Counted from the first letter of the stretch, positions 1-64,000 are shown. The stretch: 64,000 nucleotides of DNA from Alphaproteobacteria bacterium (GCA_965228895.1 OZ245842.1:5440001-5504000), one strand, 5' to 3'. Notes: generated from the sequence alone by a model not told the origin. A program made the numbers and translations.

Positions 1-536
1 CCGATAGCGACGGTATGAGTGCGCTCATGCGCCACGGCATTGCCGGCCTGGTCGACCTGACGCCCGATGCCTTGGCGCTGGCCGCCCATACGGTCAACGC
101 CTGGCGCCGGCTGACGCCGGGTAACTGGGCGCCGCGCACCGCTACATGGGCGATCCAGAACTATGCCGTCGCCGTGCGCGCGGTACCGGTGCCGGAAACG
201 GCGGCGAGGCTGGAGTATCGCCTGCCGGCCGCCGACACCAACCCCTATCTGGCGATTGCGCTGACGCTGGGCGCCGCGCTCGACGGCATCGAGAACGCCA
301 CGGCATTGCCTGCGCCGATGGCCGGTGGCGGGCCCGACGAGACGCCGGAGGACATGCCCGGCCTGCCCCATGATCTCTTGGAGGCTGCCGATCGTTTGGA
401 TGCCAGTCAGAAGGCGCGCGCGATCTTCGGCGATGCCTTCATCGACTACTTCGTCGCCAGCCGCCGCCGTGAAGAGGCGGTGCTGCGTCGCCATGTCAGC
501 GCATTCGAACGCGCGCGTTACATTGAGGCCGTTTGA
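1..536 (+). CDS. Glutamine synthetase-like gamma-glutamyl ligase, C-terminal part (5' end outside window)
   Basis: Frame is open from the window edge. GS C-terminal motifs VNAWRRL, RLEYRLP, NPYLA and the ...ERARY end. Confidence 0.85.
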   Translation, partial: DSDGMSALMRHGIAGLVDLTPDALALAAHTVNAWRRLTPGNWAPRTATWAIQNYAVAVRAVPVPETAARLEYRLPAADTNPYLAIALTLGAALDGIENATALPAPMAGGGPDETPEDMPGLPHDLLEAADRLDASQKARAIFGDAFIDYFVASRRREEAVLRRHVSAFERARYIEAV

Positions 537-555
537 ATGCTCAGGAGACGATCAC

Positions 556-2022
556 GTGCTTGAAGTCGATGCCTATGCCCAGGCTCCCGGGCGGGATGAG
601 TTGATCGCCGAAGTCCGCGCCAAGATCAACGAGCTCGGGATCGATTTCATCTACTATCAGTATATCTCGATCACCGGTCGCATCATGGGCAAGGCAGCCC
701 CCGCGCCGCACTGGGAAGCGATGGCCATGAGCGGCATCCAGACCTGGTATGGCGGCGTGACGAATGTGTTTCCCAACCGTGCCGGCGAACTGCTGGGTTT
801 TCCATCGAATGCCCACGAGCTGATCGCGATCCCCGATCCCGACACCTTTTGTCAGTTGCCCTGGAACAAGCGTACGGCGCGTGTCTATTGCACGGTGTTT
901 TATGGCCGCCAGCAGGAAGGCAACCCCGGCGGTTTCATGGAAGAGGACGCGCGCGGCAATCTGCGCCGCGTCCACCAGCAGTTCATGGACGACCACGACG
1001 GCATGCATCTGCGCCACGGTTGCGAGCCCGAGATGTGCTGGCTGAAAAAGGGCGAGGACGGCATGCCCGACGGCGGGCCGACCAAACCCTATGCCTATCA
1101 CATCGACCAGTTCGAAGAACTGAGCTCGGTCTATATGAAGGTCATCGACTACGGCCAGCAGATGGGTCTCGACATGATCCAGGGCGATCACGAGGACGCG
1201 CCGGGTCAGCTTGAGCTCAACTTCATGTTCGACGACGCGCTTCGGACCTGCGACCGGTTGACCACCTACCGGCAGATTTGCGCCCAGGTCGCGCGCGAGG
1301 AGGGTCTGATCGCCTGCTTCCTGGCCAAGACCTTCATGGGCATGCCGGCCAATGGTTGCCATCACAACATGTCCCTGTGGCGCGGCGGCGATGACGAACT
1401 GGTGGCCCGTGTCGACGAGCCGCTGCCGGGCGTAAAGGATGTCTTCCATCACCGCAAGGGCGGCGAGAACCTGCTGCTTGGCGAGCCCGGTGACTGGATG
1501 CCCGGACCGGTCGGCCGCCAGGCCATCGGCGGCATGATGGCGCATCTGCCGGCACTGACCGCGATCGGCGCGTCGACGGTGAATTCCTACCGTCGGATGC
1601 TGGACCTCGGCATGTGGGCGCCGGTCTATGCCGACTGGGGTTACCAGAACCGCACGACCTCGCTGCGCGTTTCCGCGCCCGGCCGGTTCGAGTTCCGCGC
1701 CGTCGACTCCATGGTCAATCCGTATTTGATGGCCGCTGCGCTTCTGAAGTCGTTCGACGACGGCATCCGAAACGACATCGACCCCGGCGAGCCGGAACAC
1801 CGCAACATCTATGACGCCATGGAAGCCGGCAAGGAGGTCAAGCGCCTGCCGCGCTATTTCGGCGAAGCGCTCGACGCGCTGGCCGCCGATGAGGTGATCA
1901 AGTCGGCGCTGCCCGGCCGGCTTTACGAGATCTATATGGAGTACAAGACTGACGAGTGGGACAGGTTCAACGCCGAAGTCAGCGAATGGGACCTGAAAAC
2001 GTACCTGGACTGCCTGCCTTAG
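556..2022 (+). CDS. Glutamine synthetase family protein (probable gamma-glutamyl-amine ligase)
   Basis: Motifs GRIMGK, CEPE, HEDAPGQLE, GCHHNMS, NRTTSLR, FEFR, NPYL. Start moved to GTG 556, behind CAGGAGA at 542-548. Confidence 0.9.
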   Translation: MLEVDAYAQAPGRDELIAEVRAKINELGIDFIYYQYISITGRIMGKAAPAPHWEAMAMSGIQTWYGGVTNVFPNRAGELLGFPSNAHELIAIPDPDTFCQLPWNKRTARVYCTVFYGRQQEGNPGGFMEEDARGNLRRVHQQFMDDHDGMHLRHGCEPEMCWLKKGEDGMPDGGPTKPYAYHIDQFEELSSVYMKVIDYGQQMGLDMIQGDHEDAPGQLELNFMFDDALRTCDRLTTYRQICAQVAREEGLIACFLAKTFMGMPANGCHHNMSLWRGGDDELVARVDEPLPGVKDVFHHRKGGENLLLGEPGDWMPGPVGRQAIGGMMAHLPALTAIGASTVNSYRRMLDLGMWAPVYADWGYQNRTTSLRVSAPGRFEFRAVDSMVNPYLMAAALLKSFDDGIRNDIDPGEPEHRNIYDAMEAGKEVKRLPRYFGEALDALAADEVIKSALPGRLYEIYMEYKTDEWDRFNAEVSEWDLKTYLDCLP

Positions 2023-2158
2023 AGCGGGTCGTGGTTATGTGGAACCGGTTGACGGTTCCACATAACCACGTGAATCCGCTCTCACTCTATGAGTAGGGCA
2101 GATTCACCTTTCTTGACGGAATCGCGAAGCGATTCCATCAAAGCAGGATCTGCCCTAG
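2019..2158. repeat. 140-bp double-hairpin palindromic element, family 1, full copy
   Basis: Two long inverted repeats bounded by (C/T)TAG. Its reverse complement aligns without gaps to 59458-59597 (about 79% identity by manual count). Confidence 0.9.
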
Positions 2159-2178
2159 AGGCGTGACGGAGACCCCTG

Positions 2179-3042
2179 ATGATTGAGCTTAGCCAAGAAC
2201 AAATCGACCGTTTCAACGACGACGGATTCCTGTTCGTCGACAACCTGATCGATGAAGAAACCGCTGAAGAGATCAAGCAGCACTATGAGCTGATGTTCCG
2301 TGGCAACTTCGAAACGGGCATTCGGCCGGACGAGGTGAATTGGCAGGAGAGCACCGGCGATCCCAGCCTGACACGTCAGATCTGCAATGGCTGGAAAGGC
2401 GATCGCGCCATCGCCCGCGTTGTCTTGCGCGAGGATATCGGCCGTGCCTGTGCGACCCTCGGCGGTTGGCCGGGCGCGCGCATCAAGGTCGACAACGTCT
2501 TGTGGAAGCCGCCGGGCACGCGCCCGCTTGGCATGCACCAGGACTCCGCCTATCTCGCCTGGATCAATCCCTCCGACATGATCAGCTGCTGGATCGCGCT
2601 TGATGACACCAGCTCGGAGAGCGGCACCATGGAACTGGTCCGCGGCAGCCACAAGTGGCGCCATGCCAAGCCGGAGGGAGAGTTTCACGGTCCCGAGGAC
2701 TACCAGAAATACATGCGTCAGGCGGCAGCGGCAGAGGGTATTGATGAACCGGACGTCGTGCCGGTTGTCGCCAAGAAAGGCGGCGGTTCGTTCCATCACG
2801 GCTGGACGTGGCATGGGTCCGGTTTCAACCGTGCGACTTATCCGCGGCGGTCACTGGTCTCACACTGCATCTCGTCGGACGCCGAGTATGTACCGGAAAA
2901 CATTGGAACCGGTACTGGTCCGATGTACGGCCGTTACATGCATCGCGGTGATCGCGTGATGGAGGAAGACTACTTCCCGATCCTGTGGACACGCGACGGC
3001 CACCGCTCGGCCTGGATCGACGGCTGGCTTGGCGCTGCCTGA
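2179..3042 (+). CDS. Phytanoyl-CoA dioxygenase (PhyH) family Fe(II)/2OG oxygenase
   Basis: F..DGFL N-terminus, KPPG, HQD, WIALDD, RGSH, WHGS and RRSL motifs. Confidence 0.9.
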   Translation: MIELSQEQIDRFNDDGFLFVDNLIDEETAEEIKQHYELMFRGNFETGIRPDEVNWQESTGDPSLTRQICNGWKGDRAIARVVLREDIGRACATLGGWPGARIKVDNVLWKPPGTRPLGMHQDSAYLAWINPSDMISCWIALDDTSSESGTMELVRGSHKWRHAKPEGEFHGPEDYQKYMRQAAAAEGIDEPDVVPVVAKKGGGSFHHGWTWHGSGFNRATYPRRSLVSHCISSDAEYVPENIGTGTGPMYGRYMHRGDRVMEEDYFPILWTRDGHRSAWIDGWLGAA

Positions 3043-3045
3043 ACG

Positions 3046-4242
3046 ATGACGCAGCGCGCCGATCACGATAACCGGTACACGCTGTTCGACAGCGTGCCGA
3101 TGATGTGTGACGTGATCGGTGCCGACGGACGCTTGCTGGCGGCCAACCGCTACCAGACGGATGCCTTAGGCTATGCGCCGGGGACACTGGACGGTATGCC
3201 GCTCGCCAACGTTTATGCCGCTTCGGCGGCGGACCTCCTTCAACGCCAGCTTGAGGATGCGGCGGCGGGCGATCTGGGCAACGAGGAAGGCGTGCCGCTG
3301 CAGCTTCGTTGCCGTAACCGCTCGCTGGTCAACGTCTTGGCCAACATTGCACGGGACCGCAACGCGATGGGCGCGCCGTTGCTGAGGCTCGCCAAGTCGC
3401 GGCCGAACGAAACGACTCTGCGTGCTGAATCGATGGCGCGTGAGAACACCGTGCTGCGCGGCATTGTCGGAACCGCAAGCGATGCCTGCTGGTGCATCGA
3501 ATACGCCGAGCCGCTTGATCTGAGCGCGCCGGAATCGGAGGTTTTGCGCCAGTTCTTCGAGAACGTTTCTTATTGGCGGCTGTGCAACGAGGCGATGGCA
3601 AAGCTCTACAAGCTTCCCGCCGACCTCGACTTCAACGAGCAGAGCGTTCGTTTCTATTTTCCGCACAGCCCGGCCAACGAGGAGTTCGTCAAGAACCTCA
3701 TTGCAGCCAACTTCAACCTCGACAACGCCTTGTCGGTCGACCAGCGCCATGACGGTACTGCCATGTATGTCGAGAACGACGTGCGCGCCCATATTCGCGA
3801 CAGCAAGCTTTACCGGTTGTGGGGAACGGCGCGCGATATCTCCGGCTACAAGCGTAAGGAGCACGAGCTGACGCGTCGGGTCGACGACATGGTCGATGTG
3901 CTGAGCGCCGTGCCCGATCCCATTCTGGTGTTGGACGGCGACGGCCGGCTTGAGGCCGCGAACCCGGCGCTTGAGGCGGCACTTGGCTGGTCGATCGACG
4001 CCGCGTTGGGTACGGGAATCGATGACATCATCACCTTTGACGGCGGGTTCATGGCCGTCGCCGGCAGGCTTAACACCGGCACCGACGGTTTGCGCCTGCA
4101 GGTCGCGGTCACCGATACCGCCGGCGTCTCGCGCGCCTGTGACGTGACCCTGACACGGATTGACGAAGGCGGCACCGCGCCGCGCTACGTCGCGACGTTG
4201 CACGGTCTTGAGACCAATCTCGCCGTAGCGGGTGGATCATGA
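3046..4242 (+). CDS. Multi-PAS-domain protein with no recognisable output domain
   Basis: PAS-like repeats (DSVP..DADGRLLAAN, LCNEAMAKLY..WGTARDIS, AVPDPILVLDGDGRLEAAN). No His-kinase or GGDEF motif seen. Confidence 0.75.
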   Translation: MTQRADHDNRYTLFDSVPMMCDVIGADGRLLAANRYQTDALGYAPGTLDGMPLANVYAASAADLLQRQLEDAAAGDLGNEEGVPLQLRCRNRSLVNVLANIARDRNAMGAPLLRLAKSRPNETTLRAESMARENTVLRGIVGTASDACWCIEYAEPLDLSAPESEVLRQFFENVSYWRLCNEAMAKLYKLPADLDFNEQSVRFYFPHSPANEEFVKNLIAANFNLDNALSVDQRHDGTAMYVENDVRAHIRDSKLYRLWGTARDISGYKRKEHELTRRVDDMVDVLSAVPDPILVLDGDGRLEAANPALEAALGWSIDAALGTGIDDIITFDGGFMAVAGRLNTGTDGLRLQVAVTDTAGVSRACDVTLTRIDEGGTAPRYVATLHGLETNLAVAGGS

Positions 4243-5684
4243 GATTTCGCGCGCTCGAGATAGGCCATACGCCGGACGGCGCGCCACCGGCCGAGCTGCT
4301 GGCTGCGCTCGCCGAACCGGCGGTCGGGGCTATCGCCGATGCGATGCCGGATGCGCTGATGGCTGTCGATGGTGCCGGCATTGTCGTGCTCGCCAATCGC
4401 GCGGCTGAAAGCGTCCACGGTTTGAAACGTGCCGATCTGATGGGAAGCAGTCTGGCCGAATTGGCTGAGACCAGCGCGCTCGACTGTACGGAACTGGTCG
4501 ACACCTTTCATAACAACACCCGCGCTGACCTCTACGCGACGACGGCGGATGGTCGCGCCATGCTGATATCGGTCAGGCCGGTCCGCGACCGCCGGCGCGA
4601 CACGGTCTTTACGTTGTTTGTCATGCGTGATCTCGACGTCATCGATCACCAGCGCAACGCCGGTGCGCCGCGGCCGGGCCAGGAGCGTTTTCGGTTCCGC
4701 AACACCAAACCGACGGATGCGACCCCGGTCGATCACATGGTGACCAGTGCTGAGCTGGAAGCTGTTATTGCTTATGGCGAGCGCGCGATGGCGCGCCGCG
4801 CGCGTGTTCTGCTGACTGGCGAGTCCGGCACCGGCAAGACTGAGATCGCCAAACACCTGCACAGCCTTGTTTGCGGCGATGCCCGGCCGTTCGTCCACGT
4901 TAACTGTGGCAGCATTCCCGAGAGCCTGTTCGAATCGGAGATGTTCGGCTACGAACGCGGTTCGTTCACCGGCGCGCTGCAGGGTGGCAAGAAGGGTCTG
5001 ATCGAGAACGCCGGCGGCGGCACGCTGTTCCTCGATGAGGTCGGCGAGATCCCGTTGATGAGCCAGGCCAAGCTCCTGAACTTCCTGGAGGACGGAACGG
5101 TACAGCGTATCGGCGCGGCGACCGCCAAGCGGGTCGATGTGCGCGTCATCGCCGCGACGAACCGCGACCTCGACCTGATGGTCGACGAAGGCCGTTTCCG
5201 CCGCGATCTCTATTTCCGTCTCAGCGTGATCGCCCTCGACGTGCCGCCGCTAAGAGGCTCCCGCGATCTGATCGCCAATCTGCTCGATCTCTTCGTGTCA
5301 CGCGTCAACAAGCAGCGCATGCCGCCGCTCCACCTCGATGATGCTTGCCGCGCGGCGTTGCTCGCACACGACTATCCCGGCAACATTCGCGAACTCGCGA
5401 ACATTGTCGAACACCTCTCCGTCGTGGCCGAGGGGGACGCGAGCCCGGCCGATCTGCCGCCATCGGTCACCGACAAAGAGATTGCCAGTTTTGTTGATCC
5501 GACTCGTGCGGGAACACCTCATGGTTTCCCGAACATTTCGCTGAAAGAGGAAGTCAGGGCCTACGAAACGCAACTTATCGGCGAAGCGATCAGGGTTCTC
5601 GGCAGCAAACGCAAGGCCGCGCGTGCATTGGGTGTCGATATCGGTACCGTGGTGCGCAAGACGCGGCGAGGATCCGGGCGTTGA
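4239..5684 (+). CDS. Sigma54-dependent transcriptional activator (PAS-AAA+-Fis HTH)
   Basis: GESGTGKT, ESEMFGYERGSFTGA, LFLDEVGE, FRRDLYFRL, YPGNIREL and a C-terminal HTH. ATGA overlap with the upstream gene. Confidence 0.95.
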   Translation: MRFRALEIGHTPDGAPPAELLAALAEPAVGAIADAMPDALMAVDGAGIVVLANRAAESVHGLKRADLMGSSLAELAETSALDCTELVDTFHNNTRADLYATTADGRAMLISVRPVRDRRRDTVFTLFVMRDLDVIDHQRNAGAPRPGQERFRFRNTKPTDATPVDHMVTSAELEAVIAYGERAMARRARVLLTGESGTGKTEIAKHLHSLVCGDARPFVHVNCGSIPESLFESEMFGYERGSFTGALQGGKKGLIENAGGGTLFLDEVGEIPLMSQAKLLNFLEDGTVQRIGAATAKRVDVRVIAATNRDLDLMVDEGRFRRDLYFRLSVIALDVPPLRGSRDLIANLLDLFVSRVNKQRMPPLHLDDACRAALLAHDYPGNIRELANIVEHLSVVAEGDASPADLPPSVTDKEIASFVDPTRAGTPHGFPNISLKEEVRAYETQLIGEAIRVLGSKRKAARALGVDIGTVVRKTRRGSGR

Positions 5685-5895
5685 TACGCCATGGGTACGT
5701 GATGACTGGCGGCCGGTTGCGGCCGCCGTTCCGGGTCGTTGGCGCCCCGGCCGCTACTGAGCTGCGGACAACGCGTCATTTCAACGCCGCCCGTTCGGCG
5801 CTACAAGTAACCAATCCGGTGCAAGGCGGGGAACGCACCGGGCTTGACGGTCAACGCCGTTGGGCAACGACCAACATCCGCTAAGGAGGCTTTTC

Positions 5896-6966
5896 ATGAG
5901 GAACCTTTTATCAACTGTCGGCACCGCCGTCGCGGCGGCCTCGATTGCGCTGACCGGCCTGCCAATCAGCAATGCCTGGGCCGAAGGCGAACTGAACGTC
6001 TTGACCTGGGAAGGCTACACCGATCCCAGCTTTGTCGCGATTTTCGAGGATAAGACCGGCTGCAAGGTGACACCGACCTATGTCGGCTCGAACGACGAGT
6101 ATCCCGCGAAACTTGCGGGCGGCGGCGGCGTCTACGACCTCGTCTCGCCTTCGGTCGACACGACGACGATCTTGAGGAAGATGGGCGTCGTCGAGGAGAT
6201 CGACCTGTCGCGACTGGACGGTTTCGACAAGGTTTACGAGAACTTCCGCGACCATCCCGGCGTGACAAACGAAGGCGCGGTCTATGGCGTTCCGTTCACC
6301 TGGGGTTCGATTCCGTTCATGTACCGCGTCGACAGCTTCGATACGCCGCCGACGGCGTTTGCCGATCTGTTCGATCCTGGCCTCGAGGGCAAGGTCAGCT
6401 TGTGGGACGACAAGACCAACATCTATGTCGCTGCGCGCATGATGTTCGGCCCGGATGTCGATGTCTTCAATCTGAACGAAGACCAGCTTGCCCAGGTTCG
6501 CGACAAGCTGATCGAGATGAAGCCGCAGATCCGCAAGTACTGGTCGACGGCGGGTGAACTGGTCAACCTCTATGCCAATGGCGAGGTCACCGTCTCCAAC
6601 ACCTGGGGCGGTTATCAGTCAGCATTGTTGGCCGAGCAGGGCATCGAGATGGTCGAGTTCATTCCGACCGAGAATGCCGATGGTTGGGCCGACGCCTGGC
6701 AGATCGTCAAGGGCACGCCGAACGAAGATTGCGCCTACCAGTGGCTCAACTTTTCGCTCAGCGCGGATGGCCAGTGCGGCGTAGTCGGTATCACCGGCTA
6801 CTCCGGCTCCAATCCGGAGGCGCTCAAGACGTGCCTGACGGACGAAGAGTTTGCCGCGCTGCACCAGGACGATTTCGACTACATCAACTCGCTTGCCCTG
6901 TGGCAGGAGCCGGGTGATGTGGGCGCCTATATCGCCACCTGGAACGCGATCAAAGCGGCTCAGTAA
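5896..6966 (+). CDS. Polyamine-type ABC transporter substrate-binding protein (PotD/PotF family)
   Basis: AAGGAGG RBS, signal peptide, LNVLTWEGY, YDLVSPS, YGVPFTWG motifs. Confidence 0.9.
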   Translation: MRNLLSTVGTAVAAASIALTGLPISNAWAEGELNVLTWEGYTDPSFVAIFEDKTGCKVTPTYVGSNDEYPAKLAGGGGVYDLVSPSVDTTTILRKMGVVEEIDLSRLDGFDKVYENFRDHPGVTNEGAVYGVPFTWGSIPFMYRVDSFDTPPTAFADLFDPGLEGKVSLWDDKTNIYVAARMMFGPDVDVFNLNEDQLAQVRDKLIEMKPQIRKYWSTAGELVNLYANGEVTVSNTWGGYQSALLAEQGIEMVEFIPTENADGWADAWQIVKGTPNEDCAYQWLNFSLSADGQCGVVGITGYSGSNPEALKTCLTDEEFAALHQDDFDYINSLALWQEPGDVGAYIATWNAIKAAQ

Positions 6967-6982
6967 CCGTCTGTTGTGTAGG

Positions 6983-7010
6983 CGGGGTCCGGTGATTGGG
7001 CCGGACCCCG
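6983..7010 (+). terminator. GC-rich hairpin after the binding-protein gene (mRNA stabiliser or partial terminator)
   Basis: CGGGGTCCGG-N8-CCGGACCCCG perfect 10-bp stem, no U-tract. Confidence 0.5.
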
Positions 7011-7080
7011 TTCCGACCAGACCCATTTGGATTTGCTGCGCTGGGCATTCTTGGGAGCGCGCACCGAACATGCGGAAGCG

Positions 7081-8208
7081 ATGGCAAACATTCTTGAACT
7101 GATCAATGTGACCAAGACGTTTCGCGGCGGCGTCGTCGCGGTCGACGATATCTCGCTGGATATCCCCGAAGGCGAGTTCCTGACCATGCTTGGGCCTTCG
7201 GGCTGCGGCAAGACCACGACGCTGCGCATGGTCGGCGGGTTCGAATACCCGGATTCCGGCTCGATCATGCTCGACGGCCGCGATGTCACGGACGACCCGC
7301 CGTTCCGACGGCCGGTCAACATGATGTTTCAGGACTTCGCGCTGTTCCCGCACATGTCGGTGACCGATAACATCGGCTACGGCTTGAAGATTGCGGGCGC
7401 GCCCAGAAACGAGATTCAAGACAAGGTTACGCGCATGCTCGACCTGATCGAAATGCCGCAGATGGCCGGCCGTCTGCCGGCGCAATTGTCGATCGGCCAG
7501 CGCCAGCGTGTTGCCATGGCGCGCGCGCTGATCCGCGAACCGCGCATTCTGCTGCTCGACGAGCCGATGTCGGCCTTGGACGCCAAGCTGAAAGAAGCGA
7601 TGCAGATCGAGCTGCGTCATATCCATGATCGCATCGGCATCACGTTCATCATGGTCACCCACGACCAGAACGAAGCAATGATCATGTCCGACCGCATCAT
7701 GGTGATGCATGCCGGCCGGATCGAGCAGGTCGGTACGCCGACTGAGCTCTATGATTATCCCGCGACGGCCTATGTGGCGGAGTTCCTGGGTACGTCGAAC
7801 ATGCTGAAGGCAGCCGTCACCCGTGACGGTGACGGCGTCGTCGCGCAGGCAGGGGCGATTACAGTAAAGATTCCCGGCGCGTCACCCGGTATCGGCGACG
7901 GCGCGACGAAGACGCTGTTCATCCGCCCTGAAAAAATACGGCTTGTCGCCGGATCGGCGCCCGAGGGCGCGGTCACGTTCGATGGCGTCGTGCGTGAGAT
8001 GTTTTTCAGTGGCAACGCGGTTCGTCTCGATCTGGACATCGGCGCCGATCGATTGGTGATGGTGCATCACCAGCTCGACACCGGTCTGTCGCAGGCCGGG
8101 TTGCCGGTGGCGGGCGAGACGGTGACGTGTGCTATCAGACCCGATATCGTCGGCCTGTTCGACACCGCCGAGGTGGCGGCCGTCGAGGCCGAGGAGGCGG
8201 CGGCATGA
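7081..8208 (+). CDS. Polyamine ABC transporter ATP-binding protein (PotA family)
   Basis: GPSGCGKTT, LSIGQRQR, LLLDEP, VTHDQ and a TOBE-like C-terminus. Confidence 0.95.
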   Translation: MANILELINVTKTFRGGVVAVDDISLDIPEGEFLTMLGPSGCGKTTTLRMVGGFEYPDSGSIMLDGRDVTDDPPFRRPVNMMFQDFALFPHMSVTDNIGYGLKIAGAPRNEIQDKVTRMLDLIEMPQMAGRLPAQLSIGQRQRVAMARALIREPRILLLDEPMSALDAKLKEAMQIELRHIHDRIGITFIMVTHDQNEAMIMSDRIMVMHAGRIEQVGTPTELYDYPATAYVAEFLGTSNMLKAAVTRDGDGVVAQAGAITVKIPGASPGIGDGATKTLFIRPEKIRLVAGSAPEGAVTFDGVVREMFFSGNAVRLDLDIGADRLVMVHHQLDTGLSQAGLPVAGETVTCAIRPDIVGLFDTAEVAAVEAEEAAA

Positions 8209-9074
8209 ACCATCGCCTCAGACGCATGGTCGGGTTCTGGGCGCTGTTCTCCGGGCCGGCGCTGTGGTGGGGCCTGGTCTTGCTGGTGCCCTACCTGATG
8301 ATGCTGGCGATCAGCTTCTACACCCAGCAGTTCCCGTTCCACGTGCCGGACTTCCAGCTTGGTAACTATCTGACATTACTGGGTGATTCTCAATACTACG
8401 GGGTCCTCGGCCGCAGCGTGAAGGTGGCGCTCTTCGTGTCGGTGGCGGCGTTCTGCCTGAGTTATCCGCTGGCCTATTTCCTGGCTTTCAAGGTCCAGTC
8501 CAGCCGGCTGCGCATGTTCCTCTATATCGCGACCATCGTGCCGCTATGGGTGAGCTATCTGCTGCGCGCCTATACCTGGAAGACCATCCTGGGTTCGGAA
8601 GGCATCTTGAACTCGTTCCTGATGTGGCTTGGCATCATCGACCAGCCGAGCACCATCTTTCTCTATAACGAGTTCGCGATGGTCATCACCATGGCCTATA
8701 TCTTCACGCCCTTCATGGTGATGCCGATCTATGCATCACTGGAGAAGATCCCGCGCAGCCTGATGGAGGCATCAAAGGATTTGGGTGCTGGGCGTTGGAA
8801 GACGTTCATGAAGATCACCCTGCCGTTGACCATGCCGGGCATCTTGGCGGGCTTTACGTTCACGTTCGGGCTGTCGGTCGGCGACTTCATTTCGCCGATT
8901 CTGGTCGGCGGCCCTTACTCCAACATGATCGCCAATGTCGTCGCCAGTCAGTTCGGCATCTCGATGAACTGGCCGCTCGGTGCGGCGCTTTCCGTCGTGC
9001 TGTTGTTCATCGTACTCGGCATCATCACCGCCTCCGACAAGCTTGAGCGTGTCGGCCGGCTGAATATGGGTTAG
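8205..9074 (+). CDS. Polyamine ABC transporter permease (PotB family)
   Basis: Hydrophobic, PLWVSYLLRAY, EAS.DLGA loop. ATGA overlap with the ATPase gene. Confidence 0.9.
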   Translation: MNHRLRRMVGFWALFSGPALWWGLVLLVPYLMMLAISFYTQQFPFHVPDFQLGNYLTLLGDSQYYGVLGRSVKVALFVSVAAFCLSYPLAYFLAFKVQSSRLRMFLYIATIVPLWVSYLLRAYTWKTILGSEGILNSFLMWLGIIDQPSTIFLYNEFAMVITMAYIFTPFMVMPIYASLEKIPRSLMEASKDLGAGRWKTFMKITLPLTMPGILAGFTFTFGLSVGDFISPILVGGPYSNMIANVVASQFGISMNWPLGAALSVVLLFIVLGIITASDKLERVGRLNMG

Positions 9075-9084
9075 GGGGAGCAAG

Positions 9085-9936
9085 ATGGCTGTCTTAACCG
9101 CAGAAGGAACCGCCGGTGCCACGCAGCGGCGGCGTCCTTTCGATATCTCCAACACCACGCTGGCCGTTGCCGCGGCTTGCGTGCTGGCCTTCCTCTATGT
9201 GCCCATCGCCACCTTGATGGTGTTCAGCTTCAACGCCAATCCGGTCACCAAATTACCGCTGACCGAGTTCACCTTTGCTTGGTACGAAAAGGCGCTCAAC
9301 AATCCCGACCTGATGACAGCGGTTTGGAACAGTGTCGTTGTCGGATTGTCTGCGGTCTGTATCTGCATCGCTATTGGCGTGCCGACGGCGCTGGCGCTCG
9401 ATCGCTATAACTTCCCCGGCAAGACAATCTTCCGGCGCCTGGTCATCCTGCCGATCACGCTTCCCGGCCTGATCACCGGCGTTTCGATGCTGACCATGTT
9501 CAGAACGGCCGGCATCGAGCTCAGCCTTGTCACCGTCATCATCGGGCACGGTACGGCGCTGACGGCGATCGTCGTCACCAATGTCTTTGCGCGGCTGCAG
9601 CGCTTTGACCGCAGGATCGAAGAGGCATCGGCGGATCTGGGCGCGCGGCCCTGGCAGACCTTCCGCTATGTGACCCTGCCCAACATCAAATCGGCCCTGA
9701 TTGGCTCGTCGCTTATCTCGTTCACGCTGTCGTTTGATGAGATCCCGGTGACCTTTTTCCTGACCGGTCGCGACAACACCTTGCCGATGTATATCTGGTC
9801 GGTCATCCGGCGTGGGATCACACCGGAGATCAACGCCATTGGCACGATCATTGTCGGTGTCTCCATCATCTTGATCCTGTTTTCCGTCTTCATCATGCAT
9901 GAGGACAACCAGCGCGCGGGGCCGGTCCAGAAGTAG
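9085..9936 (+). CDS. Polyamine ABC transporter permease (PotC family)
   Basis: FLYVP..FSFN, EEASADLGA, SFDE, TPEINA motifs. Confidence 0.9.
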   Translation: MAVLTAEGTAGATQRRRPFDISNTTLAVAAACVLAFLYVPIATLMVFSFNANPVTKLPLTEFTFAWYEKALNNPDLMTAVWNSVVVGLSAVCICIAIGVPTALALDRYNFPGKTIFRRLVILPITLPGLITGVSMLTMFRTAGIELSLVTVIIGHGTALTAIVVTNVFARLQRFDRRIEEASADLGARPWQTFRYVTLPNIKSALIGSSLISFTLSFDEIPVTFFLTGRDNTLPMYIWSVIRRGITPEINAIGTIIVGVSIILILFSVFIMHEDNQRAGPVQK

Positions 9937-9999
9937 GCGGTTGCCTGAACCCGGGCCGCCGTGGTCTAAGCGATCGTCTTCTGTTGATCGGGGTTCGGG

Positions 10000-11607
10000 A
10001 TGGCGGACAATCAAGGCAACGGTGACGGCGCTCTCGATTTAGTCATTGTCGGCGCCGGTTTTGCCGGCCTCTACATGCTGCACCTGGCGCGTGGCCTTGG
10101 ACTGAAGGCGCGTGTGCTTGAGGCTGGCGACGGCGTCGGCGGCACATGGTACTGGAACCGCTATCCCGGCGCGCGCTGCGATGTCGAGAGCATGGAGTAC
10201 TCCTATCAATTCTGTCCGGAGCTGGAACAGGAATGGGAGTGGTCGGAACGCTACGCACCGCAGCCGGAGATCCTGCGCTACGCCAATCACGTTGCCGACC
10301 GGTTTGACCTGCGCGACGATATCCAGTTCGAGACTCGGGTCACAGCCGCGACCTTCGACGACCGCTCGGGAACATGGGCCGTCGAGACCGATGATAGCGG
10401 CACGCTCGAAACCCGGTTCGTGGTCATGGCGACAGGCTGCCTGTCGTCCGCCAATACGCCGGCGATCAAGGGTCTCGACGACTTCAAAGGTCCGATCTAC
10501 CACACCGGTACCTGGCCCCACGACGACATCGATTTCACCGGGCTTCGTGTCGGCGTGATCGGCACGGGGTCTTCGGCCATCCAGTCGATCCCCATCATCG
10601 CCGAGCAGGCGGATGAGCTGTTCGTTTTTCAGCGCACGCCAAACTATGCGGTACCGGCGCAAAATCACCCGCTGGATCCCGCCTACCAACGCGACGTGAA
10701 GGCCCACTATGGCGAACTTCGCGCCCGTGCGCGCCAGACAAAGAACGGCGTCGATACGCGTCCCAACGATGTCTCCGCGCTGGCGGTCGGCGATGACGAA
10801 CGCCGGGCCGAATATGAGGCACGCTGGGAATATGGCGGTCTGCCTTTCATGGCTGCCTTCAACGACCTCCTGATCAGGCAAGACGCGAACGATACGGCAC
10901 GCGAATTTTTGTGCGGCAAGATCCACGAGATTGTCGACGACCCGGCGGTCGCAGCGCTGCTGTCGCCCACCAATGTCGTCGGCTGCAAACGTCTGTGCGT
11001 CGATACCGGCTACTACGCGACCTATAACCGCGACAACGTGACTCTGGTCGATGTGTCGGAGTCGCCGGTCGAGCAGATTACACCGGACGGTCTGATCGTC
11101 GGCAATCGCTCATACGCGCTCGATGTCATTGTCATGGCAACCGGCTTCGACGCCATGACGGGCGCGCTTTTGAAGGTGGCGATCCAGGGCCGCGATGGTG
11201 AGCGCCTGCAGGACAAGTGGGCCGCTGGCCCGCGCACCTATCTGGGCCTGATGTCGGCGGGTTTCCCCAACCTCTTCATGGTCACCGGGCCCGGCAGCCC
11301 GTCAGTGCTGACCAACATGCTGCCGTCGATCGAGCAGCATGTGGAGTGGATCGCCGGTTGCCTCGGTTATCTGGCCGAACACGGTCACGACCGGATCGAG
11401 CCGACGCCGGATGCTGAGAACGACTGGGTCGACCACGTCAACGATCTGGCCGACCACACGCTCTATCCGACCTGCAACTCGTGGTATCTGGGCGCGAACG
11501 TCCCCGGAAAACCGCGCGTCTTCATGCCGCACATCGGTTATCCGACCTATGTCCGCCATTGCGAGCAGGTCGTCGCCAAGGGCTACGAGGGTTTCGCATT
11601 GGGTTGA
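10000..11607 (+). CDS. Baeyer-Villiger monooxygenase (cyclohexanone monooxygenase family)
   Basis: GAGFAG, GGTWYWNRYPGARCD, FKGPIYHTGTW fingerprint, GTGSS, ATGF. Confidence 0.95.
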   Translation: MADNQGNGDGALDLVIVGAGFAGLYMLHLARGLGLKARVLEAGDGVGGTWYWNRYPGARCDVESMEYSYQFCPELEQEWEWSERYAPQPEILRYANHVADRFDLRDDIQFETRVTAATFDDRSGTWAVETDDSGTLETRFVVMATGCLSSANTPAIKGLDDFKGPIYHTGTWPHDDIDFTGLRVGVIGTGSSAIQSIPIIAEQADELFVFQRTPNYAVPAQNHPLDPAYQRDVKAHYGELRARARQTKNGVDTRPNDVSALAVGDDERRAEYEARWEYGGLPFMAAFNDLLIRQDANDTAREFLCGKIHEIVDDPAVAALLSPTNVVGCKRLCVDTGYYATYNRDNVTLVDVSESPVEQITPDGLIVGNRSYALDVIVMATGFDAMTGALLKVAIQGRDGERLQDKWAAGPRTYLGLMSAGFPNLFMVTGPGSPSVLTNMLPSIEQHVEWIAGCLGYLAEHGHDRIEPTPDAENDWVDHVNDLADHTLYPTCNSWYLGANVPGKPRVFMPHIGYPTYVRHCEQVVAKGYEGFALG

Positions 11608-11670
11608 GACCGGGTAGCCCGGTTCGTTAGATAATTGTTCAGGCTATGGTGGGTTTGGGGAGGAGCAGAG

Positions 11671-12966
11671 ATGACGCGCCACTACCTCGACCCAGCGCCG
11701 CGCAGCTATTCGTCCGCCGTCATGCTTTTGCGCCGGGGGGAACTGAAGCCGGACGACCCTGCGCGGCTCGGTAAACCGGACCTCGAGACGTGGCTTCTGA
11801 ACGACGCGGCTGACGAAACCGACCTCCTGGAACTGTTCCAGGCCTTTGCCTGGCGCATGGTCGCAGCGGGCCTACCGGTTCAACGGGTCGGCCTGAGTAT
11901 CGGCACACTCCATCCCCAACTCGTCGGTTATTCGTGGAACTGGAACAGCGATGACGGGTACTGCGATGAGCTGGAGGTCGAGGAGCGTGTTCTGACGACC
12001 GATGCCTATCGGCTTAACCCCATTTTCCAAGTCATCGAACATGGCGAACCGTTCCGTTCGCGCACGGATTTGGCTGATGGCGCGCAGCAGTCACCGCTGA
12101 TGACGGAGCTCGCCGAGCAAGGCATTGTGGAGTACGCCGCCTTGCCGCTACCCGCCGGCAGCAACGTCCACAATGCGGTGACCATCGCGACCAAACAGCC
12201 GGGTGGGTTTTCCGATGCTCAGTTCGCTGACATCAACCACTACCTCCGCCTGCTCGCGCTTCATGTCCAAAAGCACATCGCGCTCCGTATCTCGGAGAAC
12301 ATCGTCACGACCTATCTCGGTGCGGCCGCTGGCGATCAGGTGTTGCGCGGCTCGATCAAGCGCGGATCGGGTCAGCCGATCGATGCCATCATCTGGGCCT
12401 CGGACATGCGGGGATTCACGGATCTGGCGGCACAGCTGACGGAGCGGGACATGATCGCGGTGCTCGACGCCTATTTCGACCGGCTGGCAGGCTCGGTGAT
12501 GACCCATGGCGGCGAGGTCTTGAAGTTCATCGGCGATGGCCTGTTGGCCGTCTTTCCTTTTTCGCGCTTCGGCAGCGAACACGATGCCGCCACCGCCGCC
12601 ATCACCGCCGCGCAAGACGCACTTTGCGTACTCGATCAGCTGAACAAGGATGAGAGCCAATTGTCCGACATCGACGGTTGGCGGCCGCTGCGCACGGGTA
12701 TTGCTCTGCATCGCGGTGAGGTCTTTTTTGGCAATGTCGGCGCGCCGGAACGTCTCGATTTCACGGTGATCGGTCGTGCGGTCAACGCGGTCAGCCGGGT
12801 CGAGGGTCTGTGCAAGCCGCTTGGCCGCCCTATTCTAATCACACAGCCCGTCGCCGATCTGCTCAGTCTGCCGTTGGACGATTTGGGTGAACACACGCTG
12901 CGCGGATTTACCGAACCGGTTTCGATCTATGCGCCGCAGGGCGGTCCCTCCAATCCAGGAACTTGA
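11671..12966 (+). CDS. Class III adenylate cyclase with N-terminal GAF-like domain
   Basis: SDMRGFT, KFIGDG, DFTVIGRAVNAVSR (K/D pair indicates ATP specificity). AGGAG RBS before ATG 11671. Confidence 0.9.
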   Translation: MTRHYLDPAPRSYSSAVMLLRRGELKPDDPARLGKPDLETWLLNDAADETDLLELFQAFAWRMVAAGLPVQRVGLSIGTLHPQLVGYSWNWNSDDGYCDELEVEERVLTTDAYRLNPIFQVIEHGEPFRSRTDLADGAQQSPLMTELAEQGIVEYAALPLPAGSNVHNAVTIATKQPGGFSDAQFADINHYLRLLALHVQKHIALRISENIVTTYLGAAAGDQVLRGSIKRGSGQPIDAIIWASDMRGFTDLAAQLTERDMIAVLDAYFDRLAGSVMTHGGEVLKFIGDGLLAVFPFSRFGSEHDAATAAITAAQDALCVLDQLNKDESQLSDIDGWRPLRTGIALHRGEVFFGNVGAPERLDFTVIGRAVNAVSRVEGLCKPLGRPILITQPVADLLSLPLDDLGEHTLRGFTEPVSIYAPQGGPSNPGT

Positions 12967-12967
12967 T

Positions 12968-12991
12968 GCGGCGCGCGTGTCCTCGCGCCGC
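12968..12991. terminator. Hairpin between convergent genes
   Basis: GCGGCGCG-N8-CGCGCCGC between the cyclase and GS stop codons. Confidence 0.4.
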
Positions 12992-12996
12992 GCCTG

Positions 12997-14331
12997 TCAG
13001 CTCATCTCGTAATAGCGGCGCAGCTCGAGATCCGTGACTGTCTCGCGGAACACCGAACACTCGTAACGCGCGAGGTCGATCAGGTTGTCGACAAACGCGG
13101 CCGGCAGGATCTCGCGAATGGCCGGTGTGGTGTCGGCGAGATCGGCCGCCTCTTCGAGGGTACGCGGCACGTGGTCGAGGCCTTGGACATGATAGGCGTT
13201 GCCGTCGACGGGCGCGGGAAGACGCATTTTTTTGTCGACGCCGCGCATGCCGGCGCCGAACAGCACGGCGAAAGCGGTATAGGGATTGAGGTCGGCGCCG
13301 CCGATACGATGTTCCAGCCGCGTCTTGCCGGCGCCGGTGTTGATGACACGCAATCCAGAGGTCCTGTTGTCGATACTCCAGCAGCGGGTGACGCCGGCGA
13401 AACTGTCGTCCTGAAAACGTTTGTAGGAATTGACAAAGGGCGCAATGAACAGCGTGGTCTCACAAAGAAGGTCAAGCTGACCGGCGATGAAGCGGCGGAA
13501 CCACGGCGTCAGGTTGTCCTTGGACCCCGCATCATAACACAGCGACTTGCCGGTCTTGGCGTCGCTGAAGCTTTGATGGATATGGCCGGAATTGCCGGAG
13601 AAGTCCTGATGCCACTTGGCCATGAAGGTCGCGGAGAGGCCGGCCTCCGCTGCGATCTGTTTCACCGCCGTCTTGAACAGCATGACCTGGTCGGCCATGG
13701 CGAGCGCGTCGGTAGCCGCCAGGTTGATCTCGAACTGGCCCTGGCCCCATTCTGGCGTGCAGCCCTCGACGATAGCCTCGAAGCATTCGCGAATCCGCGC
13801 GACAACGGGTTCGTGGAAACTGCCTTCGTAAATCGAATAGCAGTGGATGTCCTGGGATGCCGGGCCGAGGCCGGAGAAGTCGCCGCGCCTGACATCGGCG
13901 ATCGGCTTGGGCATCAAATAGAACTCAAACTCCAGCGCGACACGTTCGGCGATGTTCCGTTTTCGCATCGCCGCGATCTGGCGCTTCAGTTCGCTGCGCG
14001 GGCAATAGGGGCAGGGACTGCCGTCGGGCCAGACCCAGTCGATCAGTACGATGGCGGTGTTCGGTTCCCACGGCGCTATCTGCAGGGTCGTGAGGTCGGG
14101 CACGCCTTTGACGTCCGGCACGCCGGTGCCCAGCATGTCCGGTAGGACGTCGTCGACGGTGGTTGTGCGCATGATGAACCAGGCAAAGGTCAGGCCCGAT
14201 TCAAGTGCCGTCTGGAAATAGGGTACGGTCAAACGTTTGCCACGCAAGACGCCCATCGGATCGGTGCCCGCAGCAATGACCGTGCGGATACCGTTCTCTT
14301 CCAAGAACGCTTTGATGTGCTGTCGTTTCAT
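12997..14331 (-). CDS. GS-like gamma-glutamyl-amine ligase (PuuA/GlnA3-like)
   Basis: GVLRGK, LEFEF, EWGQGQFE, SGHIHQS, NSYKR, DNRT, RLEHR. Confidence 0.9.
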   Translation of the reverse strand: MKRQHIKAFLEENGIRTVIAAGTDPMGVLRGKRLTVPYFQTALESGLTFAWFIMRTTTVDDVLPDMLGTGVPDVKGVPDLTTLQIAPWEPNTAIVLIDWVWPDGSPCPYCPRSELKRQIAAMRKRNIAERVALEFEFYLMPKPIADVRRGDFSGLGPASQDIHCYSIYEGSFHEPVVARIRECFEAIVEGCTPEWGQGQFEINLAATDALAMADQVMLFKTAVKQIAAEAGLSATFMAKWHQDFSGNSGHIHQSFSDAKTGKSLCYDAGSKDNLTPWFRRFIAGQLDLLCETTLFIAPFVNSYKRFQDDSFAGVTRCWSIDNRTSGLRVINTGAGKTRLEHRIGGADLNPYTAFAVLFGAGMRGVDKKMRLPAPVDGNAYHVQGLDHVPRTLEEAADLADTTPAIREILPAAFVDNLIDLARYECSVFRETVTDLELRRYYEMS

Positions 14332-14407
14332 GGTGCCGCCCGTCTCGTCTTATGCCCGGGATTGATCCCGGCGCCCCTCATCTGTCATCGGCCATGGGCG
14401 GCGTGAC

Positions 14408-14554
14408 GTCAAGCCGGCGCGTGGCGCTTTGTTTGCCCCTTAGCGGCTCCGGCCCGCTCCCCCACCCGGCCACCCCAAGTATCCTCGCAGGGTGGCCGGG
14501 TGGGGGAGCGGGCCGGCTATGGCCGGCTTGCTGTGTCAAGCCGGCGCGTGGCGC
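14408..14554. repeat. Palindromic element family 2 (perfect 27-bp inverted repeat) flanked by a 20-bp direct repeat
   Basis: Arms at 14449-14475 and 14490-14516. Direct repeat GTCAAGCCGGCGCGTGGCGC at 14408-14427 and 14535-14554. Confidence 0.9.
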
Positions 14555-15762
14555 AAGGACGGCGTGCGGGTCAAGCCAATCAGGAAGCCGATAATCAGCA
14601 AGTTGGCGACGTTGAACGCGGTCCCGGCCAGGAAGGCCGAGGTGTAGCTGCCCGTCATGTCATAGCCGAAGCCGCCCAGCCAGCCGCCGATCGCCATGCC
14701 GAAGGTGCCGAACATAACGACGATGCCGGTGTAGCGCCCCGCGCGCCGCTCCGGCAGATATTCGCGCACGATGACGGGATAACACGGGCCGATGCCGCCA
14801 TAGCCGAAGCCGAACATGGCCGCGACGACGTAGAAACCCATCAGGCCCTGCGTGAACGGCAGGATGGTCAGCATGACGACCTGTATCACCGAGAACAGGA
14901 AGAGCGCCTTCAAAGCGCCAAAGCGGCTAATCAGCAAGCCGGCAAAGACCGCGCGGGCAACGAAGCTGGCCAGCAGCATGACCGAGAGTAGTGTCGCCGC
15001 CTGCATCGGCGCGATACCGACATCGGTGGCATGGACCTTCAGATGCGCCAAGGGCAGCGACATGGCGATACAGCAACCGATGATGGCACAACACAGCAGC
15101 GCAAGCAGGCTGTTGGGCCTGAGACGATAAATCGTGGCGCTGCGTCCCGGCGCGGCCGAGCCGCCGGAAACGGTGTGGTGGTCGACCGGCGGTGGGCTTC
15201 GTTTCAGGATGAGGCTGAGCGGCACCATGACCAGGATGGTTGCGATGCCGTAGTAGATATAGGTCGCCCGCCAACCGATCTCGGTCAGACCCAGTTCGAA
15301 GATCGGCGGCCACAGGAACCCGGCCAGACTCTGGCCACTGGCGACCAGACCGACGGCCATGCCGCGGTTGCGGTCGAACCATCGGGTGATGTTGGCCATT
15401 AACGGTGCGAACATGGCGGCCGTGCCCAAAAGGCCGATCATCACACCGTAGATGGCCCACAACTCCCAGCGGCTTGAGATCATGCCGGTGAGAATGGCGC
15501 CGGAACCGATCATGACGGCGCCGAGCAGCGCGGGTTTTCCCATGCCGGCGCGATCGAGCCACCAGCCCATGGCGATGCAGCCCAGCCCGCCGCCGACAAA
15601 CTGTAGCGCATAAGCGGTCGAGGGCACACCACGTGGCCAGTCGAAGCTGTCGGCAATATCCGCCATGGCGACGATGATCAGGAACATCGCGCCGTTGGCC
15701 ATCAGCAGCATCAGGATCGACGCGGCGAGCACATACCAACGATAACGGCGGGGATCAGACAT
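14536..15762 (-). CDS. MFS transporter (OFA/MCT-like)
   Basis: About 12 hydrophobic segments, GWWLDRAG, WFDRNRGMA, IGWR. Confidence 0.9.
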   Translation of the reverse strand: MSDPRRYRWYVLAASILMLLMANGAMFLIIVAMADIADSFDWPRGVPSTAYALQFVGGGLGCIAMGWWLDRAGMGKPALLGAVMIGSGAILTGMISSRWELWAIYGVMIGLLGTAAMFAPLMANITRWFDRNRGMAVGLVASGQSLAGFLWPPIFELGLTEIGWRATYIYYGIATILVMVPLSLILKRSPPPVDHHTVSGGSAAPGRSATIYRLRPNSLLALLCCAIIGCCIAMSLPLAHLKVHATDVGIAPMQAATLLSVMLLASFVARAVFAGLLISRFGALKALFLFSVIQVVMLTILPFTQGLMGFYVVAAMFGFGYGGIGPCYPVIVREYLPERRAGRYTGIVVMFGTFGMAIGGWLGGFGYDMTGSYTSAFLAGTAFNVANLLIIGFLIGLTRTPSLRHAPA

Positions 15763-15846
15763 TCACAGGACCGGCGGGTTAGGCACGCAGCCTACTCCCT
15801 CAATTCGCGCCGGCCAAACACGAACTGCGGTGGAATTGACGCGATC

Positions 15847-16995
15847 ATGGTAACGTCAGGACAAGCGCTGGAACCAAGCTGGCGGAGCAGGGACGTGGCA
15901 ACGACAGGCGTAACGGCCGGCATGATCGGTCACGGCGAATACAACCGCAACTCCGCACCGCAGATGGCGGCCATCGCCCATGTCATGCCCTGGCTTGATG
16001 ACGCGCTTGCCGCCCTGCCGTTGGGTGACTCGTTGCCGGCCATCAGCCTGGCCGATTTCGGCTGTTCGGAAGGGCGTAACTCTATTGCCGTCATGGAACA
16101 CGGCGTAACGACACTACGCACCCGCACGCCGCGATCCATCCAGACGATCCATAGTGATTTGCCGACCAACGACTATGCCGCGTTGCTGACCGGTCTGCGG
16201 CCTGGCGGGCGTTCCGTATTCGGCGATGACGCGGTCTCTTCCGCTGTTGTCGGCGGCTCCATGTACGATCGGCTGCTACCGCCGTGTTCCCTGCACCTGG
16301 CGATGACATTCAACGCGATTGCGTTCTTTAGCCGACGCCCGCTCGATCGTCTGCCCGGTTACATTGTCGCGAACGGCCCCAGTGATCTGGGCAGTGGGGC
16401 CGGCTGGGTGACAGACGAGGAGCATGCAGCGTTAGCCGCACAATCGCGACGGGATCTCGAGGCGTTCTTGAACGCGCGTGCGGTCGAGCTGATCCCGGGC
16501 GGCAAACTCCTGCTGCAGGTATTCGGCACCGGGCCGACACACGCAACGTGTGACGGTTTCGCGGATGCGTTGAACGATGCGCTGCTGGAGATGGTGGACG
16601 ACAATCTGATCGATCGCGATCACTACGAGATCTACTATCATCCCACTTACTTTCGCACACTCGACGAGCTGACCGCGCCGCTAACGGATGCGCGATCACC
16701 ATGTGCCCAACTCTTCGCACTGGAACGAGCCGAGACCTATGAGATCCCGGTGTCGTTCGTCGAGACGTTTAGGAATACCGGCGATGCCGACCGGTTTGCC
16801 GACGAGTTCACGGCGTTCTTCCGTGTTTTTAGTGAGTCGCCGCTAAGGCTTTGCTTGGCGGGGCTAGCGAATCTCGACGACCTCATCGACGACATCTATG
16901 CCCGTGCGAAACGTCTCATCCGCGACGATCGCCGCCGCCACGACTATCATTTCATTGCGTTGGCGGCGTTGCTGACGCGGCGCGAGAACCCGTAG
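15847..16995 (+). CDS. SABATH-family (Methyltransf_7) SAM-dependent carboxyl methyltransferase
   Basis: M.G.G.Y..NS..Q, ADFGCSEGRNS, SDLPTND, GSMYDRLLP, FLNARAVEL.PGG. True start may be slightly downstream. Confidence 0.85.
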   Translation: MVTSGQALEPSWRSRDVATTGVTAGMIGHGEYNRNSAPQMAAIAHVMPWLDDALAALPLGDSLPAISLADFGCSEGRNSIAVMEHGVTTLRTRTPRSIQTIHSDLPTNDYAALLTGLRPGGRSVFGDDAVSSAVVGGSMYDRLLPPCSLHLAMTFNAIAFFSRRPLDRLPGYIVANGPSDLGSGAGWVTDEEHAALAAQSRRDLEAFLNARAVELIPGGKLLLQVFGTGPTHATCDGFADALNDALLEMVDDNLIDRDHYEIYYHPTYFRTLDELTAPLTDARSPCAQLFALERAETYEIPVSFVETFRNTGDADRFADEFTAFFRVFSESPLRLCLAGLANLDDLIDDIYARAKRLIRDDRRRHDYHFIALAALLTRRENP

Positions 16996-17013
16996 GTAAG
17001 CCGCCGACCGCCC

Positions 17014-18693
17014 TCAGGCCGCACGATAGGGCCGGTAGACGGGTTTCCAGATCTTACCGTTGATCTTGGCCTCAAGCTCATCGGCACTCGATTCGGGCGC
17101 ATGGCCCTGTTCCTGAGCTTCGCGCGCCACGGCGACCGCGATGTCGCGGCTGACCTTTTGGATGTCTTCCAGGTGCGCCAGCAGCGAGCCGTTGGGATCG
17201 GACATGATCGGCGCGTCGGCGGCCAGCGCTTCGGCGGCGGCCATCATCATCTCGTTGCTGATCCGTTTGGCGCCACTGGCCAAAACGCCGAGGCCAAGAC
17301 CCGGGAAGACATAGACGTTGTTCGACTGGGCGATTTCGTAGGTCTTGCCCTTGTGATCGACCGGATCGAACGGGCTGCCGGTCGCCACCAATGCTTTGCC
17401 GTCGGTCCACTTGATGATGTCTTCGGGCGCTGCCTCGGTGCGCGACGTCGGGTTGGACATAGGGAAGACAATAGGCCGTTCGGTGTACTTCGCCATCTTT
17501 CGGATGATCGATTCCGTGAACGTATTGGGCTGGCCGCTGACACCGATCAGCACGGTCGGTTTGGCATTGTCGATGACATCTTCCAGCGAGATCGTCTCGC
17601 CCTCAGATGCCCAGCCGGCGACCTTGTCTTTCGGTTGTACCAGCGGCTTCTGAATATCCAACAGGCCGGTCATGCCGTCATGCAGGAGGCCCTGGCGGTC
17701 GACCATGAAAAAGCGCTCGGCTGCTTCCTTCTCCGACAGACCGTTGCGCACCATGCCGCGATGGATCTGCTGGGCGATGCCGCAGCCGGCGGAACCGGCG
17801 CCCAGAAAGGCGACACGCATGTCCGTGACCTTTGACCCGGCCGCCTGAACAGCCGCAAGCAAGGTGCCATAGGCGACCGCCGCGGTGCCTTGAATATCGT
17901 CGTTAAAGGTCAGCAGGCGGTCGCGGTAACGCTCCAGGATCGGCGCGGCATGCTGCTGCGCGAAATCCTCCCATTGCAGCAGGACCTTGGGATAGCGCGC
18001 CTCGATGCTCTGCACGAACAGGTCGACGAAGTCGTCATAGTCCTGGCCGCTGATGCGTTCGTTGCGCCAACCGATGTAAAGCGGGTCGTTCAGGCGCTCC
18101 TCGTTGTTGGTGCCGACGTCGAGCACGATCGGCAACGTGGTTGCCGGGTCGATGCCGCCGCAGGCCGTATAGAGCGACAGCTTGCCGATCGGGATGCCCA
18201 AACCGCCGGCGCCCTGGTCGCCCAAGCCCAGAATACGCTCACCATCGGTGACGACGATCGCCTCGACGTTGTCGAGTGGGGCGTTCTCCATGATCTTGTG
18301 CATGACGTTGCGCCGCGGATAGGGCACGAACAAGCCGCGCGGGCGCCGGTAGATCTCGCTGAAGCGCTGACACGCCTGACCGACCGTCGGCGTATAGACC
18401 AGGGGCAGCATTTCGGTGATGTAGCGGCCGATCAGCGCATAGAACAGCGTCTCGTTGGTGTCTTGAAGTTGGCGCAGGTAGATGTGCTTGCCCATCGGCG
18501 TGTTCTTGGTGCCGACGGCTTGGTAGGCGCGCTGGATCTGACTTTCGAGATCTTCGATGTGTGGCGGCAGCAGGCCGAACAGACCGAGCTCGTCACGCTC
18601 TTCATAGGTAAACGCGGTCGCCTTGTTCAGCAGCGGGTTATGAAGCAGTGCGCTTCCGCGCCGCTTTACATCAATCGCACCGGACCCCGACAT
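17014..18693 (-). CDS. maeA: NAD-dependent malic enzyme
   Basis: [42 protein letters not shown]. Confidence 0.95.
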
Positions 18694-18796
18694 ACTCTAC
18701 CTCCCGACGGTTCGCATCAGTTTGACCCGAAATGACATTCACAGCCACCTTTGCCCATGACATAGTTCGATAACAGTCGTTTTGACGGAGGCTGTC

Positions 18797-19645
18797 ATGG
18801 ACGTCACGACGCTGACAGGTGCGCTGGGAGCGCGGGTCGACGGTGTCGATCTGGCCAAACCCATGGACGACCGTTTGTTCAAAGCCGTGCAGCAGGCCTT
18901 CGGCGACCATCTGGTTCTGTTGTTCCCCAATCAATCTCTGTCGCCCGCCGAACAGGTTGCCTTTACCTCACGGTTTGGGGCCGTCGAGCCTCATCCGCTG
19001 CGGTCGCGCCGCGGGGCCGAAGGATTCCCAGAGGTCCTGGTGATCGAGAACCAGCCGGGCAAACCCGGCGCGCGCAACGATGAATGGCACAGCGATATCA
19101 CGTGTTCGGAGAAACCGCCGGCGCTCTCGGTCCTGCAGGCGCTGACGGTGACCGAAGGGCGCGGCGCCACCATGTTCTGCAACATGTACCGGGCCTACGA
19201 AACGTTGTCGGACGGCATGCGCGCCATGCTTGACCGGCTCAACGCGCTTCACAGCGCTGAATCCCTGGTCGCGCGCAACAACGAGCCGGGCACCGACGCG
19301 CTGCCGATCCTTAAGACGCCGCCACCGGCCAGCCATCCCGTGGTGCGCCGCCATCCGGTAACGGGACGTCGCGCCCTGTTCGTCAACCCCAGCTTCACCA
19401 TAGCGTTCGAGGGCATGAGCCGGGAGGAAAGCGCGCCGCTTCTGGCCTTCCTCTACGACCATGCGACCCGGCCGGAGAACGTGTTCCGTCATGCCTGGAG
19501 CCAGGGCGACGTTTTGATGTGGGATAACCGCTGTGCCATGCATTATGGGGTTCACGACTACGACGAGACCATGCCGCGGCTGATGCACCGCACGACCGCG
19601 GCGGGTGATCGTCCGGTCTTCGCTGAGGCTCAGGCCGTCGCCTGA
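18797..19645 (+). CDS. TauD/TfdA family Fe(II)/2OG dioxygenase
   Basis: LGARVDGVDL, WHSD, HPVVRRHP, WDNRCAMH, MHRTT. GGAGG RBS. Confidence 0.92.
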   Translation: MDVTTLTGALGARVDGVDLAKPMDDRLFKAVQQAFGDHLVLLFPNQSLSPAEQVAFTSRFGAVEPHPLRSRRGAEGFPEVLVIENQPGKPGARNDEWHSDITCSEKPPALSVLQALTVTEGRGATMFCNMYRAYETLSDGMRAMLDRLNALHSAESLVARNNEPGTDALPILKTPPPASHPVVRRHPVTGRRALFVNPSFTIAFEGMSREESAPLLAFLYDHATRPENVFRHAWSQGDVLMWDNRCAMHYGVHDYDETMPRLMHRTTAAGDRPVFAEAQAVA

Positions 19646-20442
19646 GCCACGACCGCGCCGTCGCGCAATGCCAGCACCGTACCTTCGTCGACCGGCACCC
19701 AATTCTCGCCGGTCAAGGGCACGCTCGCCAACAGCGTGACCGACTGATCGTTATCGTCGGTGCTTACGCTGATGCCGCCGCCGGACACTTCAATACCTTC
19801 GCCGCCGCAGGTACGCGTCAACCTATGCAAGCCGATGCCGGTCGATCCGTCGTCTTGATGGCGGATATGGCTGTGGGCGAACAGGACGTCGCCGTCGGCG
19901 TACAGGAAATTCGCGCGGCCGACGCTGCGCAGTTCGCCGGCAAAGTTGGCGACTTCGTCCAGTCGGGCCTCCAGGGCCGGCACGCCATCAGCGTCGCGCC
20001 ACAGCTTGCGCATGCGTGCCAGAAGCGAGCAAAAAACATACTCAGAGTCGGTGCTGCCGACCGGATGGTAGCTATCAAGCGGAAAGCGGGAATCGCCCAT
20101 CGCGCCGTCAACAACACCGTTATGGGCAAAGACATGCATGCGCCCGCCCAGCTCGCGGCTGAACGGATGGGTGTTGTAAAGCGCGACGTGGCCGGTGGTC
20201 GCGTAGCGGATATGGCTGATCACGGTCGCACTGACCAGGCCCTGCTCTTCGACGAAACGGACCCAGACGCTGCTGCTTGCTTGGTGCGTGTCCTTGATCA
20301 GCCGGATGTCGCCTTCCTCGTAATAGGCAATGCCCCAGCCATCGCGGTGGGGTCCGGTTTGCCCGCCATGTTCGGCGAAGGTATCCAGCGACAGGTTGAC
20401 GTTGGCCGGTTGACGGCTCGATTTGGCGAACAGCTCACACAT
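19630..20442 (-). CDS. Class II glutamine amidotransferase (YafJ/EgtC-like Ntn hydrolase)
   Basis: N-terminal MC, DGWG, HIRYAT, NTHPF, HNG, TDSE, ASVPL. Confidence 0.9.
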   Translation of the reverse strand: MCELFAKSSRQPANVNLSLDTFAEHGGQTGPHRDGWGIAYYEEGDIRLIKDTHQASSSVWVRFVEEQGLVSATVISHIRYATTGHVALYNTHPFSRELGGRMHVFAHNGVVDGAMGDSRFPLDSYHPVGSTDSEYVFCSLLARMRKLWRDADGVPALEARLDEVANFAGELRSVGRANFLYADGDVLFAHSHIRHQDDGSTGIGLHRLTRTCGGEGIEVSGGGISVSTDDNDQSVTLLASVPLTGENWVPVDEGTVLALRDGAVVAQATA

Positions 20443-20470
20443 GGGTCATGAGGTCCCTCGGGTCGTGTCG

Positions 20471-22048
20471 CTAGAAACGCTCGGCGCTCGCATTCGACCA
20501 GTAGCGGTCGAATGGCTGCGGAAGGGCGCCGCCCAGCATCGCCTCCGGCTCCAGCCAAGGATAGATCTCGGCATAGGACCGGGCCGTGCTGTCGTTGCCA
20601 CGCAGGAAGATATGTCCCGGCGTCAGATCTCCAGGCTGCTCTATGCCCATGGCGCCAAGCAGGGCCAGAAAACTCTCGATGGTTTTTTCGTGATACCGCG
20701 CGACCGTGTAACGCTTTTTATCGATGTCGATGGCCTTGTAACGCTCGGGGTCTTGCGTCGCGACGCCCGTCGGACATCTGTTGGTGTGGCAGCGGAGCGC
20801 CTGAATACAGCCGACCGTGAACATGAACGGCCGTGCGACATTGCAGGTGTCGGCACCCAACGCCATTTTGACAACCATATCGAAACCGGTGGCGACCTTG
20901 CCGCTGGCGCCGATCCGGATCTTGTCGCGCAGACCGGCGCCGACCAGGCTGGTATGGACAAAGGAAAGCCCTTCGTTGATCGGCAGGCCGAGCGAGTTCG
21001 AGAACTCCAGGGGGGCTGCGCCGGTGCCGCCCTCTGATCCGTCGACAACGATGAAATCGGGTGTGATGCCGGTCTTCAACATGCCTTTGACGATACTCAG
21101 GAACTCGCTGCGCCGACCGATGCACAGTTTGAACCCCGCGGGTTTGCCGCCGGAGAGTTCGCGCAATTGCGCGACGAATTCCATCATTTCGCAAGGGTTT
21201 GAATAGGCCGTGTGGGCCGGCGGCGAGATGCAGTCCTGGCCCATCGGCACGCCACGTATTCTCGATATCTCCTCGCTGATCTTGGGTGCTGGCAACACGC
21301 CGCCGTGAGACGGCTTGGCGCCCTGGCTGACCTTGATCTCGACCATCTTGACGTGGTCGTGGCTGGCCTTGTCGCCGAACTGTTCGGGATCGAAGTTGCC
21401 GTCGGCCGTGCGACAGCCGAAGTAGCCCGTGCCAATCTCCCACACGATGTCGCCGCCGCCTTCCAGATGATGCGGTGTCAGGCCGCCTTCGCCGGTGTCT
21501 TGATAAAAGCCGCCGAGGGCGGCGCCGCGGTTCATGGCGATGACCGCGTTGCGCGAAAGCGCGCCATAGCTCATCGCCGACACGTTCAGCCGCGACGCGT
21601 TATAGGGCTGGCTGCAGTCGGGACCCACAACGACACGCGCCACATCCTGTGCCGGCTCTTTCGGCGACAACGAGTGCATGGCGAACTCGATGCCTGACGA
21701 CAGCAGGTCGTGTTGGGTGCCGAACGGCTGGATACCGTCGCCGCCGTGGGCACGCGCGTGAATGACTTCGCGGGTCTCGCGCGGATATGGCCGGCCGGAC
21801 AGGTTGCTGGCGACGAAGTACTGCTGAATTTCCGGGCGGATGAATTCGGCGAGATAACGGATGTGGCCGATCACCGGATAGTTGCGCAGGACATTGTGGA
21901 CGCCGTGAGTCGCGTCATAGACACCGAGCAGAAAGAGCGGCACCAAAATGAGCAGTGACCAAAGAACCGGCGGCCACACGATCGCCCACAGCGCGACCGC
22001 AACGAACAACACGATGGAGACGATGTAAAAACCCTGTCTGACGGTCAC
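20471..22048 (-). CDS. Stand-alone FMN-binding glutamate synthase family protein with N-terminal membrane anchor
   Basis: SAMSYGALS, TGEGG, EIKVSQGAKP, DGSEGGTGAAP, C..ALRC....CP [3Fe-4S] motif, two N-terminal TM segments. Confidence 0.92.
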   Translation of the reverse strand: MTVRQGFYIVSIVLFVAVALWAIVWPPVLWSLLILVPLFLLGVYDATHGVHNVLRNYPVIGHIRYLAEFIRPEIQQYFVASNLSGRPYPRETREVIHARAHGGDGIQPFGTQHDLLSSGIEFAMHSLSPKEPAQDVARVVVGPDCSQPYNASRLNVSAMSYGALSRNAVIAMNRGAALGGFYQDTGEGGLTPHHLEGGGDIVWEIGTGYFGCRTADGNFDPEQFGDKASHDHVKMVEIKVSQGAKPSHGGVLPAPKISEEISRIRGVPMGQDCISPPAHTAYSNPCEMMEFVAQLRELSGGKPAGFKLCIGRRSEFLSIVKGMLKTGITPDFIVVDGSEGGTGAAPLEFSNSLGLPINEGLSFVHTSLVGAGLRDKIRIGASGKVATGFDMVVKMALGADTCNVARPFMFTVGCIQALRCHTNRCPTGVATQDPERYKAIDIDKKRYTVARYHEKTIESFLALLGAMGIEQPGDLTPGHIFLRGNDSTARSYAEIYPWLEPEAMLGGALPQPFDRYWSNASAERF

Positions 22049-22142
22049 GTTCCGGTCAACTCCCCCATGTTGTCTTCATCGCATCGAAACGGCCGCGTCA
22101 TGCGGCGGCGTCTGATGCAACGACGATCACGAAAACCGCCGC

Positions 22143-23246
22143 TCAGTAGCGCAGCACACCCTGTTCTAGGACGTCGGTCGCGTCGCCGGCGTAACGGGTA
22201 TTCTCGCGGTTCTCTTGTTTCTTAATGCCCTGGCTTCGATAGATCTCGATCCTCGGGTCGATCGGACGACTGTCGTGGGCGGTCAGCCAAAGACGCAACA
22301 ACATGCGGCCGGTTTCGGGGCCTGGGCGATCCTCGAAGCCGGTGCGCGCGTGCAGCACCGTATAGTTGTTGGCGAAACAAAGCTGGCCCGGCGGCATCAT
22401 GAACTCGACCTTCATGTCGTCACGCTGCGCGGTGTCGTCGAAAAATTCCAACGCCTCACGCTCGAAGTCGCCGATCTCTTCACCAAGTTCCTCATAGGCC
22501 ATGTAGATATAGCCGGCGATGTAGCGCGTGCTAACCACACCGTCGCGATGGCACAGCACCGGCACCTCGTGTGGTGTCACCGGTTCTTCGCCGGGTGCTT
22601 GTTCGCCGAAACGATGATAACGGAAACCGCGATAGAGCGGTTCCAGCAGGTCGGGCCGGGCCTTCAGGATCTCGTTATGGACGGCGAGCGCGCTGGCGTA
22701 TTGCGACAGCCCGCCTTCATCGGCCGGCCGGATCGACAACATGCCCAGGATGCCGCAGCCGTCGGTGTGCAGGGTGAGCGGCATGCTGTTGCGGTAGGCG
22801 CGCTCCTTCGGGTCCTTGCCGCCGACATTGATGACATGCCCCAGCCTGTCGCCCATGACCGACTGCGATACGCCGGTGCCGAAATGGGTGCCGATGCCCC
22901 AATAGACGATCTCGGTTTTAGACAACGGCCAGTCCTCGACCGGCAACCGGTCGATCAGCACCAGGCCGCGGCCATCGATGATCTCGCGGTAGATATCGGC
23001 GAGGTCGTCGGCAATGGCCGGCACCTCGAAGTGCTCCCGCTCGACTTGATCGAGACTAAGGCCGGCGCGATCGATCGCCCGCCATGCTTCCTCAAAGGCG
23101 TCGATGTGCCGTTGGTCGAACCGGAGCGTGATGTCGTCCAGGCTCGAAAAATCACTGGCCTTCCAGGCCGCCGGATGGTCGACCGGTTCGAGATAGGCGT
23201 GTCCCACGCGATCGCCTCCCTCAGGCGTTGTTGGCGCTTCGTTCAA
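22143..23246 (-). CDS. TauD/clavaminate-synthase-like Fe(II)/2OG dioxygenase
   Basis: LHTD, NNYTVLHART, LLRLWL. Confidence 0.85.
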   Translation of the reverse strand: MNEAPTTPEGGDRVGHAYLEPVDHPAAWKASDFSSLDDITLRFDQRHIDAFEEAWRAIDRAGLSLDQVEREHFEVPAIADDLADIYREIIDGRGLVLIDRLPVEDWPLSKTEIVYWGIGTHFGTGVSQSVMGDRLGHVINVGGKDPKERAYRNSMPLTLHTDGCGILGMLSIRPADEGGLSQYASALAVHNEILKARPDLLEPLYRGFRYHRFGEQAPGEEPVTPHEVPVLCHRDGVVSTRYIAGYIYMAYEELGEEIGDFEREALEFFDDTAQRDDMKVEFMMPPGQLCFANNYTVLHARTGFEDRPGPETGRMLLRLWLTAHDSRPIDPRIEIYRSQGIKKQENRENTRYAGDATDVLEQGVLRY

Positions 23247-23342
23247 TCAAGTCTAGCCGCAACAGGCGCGGTCGCGCCATGGGTGCTTTGTCAGGCGCCC
23301 GCTCCGCGCTAGGTTCACCATCTGGGAACCGGGGAGGGCGCG

Positions 23343-23693
23343 TTGATCACCGTCTATGGCTTGAAGAACTGCGATACCTGCAAAAAAGCGCTGGCGTGGC
23401 TCAAGACCGAGGGCATTGATCATCAATTCCGCGATGTCCGCGCGGACGGCCTGGACGCCGGTGACGTCAAAGCCTGGGTCAGCGAGCTGGGCAGCGATGT
23501 TCTGGTCAACACGCGCGGCACAACCTGGCGCGGTCTTGATGCGGCCGACAAGGCGGATATGGACGATGCCAAGGCGGCGGCGCTTATCCTCGCCCATCCG
23601 GCGTTGATGAAGCGTCCCGTTTTTGATCTGGGGGATCGCCGTCTGGTCGGCTTCAAGGACGCCCAGAAAGAGGCGCTTCAGGCGCTGGCATAG
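23343..23693 (+). CDS. ArsC/Spx (YffB-like) family protein
   Basis: YGLKNCDTCKKA, NTRGTTWR, LMKRP. Confidence 0.9.
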   Translation: MITVYGLKNCDTCKKALAWLKTEGIDHQFRDVRADGLDAGDVKAWVSELGSDVLVNTRGTTWRGLDAADKADMDDAKAAALILAHPALMKRPVFDLGDRRLVGFKDAQKEALQALA

Positions 23694-24160
23694 GCCAGCG
23701 GCAGGGCGGTCGTGTACTTGATGCGCTCCATGGCGAACATGGAGCTGACATCGAAGAACCGCACCTTGGCGATCAACGACTTGTAGACCCGGTCGTAACC
23801 CTGGATGTCGGGGACAACCACCTTCAGCAGGTAATCGATATCGCCCGCCATGCGATAGATCTCGACGACCTCCGGCACATCCGCGACCTCGCGGGCAAAG
23901 TCCGTCAGCCATTCCGCGTTATGCTGGTCCGTCTTGATGGCGACGAACACCGTGATGCCGACATTGACCTTGTTGGGGTCCAGAAGCGCCACGCGCCCGG
24001 TGATAAAGCCGTCCCGCTCGAGCCGCTGAATGCGGCGCCAGCACGGTGTGGTCGATAGATTGACGGCTTCGGCAATCTGCGCGAGCGACAGACTGGCATC
24101 CGCCTGCAACAGCTCAAGTATCTCAATATCCTTGGTGTTAAGGGAAGTTTTTTCCTGCAT
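23678..24160 (-). CDS. Lrp/AsnC family regulator (DecR/YbaO-like)
   Basis: LSTTPCWRRI HTH, YRMAGDIDYLL, SSMFAME.IKYTT.LP. Confidence 0.9.
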   Translation of the reverse strand: MQEKTSLNTKDIEILELLQADASLSLAQIAEAVNLSTTPCWRRIQRLERDGFITGRVALLDPNKVNVGITVFVAIKTDQHNAEWLTDFAREVADVPEVVEIYRMAGDIDYLLKVVVPDIQGYDRVYKSLIAKVRFFDVSSMFAMERIKYTTALPLAYASA

Positions 24161-24321
24161 GGCCAAATCTCATAGAATGAATTGCTCAAACCTCTACCAA
24201 TGACCTTATGATTGGCAAGCTTTTTTCTCGCGCGGACGGTTACGATTCCGCCCGTCCTGAAGACCCTGAATCGGGTCGGGGACATAGGTGAGGCGGCGTC
24301 AACAACGGTGAGCATGGTTCG

Positions 24322-24579
24322 ATGATTTCTCTTTTCACTCGGCATCCCGAATCGGTCGGCGAGACCTATTTCGAGCACATGGGCATGGCCTCCAGCTTCG
24401 GCCTGAAGATGCTGGCGGCAGGATGCTGCTGTCTGCTTCACGGCCTGTTTCCTTTTCTGTTCGTCAAGACCGGCAGCACGGCTATTGCCGACCTCCATCA
24501 CCGCATGGTGACGCACCGCAGGCGCGATGATGCGCCGTCGGCGGAACAGACTGTTCGGATCAGCCGCCCGGCTTGGTGA
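24322..24579 (+). CDS. Small membrane protein (DUF6356-like)
   Basis: FT.HP.SVGETYFEH, HGLFPFLF..TGS. Divergent from the Lrp regulator. Confidence 0.7.
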   Translation: MISLFTRHPESVGETYFEHMGMASSFGLKMLAAGCCCLLHGLFPFLFVKTGSTAIADLHHRMVTHRRRDDAPSAEQTVRISRPAW

Positions 24580-24683
24580 ACGCCGGCCCCGCTAAGGGGC
24601 GGGGTTATCCAAGAGTCGGAATTTGATTGGCAGTGCGTGCGCGCGCTGGCAACGTCTCGCCGGTTTCTTCTGGCGAGGTTCTG

Positions 24684-26765
24684 ATGGCGCGCATGGCGGT
24701 CGATATCGGCGGCACGTTTACCGATGTCGCGATTGAGAAGGACGACGGCGGTCTGATCACCGCCAAGGTTCCGACGACACCGGCAGCGCCGGAAACCGGT
24801 GTGATGGACGGCGTCCTGTTGGCGCTGTCCGACGCCGGCCTCAAGCCAGGCGCTATCGACCACGTCATTCACGGCACGACCCTGGCCACCAACGCGCTGA
24901 TCGAACGCAAAGGCGCGGTGACCGCGCTTGTCGTGACGGAAGGTTTCCGCGACACCCTGGCGATCGCCTATGAGAGCCGGTACGACCAGTACGACGTCTT
25001 TCTTGAAAAGCCGGCGCCGGTCGTGCCGCGTTACCTGACTTTGCCGGTCGGCGAACGCCTCAACATTCACGGCGAGGTGCTCGATCCACTCGACGAGACG
25101 GCGCTTGCCGGTGTTCTCGAAACCATCGACGAACATCAGGTCGAGGCGGTGGCGATCGGCTTTCTACATGCTTACGCCAACCCAGCGCACGAGCGCCGCT
25201 TTGCCGATCTTCTACGTGACGCCAGACCGGATCTCTATCTGACGCTATCGTCGGAAGTCTGTCCGGAGATGCGCGAATACGAACGCCTCTCGACGGCGGC
25301 CTGCAACGCCTATGTCCAGCCGCTGATGGCCCGCTACCTCGGCGCGTTGAACGACGCCTTGGCCAAGGCCGGGTTTGACGCGCCACTCTTGATGATGACA
25401 TCGGGCGGTGGCCTGTGCGCGTTGCAGACGGCCACGCGATTTCCCATACGCCTGGTCGAGTCGGGCCCCAGCGGCGGCGCGATCCTGTCGGCGACCGTTG
25501 CGGCGCAGCGCGGTGACCGGGAAGTCCTTTCCTATGACATGGGCGGCACGACGGCGAAGATCTGTCTGATCGACGACTACACGCCACAGACCGCGCGCCG
25601 CTTCGAGATCGCACGCGCCGCGCGATTCATGAAGGGCAGCGGCACGCCGGTGCGCATTCCCGTCATCGAGATGATCGAGATCGGCGCCGGCGGCGGTTCG
25701 ATCGCCCATGTCGACGAACTCCAGCGTATTGCCGTCGGACCGGAGAGCGCGGGTTCGGAGCCGGGACCGGCCTGCTACACCCGGGGTGGCTTGCGCCCGA
25801 CTGTCACCGATGGTGATCTGCTGTTGGGGCGCCTTGACGCCGACCGCTTTGCCGATGGACGCATGAAGCTCGACACCGGCCTGGCGCAGGACGCCGTCGG
25901 CCGCGATGTCGGCGCCCCCTTGGGCCTCGATGCGCCGCTTGCCGCGCACGGTCTTTCCGAGGTCGTTGATGAAAGCATGGCGAACGCCGCACGGGTGCAC
26001 GCGGTCGAGCGCGGCAAGGAACTGCGGCAGCGCACCTTGATCGCGTTCGGTGGTGCCGGTCCGCTGCATGCCGCCCGGCTCGCCGAAAAACTCGACCTCG
26101 CCCGCATCGTCGTGCCGGAGAGTCCCGGCGTCGGCTCGGCGGTCGGTTTTCTGATGGCGCCGGTTGCCTATGAGGTCGTCAAAAGCCACTACATGACACT
26201 TGACGGTTTTGACGCCGCCGCGGTGACGGCGTTGTTCGACGACCTTGCGGCCGAAGCCCGCGACGTTGTTGGGCAAGCGGTCAAGGACGTACCGCTTGAC
26301 GAGCGGCGCACCTGTTTCATGCGCTATCTCGGTCAGGGTCACGAGATCGAGGTCGAGGTGCCGGCGCGCCCGCTGACCGTCGACGACCGCGACGCGATCC
26401 GCGCTGCCTATGACGAAACCTACACCCGTATGTACGGGCGCACGGTGCCGGCGATGGATATCGAAGTGTTGAGCTGGACGCTGACCTTGACCGCCAAAGG
26501 CCAGGGTCTTGAAGCGTCGCTGGACGAGATCGCCGATCACGACGCCGTCGCTGCCGGATCACGCCGGTTGTTCGATGGCTATGCCGGAGACTTCGTCGAG
26601 GCGCCGGTCTTCGATCGGGCCGCACTCAAGCCAGGGGCACGGTTCCGTGGCCCGTGCGTCGTGACCGAAGGTCAGACCTCGACGGTCGTGACATCGCGCT
26701 TCACCGGACGCATCGACGGCCACCGCCATATCGTGCTGGAGCAAATCCAGGAGGCTGCGGAATGA
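24684..26765 (+). CDS. Hydantoinase A / 5-oxoprolinase ATP-binding subunit
   Basis: DIGGTFTD, HGTT, ESGP, DMGGTT, GAGGGS, AFGGAG. Confidence 0.95.
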   Translation: MARMAVDIGGTFTDVAIEKDDGGLITAKVPTTPAAPETGVMDGVLLALSDAGLKPGAIDHVIHGTTLATNALIERKGAVTALVVTEGFRDTLAIAYESRYDQYDVFLEKPAPVVPRYLTLPVGERLNIHGEVLDPLDETALAGVLETIDEHQVEAVAIGFLHAYANPAHERRFADLLRDARPDLYLTLSSEVCPEMREYERLSTAACNAYVQPLMARYLGALNDALAKAGFDAPLLMMTSGGGLCALQTATRFPIRLVESGPSGGAILSATVAAQRGDREVLSYDMGGTTAKICLIDDYTPQTARRFEIARAARFMKGSGTPVRIPVIEMIEIGAGGGSIAHVDELQRIAVGPESAGSEPGPACYTRGGLRPTVTDGDLLLGRLDADRFADGRMKLDTGLAQDAVGRDVGAPLGLDAPLAAHGLSEVVDESMANAARVHAVERGKELRQRTLIAFGGAGPLHAARLAEKLDLARIVVPESPGVGSAVGFLMAPVAYEVVKSHYMTLDGFDAAAVTALFDDLAAEARDVVGQAVKDVPLDERRTCFMRYLGQGHEIEVEVPARPLTVDDRDAIRAAYDETYTRMYGRTVPAMDIEVLSWTLTLTAKGQGLEASLDEIADHDAVAAGSRRLFDGYAGDFVEAPVFDRAALKPGARFRGPCVVTEGQTSTVVTSRFTGRIDGHRHIVLEQIQEAAE

Positions 26766-28393
26766 GCGACGCGCTTGACCGGATCAACCGGCAGATCATG
26801 TGGGACCGCTTGCAGGCGGTCGTTGAGGAGCAGGGTCAGACCCTGACCCGCGCGGCGTTCAGCCCGATCGTCCGGGAATGCGGCGATATCTCCGCCGGCA
26901 TCTTCGATCTGGACGGCCTGATGATCGCACAGGCGGTCACCGGCACGCCCGGGCACATCAACACCATGGCCGCCTCGGTCGGCCACTTCATCAAACACTT
27001 TCGGCCGCAGACCATGCGTCCCGGCGATATCTACATGACCAACGATCCCTGGATGGGCTCGGGTCATTTGAACGACTTTGTGCTGGTGCGCCCTTGTTTC
27101 CTGGACGATCGGTTGATCGGCTACAACTCCTGCACCTCCCACCTGATCGACCTGGGCGGGCGCGGCACCGGACCGGAAGGCCGCGACGTGCATGAGGAGG
27201 GGCTCTATATTCCCATGGTCAAGCTGGTCGATCAGGGCGCGATCAACGAGACCCTGATGGATATCGTGCGCGCCAACAGCCGCATGCCGGTACAGAACGA
27301 AGGTGACGTCTATGCCCTGATCGCCTGCGCGGAAGTCGGCGAAGAGCGCCTGATCGCCATGATGCGTGAGTTCGCCATCGATGGCCTGGACGATCTGGGC
27401 CGGCACATTCTCAAGACGTCGGAAGACGCAACGCGTAGACGCATCGCCGAACTGCCGGACGGTGTCTGGGATCACGAGCTTAGACTCGATGGCTACGATT
27501 TCGAGATCGCCCTGAAGGCGCGGCTCGCCATCGAGGGCGATACGCTGACTGTCGACTTTACCGGGACATCGCCAGCCTCGCGCTTCGGCATCAATGTGCC
27601 GATTACCTATGCCCAGGCCTATACGGTGTTTGGGCTCAAATGCATCATCGCACCGGACATCCCGAACAACGCCGGTGCGCTCGCGCCCTTCATCGTGACG
27701 GCGCCGGAAGGGTCGATCCTTAATCCGCTGAAACCAGCGCCGGTCTCCCAGCGCCATGTCATCGGCCAGCTTCTGCCCGACACCGTGTTCGGCTGCCTCG
27801 ACCAGGCGATGCCGGGCCGCGTGCCGGCTGAAGGCACGGGCTGTCTGTGGAGCATGGTGATGCGCAGCACGATCGGCAGCCAGGCCGATGGCAACGCGCC
27901 GGCGTTCATGATCGAGCCGGTGCACAACGGGGGTACCGGCGGTCGTCCGTCGAGCGACGGCCTGTCGGCGACGGCTTACCCGTCGGGCGTCATGGGAAGC
28001 CAGGTCGAGCTGACCGAGAGCACGTGTCCGCTCATCATTCGGCGACGCGAGCTGCGGCCGGACTCCGCCGGCGACGGTGCGTACCGCGGCGGCTTTGGCC
28101 AGATTCTGGAAATCGAACACAGCGCCGGCGCGCCGTTCATGCTGGGCTCCGCCGTCGAGCGCGTCACCTATCCGCCGCGCGGCCGCCATGGCGGCCACGA
28201 TGGCGCCGCCGGCGAGTTGTGGCTGGCGTCCGGAGCGGCGCTGCCGGCCAAGGGCGAGAAGGAAATCCCCGCCGGCGATCGCCTGATCATCAAGACACCC
28301 GGCGGTGGCGGTTACGGCGATCCCGCCAGGCGAGACGCCGCGTTGCGTGACGCCGACCGGCGCGATGGTTTGGTGACAGCAAAACAGAACTAG
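26762..28393 (+). CDS. Hydantoinase B / 5-oxoprolinase subunit
   Basis: [35 protein letters not shown] overlap. Confidence 0.95.
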
Positions 28394-28416
28394 ACCTTAC
28401 GCCAGTCGGTTGTCAC

Positions 28417-29733
28417 CTAGCGGTTCACCCACCGGTCGTGAAGGTCGTACATCTGCATGGCGAGCGGCACGAACCATGTGTTGTTGGTCAAGAACGAGAG
28501 GTTCGGGAAGTCACGGTCGCTGAAAATCGTTCGGCCCTTCTCCAGACCCATCACCTGCCAGGCCACCTTGTGGCCCAGATAGGTTCCCATGGGCATCCCG
28601 ACGAACGAATAGCCGGTGGCATAGTAGACACCCTTTTGGTGGATTAGTTTCGGCAGACGATCGACGGGCGCGGAGCACCATCCGGTCCAAAAGCGCCCAA
28701 GCTGGATGTCGCCAAGCTGCGGGAACACCCCGACGAACTGATGGCGTAGCTTTCGTGCCTTGGCTTCCAGGGTGTCTTCTTCCGTACCGGTCAAGCCTGA
28801 CATCAAGATGCGCCGGCCATCGGGTGCGACCTGGATCGCCGTGGTGTTGAAGTTGTAGTCCAGATAGGTCCGCCGGTTGGGCATCAACGTGTCGAGTTGG
28901 TTTTCGCTTAACTCTTCCGTCGCCATGGCAAAGGCATGAAACGGGATCAAACGTGATCGCAGCCAATTGAGGTCCGAACCCGTATAGCCGTTCGTGGCGA
29001 CGATGACGTCGCGCGCACGTATCCGGCCATGGGACGTTTCGATGTCGAGCCAACCGTCCGCATCGGGCTCGCCGATAAGGTCGACCTTGGTATGCGGGTG
29101 CACCTCCGCACCGCTTTCCATGGCGCGGTCAAGCAGGCCCGCGTGATACTTGCCGGGGTGGAAACTGCCGAGGTCCGGTACGTAAATGGCGCCAATGAAG
29201 TCCTCTGACCCGTTGAACTCGCCCAGCAACGCGTCGCGATCCAACACCTCGAAACGCTGACCGAGGTGTTCCTGTTTCAACGTGTACTCATTGACGATGT
29301 CGTCAAACTGGCGTTTCGAACGGGCAAGAAAAACCCGACCGCAGGCGCGATAGTGGCAGTCGATCTTTTCTGCCTCCACCGTCCGGCTCACGCTCTCGAA
29401 CGCTTCGCGTGCTTCCAGATAGTAGGCCTTGGCCTGCGCCAGGCCGCGCCGTTTGATCAGGTCACCGAAGCTGCGCTTGAGTGCGCTTCCGACAAAGCCC
29501 ATGTTGCGCGTGCTGGCGCCATAACCGGCGTCTTCGGCATCCAACACCGCGACATGGCGACCGCCGCGTGCGAGCTCGCGCGCCGCGTTCAGACCCGTGA
29601 CGCCCGAACCGACGATGACGACATCAGCCCGCTCGGGCAATGGTTGGACACCGAGCTGCGGCCGTGGCGCCGCGTCCCACCAATACGGCGCCTGTTTATA
29701 GTCTGGCGCGAAGATATCCGATGCGGCGCTCAT
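28417..29733 (-). CDS. FAD-dependent oxidoreductase (DadA/PuuB-like)
   Basis: PYWW, GSGVTG, GASTRN.G, ATNGY. Confidence 0.85.
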   Translation of the reverse strand: MSAASDIFAPDYKQAPYWWDAAPRPQLGVQPLPERADVVIVGSGVTGLNAARELARGGRHVAVLDAEDAGYGASTRNMGFVGSALKRSFGDLIKRRGLAQAKAYYLEAREAFESVSRTVEAEKIDCHYRACGRVFLARSKRQFDDIVNEYTLKQEHLGQRFEVLDRDALLGEFNGSEDFIGAIYVPDLGSFHPGKYHAGLLDRAMESGAEVHPHTKVDLIGEPDADGWLDIETSHGRIRARDVIVATNGYTGSDLNWLRSRLIPFHAFAMATEELSENQLDTLMPNRRTYLDYNFNTTAIQVAPDGRRILMSGLTGTEEDTLEAKARKLRHQFVGVFPQLGDIQLGRFWTGWCSAPVDRLPKLIHQKGVYYATGYSFVGMPMGTYLGHKVAWQVMGLEKGRTIFSDRDFPNLSFLTNNTWFVPLAMQMYDLHDRWVNR

Positions 29734-29854
29734 GACGGGAAGCCTCCGACCGCTCCATACCGATGGCAAGGATAACACTCTGGGCGACCACGCCAACCCG
29801 ATGGGCTGGACCGCTGCGCTGTGTGGTCCTAGCTTGTTCCGAGGGTTGCCGTAG

Positions 29855-30388
29855 GTGGATCGCGTGATGATGGGCCAATCGAGGCAAGGTGCCGGGCGTG
29901 CAACGCGGCGGTGGATTGGATCGACAGTCTTCGTTCTGACGGTCTATGCGATCCTGGAAACGGCGCATGCGCGAGACCTCTGTGCCGACATCAATGATTT
30001 GATCGAACAGTCGCGATCGCAATTTGCCGAGATTGCCGCGGAAGCGAGTGACGAGACCGGCGATCACGTGGCAACGCGGGTGCTGGCCGACGCCACCTAT
30101 TGCCGTATCACCGCATCATCCGAAGACAGTGCGTACTACTGTGCTTGGGCCTTTCCTTATCGCGCCGAGATCGCGGCCGAGACGTTCGACCAGCTCGCGC
30201 TCGGTATCGGTGAGTGTGTGGGCCCACATGCGACCGTCCATGGGGACCAGGGCGTTAATCACCCGGACTTCTATGACGTACGCCGTTTTCGGACCGAGGC
30301 GGCAGACGTGAGTGTCTCGATCAAAGACAAGGTCGCTTTGGACGCAACGTACGTGTTCGTCCGCGTCCATGGCCGGACCGACGGCTGA
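29855..30388 (+). CDS. Hypothetical, probably secreted Cys-containing protein (start uncertain)
   Basis: Fills the gap between genes. Hydrophobic stretch ending A-H-A and four Cys. Confidence 0.55.
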   Translation: MDRVMMGQSRQGAGRATRRWIGSTVFVLTVYAILETAHARDLCADINDLIEQSRSQFAEIAAEASDETGDHVATRVLADATYCRITASSEDSAYYCAWAFPYRAEIAAETFDQLALGIGECVGPHATVHGDQGVNHPDFYDVRRFRTEAADVSVSIKDKVALDATYVFVRVHGRTDG

Positions 30389-30510
30389 CCGTCGCGAACG
30401 GTTTTCTCAAAGGATGTCAGCCTGATGACGGGTTTGGTCCTGGCGTGATAGGCTAAGTCCGCCGCAAGAAAAACAACAATGACCGGCGACATACCAAGGG
30501 GGAGAAAGCC

Positions 30511-30948
30511 ATGTCTCACAAGTATTCAGGTGGTTGTGATCACGTCCACACCCACGCGGACAGCGATCCCATCGATAATCACACGTGCCACTGTTCCGTC
30601 TGCAAAGGCGTGACCGGTCAGGACACGACCCATGTGGTGTTCTTTAAGCACGGCGACGTTGCCGTCGACAACCTTGATGGCCTGAACCGTCAGCCGTTCA
30701 ACGCCAACAACCCGGACGGCCCGCTGGAGCTGTGCACCTGCGCTGACTGCGGCGCGCCGATCATGCTCGACGACAAGCAAAGCCGTATTCGCGTCATCGT
30801 GCCCAATCTGATGGGATATGACACCGACAGCATGCCGGCGACCTATCATGCGTTTTATGATCCGGCGACTGGCGCGCCGAAACCAGACGACGGCCGTCCG
30901 GTCTATGAAGGTCTTCGCCCTGACTTTGTCTGGCCAGAACCGTCCTGA
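30511..30948 (+). CDS. GFA/Mss4-like zinc-binding protein
   Basis: GGC, CHCSVC, C..CG spacing. GGGGAG RBS. Confidence 0.7.
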   Translation: MSHKYSGGCDHVHTHADSDPIDNHTCHCSVCKGVTGQDTTHVVFFKHGDVAVDNLDGLNRQPFNANNPDGPLELCTCADCGAPIMLDDKQSRIRVIVPNLMGYDTDSMPATYHAFYDPATGAPKPDDGRPVYEGLRPDFVWPEPS

Positions 30949-30976
30949 TACGTCCTGTTTCTAGGACCTGAACCTG

Positions 30977-31024
30977 CGAAGCGTCCCGCACCGGTCAATC
31001 CATGTGGGGCGCTTCGTTGCTTTT
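30977..31024 (+). terminator. Probable rho-independent terminator
   Basis: CGAAGCGTCCCGCA...TGTGGGGCGCTTCG stem (with G-U pairs) followed by TTGCTTTT. Confidence 0.55.
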
Positions 31025-31086
31025 GAGGCATCACACAGGTTGGAGAGCAGACTGACCTCGTCGGTAGTCCAGAACGGGGGTCCGAT

Positions 31087-32295
31087 GTGGTGGCGAGACA
31101 TGGTTTGATGTCCCGCAGCACCACGGTGCTGGCGGCGGCTTTCCTGGTGCTATTCGTCAGTGGCGGCTCGCGCTTCGCCATCGGACTCACGTTGAAGCCG
31201 ATGGCTGAGGATCTGGGTTGGAGCCGCAGCACGCTCGGCCTGACCGTCGCGGTGTTTTTCGTCGTCTCCGCCACATGTATGTTCCTGGCCGGGCGGCTCG
31301 CGGACCGCTACAGCCTGCGTTTCATCTTGGGTGGTGGGCTTGCGATCTGCGCCGTTGGCATCGGTCTGACGAGCCTTGTCACCGCGCCATGGCAGGCCTT
31401 CCTGCTATACGGCGTCATCTTCGCAATCGGTAGCGGCGCGGCGTCGCTGACGCCGATCGGGGTGATGGTCAGCCGCTGGTTCCCGGGGCGAACCGGTCTT
31501 GCCAATGCGGTGGCCATCTCCGGTATCAGTGTCGGTCAGCTGTTGATGATCGCGGTGCTCGCCGCGGTGCTCGCGCAGATTGGCTGGCGCTCGGTCTATG
31601 GCTTGCTCGGCATGGCCAACCTTCTTCTGGTGCCGGTCGTTGTCGCGGCGATCGCGACCGGCCGTGTGATCGCGGCCGATGCCGCGACATTCAGGCACGA
31701 CACCGGGTTGGCGATGCGGGGTGCGCTTCGTTCGCGTCATTTCTGGCTGCTGGCGGTTGTCTACGCGATCTGTGGTTTCCAGGACTTCTTTGTTGCCACG
31801 CATGTGGTCGCCTTCGCGACGGATCGCGGCGTCGAAACCTTGTTCGCCGGCAACCTGCTCGCGCTCATGGGATTGACCGGCTTGGTCGGCGTGCTCGCGG
31901 CAGGAGCATGGAGTGATCGGTCCGGCCCCGTCTCGGCCACGCTTGCCTGCTTCGCGCTGCGGATCGTGATCTTCTGCGTGATCTTGCTCGACCAAAGCAC
32001 GCCCGCCGTTGCCGCGTTCGCGTTGCTCTATGGCTCCACGTTCTTGGTGACTGCCCCGCTGACGGTAATCTTCGTGCGCGATGCATTCGGCATGAAACAC
32101 CTGGGCGCGCTCAGCGGGCTCATAACGATGATCCATCACATCTGTGGCGGGCTAGGCGCTTTCGCGGGTGCGGCACTGTTCGACACCGAGGGAAACTATG
32201 ATTCGGCGTTCGTGCTGATGCTGATCCTCTCTGTCGCGGCGATGGCGGTAACCTGGTGTTTGCGCGTTGCCAGACCGCCCACGCAATCGGACTAA
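31087..32295 (+). CDS. MFS transporter (OFA-like)
   Basis: GRLADRYS, WFPGRTGLA, about 12 TM segments. Start may be ATG 31108. Confidence 0.9.
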   Translation: MVARHGLMSRSTTVLAAAFLVLFVSGGSRFAIGLTLKPMAEDLGWSRSTLGLTVAVFFVVSATCMFLAGRLADRYSLRFILGGGLAICAVGIGLTSLVTAPWQAFLLYGVIFAIGSGAASLTPIGVMVSRWFPGRTGLANAVAISGISVGQLLMIAVLAAVLAQIGWRSVYGLLGMANLLLVPVVVAAIATGRVIAADAATFRHDTGLAMRGALRSRHFWLLAVVYAICGFQDFFVATHVVAFATDRGVETLFAGNLLALMGLTGLVGVLAAGAWSDRSGPVSATLACFALRIVIFCVILLDQSTPAVAAFALLYGSTFLVTAPLTVIFVRDAFGMKHLGALSGLITMIHHICGGLGAFAGAALFDTEGNYDSAFVLMLILSVAAMAVTWCLRVARPPTQSD

Positions 32296-32329
32296 GTCAC
32301 CTCGCAGACGTGGCGCGCCACGCTCAGCT

Positions 32330-33508
32330 CTAGAGCGCCGCGATCGCGTCCACCAGCCGGTCGATTTCGTCCTCGCTGTTGTAGTAGTGCGGCGCGGCGC
32401 GCACCAAAGGCGGTAGCTGGCGCGTCTCAAAATCGAGGAGCGTCGATGATGGCTTCGACGTCCCAACGGCCATGTTCTCGGCCGCAAGGCGCTGCTGCAC
32501 CTCTTTTGGGCTGAGCCGGTCATGGCTAAAGGTGACGATGGCGCAGCGCGTCTTCCCGACATCGTGAATGTGGACATCGGGCAAGGCTTCAAGCCGCTCG
32601 CGCAGCGGTCCGGCCAAGTCCTGGATACGTTGCCAGATGGCGTCGAGACCGATGGCGCAGGCATAGTCGACGGCGACTCCCAGCCCGATCTTGCCGGCGA
32701 CATAGTTCTCCCAGTTCTCATAGCGGCGGGCGTCGCCACGGACGGTGTAGTCGTCCGGCGCCGTCCATTCGGCGCTAAGCATGTCGAGCACCGGCGGCTC
32801 GCAGCGCGTCAGCATGGTGTTGCGGGCATAGAGGAAGCCCGTGCCTCTGGGCCCGCGCAGAAACTTGCGGCCGGTCGCCGACAGGAAGTCGCAGCCGATT
32901 GCATCGACATCCAACGGCATTTGTCCGACCGACTGGCAGGCGTCGAGCAGATAGGGAATGTCGTGACGGCGCGCGACCTTGCCGATGGCGGCCGCCGGGT
33001 TGACCAGACCGCCGGAGGTCGGGACATGGGTCACGGCGATCAGCTTAACCCGGTCGTCGATCATTGCTTCCAGCGCCTCCACATCGGCCTCGCCATCCGC
33101 CGTGTTCGGGATGACGTCGATGACGATGCCGCGCCGCTTGGCGGTCTGCAGGAAGGCGATGTAGTTGGAGGCGTACTCGGCGACCACGGTCAGCACGCGG
33201 TCGCCCGGTTTCATGTCCTGGGCCAAGCCATAGAAGGCCTGGCACCAGGCGACGGTCGCATTCTCGACAACCGCGATCTCGTCGGTACCGCAGTTCAGCA
33301 TGCCGGCGATGGCGTCATAGGTGTTCTGAAGCGGGCCGGAGGCTTTTCCTTTGGCCTCATATCCGCCGATCCGCGCCTCCAGATCCAGATGCGCCTTCAC
33401 CGCGTCGAGCACGGGGTTCGGCATCAGGCTGGCACCTGAATTGTAGAAGTAAGCGAGGTCGGCGGTTGCGGGCGTATCGCCGCGAAGACGTTTCAGGTCC
33501 AAAGCCAT
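32330..33508 (-). CDS. Class V PLP-dependent aminotransferase (cysteine desulfurase/EgtE-like)
   Basis: DACQSVG, ATGRKFLRGPRGTG, R..PHYYN. Start at MALDLKRL. Confidence 0.9.
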   Translation of the reverse strand: MALDLKRLRGDTPATADLAYFYNSGASLMPNPVLDAVKAHLDLEARIGGYEAKGKASGPLQNTYDAIAGMLNCGTDEIAVVENATVAWCQAFYGLAQDMKPGDRVLTVVAEYASNYIAFLQTAKRRGIVIDVIPNTADGEADVEALEAMIDDRVKLIAVTHVPTSGGLVNPAAAIGKVARRHDIPYLLDACQSVGQMPLDVDAIGCDFLSATGRKFLRGPRGTGFLYARNTMLTRCEPPVLDMLSAEWTAPDDYTVRGDARRYENWENYVAGKIGLGVAVDYACAIGLDAIWQRIQDLAGPLRERLEALPDVHIHDVGKTRCAIVTFSHDRLSPKEVQQRLAAENMAVGTSKPSSTLLDFETRQLPPLVRAAPHYYNSEDEIDRLVDAIAAL

Positions 33509-33513
33509 GGTGA

Positions 33514-34539
33514 TCAATCCATCAAGAGAACAATTTTGCCGGTCATGCCGCCTGCCTCGAGACGCTGTTGGGCCGCGGCGGCCTCGGTCAGCGGGAAGGT
33601 CTCGGCGACGTGCAGTCTCAGTTTGCTGTCGACCATCAGGTCCATGGCCTGATTGACGATGCCGCCCTGTTGGGCGGCGTGGGCGGTGTCGCCGATCCAC
33701 ATCGCCATCAGCATCATCACGTTGTGGACCGTGATGTTCCGGTTGAAGGCGTCACCGTTTTCGTTGTCTTCCGCCATGCCGGTCAGGCCGACGACACGTC
33801 CAAACGGCGCCATCGCGTGGAACGTCGCGCGCATGACATCGGCGCCAACGTTATCGAGCGCAACATCGAAGCCGCGCCCGTCGGTCCAGGCAAGCGCAGC
33901 GGCGGCAACGTCGTCGCTGCGGTAGTTAATGGTGTAGTCGGCACCCAGGCCGGCAACGAACGCGGCCTTGTCGTCGTCGCTAACAGTCGCCGCCACCTTG
34001 GCGCCCCTGAGTTTGGCAAGCTGAATGGCGACATGGCCGGTGCCGCCCGCGCCGCCATGGATCAGGCAGGTTTCGTCGGCGGCCAACTGGGCGCGTTGAT
34101 AGAGCGCCTCCCAGCCGGTGATGGTGACGAGTGGCGCGGCGGCGGCCTCGATGAAGCTCACGCTTTCCGGTTTGCGCGCCAGGCTGTGCGCGGGGACCAC
34201 GGCGAACTCGGCGTAGGTGCCGGGATCACCGCCGATGCCGCCGTGGCAGAACGCTACGGCCTCGCCGGGCAGAAAACCGCGAACCCGCTCGCCGACCGCT
34301 TCGATAACGCCCGCGCCATCGCTTCCCAGCACCCTCGGCTGGTCGCTCTCCAGAAAGGTGCCAGCGTTGCGCAAGTGGACGTCGGCTGGGTTGAGGCCGG
34401 CGGCTTTCAAGCGGACCAGAACATCGTGGGGACCGCGCGGCCAGCCAAGCGGCACGTCCGCCACCTGCAAAACGTCCGCGCCGCCAGTGCCGGCCGCAAT
34501 CACAGCCTTCATCTTTGTCTCGGGCACGATGATCCCCAT
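33514..34539 (-). CDS. NADPH:quinone oxidoreductase (MDR family)
   Basis: LNPAD, GSDGAG, HGGAGGTG, GKIVL. Confidence 0.9.
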   Translation of the reverse strand: MGIIVPETKMKAVIAAGTGGADVLQVADVPLGWPRGPHDVLVRLKAAGLNPADVHLRNAGTFLESDQPRVLGSDGAGVIEAVGERVRGFLPGEAVAFCHGGIGGDPGTYAEFAVVPAHSLARKPESVSFIEAAAAPLVTITGWEALYQRAQLAADETCLIHGGAGGTGHVAIQLAKLRGAKVAATVSDDDKAAFVAGLGADYTINYRSDDVAAAALAWTDGRGFDVALDNVGADVMRATFHAMAPFGRVVGLTGMAEDNENGDAFNRNITVHNVMMLMAMWIGDTAHAAQQGGIVNQAMDLMVDSKLRLHVAETFPLTEAAAAQQRLEAGGMTGKIVLLMD

Positions 34540-34603
34540 ATGACCTGTTTCGATGTTTCGCGCGTATCATAGACACGCCATTTAATCCACGCGGGGACCG
34601 CCT

Positions 34604-36478
34604 TTGGCGAACACAACCGATCCAGCGACGGCGCCGCAAGCCGAGCAGGCGGCCAAGGCCGCGCAATCGACCAGCGGCTGGCGTACGCTGGGACGCCTGC
34701 TGCCGTACTTATGGCCGCGCAACCAGCCGGGCATGCGGCTGCGCGTGGTCACCGCCATGGTCTTCCTGGTCGCCGCCAAGGTGGCGATCATCTATGTCCC
34801 CATTTTTTATAAGGATGCTATCGATGTGCTGGCGCCGGCCGATACCGGGGTGCTGGTCGCGCTGCCGCTGGGGCTGATCCTCGCCTATGGCGCGGCGCGT
34901 GTCTTGTCGCTGGCCTTTGGCGAGCTGCGTGACGCGATCTTTGCCAAGGTCGGCCAGCGCGCCATCCGCAACGTCGCGCTCAACGTCTTCCGCCATCTGC
35001 ACAAGCTCTCACTGCGATTCCATTTGGAGCGCCAGACCGGCGGTCTGTCGCGCGCAATCGAACGCGGCACCAAGGCGATCGAGCTGCTGCTGCGCTTCAG
35101 CCTGTTCAACATCATCCCGACGCTGATCGAGATCACAATGGTGTCCGTGATCCTGTGGGTGATGCTGGATTTTGCCATCGCCGCCGTCACCTTCGTCACG
35201 GTGCTCGTCTACATCGGCTACACCATGGTGGTGACGGAATGGCGCATCAAGTTCCGCCGCCAGATGAACGAGCAGGACTCAAGCGCCAATACCAAGGCGA
35301 TCGACAGCCTGCTGAACTACGAGACCGTCAAGTATTTCGGCAACGAAGAACACGAGGCCCAGCGCTACGATAAGGCGCTCCAACGGTACGAAACCGCCGC
35401 GGTGCGCAACACGACCTCGCTGTCGGTGCTCAATATCGGCCAGGCCATCATCATCTCAATCGGCCTGACGCTGGTCATGATCATGTCCGGCCAGGGCATC
35501 GTCGACGGCAATCTGACGGTCGGTGATTTTGTCTTGGCCAACACCTACCTGATGCAGCTTTACCAGCCGCTCAACTTCTTCGGTTTTGTCTATCGCGAGA
35601 TCAAGCAGGCGCTGATCGACATCGAGACGATGTTTCAACTGCTGGCGATCGATACGGAAATCGCCGACAAACCGGAGGCGCCGGACCTGAAGCTCGCCGG
35701 TGGCGAGGTCCGCTTTGACGATGTCGACTTCGGCTATGATCCGCGCCGCCCCATCCTGAAGGGCGTCAGTTTCACGGTTCCGCCAGGCCATTCGGTCGCC
35801 ATCGTGGGGCCGTCCGGCGCCGGCAAGTCGACCATCAGCCGCCTGCTCTACCGGTTCTACGATGTCGGCGATGGCCGCATCACGATCGACGGCCAGGACA
35901 TCCGTGACGTCAGCCAGGCCTCGGTGCGGCGCGCGACCGGTATCGTGCCCCAGGACACCGTGCTGTTTAACGACACCATCTACTACAACATCGCCTATGG
36001 CCGACCCGATGCGTCGCCGGCCGAGGTCGAGAGCGCCGCGCGGTTGGCGCATATTCACAACTTCATCATGGCTCTGCCCGACGGCTACCAGTCCATGGTC
36101 GGCGAGCGCGGTCTGAAACTCTCAGGCGGCGAAAAGCAGCGCGTCGCCATCGCGCGCACGATCATCAAGGATCCCTGCATCCTGTTGTTCGACGAGGCGA
36201 CCAGCGCGCTCGACACCCAGACCGAACAGGAGATCCAGGCCAACCTGCGCGAACTGGCCCAGGGCCGCACGACACTGATTATCGCCCATCGCCTGTCGAC
36301 CGTCGTCGATGCCGACGAGATCATCGTGCTCGACCAGGGCCAGATCGTTGAGCGTGGCACCCACGCCGACCTGCTGGTCGCCGACGGACGTTATGCGGAG
36401 ATGTGGCGGCGCCAGCAGGAAGGCGCCGACAACGGCAACAACGGCAGGGCCGGGCAAACCGAGCCTGCGCCCGCCTGA
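34604..36478 (+). CDS. atm1: ATM1/ABCB7-type ABC exporter (fused permease and ATPase)
   Basis: FHLERQTG, DSLLNYETVKYF, PLNFFG.VYREI, GPSGAGKS, LSGGEKQR. Confidence 0.92.
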   Translation: MANTTDPATAPQAEQAAKAAQSTSGWRTLGRLLPYLWPRNQPGMRLRVVTAMVFLVAAKVAIIYVPIFYKDAIDVLAPADTGVLVALPLGLILAYGAARVLSLAFGELRDAIFAKVGQRAIRNVALNVFRHLHKLSLRFHLERQTGGLSRAIERGTKAIELLLRFSLFNIIPTLIEITMVSVILWVMLDFAIAAVTFVTVLVYIGYTMVVTEWRIKFRRQMNEQDSSANTKAIDSLLNYETVKYFGNEEHEAQRYDKALQRYETAAVRNTTSLSVLNIGQAIIISIGLTLVMIMSGQGIVDGNLTVGDFVLANTYLMQLYQPLNFFGFVYREIKQALIDIETMFQLLAIDTEIADKPEAPDLKLAGGEVRFDDVDFGYDPRRPILKGVSFTVPPGHSVAIVGPSGAGKSTISRLLYRFYDVGDGRITIDGQDIRDVSQASVRRATGIVPQDTVLFNDTIYYNIAYGRPDASPAEVESAARLAHIHNFIMALPDGYQSMVGERGLKLSGGEKQRVAIARTIIKDPCILLFDEATSALDTQTEQEIQANLRELAQGRTTLIIAHRLSTVVDADEIIVLDQGQIVERGTHADLLVADGRYAEMWRRQQEGADNGNNGRAGQTEPAPA

Positions 36479-36577
36479 GTCAACCCAGCCATGCGTGGTT
36501 AGCGCTTGTGCGATGGCGATAAACCGCGTCGGATAAGCTCCGCATAAGTTCATCCAAGCTGCCGGGGGCGCAGCAAC

Positions 36578-37768
36578 GTGCGGGGCATTCATCTTCCCGT
36601 CTGGTTCGGGGTCGCCGACTTACCCAAGGCGATACCCTTCGCGTGGCTCTACGCGACCCAGGGCATGGCCCGCACCGTCCTGATGACCATCATCCCGTTG
36701 CGTGCGTTGGAACTGCTCGGCACCGCCCAGGAAGTCAGCATGCTCTACCTGGCGGTCAGTGCGTGCGGTCTGGCCGTCAGCCTGACGATTCCGCTTATGG
36801 TCCACCTGATCCGCCGACGCCGCGTCGTCGTCCTGGGGACGCTTGCCATGATGGCCGCCGCCGCCTTGCTGCTGAGCGATAGCCTCTTCATCTATGCGCT
36901 CGGCATGTTCTTCTATGTCGCCGGCTCGATCGCCATCGACGTCAGCTTGAACCTCTATCTGATGGATACGATCCCGCGCCGCGACTTCGCACGGTTCGAG
37001 CCGGTGCGCATCTGGTTCATGGGCGTTGCCTTCATCATCGGACCCTATCTCGGCGTCTGGCTGTGGACCAATGTCGCTTACTGGCTGCCGTCACTCCTGA
37101 CCATCGTCTTCAGCATGATCCTGATGGGCGTGTTCCTTTACCTCAGACTGTCCGACAACCCGGCGATCCAGGCGGCCAAGACGCCGCCACCCAACCCGCT
37201 GCGCTTCTTCCCACGGTTCTTCCGCCAGCCGCGGCTGCGCCTGGCCTGGCTACTGGCGGTCGGGCGCTCGGCGTGGTGGGCGATGTTCTTCATCTACGCG
37301 CCCATCTATTGCGTCGAGTCGGGCCTGGGCGACGATGTCGCCGGCATGATGGCGTCCGCGGGGTCGGCCTCGGTGCTCTTGGTGCCGCTTTGGGCAAAGA
37401 TCGGTCGGCGCTACGGCATTCGCGCGCTGATGCTGGCGGGGTACGCGGCCAGCGCCGTCGTTAGCGTGGTGGTCGCGGTCTTCGCCGGTTCGCCGTGGCT
37501 CGGCGTTGGCTTGCTTCTGTTCGCCGCCGTCGCGACCTCACTGATCGATGGCGCCGGCAACATGCTCTTCCTGCGCGCCGTCCATCCCCACGAGCGGCCG
37601 GAAATGACATCGGTTTTCGCGACCTTCCGCGATACCTCCCAGATGGGCCCGCCGGCCGTCTTTTCGGTCCTGCTCAAGGTCTTTGCCTTGCCGGCGGTGT
37701 TTGTCGCGGGCGGTGTCGGCATGGCGGTCATGGCGCACTACGCGCGGTTCGTGCCCAAGCGCTATTGA
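36578..37768 (+). CDS. MFS transporter
   Basis: About 12 TM segments in a 6+6 arrangement, IGRRYG loop. Confidence 0.8.
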   Translation: MRGIHLPVWFGVADLPKAIPFAWLYATQGMARTVLMTIIPLRALELLGTAQEVSMLYLAVSACGLAVSLTIPLMVHLIRRRRVVVLGTLAMMAAAALLLSDSLFIYALGMFFYVAGSIAIDVSLNLYLMDTIPRRDFARFEPVRIWFMGVAFIIGPYLGVWLWTNVAYWLPSLLTIVFSMILMGVFLYLRLSDNPAIQAAKTPPPNPLRFFPRFFRQPRLRLAWLLAVGRSAWWAMFFIYAPIYCVESGLGDDVAGMMASAGSASVLLVPLWAKIGRRYGIRALMLAGYAASAVVSVVVAVFAGSPWLGVGLLLFAAVATSLIDGAGNMLFLRAVHPHERPEMTSVFATFRDTSQMGPPAVFSVLLKVFALPAVFVAGGVGMAVMAHYARFVPKRY

Positions 37769-37823
37769 CGATTGTGCCCTCGCGCACGTTCACTGGGATG
37801 TCTTGCGCTCGCAAGGATCCGAG

Positions 37824-37925
37824 CCGGCCCACTCCCCCGCCCGGCCACCCCGAGGATGCTGCCATGGGTGGCCTCGGCGAAAACGCCTTTCGGCGTTTTG
37901 CCCCGGAGGCGGGGGTGTGGGCTGG
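37824..37925. repeat. Palindromic element family 2, second copy, interrupted by a nested hairpin
   Basis: Left arm CCGGCCCACTCCCCCGCCCGGCCACCC differs from the 14449 arm at 2 of 27 positions. Right arm is split by GGCGAAAACGCC-TTTC-GGCGTTTTGCC. Confidence 0.8.
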
Positions 37926-37980
37926 TGATGCCGGAAGAGCGAATGACAATTTCGCCCGCCATTAGACCGAGTATCCCCGC

Positions 37981-40077
37981 ATGAACAATGTCCCCGCGCC
38001 GCGCCTGTCGATCGCCGAGATCATGAACCCCCGTTCGGTCGCGGTGATCGGTGGCTCGGAAGACCTGCGCAAGTTCGGCGCCCGGGTCCTGAACAACACC
38101 ATCCAGGGCGGTTTTCCGGGGCGCATCGTGCCGGTCAATCCCAAGCGCGACACCGTGTTCGGCCTTACCGCCGTGCCCAAGGTCTCGGCGCTCGACGAAC
38201 CGGTGGATGTCGCCGTGATTGCCGTGCCGCGCGGGCTGGTGCTGGACCAGCTCAAGGACTGCGCGGCGTCGGGGGTCGGTTGTTGCGTGTTGATTACCGC
38301 CGGCTTCACCGAAACCGGTGAGGAGGGCGCGCGGCTGCAGGACGAGATCAATGCCGTCGCGCGCGACGCAGGCATGCGGCTGATCGGTCCGAACTGCCTG
38401 GGTCTGATCAACACCCACGCCAAGCTCATCATGAACTCCTCGCCCTCCATGGAACTGACGGACCACGAACCCGGCGGCATCGGTTTCATCAGCCAGTCGG
38501 GCGCGCTGATGGCGACGGTCTACAATCGCGGCGTCTGCGACGGCGCGCGCTTCTCCAGCACCGTTTCCGTCGGCAATCAGGCCGATCTTGAGCTCGCCGA
38601 CTTCATGGAATGGATGGCGGACGATCCGGCGACCCGTGTCATCACGCTCTATGTCGAGGGCTTCAAGAACCCCGGCCGTTTCGTCGCCGCCGCCAAACGA
38701 TGCCGCGATGCCGGCAAGCCGGTCCTGATGGTGAAGGCCGGCCGGTCGGAAGAGGGCGCGCGTGTTGCCATGAGCCACACCGCAAGCCTTGCCGGTTCGT
38801 GGCGCGTGCTCCAGGCCGTTTGCCGCGATGCAGGCGTCATCGCCGTCGACGATACGGTCGCGATGATGCAGACGGCCGAAATGTTCTCGCGTCACGGCCA
38901 CCCCAAAGGCGACGGCATCCTCGTCATGTCCGGGTCCGGCGGTGCAGCGGCCATTACCAGCGACCTCTTCGCCGACCGTGGTTTGAGGCTCGCAGCATTC
39001 TCAACACAAACGCGCAAGGCGCTGGAGGAAATCTACGAGCCCGTCCAGCTCGGCAATCCTCTGGATATCGGCGCGACGCGGGCGAAGGACTTCGTCAGTG
39101 TCGACGACAGCGGGCTTTCGATCGCCGCTGCCGATCCGGATGTCAGCGCCAACCTGTTGGTCATCGCGACCGCGCCGCAGCTCACCAAATCGACGGAGAT
39201 CCTGGCGAAGAGCGGTAAGGTATCGGGCAAACCCACGGTTGTCGTCTTTGTACCCGGCAACGCCAGCGATGAGGGCCGCCAGATCGTCCGCGACATGGGC
39301 GTGCTGGGCTACGAGACCATCGACGAGGCACTGCGCGTGCTGCAGGGCTGGATGACGCCGAGTTCGGCGGGCCCCGAACCCGCGCGTCCCGACGGCCTTC
39401 CGACAGGCGATCCGTTCGCCGGGATCGCCGACGGCATGGTCGACGAACATCGGGTCAAGCAGGTCTTGGCGCGCTACGGCGTGCCGGTCACCCGCGAAAC
39501 GCCGGCGGCAAGCATTGAGGAGGCGATGACGGCTGCCGAGGGCATCGGTTACCCGGTCGCGCTCAAGGGCTTCGGCCCCGATCTCATTCATAAGTCCGAC
39601 GAGGGTGCGGTCGTGCTCAATCTGTCTGGCCACGCCGCCCTCGAAACAGCCTGGCAGGCCATGACTGCAAGTCTGGGCGTACGACTCGACGGCTGTCTTG
39701 TGAGCGAGATGGCCGACGGGATCGAGGAGGTCATCCTGGGTATCAAGCACGATGACCAGTTCGGTCCGATGGTGCTGGTCGGCCTGGGCGGCGTGCTGGC
39801 CGAAATCATCGACGACGTCGTCCTGCTGCCGGCGCCTGTCGCGCCGGAACACGTCAAGAGTCTGATGGGCGGCCTTCGCCTGTGGCCCGTCTTCGATGGC
39901 GCCCGCGGCCGCCCGAAGCTCGACGTCGATGCGATCGCCGATGCCGCCGCGCGCCTTTCCTGGCTCGCCGTCGACGCAGGCGAGCGACTCAGGGAACTCG
40001 ACATCAATCCCTTGCTGGTTCGCGCACATGGTCAGGGCGCCATCGCCGTCGATGCCAGGGCGCGGCTGGAGACGTAG
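37981..40077 (+). CDS. Acyl-CoA synthetase (NDP-forming), fused alpha/beta
   Basis: PRSVAVIG, IGPNCLG, SQSGA, SHTASLAG (catalytic His), HKSDEG, ELDINPL. Confidence 0.9.
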   Translation: MNNVPAPRLSIAEIMNPRSVAVIGGSEDLRKFGARVLNNTIQGGFPGRIVPVNPKRDTVFGLTAVPKVSALDEPVDVAVIAVPRGLVLDQLKDCAASGVGCCVLITAGFTETGEEGARLQDEINAVARDAGMRLIGPNCLGLINTHAKLIMNSSPSMELTDHEPGGIGFISQSGALMATVYNRGVCDGARFSSTVSVGNQADLELADFMEWMADDPATRVITLYVEGFKNPGRFVAAAKRCRDAGKPVLMVKAGRSEEGARVAMSHTASLAGSWRVLQAVCRDAGVIAVDDTVAMMQTAEMFSRHGHPKGDGILVMSGSGGAAAITSDLFADRGLRLAAFSTQTRKALEEIYEPVQLGNPLDIGATRAKDFVSVDDSGLSIAAADPDVSANLLVIATAPQLTKSTEILAKSGKVSGKPTVVVFVPGNASDEGRQIVRDMGVLGYETIDEALRVLQGWMTPSSAGPEPARPDGLPTGDPFAGIADGMVDEHRVKQVLARYGVPVTRETPAASIEEAMTAAEGIGYPVALKGFGPDLIHKSDEGAVVLNLSGHAALETAWQAMTASLGVRLDGCLVSEMADGIEEVILGIKHDDQFGPMVLVGLGGVLAEIIDDVVLLPAPVAPEHVKSLMGGLRLWPVFDGARGRPKLDVDAIADAAARLSWLAVDAGERLRELDINPLLVRAHGQGAIAVDARARLET

Positions 40078-40092
40078 GCGCCATACGGCTTG

Positions 40093-40686
40093 CTATGGGC
40101 TGGCGAAGCGCGCGATGAAGGTATCGACGGAGCTCTGGACGATCGATTCCATGTCCTGCGCACTCACGCGCCCGCCGGAAATCACGTAGGGCCAAAAGGC
40201 GCGTGCTTTGATCAGGCCGATGTATTGTGACGTCGCATCGCCGATGTCGTCGATAGCGATGGTACCGTCGTCGCGCGCCGCCGCCATGAAATCAGTGAAC
40301 ACCGACATTTTGTCGGACTCCTCCTGAGCCGCCTTCGCGATCTCGGGCGCACGCATGGTTTCGCCGATCGCCATGCGGGCAAGACTCATGAAGCGCTCGG
40401 ATTGCAGAAGCCGGCCTTCCGCCCGGCCGAGGTCGACCAGTTGCTCGCGCAGCGGCCGGCCGGGCACGTATGTGACGTCGACCGTCTCGCGTGCCTCTTC
40501 GAACATCAGGCTAACGATGGCGTTGAAGAGTGCTTCCTTGCTTTCAAAGTGGTTGTAGACCGTGCGTTTGGAGACGTTCGCCAGTTCGGCGATGCGGTCC
40601 ATGCTCGCGCCGACGAAGCCGCGCTGCTGGAACTCTTCCACGGCGGCCTCGAGGATTTGGGCACGTTTTTTTTCGATCGGCGGCAT
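40093..40686 (-). CDS. TetR/AcrR family regulator
   Basis: SMDRIA..ANVSKRTVYNHF.SKE.LF. Confidence 0.95.
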   Translation of the reverse strand: MPPIEKKRAQILEAAVEEFQQRGFVGASMDRIAELANVSKRTVYNHFESKEALFNAIVSLMFEEARETVDVTYVPGRPLREQLVDLGRAEGRLLQSERFMSLARMAIGETMRAPEIAKAAQEESDKMSVFTDFMAAARDDGTIAIDDIGDATSQYIGLIKARAFWPYVISGGRVSAQDMESIVQSSVDTFIARFASP

Positions 40687-40733
40687 CCGCCTTCTTCTCC
40701 TAAACGAACGAACAAATCAACAAACGGTGACAG

Positions 40734-40790
40734 TGTAAACTTGTGAGTTTACAAACGCCAATTCGACACTATACTACACTGTGTAGTTTA
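40734..40790. promoter_or_regulatory. Two AT-rich palindromes, probable TetR operators in the divergent promoter
   Basis: TGTAAACT-N4-AGTTTACA (40734-40753) and TATACTACAC-T-GTGTAGTTTA (40770-40790). Confidence 0.65.
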
Positions 40791-40826
40791 CCTAAGAGAA
40801 TCGTTCTTTCAGGGAGACCGACCACC

Positions 40827-41288
40827 ATGGCGACCACGCTCACCATCAATGGAGAGGTCCGTACCGTCGATGCGGACCCGAACATGCCCCTTCTGTGGGT
40901 CTTGAGAGACGAACTGAACCTCACCGGTACCAAATTCGGCTGCGGCGTCGCCATGTGCGGTGCCTGCACGGTCCACGTGGACGGCATCGCCATGCGCTCG
41001 TGCCAGACATTCTTGAGCGATGTCGAAGGCGCGTCCGTCACGACGATCGAGGCGGCCGACGGCCCGGAAGTCGCGGCGCTGCGCCAGGCCTGGGCCGAGC
41101 TTGACGTGCCCCAGTGCGGTTACTGCCAATCGGGTCAGATCATGCAGGCGGCCGAGCTTTTGGTCATGACACCCAAGCCCAGCGACGAAGACATCGACGC
41201 GGTGATGGACGGCAACGTTTGTCGCTGCGCCACCTATCACCGCATCCGCGCCGGCATTCATCGCGCGGCCGACATTCTGGAGGGCTGA
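40827..41288 (+). CDS. Isoquinoline 1-oxidoreductase-like small subunit (2x[2Fe-2S])
   Basis: GTKFGCG...[17 protein letters not shown]. Confidence 0.95.
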
Positions 41289-41291
41289 GCC

Positions 41292-43487
41292 ATGAAGACG
41301 TTGATGCATCTGTTGTCTAACGGCGACACGAAGACGGCTGGCGGCTTGAGCCGGCGGACGTTTCTTCAGGCGAGCGGCGGCGTGACCGCCGGGCTTATCG
41401 TTGGCTTTCGCGTCTCCGATGTCAGCGCGGCGACCGGCGACGGCGCCTTCAACCCTTTTGTCCAGATCACCCCGGACGGCACGGTCACGGTGCTCTCCAA
41501 ACATCTCGATAAGGGCCAGGGCACCATGAGCGGCCTGGCATCGCTGGTCGCCGAGGAGCTCGACGCCGACTGGTCGATGGTCAGGGGTGATCACGCGCCG
41601 TCAAACCCAAGTGTCTACAACAACCTGCACTGGGGCGAGATCCAGGGCACCGGCGGATCGACCGGTATTCCCAACAGCTTCATGCAGTACCGTCAGGCTG
41701 GTGCCGCGGCGCGCGCCATGCTGGTGCAGGCCGCCGCCAGAGAATGGGGCGTGCCGGCAAACGAGATCGTGGTCGAGAACGGCATCATCTCCCACCCGTC
41801 AGGCCAGTCGGCGGGCTTCGGCGACTTTGCCGTTGCCGCGTCGAACGAGACACCGCCGGCAGATCTCACGCTCAAGTCGCCGGACGCTTTTAGGTTTATC
41901 GGCAAGGCGGACCACCGCCGCGTTGACACCGCCGCCAAGAGTCGGGGTGCGCAGATCTACACCCAGGATGTGCAGCTGCCGGGCATGCTGGTCGCGCTCA
42001 TCTCGCGCCCGCCCAAGTTCGGCGCCGTCGTGGAATCGTATGACGATAGCGCCGCACGTGCGATTGCCGGCGTAGAGGATGTGGTGCAGGTGCCGCAGGG
42101 CATCGCCGTATTGGCCGCCAACACGTGGACCGCGATGCAGGCGCGCGACGCCCTGGACATCACCTGGGATGACAGCAACGCCGAGATCCGCTCGACCGAT
42201 GAGCTCATGACCCAATACCGCGCTCTCGCCGAACAGCCGGGTCTGGTGGCCGAAGACGCGGGCGATGCGGACGCTGCCCTGGCGGGTGCCGAGACAGTGG
42301 TCGAGGCAACCTTCGAATTTCCGTTCCTGGCGCATGCGCCGATGGAGCCGATGAACGCGGTCGCGGTTCTGAAGCCCGGCGAGTCGCTCGATATCTGGAC
42401 CGGCAGCCAGCTTCCGACCCTCGATCATTCGATCGCGGCCGGCATTGCCGGACTCGAGCTCGCGCAGGTGAACATTCACACGCTCCACGCCGGCGGCTCG
42501 TTTGGGCGGCGCGCCAACCCGACATCGGACTTCGTCAACGAAGCCGTCAACATCGCCGTCGCGATCAACGGCCGTGCGCCGGTCAAGCTGATATGGAGCC
42601 GCGAGGACGATATTCGGGGCGGCTACTACCGGCCCATGTATGTGCACAAGATCCGAGCCGGACTGGACGATGCGGGCAACATTGTCGGCCTGCACCATCG
42701 CATTGTCGGCCAATCCATCCTGACGGGAACGCCGTTCGAAGCGTTCCTGATCAGGGACGGCATCGACAACACGTCGGTCGAGGGCGCGCGGGAGCTCCCC
42801 TATACGGTTGGCGCCCATCGCCTGGAGGTACACAATACCGATGCCCGCGTCCCCGTGTTGTGGTGGCGTGCCGTTGGCAGCACGCACACGGCCTATGTCG
42901 TCGAAACCATGATGGACCGGCTGGCCAACGCTGCCGGCGAAGACCCGGTCGCGTTCCGCCTTAAGCATCTGAAGAACAGCCCGCGTGAGGCGGCGGTGCT
43001 CAGCCTGGTGGCCGAGAAGGCCGGTTGGGGCGAGACCGAGTTGCCGGCGGATGTGCACCGCGGGGTGGCCGTCCACAAGTCGTTCGGTTCCTACGTCGCG
43101 CAGGTCGCGGATGTCCGTCTGCTGGATGGCGGCGGCATGAAGGTCGAGCGTGTCGTCTGCGCGATTGATTGCGGTGTCGCCGTCATGCCGGACCAGGTGG
43201 CCGCGCAGATGGAAGGCGGCATCGGTTACGGTCTCGGCGCGGTCCTGCGCAATCAGATCACGATGGTCGACGGCGAGGTGCAGGAAGCCCAATTCTACGA
43301 TTACGAGCCACTTCGCATCAGCGACATGCCGCATGTCGAAACCCATATCGTGCCGTCGTCGGTAGCGCCGACCGGCGCGGGCGAGCCCGGCACGCCGCCG
43401 ATCGGTCCTGCCGTCGCGAACGCAGTCTTCTGGGGGACGGGCCGTGAGCTCAACACGCTACCGTTCAGCCAAGCTGGACTGGTCTGA
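41292..43487 (+). CDS. Isoquinoline 1-oxidoreductase-like molybdopterin subunit, Tat-exported
   Basis: SRRTFLQ Tat motif, GQG, TGGS, HAPMEP, GGSFGRR, WWRAV, GEPGTPP. Confidence 0.93.
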
Positions 43488-43514
43488 TCGACTCGAAAGC
43501 CGGCTTGGCTGGTG

Positions 43515-44306
43515 TCAGGACGTGCGGCCGAAGAAGTTCATGCGGATGTCGTCGCTGAAGACCGTGCCGGGCTGGGAGTCATAGGAGAGCACCAACACCA
43601 GCCGGTCGGGGCCGGCTTCGATGGGTGTGACCCGGTGAAGCGAACGGTTGCCGTTGAACAGCGCGAGTGTGCCGGGCTCCTGGTCTTCCTGGCGAATGTC
43701 GGGCCAGCGTCCATCCATGACCTCGTCATAGACGTCGACCGCGCGGGCCTTGTCGGCCTGGCGCACGGCGGGCGCGAACTCGAAGACACCGCCGGTGCCG
43801 GCGTTCTGCAGCATCAAGGTGACGACGCCGTCATTGGGATCGAAGTGCCAGCCCAGTTCGTCGCCCGGCCCATAACCGGTCAGCATACAACCGACCATCA
43901 CGTCGGCGGTCGCGTAATAGGGCATCACGCCGAAGACCGTGCCCAGAAAGTCGGTCAACGGTTGCCAGCCATAGATCTGACGAAGCGGCGACGACGTCGC
44001 CATGCGGTCGCCGCCGGTGCAGCGCACGGCGGCGCGGGTCGGCCGGTGCCAAGGGTAGAGGCCGGTCTCCTCCCCGGTTTTTATGTTTCGGATGCGCTCG
44101 TGCCAGTGACCGTCGCCGAGCAGGGTTTCGGCTTCGCCGGCGACTGACGTTACGTGCTCGGCGCGGATGAAGCCCGGCATGGTGAAGTAGCCGGGATTCT
44201 CCAGCTTTGCCTTCGCGTCGGTGACCAGGGCCTGCGCTTCCGGCGACGTGAGATCGGCGATCGGATAACGGTCGAGGTCGACAATGTCGGTGATCGGATC
44301 AGGCAT
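43515..44306 (-). CDS. Fe(II)/2OG oxygenase, probably BesD/HalD-related, hydroxylase-type (HxD)
   Basis: LGWHFD, GG.FE..P, G.L.LF.G..SLHRVTP, R..LVLSY. Confidence 0.65.
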   Translation of the reverse strand: MPDPITDIVDLDRYPIADLTSPEAQALVTDAKAKLENPGYFTMPGFIRAEHVTSVAGEAETLLGDGHWHERIRNIKTGEETGLYPWHRPTRAAVRCTGGDRMATSSPLRQIYGWQPLTDFLGTVFGVMPYYATADVMVGCMLTGYGPGDELGWHFDPNDGVVTLMLQNAGTGGVFEFAPAVRQADKARAVDVYDEVMDGRWPDIRQEDQEPGTLALFNGNRSLHRVTPIEAGPDRLVLVLSYDSQPGTVFSDDIRMNFFGRTS

Positions 44307-45108
44307 AGGCGGCAATGATCTCCCGGATCTTGGCGTTCACCACCTCGGGCTTGTGGCCGCACAGCGAGAGGTGGCCGAGCCCCTCCAGCATATGAAAGTG
44401 GCCGTCGGCTGCCAACTCGGCGACTTCGCGGCCCAATTGGGGCGGCGCCTGCATGTCCTGGCTGAAGCCGAGCACATGGATCGGCACCTTACACCCCGGC
44501 AGCCGATCGCGGGTATCGAAGTCGCAGCAGGCCTGCCATTGCGCGTCCAGCATGGCGCCGTCCCGGTGCTCATAGGCCTCCGACGTTACCTGCTTCAGCT
44601 TGTTCCATAACGCCTCGTCGCCCAGCACTTCGGAGGGATACATGAAGGCGCCGTAATGGGTCATGGCGAAGTCGGGCGGCAGGTCGCCGTGCTCGCGGCG
44701 GTAGCGGATTTCCGACTCCATCCATTCGCGCGAAAAGCCGCTGGCATAGGCTTCCGTGCCCATGGGGATCGCGACCTTGACCAGGTCCGGCCAATTGATC
44801 GCGACCTCCTGGGTGATCATCGAACCCATGGAGAGGCCGGCGACGACCACCGGCGGTTCGCACACTGCCTCGATCAGCTCGGCGCAGTCGCGCGCCATGT
44901 CCAAGATCGACCACGGCGGCGGATCGATGATGCCGGTCTCGCCAACGCCGCGTGGGTCGTGGATGGTGTTGCGGCAATCGGGAAACCCTTCGACCTGCCA
45001 CCGCATCTCACGGCCGCGCTGATCGCCGCCGGGGATCCAGACGATGTCGGGGCCATCGCCAGATTGTTCGTAGTAAAGGTTGGCGCCGGACGTTTTGTGG
45101 TGGGGCAT
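44299..45108 (-). CDS. Alpha/beta hydrolase
   Basis: DPRGVG, GLSMG nucleophile elbow, GH near the C-terminus. Confidence 0.9.
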   Translation of the reverse strand: MPHHKTSGANLYYEQSGDGPDIVWIPGGDQRGREMRWQVEGFPDCRNTIHDPRGVGETGIIDPPPWSILDMARDCAELIEAVCEPPVVVAGLSMGSMITQEVAINWPDLVKVAIPMGTEAYASGFSREWMESEIRYRREHGDLPPDFAMTHYGAFMYPSEVLGDEALWNKLKQVTSEAYEHRDGAMLDAQWQACCDFDTRDRLPGCKVPIHVLGFSQDMQAPPQLGREVAELAADGHFHMLEGLGHLSLCGHKPEVVNAKIREIIAAYA

Positions 45109-45120
45109 GGGGTTCTTCTC

Positions 45121-46077
45121 CTAGTCCTGCGGCATAGCGGCGAGCACCGCGTCCCAAAGGGTTTCGGCGGCCATCTCGCCGAGTGTGATGGGGCCGAGTC
45201 GCGGGTTGTCGACTTCGCCGGTCGAGACGAGAAACAGGACGTCGCCGTCATAAAGCGTGTGAAAGGGCCGGATCATACGCCCCATGGCACTATGGATCTG
45301 GCGGCTCATCTGCTGGCGGACATAACTGTCCAGGTTCTGGTTGGTCACGATCACGGTCAGCGTCGTGTTGCCGGGACCGGCGCCGTCGGCCGCCAGATCG
45401 TCAGCCATGATCTCCGTCATCGGCCGGCGTTCGCCGGTCTCGTGATTGATGAACCCGCGCACCAGCCGGCCGTCGCGGTCGAAGACGCCGCCGACCGCGT
45501 TGACGACGGAGATCGCCAGTATCCGGGTCTCGCCGATCTGCCGGAAGGCTGCACCCTGACCCGATGTCTCCCAGCCGTGGATGGTCAGGGGCGCCGCGTT
45601 GCCGACCGTGGCCGACATGCCGGCGCCGCGTGCGCCCAAGGGAAACCAGCCGGGCTGCGCGGCGGCAAGGGCTGCTTCGCCCAGCGCCTTATCCGGATAG
45701 ATCGCGTTTTCGCGGTAGCCGAAGTCATAGATGATGGCGCCGGAGACGAGCGGCAGCGCATCAAAAGCGGTGTCGTGCCCGCGGGCTGCAGAGAGTGAGG
45801 CCGCGACGCCGGCGCTTGCCTCCAGTCCCAGGATCGAACCGCCGGCCAGGCAGATGGCATCGACGGAACCGTAATCGCCCACCATGCCGACGGCGCCGCC
45901 GCGCCGGTCGACATCGAGGTTGGCGGTCTGGGCGAAGCGAATGACTGTGCAACCGGTCGGACCCTCCGCATACTCCGCGACGCCGATCTCGACACCCGGA
46001 AAGTCGAAGGTGAGCCCCGGCCCTTCGGGCGGCGCTTGCGGCACAAGCTCCAGGCTGTCGTTGGAAACGGCACTCAC
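45121..46077 (-). CDS. P1/DmpA-family peptidase
   Basis: TGCT, LAGGS, VVNAVG, GNTT cleavage site, PFHT.YDGD. Confidence 0.88.
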   Translation of the reverse strand: MSAVSNDSLELVPQAPPEGPGLTFDFPGVEIGVAEYAEGPTGCTVIRFAQTANLDVDRRGGAVGMVGDYGSVDAICLAGGSILGLEASAGVAASLSAARGHDTAFDALPLVSGAIIYDFGYRENAIYPDKALGEAALAAAQPGWFPLGARGAGMSATVGNAAPLTIHGWETSGQGAAFRQIGETRILAISVVNAVGGVFDRDGRLVRGFINHETGERRPMTEIMADDLAADGAGPGNTTLTVIVTNQNLDSYVRQQMSRQIHSAMGRMIRPFHTLYDGDVLFLVSTGEVDNPRLGPITLGEMAAETLWDAVLAAMPQD

Positions 46078-48704
46078 GAAACGCTGTCATCCAGCGACTT
46101 GCTGGCCTTCTCGAAGACATCGCGCGAGAGGTTGGGTGTGCCGAGAATGCGGTCGAGCGCGCTTTTCATCAGTTGCTGGCGCGCGCTGTCGAACCGGCGC
46201 CATCGGCCCAGGGGATCGATCAGACGCGCGGCGAGCTGTGGATTCAAGGCATCGATCTCGATGATGCGGTCGGCGACGAAGCCATAGCCTGCACCGTCGG
46301 CGCGGTGGAAGCTTAAGGGGTTGCCCATGGCAAACGCGCCGACCAGGGCGCGGACCCGGTTGGGATTGCGCAGCGTGAAGTCGTCGCGCGCCATCAACGC
46401 CTGCACCTGATCAAGCGTATCGTCGCGGGTCGAGCGCGCCTGCACCGAATACCATTTGTCGACGACCAGGGCGTCGTCCTTGAAGCGGTCGTAGAAGTCG
46501 TCGAGCGCCGACTGACGCTCCGGTGTCTCCAGATCGCTCAACAGGCTCAAGGCCGCCATCCGGTCGGTCATGTTGTCGCCGTTGCGGTACTGCGTCGCCA
46601 CCATGTCGAGATGACCGCCGGCAGCGAGATAACCAAGCGCGGTGTTCTTCAAGGCACGACGTCCGGCTTCCGCGGCGTCCGGGCTATAGGGCTGGTTGCT
46701 CAGGCAGGTTCGATAGGTGTCCTGCAGCGCGCCATCCAGTTCTCCGGCGATCGCCTCGCGCAGGGTCTCGCGCGCGGTGTGGATGGCTTCGACATCGACC
46801 ACCTCCATCTGATCGGCGAGATACCCTTCGCCGGGCAGCAGGATCGCCTGGGCGGCGAAGGCGGGATCCAGTGTTGCGTCGTCGACGATGCTCTTGATAG
46901 CACCGATGAACGTGCCGTCGATCTCCATGTCGCGCCCGTTCTGGATCGAGGCGACGCCGCGCAGCAGAAGCCGCGTGCCGTATTGCTGGCCGGATTCCCA
47001 GCGGTTGAAGGGATCGCTGTCATGGGCCATCAGGAACGCGTCGGCCCCGTTGCCGGCATCGCTCTTGATGCGCACCGGCGCGGAAAACGCGCGGTTCATG
47101 GAAGGCACCGGACTTTCGGAAACGCCCTCGAACACGAAACTCTGTTCGGCCTCTTGCAGATGCACGACATGGCTTTCGCCCGACACGCCGTCATAGGTCG
47201 TCGTCAACGGCGCACCGCTGGCTCCAATCAGGGCGATGTCGATCGGCATGTAGAGCGGTTTCTTGTCGGGCTGGCCGGGTGTCGGCGGCGTCACCTGACT
47301 TATGGCGACCGAATAGCGGTTCGTTGCTTCGTCCCAGTGACCGATGACAGAGAGTTCCGGGGTGCCGGCCTGGGAGTACCAGAGTTTGAAGTGGGTGAAG
47401 TCGACATCGTTGGCGTCCGCCATGGCGGCGACGAAGTCGTCGCAGGTCGCGGCCGCGCCGTCATGGCGCTCGAAATAGAGGTCGAGGCCCCGGCGAAAGC
47501 CGTCACGGCCGACAATGCGTTCGATCATGCGGATGACTTCCGCGCCCTTCTCGTAGACGGTCGGCGTATAGAAGTTGTTGATTTCGATATAGCTCGCTGG
47601 GCGCACCGGGTGGGCCAGCGGGCTGGCGTCTTCGGGGAACTGCGCGGCGCGTAATGCGCGCACGTCTTCGATGCGTTTGACCGGGCGGCTCCGCATGTCC
47701 GCGGAAAACTCTTGATCGCGGAACACCGTCAGGCCTTCCTTCAAAGACAATTGGAACCAGTCGCGGCAGGTCACGCGGTCGCCGGTCCAGTTGTGAAAAT
47801 ACTCGTGGGCGATGACGGATTCGATGAAGGCATAGTCGGCATCGGTCGCCGTCTCGGGGCTCGCCAGCACCAGCTTCGAATTGAAGATGTTAAGGCTCTT
47901 GTTCTCCATCGCCCCCATGTTGAAGTCGCTGACCGCGACGATGTTGAAGATGTCGAGGTCGTACTCCAGGCCGAAACGTTCCTCATCCCAGCGCATGGCG
48001 CGTTTCAGTGAATCCATCGCATAGGTGCAGCGCGGCTCGTTGCCGTGCTCCGACCAGATGCGCAGGGTCACGTCCCGGCCCGACGCCGTGGTGAAACTGT
48101 CTTCCAGGCAACCTAGATCACCGGCAACAAGGGCGAAGAGATAGGACGGTTTGGGGAAGGGGTCGTGCCACACCGCGCGATGCCGCCCGCCGTCAACGTC
48201 CTCCGACGAGTGTGGATTGCCATTCGACAACAGGACGGGGTACTGCGCTTTGTCGGCGGTCATCGTGACGCGGTAGGTCGCGAGCACGTCGGGGCGGTCC
48301 TGGAAGAACGTGATGCGTCGAAACCCCTCGGCCTCGCACTGGGTGCAGAACATGCCGCTTGAGACATAGAGGCCTTCCAACGTCGTGTTATCCGCCGGCG
48401 CGATCTCAGTCTCGGTGACCAGCGTGAACCGGTCGGGTACCTCGTGCAGGGTCAGACCGTTGTCATCGTGGGCGTAGGCGGACTCGTCGAGCGGTTCGCC
48501 ATCAAGCGTCAAGGACAGCAGCGGAAGTTTGTCGCCGTGCAATTCAAATGAACCACCGCCTTGGCCGTTATCGACGACCGACATGGTGGCGCGAACCCGC
48601 GTCTTGGCCGGATCGAGATCGAAATCCAGATCGACCTCCTCGATGCGATAGGCCGGCGGACGGTAATCCTCAAGACGGATCGTGCGCGGCTCTTCGGTTC
48701 TCAT
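46074..48704 (-). CDS. pepN: Aminopeptidase N
   Basis: GAMEN, HEYFH..(x18)..E, TVYEKGAE, NPNRVR. Confidence 0.97.
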   Translation of the reverse strand: MRTEEPRTIRLEDYRPPAYRIEEVDLDFDLDPAKTRVRATMSVVDNGQGGGSFELHGDKLPLLSLTLDGEPLDESAYAHDDNGLTLHEVPDRFTLVTETEIAPADNTTLEGLYVSSGMFCTQCEAEGFRRITFFQDRPDVLATYRVTMTADKAQYPVLLSNGNPHSSEDVDGGRHRAVWHDPFPKPSYLFALVAGDLGCLEDSFTTASGRDVTLRIWSEHGNEPRCTYAMDSLKRAMRWDEERFGLEYDLDIFNIVAVSDFNMGAMENKSLNIFNSKLVLASPETATDADYAFIESVIAHEYFHNWTGDRVTCRDWFQLSLKEGLTVFRDQEFSADMRSRPVKRIEDVRALRAAQFPEDASPLAHPVRPASYIEINNFYTPTVYEKGAEVIRMIERIVGRDGFRRGLDLYFERHDGAAATCDDFVAAMADANDVDFTHFKLWYSQAGTPELSVIGHWDEATNRYSVAISQVTPPTPGQPDKKPLYMPIDIALIGASGAPLTTTYDGVSGESHVVHLQEAEQSFVFEGVSESPVPSMNRAFSAPVRIKSDAGNGADAFLMAHDSDPFNRWESGQQYGTRLLLRGVASIQNGRDMEIDGTFIGAIKSIVDDATLDPAFAAQAILLPGEGYLADQMEVVDVEAIHTARETLREAIAGELDGALQDTYRTCLSNQPYSPDAAEAGRRALKNTALGYLAAGGHLDMVATQYRNGDNMTDRMAALSLLSDLETPERQSALDDFYDRFKDDALVVDKWYSVQARSTRDDTLDQVQALMARDDFTLRNPNRVRALVGAFAMGNPLSFHRADGAGYGFVADRIIEIDALNPQLAARLIDPLGRWRRFDSARQQLMKSALDRILGTPNLSRDVFEKASKSLDDSVS

Positions 48705-50014
48705 GCTGCGGTCTCCCGTTTGCCCTCAGGGCCTATGGTGTTCTCCATGATGCGGCGGACTCGCACCGCCGGATCGTTCTCGTCGATGGCGACGTCGGAC
48801 CAGCGAATCATTTGTCCAGCGGCGATATCGTGCTTCAGCGCGACGTCCTGGGCCAGACCGATTGGAAGAAGACCTTGTTGCACGGATCGGTGCGCGGGCA
48901 CCAGCTTGCCCCACACCGTCGCGCCGCCCTCGCCGTCAAGTGTTTCGCCGGTCTTCAGGTCGCGTTTGGCGACGGCGACGGCATCGCCGCGAAACGCCTG
49001 GGGCGAACCGGTGGACTCGCCGCGTACAGCGATGCTGGCGACGGAGATGCCGAGCTCCAGGCCGATCAGGTGGTAGGGTTTCCACATGGCGGCATAACGG
49101 CCGCTGGTGTCCGTCGCCAGGCCGTACTCCCGGAAACAGCGTGCGGCATAGTCGTCGCCTGCCGCCAGCGTGACATAGACACCCCAGCGCAGGTCGCCGG
49201 CGACCGGAGAACCGTCGCGCGCCAGGCTGCTGACCACCTCGACCATGCCGGATGCCGGCAACAGGCCGCCATCGGCCTGGGGTTTCAGGATCTCTGCGAG
49301 CTCGTGGCTGCCGGCAGGCGGAAAACCCAAACCATCGTCGGGCGGTGCCAGATCGGTTGCGTTGACAACCGCCGCCATCTCGATCGCCGACTTCGTGCCG
49401 TCCAGGAACGAATTGAACATCTTGGGGTTCATGCCGCCGGCCTGGGCTTCTTCCGGTGTCAGCCCGTAATGCGACCAGACCGTGTCCGGCGTCGACTGGT
49501 GATAGGCCGGCAGATACTTGGTGCCCTTGCCGGCGCAGACGATCTCGAAACCGGCCGTGCGGCCCCAATCGACGAGTTCGGCGATCAACGCCGGCTGGTC
49601 GCCATAGGCAAGCGAATAGACCAGGCCGGCGTTCCGGGCATTGCGGGCCAGCAGGGGCCCCGCCAGCACGTCGGCCTCGACGTTTACCATGATCAGATGA
49701 CGGCCTTCGCGGATGGCAATCTCGCCGTGGCGAAGACCGGCGGCCGGGTGGCCGGTTGCTTCGATGACGATCTCGACGCCGTCGCGCGCGATCAGGTCCG
49801 CTGCGTCGTCCGTGAGCGCCGTCTGCGTGGCGTCCCAGCCGGCTTGAGTCATCGTCCGCCGGGCCCGGTCGACGTCCAGATCGGCGATGCCGACCAGCCT
49901 CATGCCCGGCGTGTGGCGGGCGCGGTTGAGGAACATGGCGCCGAATTTGCCGGCGCCGATCAGCGCGACGCCAACCGGGGTTTCGCGTGCCCGCATGCCG
50001 GCAAACAGGTTCAA
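48701..50014 (-). CDS. NAD(P)-binding homoserine-dehydrogenase-like oxidoreductase with C-terminal SAF domain
   Basis: GAGKFG, GDQP, DGTK, PYHLIG, LDGEGG, LPIGL. Confidence 0.88.
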   Translation of the reverse strand: MNLFAGMRARETPVGVALIGAGKFGAMFLNRARHTPGMRLVGIADLDVDRARRTMTQAGWDATQTALTDDAADLIARDGVEIVIEATGHPAAGLRHGEIAIREGRHLIMVNVEADVLAGPLLARNARNAGLVYSLAYGDQPALIAELVDWGRTAGFEIVCAGKGTKYLPAYHQSTPDTVWSHYGLTPEEAQAGGMNPKMFNSFLDGTKSAIEMAAVVNATDLAPPDDGLGFPPAGSHELAEILKPQADGGLLPASGMVEVVSSLARDGSPVAGDLRWGVYVTLAAGDDYAARCFREYGLATDTSGRYAAMWKPYHLIGLELGISVASIAVRGESTGSPQAFRGDAVAVAKRDLKTGETLDGEGGATVWGKLVPAHRSVQQGLLPIGLAQDVALKHDIAAGQMIRWSDVAIDENDPAVRVRRIMENTIGPEGKRETAA

Positions 50015-50100
50015 TTCCGACTCCGGAAGACCGAGGGGTGGGCATCCTGCCCGAAATCGGGGGTCGGCGTCACCCGCCCGATGAGATCGCGACGCGTAAA

Positions 50101-51348
50101 CTAGGGGCTGGATCCGCAGTCGAAGGCGCCGGGCTCGAAAAAGTCCGGCGGGTAATGCGCGGCCGCGGTGACGATGTGGTTCTGGGTCTCGTCAAAAATC
50201 ATCTCGCGCCGCCAGACTAGATCGCCGTCCGCATCGGCCAACAGGACCCGGCCCCGTTCTGGTTCGGTCATCAGGATCGCGCCGTTGTCGAGCACCTGAT
50301 GGGTGCCGCGCTGCCAGGTATAGAACGAAACATCGCTGTTACCTTCGAAGGTCACTTCCCATTCGTCCGTTGCCGGATTGATGGCGATAATGCGCGACGC
50401 GCCCAACCCCATCTGGTTGTCGAACACGGAAATGCGGCCGTCGGGCAGAAAGTCGGGATCGTGCTGGCGGAACCAGGGTCCGTGCTTCCACCACTTCAGA
50501 AGCCGAGTCTCGGGGTCGATCACCGCGACCAGATTGAGCTCACGCAGGCTGATCAGAAGGTCGCCCGCTTCGAACATGGGAAAGGCGGCAGCAAGGTCTT
50601 CGGTCAACGGTTCGACGTCGTTCGAATGGAAGGCACTACCGTGATAGACGATCTGATCGGGGTCTTCGTCGGAATGAATCGAGAAGACACCGTACTGATT
50701 CTGCGCCGCGATAATGTCACGCTTGAGGTGAATGCTCTCCAGCACCTCACCGGTGTCGGCGTCCAGTTTGGTCAGGATCTCATTGACCCAGGACCAGATA
50801 ACACCGTCATCGCCGTTCGCGACGACGTGATGGTAGCGACCGGGTGTCACCCAGAGCGGCTGGCCGCAGGCATCGATGCGCGCGATGACGTTGCCGTTGT
50901 CGAACGCGACAGCAATTGAGCCATCCGAAAAAGCGAGCAGACCGTGCAGCATCACGTTCTCCTGCTTCTCGCCCTCGGGGTCGAGCGCCTCGTAGTCGAT
51001 CGCCCAGTGATGCAGTTCATTTCCCTGATCGTCATAGAGCGTCGCGCCTTGAAGCAGCGTGCGGTCGGGCGCAAGGCCGGCGATAAGGACCGGGCCGTCG
51101 GGAACGCTCGCCGGCTGCTCGATGCGGAAGGCAACGCGCATAGGATCGTCAGCCGGGACAAGGTGGCGGGTCGGTTCCAGCGCCAGATCGTTGCGCCAGT
51201 GTTCGGCCAGATCCATCACGGTCGCCCGCGCCTCGATGATTTGTGGTGCCGGGAAGACGCGGTAAATGACGGCAAACACGCCGAACGTGATGCACAGGAT
51301 GCCGAACGACGCAATGAACGCCGATCGCAAGAAACGATCTCCTGTCAT
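50101..51348 (-). CDS. Arylsulfotransferase (ASST) family protein with N-terminal membrane anchor
   Basis: N-terminal TM, YHH, FHSNDV, LLISLR, QHDPDF, VFDN and beta-propeller-like repeats. Confidence 0.85.
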   Translation of the reverse strand: MTGDRFLRSAFIASFGILCITFGVFAVIYRVFPAPQIIEARATVMDLAEHWRNDLALEPTRHLVPADDPMRVAFRIEQPASVPDGPVLIAGLAPDRTLLQGATLYDDQGNELHHWAIDYEALDPEGEKQENVMLHGLLAFSDGSIAVAFDNGNVIARIDACGQPLWVTPGRYHHVVANGDDGVIWSWVNEILTKLDADTGEVLESIHLKRDIIAAQNQYGVFSIHSDEDPDQIVYHGSAFHSNDVEPLTEDLAAAFPMFEAGDLLISLRELNLVAVIDPETRLLKWWKHGPWFRQHDPDFLPDGRISVFDNQMGLGASRIIAINPATDEWEVTFEGNSDVSFYTWQRGTHQVLDNGAILMTEPERGRVLLADADGDLVWRREMIFDETQNHIVTAAAHYPPDFFEPGAFDCGSSP

Positions 51349-52451
51349 CAGCGGATGCCCGCCGCTGCGATACCCATCGATTGCCCCGGCGTCAGGCAGC
51401 GTGCCAGGAGCGCTTGATGGACATCGCGGCATCGCGCCTTGAGCGACGCCGGAACATCAGGTTCCGGCGCCACGGTTGCGGCGCGGAAGCGATAAGCCTT
51501 GGCGATCAACGCGGCCGGTTGTTCAACGGCCAGCGCGTCGGCCAGGCTCTCCAGGTATTCCAAGGGCGAAGCGCAAAGGCCGTCATAGTCGATGTGGACC
51601 AGGCGTTCGGGCGACGCCTCCAGCACCGCTTCGTAACACGCGGCCCAACAAGCAAGCCAAAAGGCCGGCTGATCCGGTGTGACGCCACATTCGTGATGCC
51701 ATGTGTCGAAGCCTATCTGGCGAAGACCGGCGCCAAACTCGAAATGGCCGAGCCACGTCATGTAGCGCCGGGCAAAGGGATCATCGCTATGGATGCGGCA
51801 GAAATGACGGTGTTGGCGCAAAAGCGAGGCCGCCTGGGCCCAGGGATGGCGCACCGGAACGACAAACGTGGCGTCGGGGAAAAGCGTAGAGAGAAGGTCG
51901 AGCCGCGCGATGTTGACGTTGTTTTTTGACAGATAACGGTTTGCTGTCAGGCCGCCGGAAGCGACGATCTTTTTCATGTAGTCGCGGAAGAAACGCTCGA
52001 ACGCCGGGTACCTGTCCGTGGACGACCAGGGCTGGATCCGGTCGGCTTGATAATGATCGCGCCAGAACGCCTGCCAGACGACCTCTTCGAACGCCTCGGG
52101 GCTGTCAAATCCGACGTCCATGCCGTCGCCGTGCAGGCGTTCTTTGTTCTCGCTGCGCCGTTGGAACCGCGATGCCAGCATGGGCCATAGAAGCGGGCAC
52201 AGGGCGAACGGCATGTGCCGATAGGTCGCGGCGGCGAACTCCGGCAACATGTTGAGCACATCCAGCAACAATGTGGTGCCGGCGCGCGGCAGCGATGTCA
52301 CGAAGACCGGCCGCTCACACTGCGTTTGTGCCAGGCGGTCTCGAAACAGGCGGCATTCGACGCTGTTCAGAGCGATCTGCAGATCGACATTCGCGAAGGC
52401 CAGGCGATAAAGAGCCCGGTCAAAGCGGCCGTAGGGAACCTCCAGCGTCAT
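51348..52451 (-). CDS. PAPS-dependent sulfotransferase
   Basis: 5'-PSB loop FVTSLPRAGTT, YLSKNN, 3'-PB motif VRHPWAQAAS, YDGLC..P. Confidence 0.9.
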   Translation of the reverse strand: MTLEVPYGRFDRALYRLAFANVDLQIALNSVECRLFRDRLAQTQCERPVFVTSLPRAGTTLLLDVLNMLPEFAAATYRHMPFALCPLLWPMLASRFQRRSENKERLHGDGMDVGFDSPEAFEEVVWQAFWRDHYQADRIQPWSSTDRYPAFERFFRDYMKKIVASGGLTANRYLSKNNVNIARLDLLSTLFPDATFVVPVRHPWAQAASLLRQHRHFCRIHSDDPFARRYMTWLGHFEFGAGLRQIGFDTWHHECGVTPDQPAFWLACWAACYEAVLEASPERLVHIDYDGLCASPLEYLESLADALAVEQPAALIAKAYRFRAATVAPEPDVPASLKARCRDVHQALLARCLTPGQSMGIAAAGIR

Positions 52452-52453
52452 GG

Positions 52454-52819
52454 TCAGCGGACCACAAAGAGCGCCGTCATGGCGATCCCTGCGACCACGA
52501 TGACCTCCCAGCTTTCGGCTGCGGCGATGACGCTAGCGGTGTCATAGAGGTCAAGGGCGCCGCCGGAGACGACAAACAGGATGGTCAGGCCGATCGCACA
52601 CACCGACCAGAACAACAGCATGGCGAACGCGCGCAACATGGCGAGCGCGTCGCGCTGAATGCGCGTTTCCTTTTCATCGTCGCTGAGCGTGGTCGATGTC
52701 ATGACGCCCGTCGCCTCACGCATGGTCGACACCACCGCAAACGAACGTTCGACAACACGCCCAAGCTTGAGCACCGCGACAAAGAGCGCGAGCGCCAACG
52801 CCAGAACCAAATAGATCAT
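52454..52819 (-). CDS. Small membrane protein (about 3 TM), coupled to the sulfotransferase
   Basis: Hydrophobic segments around a charged LSDDEKE..Q loop. ATGA overlap upstream, 2-nt gap downstream. Confidence 0.75.
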   Translation of the reverse strand: MIYLVLALALALFVAVLKLGRVVERSFAVVSTMREATGVMTSTTLSDDEKETRIQRDALAMLRAFAMLLFWSVCAIGLTILFVVSGGALDLYDTASVIAAAESWEVIVVAGIAMTALFVVR

Positions 52820-53088
52820 CGGGCGTCGCGCGTTTCGTTTTCTCGATTGGTGGGCTGATTGCCATGACGGCGTCGTCGCAAACGACGGATTGGGTACCAG
52901 ACAAATCCGACGATCGCCAAAAGCAGCGCGGCGACCAGAGCCAGCACCGTGCCGATCGCGGTGAGACCGGCACCCGGTCCGACATAGGCAAGCGCCGGCG
53001 TCACCGGCATCAGCGCGAGAAGGGCGACGGCGACCGCGGCTGTCTGTGCAGTCGAACGGCCGAGCGTCTTTCTAGACATTGAGGACAT
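52816..53088 (-). CDS. Micro-protein: signal peptide, YVGPGAG, TM helix, polybasic tail
   Basis: A-L-A cleavage site, then YVGPGAG, about 22 hydrophobic residues and RRLRRRR. Start at 53088 or 53079. Confidence 0.75.
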   Translation of the reverse strand: MSSMSRKTLGRSTAQTAAVAVALLALMPVTPALAYVGPGAGLTAIGTVLALVAALLLAIVGFVWYPIRRLRRRRHGNQPTNRENETRDAR

Positions 53089-53250
53089 GAGCAACCTGTC
53101 ACCCGACGGTGCTGCCACGCTGCCGACGGGAACTGTCGCTGGGCACCATCGAGCCTTTTCTACAAAGGCGCGCTCAGGTCAGACAGTGGTCCAACAATTT
53201 GGCCCAATCATGACGGCATGACGGACGTTCTCGCCGCGGTTTTATTCCCA

Positions 53251-53463
53251 TCAACCGTCGAGAAGTTTTTTGAACGCGCGACCGGCGACGCGTGCCGGGT
53301 GGGTGCCGGGTTCTGCGTCGCGGGCGACCTGGCGCACCTCGGCGATCTTTTCTTCGACCACCGGCTTGGCGTGGGTCTCCGCGAGCTCGCGCGCCTTCGC
53401 CTTGACCTTGGGATCATTGACGACGCGCCGAGCGGCGAGAGCGACTAAGCTTCGTATCAACAT
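53251..53463 (-). CDS. Small hypothetical helical protein
   Basis: Natural-looking amphipathic sequence that fills the gap. Start uncertain (53463-53499). Confidence 0.5.
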   Translation of the reverse strand: MLIRSLVALAARRVVNDPKVKAKARELAETHAKPVVEEKIAEVRQVARDAEPGTHPARVAGRAFKKLLDG

Positions 53464-53523
53464 GGCGCTACCATAGCCCATTGCGTACTGAGATGGCACA
53501 GGTGCCGGCCATTGGCTCGTGTC

Positions 53524-53589
53524 CTAGAGCTGATTCACCTGTTTTGATGGAATCGCTTCGCGATGACATCTAACCATTATCCGCTCTAG
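53524..53589. repeat. Family 1 element, internally deleted copy (66 bp)
   Basis: Both ends match the ends of 59458-59597, CTAG at both termini. Confidence 0.85.
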
Positions 53590-54233
53590 ATCGGCGGCAC
53601 GGCGATGGCATTCGGCGCATCCGGGCCGGGCGCAAAGAACAGAAGCTGGACCAGCCTGCCGTTCTCGATGCTGTCGCCGAAACCGTCACCGCTGGAATGC
53701 CAGAACCAGGGCCGGAACAAGATGCAGCGGTTGAACTTCATCGGCAGCGTGAAATGCAGCTCCCACGCTTCGGGATCGCTCGCGTTCTCAAGGGTCAGAA
53801 TGTCGGTCAAGGCATCGCGCGGCGTCGGCTTTCCATAGGTTTCCTGGGCTTCCTGATCGGTCAGCGGTGCGCGGTCGGTGCCGTAGCGGCGATTGATGAA
53901 AAAGTCCGTGCCGCCCGAAGCATGTTCGTCAAGCGTCAGATAGATAATGGCGGCCCAACAGCATCCGGGATCCACGTGGATCCGACCCCGGCGCTTATCC
54001 TCGGCCAGCGTAATGCGGGTCCGGCCATGCGCCTGTGACTTATGCACCACCTGATGGCCCAGGATCTGGCTGAACATCTCCTCATGGCCCGGCCACGCCA
54101 TCGATTCCATGGAGTTGCGCCCGGGGTAATAGACCTCAGGCGGCGGGTCCGGATAGGTCATCGACAGAGCGGTCTCGCGGGCCTTATCGGGGTTGCCGAA
54201 GAAGTCGTCGATGACGAGAAACGATTGCTGCAT
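53586..54233 (-). CDS. DUF6445-like putative Fe(II)/2OG oxygenase
   Basis: VIDDFF.NP, YPG, IHVD, AAIIYL, GGT.F, KFNR..LF..WH. Confidence 0.75.
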   Translation of the reverse strand: MQQSFLVIDDFFGNPDKARETALSMTYPDPPPEVYYPGRNSMESMAWPGHEEMFSQILGHQVVHKSQAHGRTRITLAEDKRRGRIHVDPGCCWAAIIYLTLDEHASGGTDFFINRRYGTDRAPLTDQEAQETYGKPTPRDALTDILTLENASDPEAWELHFTLPMKFNRCILFRPWFWHSSGDGFGDSIENGRLVQLLFFAPGPDAPNAIAVPPI

Positions 54234-54301
54234 GACTTTCCGTGTTCGTTTCGCAGGTGTTGGGGCCAGCGTGCAACGCCGGCCCCGGCCTGGCAAGAAT
54301 G

Positions 54302-54370
54302 CTAGAGCGGATCGTCGTTTGGCGGAACCGGTTGACGGTTCCACCTAACGACGTGAATCCGCTCTCTATC
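54302..54370. repeat. Family 1 element, half copy (hairpin A only)
   Basis: CTAGAGCGGATC..GGAACCGGTTGACGGTTCC..GTGAATCCGCTCT matches 2019-2087. Confidence 0.85.
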
Positions 54371-54373
54371 TGC

Positions 54374-55318
54374 TCAGTCGGCCAACAGCGTGTCGACGGC
54401 GGCCATCTCGTCTGGCGTCAGGCGCCAAGCCGTCACCGCCGCGGCGTTGGCTTTGACCTGCGCGGGCTTTGTCGCGCCGCAGATCACCGTCGCGACAACG
54501 GCTTGACTGGCCAGCCAGCCGATCGCGAGCTCCAGCAGCGTGTGGCCGTGGTCCGCAGCAAAAGCGGTCAAGCGGTCAATACGATCGAAGTTCGCCTCTG
54601 ACAGCATGGCCGCATAACGCGCGTCGTCGCCACCCAGGCGGTTGCCCTTGGCCGCTTTCTTCCCGCGCTTGTACTTGCCCGACAGCAGGCCCATCGCGAG
54701 CGGGAAATAGGGCATGATGCCCATACCGAAGTGGTCACATGCGGGCACCACCTCGGTCTCGATGTCGCGCTCCAAAAGGTTCCATTCGTTCTGCGCGACG
54801 ATGAAGGGATGCGAGCGCGCCTCGCGTGCCAGCCAATGGGCATGGGCGATTTGCCAGCCCGCATAGTTCGAGCAGCCGGCATAGCGGATCTTGCCCTGAT
54901 CGATCAGGGTGCCGAAGGTATCCAGCGTTTCCTCAATCGGCGTATGAGGATCGGGCGCGTGATGCAGATAGACGTCGATGTGGTCGGTGCCCAAGCGCTT
55001 CAGGCTGGCCTCGCACGACTTGATGATATAGCCGCGCGCGCCGCGCGGGATATCGCGCTGATCGGCGCCGCGCTTCATGCCGCATTTGGTCACGATCACC
55101 GCATCGTGGCGCTTCTTGCCCAACGCCTTGCCTAGGAACGTCTCCGACCGGCCGTCATCATACATGTCGGCGGTATCAAACAGGGTGACGCCCGAGTCGA
55201 GCGCGGCTTGGACGACCTTCTTGGCCTCCGGCTCCTCGATCCACCAGCCCAGCGTGTTGCAGCCGATACCGGCCAGCGAGACGTGCAGGCCCGACCGGCC
55301 CATGGTGCGGTATTCCAT
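54374..55318 (-). CDS. Aldo/keto reductase
   Basis: FDTADMY, SE..LG, SLKRL.TD.ID.Y, GKIRY.GCSN, PLA.GLL.GKY. GGAGG RBS. Confidence 0.95.
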   Translation of the reverse strand: MEYRTMGRSGLHVSLAGIGCNTLGWWIEEPEAKKVVQAALDSGVTLFDTADMYDDGRSETFLGKALGKKRHDAVIVTKCGMKRGADQRDIPRGARGYIIKSCEASLKRLGTDHIDVYLHHAPDPHTPIEETLDTFGTLIDQGKIRYAGCSNYAGWQIAHAHWLAREARSHPFIVAQNEWNLLERDIETEVVPACDHFGMGIMPYFPLAMGLLSGKYKRGKKAAKGNRLGGDDARYAAMLSEANFDRIDRLTAFAADHGHTLLELAIGWLASQAVVATVICGATKPAQVKANAAAVTAWRLTPDEMAAVDTLLAD

Positions 55319-55420
55319 CTGATCCTCCGATTCTGGCGCGGGACTGTAGCGCCGATCGGGCGATCGGTGAACGACCGCCGGCTTGCTCTCGTCGTGCAGG
55401 CAGTCTAGGTCAAGGTCACC

Positions 55421-56056
55421 ATGACCGGCGACCCCAACCTTCACTTCGGCCCATCCCTGCGCGCCACGATCACGACCAACCTGGACAGGTTGGACCGCAT
55501 GCACCATGACGACGCCGGGCTGAAGCGCGCGGCCGTCGCCTTCGTGGTTGTCGAGGGGGAGGGCGACGAAGGCGCCTTTGTCCTGACCAGGCGTTCGAGC
55601 CGGCTCAAGCGTCACAAAGGCCAGTGGGCGCTGCCCGGTGGCCGGTTGGATCCCGGCGAGACGCCGGTTATCGCGGCGTTACGCGAGCTTTCCGAGGAGG
55701 TCGAGCTTGAGTTGACGGCCGATGCGGTCCTCGGCCTGCTTGACGACTATCCCACCCGTTCGGGCTACCTGATCACACCGGTCGTCGTGTGGGCGGGGAC
55801 GGCCGCGACCATGACGGCCAATCCAGACGAGGTCGAGACGATCCATCGGATCGCGTTTCGCGATCTGTTCAGACCGGATTCGCCGGAGTTCGTGACCATC
55901 CCCGAAAGTGACCGCCCGGTCATTCGCATGCCGATTGCCGGCTCGAAGATCCATGCGCCGACCGCCGCCTTCATCTACCAGTTCCGCGAAGTCGGCCTGT
56001 GCGGCCGCAACACGCGTGTCGCCCACCTGGAGCAGCCGGTCTTCGCATGGCGCTGA
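55421..56056 (+). CDS. Nudix hydrolase (CoA pyrophosphatase-like)
   Basis: LTRR...L..H.GQWALPGG, ALRELSEE, NPDEV. Confidence 0.9.
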   Translation: MTGDPNLHFGPSLRATITTNLDRLDRMHHDDAGLKRAAVAFVVVEGEGDEGAFVLTRRSSRLKRHKGQWALPGGRLDPGETPVIAALRELSEEVELELTADAVLGLLDDYPTRSGYLITPVVVWAGTAATMTANPDEVETIHRIAFRDLFRPDSPEFVTIPESDRPVIRMPIAGSKIHAPTAAFIYQFREVGLCGRNTRVAHLEQPVFAWR

Positions 56057-56060
56057 GACC

Positions 56061-58151
56061 TTAAGCGACCTTCAGCCAGACGGACGTGTCGTGGAACAGG
56101 CCACCGCCGACCGGCGCGCCGGGATCTGATGTAATCAGCAGATTAATGCCGACACCTTCTTCGAAGGCATGGTTGGGCCAAACACTCTCGACAATCACCG
56201 TGCCACGCTGGAGACCTTCAAAGAGTTCGGTATGCAGGACGAGGCTGCCCAGGTCGTTGCCGATACGCACCCTCGTGCCGTCGCCGATACCGAGCGGCGT
56301 GGCATCGTCGGGGTGAACTTTCACCGTTGGCCGGCCTTCCTGTGCGATCGATGTCGGCGTTTCGGTGAAGCTGGAGTTCAGGAAGTGCCGCGCCGGTGCG
56401 GTGACCAGGCGAAACGGTCGTTCTTTCGTTGCCTTGTCGATGACATCCCAGTGGTCGGGCAGGCTGGGCATGCTGTCGGGTACGCCGGCAGGGCCAAACG
56501 TGTTGAGGGAATGCGTCCAGTCGGCCTTGAACCGGAAACGCCCGTCGGCATGGCCGAAACCGTTCATGAAGTGGGCCGTGTCGAAATCCGGTTGTACATC
56601 GATCCACCGATTGTCCTTCAGGGTCGCAAGACCGGGCCAGCCGGACGACGCCAGCATGTTTTCGATTAGATCCTCAGGCGTCATGGAAAATCCTGGATGG
56701 TCGTTTGCCACGCCAAGCCTTTCGGCCAAGGCGACGATGACCTCATGATTGGAGCGGCAGGCGCCCGGTGCCTCGACAACCTTCGGGCCGAACATGATGT
56801 GCTGGTGACCGCCGCCCTGATAGAGGTCGTCGTGTTCCAGGAACATGGTCGCCGGCAAGACAATGTCGGCCATCTGGGCGGTTTCGGTCATGAACTGCTC
56901 GTGTACGCAGACGAACAGGTCGTCGCGGGCGAAGCCTTGGTGCACCTTCGCCAGGTCAGGCGCCACCATCATCGGATTGGTGTTCTGGATGATCATGGCA
57001 GTCACCGGCGGACCGTCTTTCAGTGCGTCGCGGTCGCCGTCCAGGATCGGGCCGATGCGTGACTGATCGAGCACGCGTATCGACGGGTCAAGGACGTCCA
57101 GCCCCTCGTTCATGGTGCGATCCCAATGATAGATCGCGCCGTTGTTGTGAAACGCGCCGCCGCCTTCGTACTGCCAGCAGCCGGTCACGCTTGCGATGCA
57201 TGTCGCTGCATGCATGGCAACCGCACCGTTGCGGCCCCGGCAAAAGCCGTAACCAAGGCGAAGAAATGTCTTCTTGGTCTTGCCGATCATATGGGCGAAC
57301 GCCTCGATCTCTCGCGCCGGCACGCCGCAGATGGCTTCGGCCCATGCCGGCGTCCGGGTTGCCAGATGCGCTTCCAGTTCATCCGGCACGTCGGTGAACT
57401 GTGCCATGTAGTCGCGGTCGGCCAGATCGTCGCGAAACAGGACATGCATGACGGCACAGGCGAGCGCGGCATCGGTGCCGGGCCTGACACACAGGAAGTA
57501 ATCGGCCTGTTGCGCGGTGGCGTTTTCATAGGCATCGATGACAACGATTTTCGCACCGCGTTCTTTTCGCGCGCGGATCGCGTGGGTCATCACGTTGACC
57601 TGGGTGTTGACCGCGTTGGTACCCCAGATGACGATGAGGTCGCTTTTGGCCATCTCGCGTGGATCGGGGCCACGCAAGGACCCTGTCGCGGTGATGTAAC
57701 CGGACCGCGCAAGCGTCGTACAGATGGTGCTGTGCTGGCCGGCATACTTCTTGACGTGGCGTAACCGGTTGATGCCGTCACGCATCACGAAACCCATGGT
57801 GCCGGCATAGTAATAGGGCCATACGGCTTCAGAACCCGACGCCTGTTCAGCGGCAACAAATCGCTCGGCGACCTCGTCGAGCGCGTCATCCCAGGAAATG
57901 GGCTCGTAGGCACCGCTGCCCTTGTCCCCGGTGAGGCGCATGGGTTGCAGCAAACGGTCGGGATGGTGGATGCGCTCGGCATAGCGCGCGACCTTGGCGC
58001 AGATGACACCGGCCGTGTAGGTGTTGTCGCGTGCGCCGCGAATCCGGCCGATCGTGTCATCGTCGATTTTTTCGACTTCCAGAGCGCACGTACTCGGACA
58101 ATCATGCGGGCAGGCGCTGAAGTGGATGTCGGGCGAAACGACGCTGGCCAT
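56061..58151 (-). CDS. Molybdopterin oxidoreductase (DMSO reductase superfamily) with N-terminal [4Fe-4S] motif
   Basis: CPHDCPSTC...C.K, ISWDDALD, TIC, ADIVLPA, LNSSF. Confidence 0.9.
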   Translation of the reverse strand: MASVVSPDIHFSACPHDCPSTCALEVEKIDDDTIGRIRGARDNTYTAGVICAKVARYAERIHHPDRLLQPMRLTGDKGSGAYEPISWDDALDEVAERFVAAEQASGSEAVWPYYYAGTMGFVMRDGINRLRHVKKYAGQHSTICTTLARSGYITATGSLRGPDPREMAKSDLIVIWGTNAVNTQVNVMTHAIRARKERGAKIVVIDAYENATAQQADYFLCVRPGTDAALACAVMHVLFRDDLADRDYMAQFTDVPDELEAHLATRTPAWAEAICGVPAREIEAFAHMIGKTKKTFLRLGYGFCRGRNGAVAMHAATCIASVTGCWQYEGGGAFHNNGAIYHWDRTMNEGLDVLDPSIRVLDQSRIGPILDGDRDALKDGPPVTAMIIQNTNPMMVAPDLAKVHQGFARDDLFVCVHEQFMTETAQMADIVLPATMFLEHDDLYQGGGHQHIMFGPKVVEAPGACRSNHEVIVALAERLGVANDHPGFSMTPEDLIENMLASSGWPGLATLKDNRWIDVQPDFDTAHFMNGFGHADGRFRFKADWTHSLNTFGPAGVPDSMPSLPDHWDVIDKATKERPFRLVTAPARHFLNSSFTETPTSIAQEGRPTVKVHPDDATPLGIGDGTRVRIGNDLGSLVLHTELFEGLQRGTVIVESVWPNHAFEEGVGINLLITSDPGAPVGGGLFHDTSVWLKVA

Positions 58152-58239
58152 GGCTTCTCCTGGGTTGCCGCGAACCTAGCGCGAATGCGGCCGATGCGCC
58201 AAGATAGGCTCCGCATCCGCAGCAGGGGGAGGCTGAACG

Positions 58240-58599
58240 ATGAAAGCCGCATGGATTGCACTGGCCGTGCTGTTGACGGCAACACCGGCCGCTGCACAAG
58301 ACTCCTTGTCGGGTACCTGGAACAGTGGCCTCGGCGGTATGACGCTGAAGTTCGACAGCACCATGGAAACCTACACCATGGAACTGCAGAACCAGACGAC
58401 CTATCAGGGAGACTATACGGTCTCCGGCCAGTCGGTGACGTTCGAGAACGCCTTTGGCAGTCAGGTCTGTCCGGGGGTCAAGGGCATCTACAACTTCAAC
58501 GTCCTTGCCAATTCCGTTGAGTTCCTCGTGATCGAGGATCAGTGCACCGCCCGGCGTGACCATCTGCGCGGCACCTGGACAAGCACGAGTTTGCTCTAG
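58240..58599 (+). CDS. Hypothetical secreted protein
   Basis: GGAGG RBS, signal peptide, L.GTW motif, Cys pair. Confidence 0.7.
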   Translation: MKAAWIALAVLLTATPAAAQDSLSGTWNSGLGGMTLKFDSTMETYTMELQNQTTYQGDYTVSGQSVTFENAFGSQVCPGVKGIYNFNVLANSVEFLVIEDQCTARRDHLRGTWTSTSLL

Positions 58600-58639
58600 C
58601 CAGGGGTTGATTGAGATCCTTTTTGCCCAAGGGTGATCG

Positions 58640-59461
58640 ATGCCGAACGAAGGCGATTCAGACCACTATTATCTGGGTGTGCATAAGGATGCGTTTCGGC
58701 GTTACCGGATGTTCAACGAGGTCAACATGCCGGGGACCGCAAGCCGTCTCGCGGATCTGCCTCTGACGACGGACATGCACGTTCTTGAGGTCGGCTGCGG
58801 AATCGGCGATACCGCGCGCCACTTCGCCCAGAACGTCGTGCCGAATGGCCACGTCACGGCCTTCGATCAAGCAAGCGATATCATCGAGATTGCCAAGAAA
58901 GAGGCACATGATGCCGGCATCAATAACATCTCGTTCGTTTGCGCTCACGCCCAGGATTTCGACTACGGCAGCAACCGTTTCGACCTCGCGCACACGCGCT
59001 ATGTCCTGTCCTATTCACCGGATGCAGCAAGCATCGTCGCCAGTATCTTCGGCGCGCTGAAACCGAAGGGCATGTTCTTCGGCGAGGAGGTCGCCCAAAG
59101 CTATGTCAAACACGGCAAATCCGACTGGATCGAAAAACTCAAAGCTTGGTTTACGGCCCTGATCGAGCATGGCGGCGGAAACCCCAACTATGGTCTCGAT
59201 CAGCTTCCGTCGGACATGATTTCAGCCGGCTTTGAAAACCTGCACGTCAACGGCTTCTGGCCGATGCAAGATCAGGCGGAAGTCGTTGCGATGCTTCGGC
59301 TCGCGCTGTCGAACGAGATGAGACCGAATCTGGTCGCGCTGGGCGTTGCGACCGACGACGAGATCGATGCGGTGGTCGCAGCGGCACAGGTGCCGGGGAA
59401 AGACTTCGTCGTCAGCGCCGCAGCCGCCATACAGGTGGTCGGCTACAAACCCTCAGCCTAG
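58640..59461 (+). CDS. Class I SAM-dependent methyltransferase
   Basis: VLEVGCGIG, FDL, LKPKG. Confidence 0.9.
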   Translation: MPNEGDSDHYYLGVHKDAFRRYRMFNEVNMPGTASRLADLPLTTDMHVLEVGCGIGDTARHFAQNVVPNGHVTAFDQASDIIEIAKKEAHDAGINNISFVCAHAQDFDYGSNRFDLAHTRYVLSYSPDAASIVASIFGALKPKGMFFGEEVAQSYVKHGKSDWIEKLKAWFTALIEHGGGNPNYGLDQLPSDMISAGFENLHVNGFWPMQDQAEVVAMLRLALSNEMRPNLVALGVATDDEIDAVVAAAQVPGKDFVVSAAAAIQVVGYKPSA

Positions 59462-59597
59462 AGCAGATTCTGTTTTGATGGATTCGCTTCGCGATGACAT
59501 TAAGACAGATGTATCTGCTCTACTCATCGATAAAGAGCGGATTCACATGGTGAGATGGGACCGTCAAGCGGCTCCATCTCACCATGATCCGCTCTAG
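59458..59597. repeat. Family 1 element, full 140-bp copy (inverted relative to 2019-2158)
   Basis: CTAG at both ends, two hairpins, gap-free alignment with the copy at 2019-2158. Confidence 0.9.
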
Positions 59598-59610
59598 GCA
59601 GCACAACACC

Positions 59611-60090
59611 TCAGCGCTTTCTCGGCTGCCCGATCGCACGCCCGGCATTGTCGGGCCGCTCAAGCTTGGTGTGGCGCGCCAGTATCTCCTGAAGTCGCTC
59701 CTGAACGTCTTCCTTGAAGATCTCAAGGCCACGCTCATTGAGATTGAAACCCAGTGCCATCACCTCGTTGGTTGCCGCCCGGTAACCGTTCTCCGCGTGG
59801 TACATCGTGTGGAACAGGCGAAAGCGTTTGGCGTCGGCGTCCAGAAGCTGGGTGGTGATGCGCAGCGGATCGCCTTCGCGTACCTCATCCAGATAGTTCA
59901 CGTGCGCCTCGACCACCGCGTACTCGCTGCCATCGCGGTCCTCCAGCTTTCGATCGCCGTTGACGATGTCCCAGAAGTTGAAGGTCGCGCTGTCGCAGAT
60001 CAGCACATAGTAGGCCATGTTCAGATGACCGAACTCGTCGATCCATTCCGGTCGGACGACGGTGTCATAGGTCATGAGGTCGTCGGTCAT
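59611..60090 (-). CDS. Hot-dog fold acyl-CoA thioesterase
   Basis: V.PEWID..GHLN..YY, E.H.NYL.EV. Confidence 0.85.
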   Translation of the reverse strand: MTDDLMTYDTVVRPEWIDEFGHLNMAYYVLICDSATFNFWDIVNGDRKLEDRDGSEYAVVEAHVNYLDEVREGDPLRITTQLLDADAKRFRLFHTMYHAENGYRAATNEVMALGFNLNERGLEIFKEDVQERLQEILARHTKLERPDNAGRAIGQPRKR

Positions 60091-60224
60091 GGAGTTTCCC
60101 TGGGCAGGTTCGTGATGGCGCGGCGGGCGTTGTCATAGCCGACCAGATTGGCCGCGACAATGGGTAGCGGGCGGGCGCCGGGCTTGCCATCATGCGGCCG
60201 TCCATCACCCCGGAGAGCCCCGCC

Positions 60225-61379
60225 ATGACCTATCTGCATTTTACCGAAGACGAGCTGGCAACACGCCGCGCGAAAACGGTCGAGGCGATGGTGGAGCGCG
60301 GGTTCGATGCGCTGCTGCTTTTTAAGCAGGAGAGCATGTACTACCTGACCGGCTACGACACCGCCGGGTACTCGTTGTTTCAGTGCTTTATGCTGTTCGC
60401 CGACGGATCGATGACGTTGGTGACGCGCTCGGCTGACCGCGAGCAGGCGGCCTATACGTCGGTCATTCCCGATGTCCGTATCTGGGTCGACCGCGGCGGG
60501 GCCAACCCGGCCGACGACGTCAAAGCGGTTCTGGAGGAGAAGGGGATCGCCGGCGGCAAGGTCGGTGTCGAGCTGCACGCCTGGTGTCTGACCGGCCAGC
60601 GCTGGGTCATGGTCGAAGGCGCGCTTGATGGGTTCTGTTCCTGGGAAGACGCCACCGACCTCGTGCAGTCGCAACGCATCGTCAAGAGCGAGAGTGAACT
60701 CGCCTATGTCCGCAAGGCCGGCGCTTTGGCCGATGCCGCGCTCAACGCGTTGCACGACGCGATCGAACCGGGCGTCGATGAAGGCCATCTCTACGCCGTC
60801 ATGAACAACGCGATCTTCGAGGGCGGCGGCGACTATCCGGCCAGCCGGGGCATCATCGGCTCGGGCGATGGCGCGCTGCTGGTGCGTTACTTCACCGGGC
60901 GCGCGAAGGTTGGCGCGGACGATCAGGTGCAGCTTGAGTTCGGTGCCGCCTATCGCCATTACCACGCCTGCATCATGCGAACGGTTCTCACCGGCAAGGC
61001 CGGCGCGCGGCACCAGGCGATGCACGCGGCCGGTGTTGAAGCGCTTGCCGCCTGCCAGGATGTCGCCAAGCCCGGCGCCCTGTTCGGCGATATCTATGAC
61101 GCCCATGCCCGCGTCGTCGACGCCCACGGGCTCGAAGACTTCCGTCTTAACGCCTGCGGCTATTCGCTCTCGGCGAACTATTCGCCGTCGTGGATGGAGG
61201 AGCCGATGATCTATCCGGCCAATCCGACGGTGATCGAGCCGGGCATGGTCATCTTCATGCACATGATCTTGGTCGATAGCTCAAATCGGCTTACGATGTC
61301 GCTCGGCGAAACCGGCATTGTGCATGCGGACCGTTTTGAGCCGGTTTCGGCCATGCCACACGATCTTGTGGTCAAATAG
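60225..61379 (+). CDS. M24 / creatinase-like amidohydrolase
   Basis: YYLTGY, VKSESE, YHACIMRT, GYS, PGMV. Confidence 0.85.
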   Translation: MTYLHFTEDELATRRAKTVEAMVERGFDALLLFKQESMYYLTGYDTAGYSLFQCFMLFADGSMTLVTRSADREQAAYTSVIPDVRIWVDRGGANPADDVKAVLEEKGIAGGKVGVELHAWCLTGQRWVMVEGALDGFCSWEDATDLVQSQRIVKSESELAYVRKAGALADAALNALHDAIEPGVDEGHLYAVMNNAIFEGGGDYPASRGIIGSGDGALLVRYFTGRAKVGADDQVQLEFGAAYRHYHACIMRTVLTGKAGARHQAMHAAGVEALAACQDVAKPGALFGDIYDAHARVVDAHGLEDFRLNACGYSLSANYSPSWMEEPMIYPANPTVIEPGMVIFMHMILVDSSNRLTMSLGETGIVHADRFEPVSAMPHDLVVK

Positions 61380-61394
61380 CCAAGGAACGTCGCC

Positions 61395-62219
61395 ATGCCT
61401 GACGTACCCGCCCGCGCCATAACCGACGACGACGTCGAAAAATTCGACACTGATGGCGTTGTCTGTCTGACAGGTGCCTTGCCGCAGCATTGGGTCCAGG
61501 TTCTGGAGCAGGGCATCGACAGTGCCATGGGGTCTGCCGGACCCTACACGCGCCGCCAGTCCGATGGCGATGATCCCGGGCTCTTCTTCAGCGATTACGG
61601 CGCGTCATCGCGAGTGCCAGCCTTGATGGACTACGCGCTCCACTCGCCGGTTGCCGAGATCGCGGCGAGACTGCTTCGCTCAAGCCGGTCGAACTTCCTC
61701 TACGATGCCGTCTGGGTGAAGGAACCGGGTACGTCCAAACCGAGCGCCTGGCATCAGGACCAACCCTATTACGCGGTCGATGGACGGCAGATCTGCATTG
61801 TCTGGGCGCCGGTCGACCCGGTGCCAGAGGATGTGGTGCTGCGCTGCGTGCGGGGTTCTCACCGTTGGGGCAAGGCGTTCAAACCGCTGCGTTTCAAGGA
61901 TCTTGGCGGGTACGGCCGCGCTGACGACGACGGTTACATCGAACCGCCGGATATCGACCGAGACTACGCCGACGCCATTCTCGCGCCTGCCATGGAACCG
62001 GGTGATCTGCTGGTTTTTCACGGCATGTGTATGCACGGCGCGCCGGGCAACAGTCAGGCGGTCCGTCGGCGACGGGTCGTTTCGACCACATGGGTCGGTG
62101 ACGATGCCGTTTACATCGAACGTCCCGGCGAAATGGAACCCGATTTCTCCGATCGTGGGCTCAAACCGGGCGAGCCGCTGGATGCGCCGGCGTTCCCGCG
62201 GGTGTTTGAGCGGCGTTAG
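61395..62219 (+). CDS. PhyH family Fe(II)/2OG oxygenase
   Basis: KEPG, WHQD, RGSHRW, PGD..VFH...HGA. Confidence 0.9.
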   Translation: MPDVPARAITDDDVEKFDTDGVVCLTGALPQHWVQVLEQGIDSAMGSAGPYTRRQSDGDDPGLFFSDYGASSRVPALMDYALHSPVAEIAARLLRSSRSNFLYDAVWVKEPGTSKPSAWHQDQPYYAVDGRQICIVWAPVDPVPEDVVLRCVRGSHRWGKAFKPLRFKDLGGYGRADDDGYIEPPDIDRDYADAILAPAMEPGDLLVFHGMCMHGAPGNSQAVRRRRVVSTTWVGDDAVYIERPGEMEPDFSDRGLKPGEPLDAPAFPRVFERR

Positions 62220-63448
62220 ACGGTGTCGGCCGTCGCCATGGCCTGCGCCTCGAGAGCCATATAGTCGCGGACGATGGGCATGGCGTCGCGTTTGATCGAC
62301 AGGATCAGTTGAAACACCATGTTGGAGCCGTGCAGGAAACCCAGCTCCACGGCACAGAGGTAGAACTCCCACATCCGGCAGAAGCGCTCGTCGTAGAGCT
62401 CGGCGGCTTTATCCCGGTTGGCGGTGAAGCGCTGCCGCCAATGTCGGATGGTGTAGTAATAGTGCAGGCGCAGGACTTCCATGTCGGCGACCCATAGACC
62501 GCAGCGTTCGGTCGCGGCAAAGGCTTCCGACAGTGCCGGCACATAACCGCCGGGGAAGATGTACTTGCGGATGAACGGGCTGGTCGTGCCGGGCGGCGCC
62601 ATGCGACCGATACAGTGCACGAAGGCAAAACCGTCGTCGGTCAGCAGTTCCTTGATCTTGCCGAAGTATTCGTCGAAGTGGCCGACGCCGACATGTTCCA
62701 TCATGCCGATCGAGGTGATGCGGTCGAACTTGCCGGTCAGCTCGCGGTAGTCGACCTCCTTAAACGCGACGCGATCGGTTATCCCGGCCTGTTCCGCCCG
62801 AGATCTCGCGGTGGCAATCTGTTCGTGAGCGACGTTGATGCCGGTGACATGCACGTCGGCGGCGCGTGCCATGTACATGGCCGCCCCACCCCAGCCTGAT
62901 CCAATGTCGCAGACACGCATGCCGGGCTCAAGCTTCAGCTTGGCCGTCATGCGGCGCAGTTTGTTTTGTTGCGCCTGCTCCAGCGTGTCGTTGTCGGGAT
63001 CCTCGAAGAACGCGCAGCTGTAGTTCATGTCGTCGTCGAGAAACAATTGATAGAGCTCGGTCGACAGATCGTAGTGATGTTGGGCGTGCTCGGCGGCGCG
63101 GCCCAGGGGGTTATGCTGCTGCAGGCTTCGCAAGCGCCGCCATGCCGTGCGCAGCGCCTTCTGTGCGGGATGGCCGCCAAGGCCGCTGCGGTTGACAGAA
63201 AACAGATACAGAAAGTCATAACACGTGCTGCCGTCTTCAAAGGTCAGCGTGCCGTCCATATAGGCTTCTGCCGCATTCAGTTCGGGGTTGCGGAACAGCT
63301 TTCCCGGCAGGGCGGGATCGTGAAGCCGAACCGTGACATCCGGCCCTTCGCCTTTGCCACCAAATTGATGCAAGCGACCGTCCGCGTCGTAGATCCGAAG
63401 CGTGCCGTTGCGAATGAAGCGGGTCAATAGATGAGACAGCATTCGCAT
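62216..63448 (-). CDS. cfa: Cyclopropane-fatty-acyl-phospholipid synthase
   Basis: HHYDL, YSCA, DIGSGWGG, S.GM.EHVG, KYIFPGG, RMWEFYL. Confidence 0.93.
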   Translation of the reverse strand: MRMLSHLLTRFIRNGTLRIYDADGRLHQFGGKGEGPDVTVRLHDPALPGKLFRNPELNAAEAYMDGTLTFEDGSTCYDFLYLFSVNRSGLGGHPAQKALRTAWRRLRSLQQHNPLGRAAEHAQHHYDLSTELYQLFLDDDMNYSCAFFEDPDNDTLEQAQQNKLRRMTAKLKLEPGMRVCDIGSGWGGAAMYMARAADVHVTGINVAHEQIATARSRAEQAGITDRVAFKEVDYRELTGKFDRITSIGMMEHVGVGHFDEYFGKIKELLTDDGFAFVHCIGRMAPPGTTSPFIRKYIFPGGYVPALSEAFAATERCGLWVADMEVLRLHYYYTIRHWRQRFTANRDKAAELYDERFCRMWEFYLCAVELGFLHGSNMVFQLILSIKRDAMPIVRDYMALEAQAMATADTV

Positions 63449-63554
63449 AGGTCTGGTCGCCTTCTAGTGCATTTGCGATGCTGGTGCGTTGCCGGTTTCC
63501 CACCTTAGCATCGTGCCAACCCTCATGCGAAACACCACCGGGACGCGTCTTGGA

Positions 63555-64000
63555 TCAGGAATCCGCGACTCCGAACGCTTCGATCAGGGCACTGGGTCGA
63601 ATGTGGTTGGTGTCGATGTAGTGACCGCGCACTGCTGATCCGTCATCGGCCGTTGTCACGCTGTTGATGTCGATCAGGCGTGCGCCCCGTTCTTGGGTCA
63701 CCGAACGCAGCCGCTCGTTGAAGCGCTTGATAACATAAAGAAAGAGGTTGCGGACCTCGCCCTCCACCAAGCTCATGTTGACATTGCTCATGGGCGGGCT
63801 TTGGAACCAGACGGTGTGGCCGCGCTTGGCCCCTTCGCTCAACATGAAATCGACGTAACGTTCGACTAGGTCATCGACCAGCGCGTCGCGATCGAGGTTC
63901 GGATCCTTGCGCAGCGCGCGCACCATGCCTTCCTTCAGGCGGCAGTCGAGCTCGCCGAACACGGCGACGACCGTTGCGCCATCGGGAATACGCGCCAAGG
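63555..64000 (-). CDS. Hypothetical protein, C-terminal part (SGNH-like); 5' end outside window
   Basis: Frame is open to the window edge. GELDCR and D..H motifs. Confidence 0.55.
   Translation of the reverse strand, partial: LARIPDGATVVAVFGELDCRLKEGMVRALRKDPNLDRDALVDDLVERYVDFMLSEGAKRGHTVWFQSPPMSNVNMSLVEGEVRNLFLYVIKRFNERLRSVTQERGARLIDINSVTTADDGSAVRGHYIDTNHIRPSALIEAFGVADS

Follow-up and report, generated by a model that had tools for sequence, protein, structure and literature searches.

A tyrosine-tipped microprotein conserved beside a PAPS-type sulfotransferase and an ASST-like enzyme: a candidate component of sulfation machinery at the bacterial inner membrane

The window analysed here, a stretch of 64,000 nucleotides from an Alphaproteobacteria bacterium (GCA_965228895.1 OZ245842.1:5440001-5504000), carries a four-gene operon on its minus strand; positions are counted from the first letter of the window, and all features of the window given below lie on that strand. 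The operon begins with the gene of a microprotein, 90 aa long from its ATG (52816..53088) and recognized both as an ORF call and by its large family. It is followed by the genes of a 121-aa membrane protein with three transmembrane (TM) helices (52454..52819), a PAPS-type sulfotransferase of 367 aa (51348..52451) and an ASST-like protein of 415 aa that belongs to the six-bladed-propeller family and has an N-terminal TM anchor (50101..51348). The four genes are separated by gaps of no more than 2 nt or overlap, and the stop codon of the microprotein overlaps the start of the next gene as ATGA. Pfam searches with the operon genes gave matches to Sulfotransfer_3 and Arylsulfotran_2 only. Other starts are available to the microprotein: a GTG upstream at 53118 would give a protein of 100 aa, and a 99%-identical database protein of 87 aa (P0001) uses an ATG that lies in frame at residue 4. 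A whole-genome search found the microprotein as a single copy in its own genome. We scanned the region for promoters and found no promoter-like sites, and terminator-like sites did not exceed the level of shuffled sequence. The operon shows no GC anomaly, which speaks against reading it as a genomic island. Just upstream of it lie an 82-aa ORF with no family (53251-53499) and a DUF6445 gene (53586-54344). These two are shared only with the closest relative among the loci described below (L001) and therefore lie outside the cassette; the other neighbour genes of the window likewise recur, among 80 loci, only in that relative.

Several features can be recognized in the microprotein itself. Residues 1-34 (52987..53088) are predicted to form a Sec/YidC-type signal peptide, with Lys and Arg in the n-region, an h-region of about 11 hydrophobic residues and a c-region that ends P-V-T-P-A-L-A. 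Cleavage after A-L-A would expose the mature N-terminus Y-V-G-P-G-A-G (52966..52986), a stretch marked by its conservation among homologues and probably periplasmic according to the positive-inside rule. Its first residue, Tyr+1, is residue 35 of the precursor and is encoded by the codon TAT at 52986-52984. There follow a single TM helix of 23 residues (L42-W64, 52897..52965) with a conserved ladder of small residues and, recognized by conservation among homologues, the motif W-Y-P-x-[KR]-R with an Arg-rich tail (52867..52899), predicted to lie at the cytoplasmic face. In this protein the residues after the helix read Y-P-I and R-R-L-R-R-R-R before a polar C-terminal end. The signal peptide ending in A-L-A, the YVGPGAG start, the single TM helix and the RRLRRRR stretch had all been claimed in the preliminary description, and each is present where it was placed.

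The microprotein ORF is a real gene, and it belongs to a large family without a name. A word-seeded search gave 885 candidates of 49-158 aa, among which 610 small homologues were found at E<=0.01, every one of them unnamed or annotated as 'hypothetical'. We then scored a family profile of 30 homologues against 1.84 billion cluster representatives; 2828 representatives passed E<=1e-3, of which 1280 also passed E<=1e-10, and the 150 best matches were without exception 64-131 aa long. The idea that the gene is small enough to be missed by annotation did not hold, as many homologues have been deposited as 'hypothetical protein'. No Pfam or NCBIfam model matched the microprotein at its cut-off, its neighbours in the Protein Atlas are unnamed clusters, and its arrangement of motif, TM helix and basic tail has no match to a curated family or to known C-terminal sorting signals. 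Searching for longer homologues yielded three proteins of 159-183 aa, which have over-called N-termini and no extra domain.

Conservation is concentrated in the part of the protein that would remain after cleavage. Tyr+1 is found in all 257 homologues that were fetched and is never replaced by Phe or Trp. The strict motif is present in 253 of them, and the remaining four keep Tyr+1 and deviate elsewhere in the motif. Tyr+1 is likewise present at 80 of 80 loci (the best 80 of 120 confirmed), which span Alpha- and Gammaproteobacteria, Desulfobacteraceae, Acidobacteriota and Planctomycetota. Among the 253 homologues, position -1 is Ala in 250 and position -3 is Ala in 240, Val in six, Ser in four and Gly in three, whereas position -2 is variable and takes at least eight different residues. 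A restriction to small residues at -3 and -1 combined with an unconstrained -2 is what the signal peptidase I rule describes. Upstream of this cleavage motif, neither the sequence nor the length of the pre-sequence is conserved. Downstream of Tyr+1, G+3, P+4 and G+5 are at or near 100% in the 257 homologues, A+6 is at 95% and G+7 at 99%, and not a single indel occurs between Tyr+1 and Arg+35. The ladder in the TM helix consists of the conserved small residues G+12, A+16, A+20, A+24 and G+27, and the whole helix is more conserved than the sulfotransferase or the ASST-like enzyme. The helical periodicity of this conservation is weak, with 251 of 5000 shuffles equalling the observed moment. At the other end of the helix W+30 is conserved at about 100%, Y+31 at 97%, P+32 at 100% and R+35 at 99% (257 homologues). 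Y+31 is replaced by Phe in seven of the 257 homologues and by Leu in one (L049), and these replacements rule out this residue (Tyr65, in W-Y-P) as an acceptor for a cytoplasmic enzyme. Since Tyr+1 never varies while Y+31 does, the hydroxyl at +1 looks essential.

The 121-aa protein encoded next in the operon is the membrane anchor of the sulfotransferase. Its AF2 model (pLDDT 94) shows TM1, a helical hairpin, TM2 and TM3, with a D-x-x-K-E motif in the hairpin, which is predicted to be cytoplasmic. In 70 loci a similar ORF comes after the microprotein. The anchor and the sulfotransferase form one ORF of about 490-500 aa in at least 28 loci and are separate in 12; these fusions indicate that the 121-aa protein is a detached membrane anchor of the sulfotransferase. 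Loop 1 of the anchor has a median of seven Lys and Arg residues against zero for loop 2, with the bias found in 71 of 71 sequences, which would place the catalytic domain of the sulfotransferase in the cytoplasm. The anchor is otherwise poorly conserved. Only F13 and E51 reach 90% in an alignment of 41 sequences, F13, A36, K50 and E51 reach at least 85% among 71, and there is no invariant polar residue in either set. The D-x-x-K-E motif is its sole well-conserved one, and is acidic and situated in the cytoplasmic hairpin, opposite the basic tail of the microprotein. Foldseek gave no match to the PDB at E<=1e-3. An Oxa1/DUF106-type insertase was considered for this protein and rejected, as none of 41 members has a Pfam match, Foldseek gives no support and the topology of three TM helices plus a hairpin alone is similar. 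Comparison by hhalign with the 283-aa membrane protein of the Planctomycetota loci described below did not support the insertase reading either.

The sulfotransferase is assigned to Pfam Sulfotransfer_3 (PF13469, E 1.6e-19) and is predicted to be cytoplasmic. It retains the nucleotide-binding loop and other invariant residues. Among solved structures its profile matches human TPST1 (6.1e-11) and TPST2 best, with mycobacterial Stf1 and the CurM ST next. Its AF2 model (pLDDT 92.5) has Stf9, TPST2, Stf1 and TPST1 as top Foldseek matches, at TM scores of about 0.4-0.5. The genome of the organism also encodes APS kinase; there are two APS-kinase matches, one of them within an open frame of 736 aa. 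Of the 11 Sulfotransfer_3 matches in the same genome, at least five form a cluster of less than 6 kb outside the window, at G000:C1:5021403-5026858.

The ASST-like protein matches PF14269 at E 7.6e-31. Its start is taken as an ATG that overlaps the upstream stop codon, and a longer ORF starts at 51432. H174, H241, N243 and H296 are conserved in all 44 relatives and R269 in 43 of the 44. The profile matches PDB 9kf6 at 3.5e-15 and E. coli AssT (3elq) at 2.6e-4, and in the profile alignment Q-H296 falls on Q435-H436 of the latter. His436 of E. coli AssT is described in PMC13426309 as the residue that becomes sulfated, and 9kf6 is referred to as a Streptomyces ASST with three histidines in place in a preprint (10.64898/2026.10.08.757629). 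Judged by alignment, the catalytic set of His, H-x-N, Arg and His is intact in this enzyme. A hydrophobic N-terminal anchor is present in 41 of the 44 relatives, and C161 and C411, which could form a disulfide, are each conserved in 37. The Cys pair and the anchor together fit a periplasmic site for the protein. Complex prediction with the mature peptide scored 0.01 against a mark of 0.32, a score that we weigh neither for nor against binding.

We examined how faithfully these genes stay together by scanning one genome per species, which gave 120 confirmed loci, of which the best 80 were analysed. Among these 80, a Sulfotransfer_3 homologue is present in 76 and an Arylsulfotran_2 (ASST-like) homologue in 75, and 74 have microprotein, anchor and sulfotransferase in this order on the same strand. 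The ASST-like gene lies directly after them in 48 loci, directly upstream of the microprotein in 16 and elsewhere in the locus in six, and is absent from four. When the flanking ORFs were clustered all against all, no other family turned up in more than 13 of the 80 loci. Four untruncated loci lack one of the two enzymes. The genomes of two of them (L055 and L059) have an ASST-like gene elsewhere and that of a third (L048) has a sulfotransferase on another contig, while a search of the genome of the fourth (L024) did not find the missing enzyme elsewhere. We also sampled 301 genomes evenly across the class and detected the microprotein in 14 of them (E<=1e-5) and an ASST-like gene in 23 (E<=1e-20). 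Of the 14, 13 are also positive for the ASST-like gene, mostly no more than 2 kb away. One genome (G110) has two microprotein copies, each beside its own ASST-like gene (C1:272769-274432 and C1:2948463-2951509). Ten genomes are positive for the ASST-like gene and lack the microprotein; the ASST match is weaker in eight of these and strong in two (G196 and G069). In 11 loci of the Roseobacter group (L017, L028, L032, L039, L065, L067, L072, L075, L077, L078 and L079, at about 500-5800 in each), genes for an AsmA-family protein, a TMEM260-like GT-C glycosyltransferase and a DUF4185 protein lie on the same strand just upstream of the microprotein. This trio is perhaps a hint at an envelope glycan as the final acceptor.

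The same N-terminal module occurs in a second setting. The microprotein profile matches 42 of 301 sampled Planctomycetota genomes, and in 17 of the 20 Planctomycetota loci listed the match is the N-terminus of a long ORF. Two of the listed loci (L122 and L125) have free-standing copies beside Sulfotransfer_3 and ASST-like genes, and in another (L123) the match has no strict motif and lies beside an ASST-like gene only. The long ORFs encode proteins of 704-754 aa with a Phosphodiest domain (PF01663), found in five of five tested and in 120 of 120 database relatives. Their N-terminus consists of a signal-like segment, A-x-A, Y-I-G-P-G-A-G, a TM helix and then [WY]-P-x-[KR]; the Tyr is kept in all 120 relatives and Ala at -1 in 119. 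An hhalign comparison with the microprotein family gave a probability of 98.5% and an E-value of 3.9e-15 over 58 columns, and we regard the fused module as homologous to the microprotein on the strength of this alignment. Fourteen Planctomycetota loci (L142-L155) were fetched for the neighbourhood of the fused gene. A paralogue that has a plain signal or anchor comes after it in 13 of the 14, and a 283-aa membrane protein in 12; APS kinase is encoded beside the fused gene in nine, ATP sulfurylase in seven and a short sulfatase-family protein in seven. A classical sulfotransferase (Sulfotransfer_3) is found in none of the 14 and an ASST-like gene in one. The operon of these loci, exemplified by L142:5738-14135, has the order ATP sulfurylase, short sulfatase-family gene, APS kinase, Tyr-module-Phosphodiest, paralogue and 283-aa membrane protein. 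A PDB search with the fused protein gave no match. Here too, then, although the enzymes are unrelated, the module is associated with a cytoplasmic and an exported enzyme and with activated sulfate. The Planctomycetota context is a second, independent tie to activated sulfate, and the shared module is new here.

We propose that the microprotein is the free-standing form of a 'Tyr-tipped' membrane module dedicated to a two-sided sulfation machinery. It would insert as a hairpin and be cut by signal peptidase I after A-L-A, giving a single-pass peptide of 56 residues with a free N-terminal Tyr on a flexible G-P-G-A-G stalk at the periplasmic face, and with the W-Y-P-x-R-R motif and the Arg tail at the cytoplasmic face. 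On the inside it would meet a membrane-anchored PAPS-type sulfotransferase, made up of the 121-aa anchor and the Sulfotransfer_3 protein, and on the outside a membrane-anchored PAPS-independent ASST-like propeller. The phenol of Tyr+1 would bear the sulfuryl group as sulfotyrosine and serve the ASST-like enzyme as donor or acceptor at the outer face. Such a chemical role is the most likely of the readings considered and the one we tentatively adopt; cleavage, topology, contact and sulfation are the steps that we infer, and what the data show is the gene with its family, the invariant positions, the cassette, the catalytic residues kept in both enzymes and the second setting tied to sulfate.

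Several observations favour sulfotyrosine. One invariant 7-mer faces two unrelated outer enzymes, and this would be explained more easily by a shared chemistry than by docking. Several of the peptides that ASTs sulfate reportedly begin with Tyr. By profile, the closest solved relatives of the sulfotransferase are protein-tyrosine sulfotransferases, which counts for sulfation of a tyrosine, and published ASTs are described as sulfating Tyr-containing peptides (PMC13426309). The preliminary description had proposed a Tyr-O-sulfate carrier between the two sulfotransferases or a sulfated end product, and had tied this to conservation of the Tyr and to co-location with sulfotransferases. The tyrosine proved invariant in the homologues (257/257), the loci (80/80) and the fused relatives (120/120), and co-location was borne out as well, by Sulfotransfer_3 in 76/80 loci, the ASST-like gene in 75/80 and 13 of 14 positive genomes that hold both microprotein and ASST-like gene. 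Together with the catalytic histidines of the ASST-like enzyme, these results uphold the proposal in part; the carrier version meets with difficulty in its membrane topology.

The difficulty arises because the PAPS enzyme would be cytoplasmic and the Tyr periplasmic, and no device that passes a sulfuryl group through the membrane was found. The 121-aa anchor, which lacks an invariant polar residue and a significant fold match, counts on the same side. Sulfation before export is disfavoured, since the module is the N-terminus of the Planctomycetota proteins of about 700 aa; made first in these fused proteins, it would insert co-translationally, and loading before export is unlikely there. A reusable or consumable sulfate carrier is one version of the proposed chemical role, possible but on the unlikely side. 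A Tyr-sulfated peptide as the end product is rather less probable again. Tight translational coupling suggests stoichiometric subunits and fits a consumed substrate poorly, and conservation of the TM helix above that of either enzyme exceeds what a mere substrate would need; both count against the proposed chemical role. Sites of TPSTs typically have acidic neighbours, and Tyr+1 has none. PAPS-synthesis genes adjoin the free-standing cassette in only one of the 80 loci (best 80 of 120), and this, like the strong ASST-like matches in at least two genomes where no microprotein was found (G196 and G069), speaks against sulfotyrosine.

The strongest rival to a chemical role is a non-covalent one, in which the microprotein is a structural organiser that keeps the sulfotransferase inside and the ASST-like enzyme outside aligned with each other across the membrane, another carrier (for example a flipped lipid-linked or small phenolic one) conveys the sulfuryl group and Tyr+1 serves only interfacial anchoring or partner binding. 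Translationally coupled genes in a fixed order are in keeping with such an organiser. Conservation along the full TM helix, the small-residue ladder and the lack of any indel in 257 homologues are what a packing interface or a ruler would be expected to show, and in Planctomycetota the module simply anchors a cytoplasmic enzyme. However, an anchoring aromatic residue should interchange with Trp or Phe, which Tyr+1 does in neither the 257 homologues nor the 120 fused relatives. The supposed partners show little conservation in their own TM helices, and outer partners of unrelated folds (the ASST propeller and the alkaline-phosphatase fold) face the same 7-mer. We consider a purely structural role unlikely, while giving it real weight.

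A further alternative is that the Gly/Ala ladder assembles the peptide into an oligomeric pore or conduit through which a product sulfated at the inner face, or the donor, passes to the periplasmic enzyme, with Tyr+1 at the outer mouth. The Gly and Ala residues spaced at i, i+4 and the fixed length of the module agree with this, as does the presence of a cytoplasmic and a periplasmic enzyme with the peptide in both contexts, but charged or strongly polar residues that could line an anion path are missing from the helix and the periodicity of its conservation is marginal, being reached by 251 of 5000 shuffles. A conduit is improbable. Equally improbable is a role in biogenesis alone (an N-out, C-in anchor made through a cleaved hairpin), or a Tyr that bears some other group such as phosphate or a nucleotide, with an incidental link to sulfotransferases: the architecture does resemble small YidC-dependent coat-protein precursors and the fused family has an enzyme of the phosphodiesterase type, which would normally transfer phosphoryl groups, but a free-standing anchor with no cargo would be purposeless and yet is kept beside the same enzymes in thousands of genomes, and both contexts point to activated sulfate.

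The proposed sulfotyrosine role can be set against known systems. One that resembles it in layout is teichoic-acid D-alanylation by DltA/C/B/X/D, which had been brought in by the preliminary description. DltX is also a tiny single-pass protein with an invariant Tyr at its extracytoplasmic end, and it too stands between a step fed from the cytoplasm and an outer enzyme that an N-terminal TM helix holds in the membrane; its Tyr is reported to carry the transferred group (PMC12148441). The two proteins are not homologous. The Tyr of DltX lies in a C-terminal F-x-Y-x-x-F motif, as given in the same source, and here it is N-terminal after a signal peptide. That C-terminal motif is absent from the microprotein, which ends in a variable basic or polar tail. 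The Dlt system moves an acyl group by way of the MBOAT protein DltB, whereas the candidate group here is sulfuryl, and no MBOAT or SGNH gene is present in the operon (Pfam) or recurrent at the 80 loci. The parallel therefore stands as an analogy, and fails for the motif and partners of DltX.

The caprazamycin cluster, with its two-step sulfation, resembles the cassette in its enzymes, since it combines a PAPS-dependent sulfotransferase with a PAPS-independent enzyme of the ASST type. The same Cpz-type pairing is found here, with a PAPS-type sulfotransferase next to an ASST-type enzyme that keeps its catalytic His. The carrier for caprazamycin is said to be a small polyketide phenol from a type III PKS, with all steps in the cytoplasm. 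In our cassette one enzyme would sit on each side of the membrane and a tyrosine in a protein is the candidate phenol; no type III PKS was found in the operon or among the recurrent flank families. Cpz4 is named in PMC13426309 as an ASST with an established physiological role.

In Xanthomonas, RaxX and RaxST provide another case of a gene for a short ribosomal peptide beside a PAPS-type sulfotransferase. RaxST is reported to sulfate one Tyr of RaxX (PMC6637879, PMC4646787), which is described as being exported by a peptidase-containing transporter (bioRxiv 10.1101/442517). The microprotein differs in having a Sec-type signal peptide, in being predicted to stay in the membrane, in lacking a transporter and in having the ASST-like enzyme in addition. 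No peptidase-containing ABC transporter is present in the operon, and an ABC ATPase occurs, at varied positions, in only 13 of the 80 loci. The closest likeness by descent is with the Phosphodiest proteins of about 720 aa in Planctomycetota, members of the alkaline-phosphatase superfamily, which share a homologous Tyr module, the tie to activated sulfate and the combination of cytoplasmic and exported enzyme partners. They differ in that the module is fused and not free, and in that the partner enzymes are of another fold.

Taken broadly, the Tyr-tipped module could be a general arm for handing a sulfuryl group over across the envelope, with sulfotyrosine as the physiological donor or acceptor of periplasmic PAPS-independent ASSTs and with the same arm serving an alkaline-phosphatase-fold pair in Planctomycetota that uses PAPS and no classical sulfotransferase. 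This extension is doubtful, and we offer it as a conjecture. Literature searches found no paper on the microprotein family or the cassette, nor did the motif strings lead to one, and the four-gene cassette is undescribed in the literature searched. PMC13426309 describes bacterial PAPS-independent aryl sulfotransferases as enzymes of unknown natural substrates and role. The cassette bears on how sulfate esters could be made outside the inner membrane, where PAPS is unavailable, and it provides a defined candidate, consisting of a 56-residue peptide with one invariant phenol and one enzyme on each side of the membrane. The occurrence of the same module on a different enzyme fold beside PAPS-synthesis genes suggests that marine and soil bacteria may have a wider, so far undescribed class of machines for sulfation that straddle the membrane.
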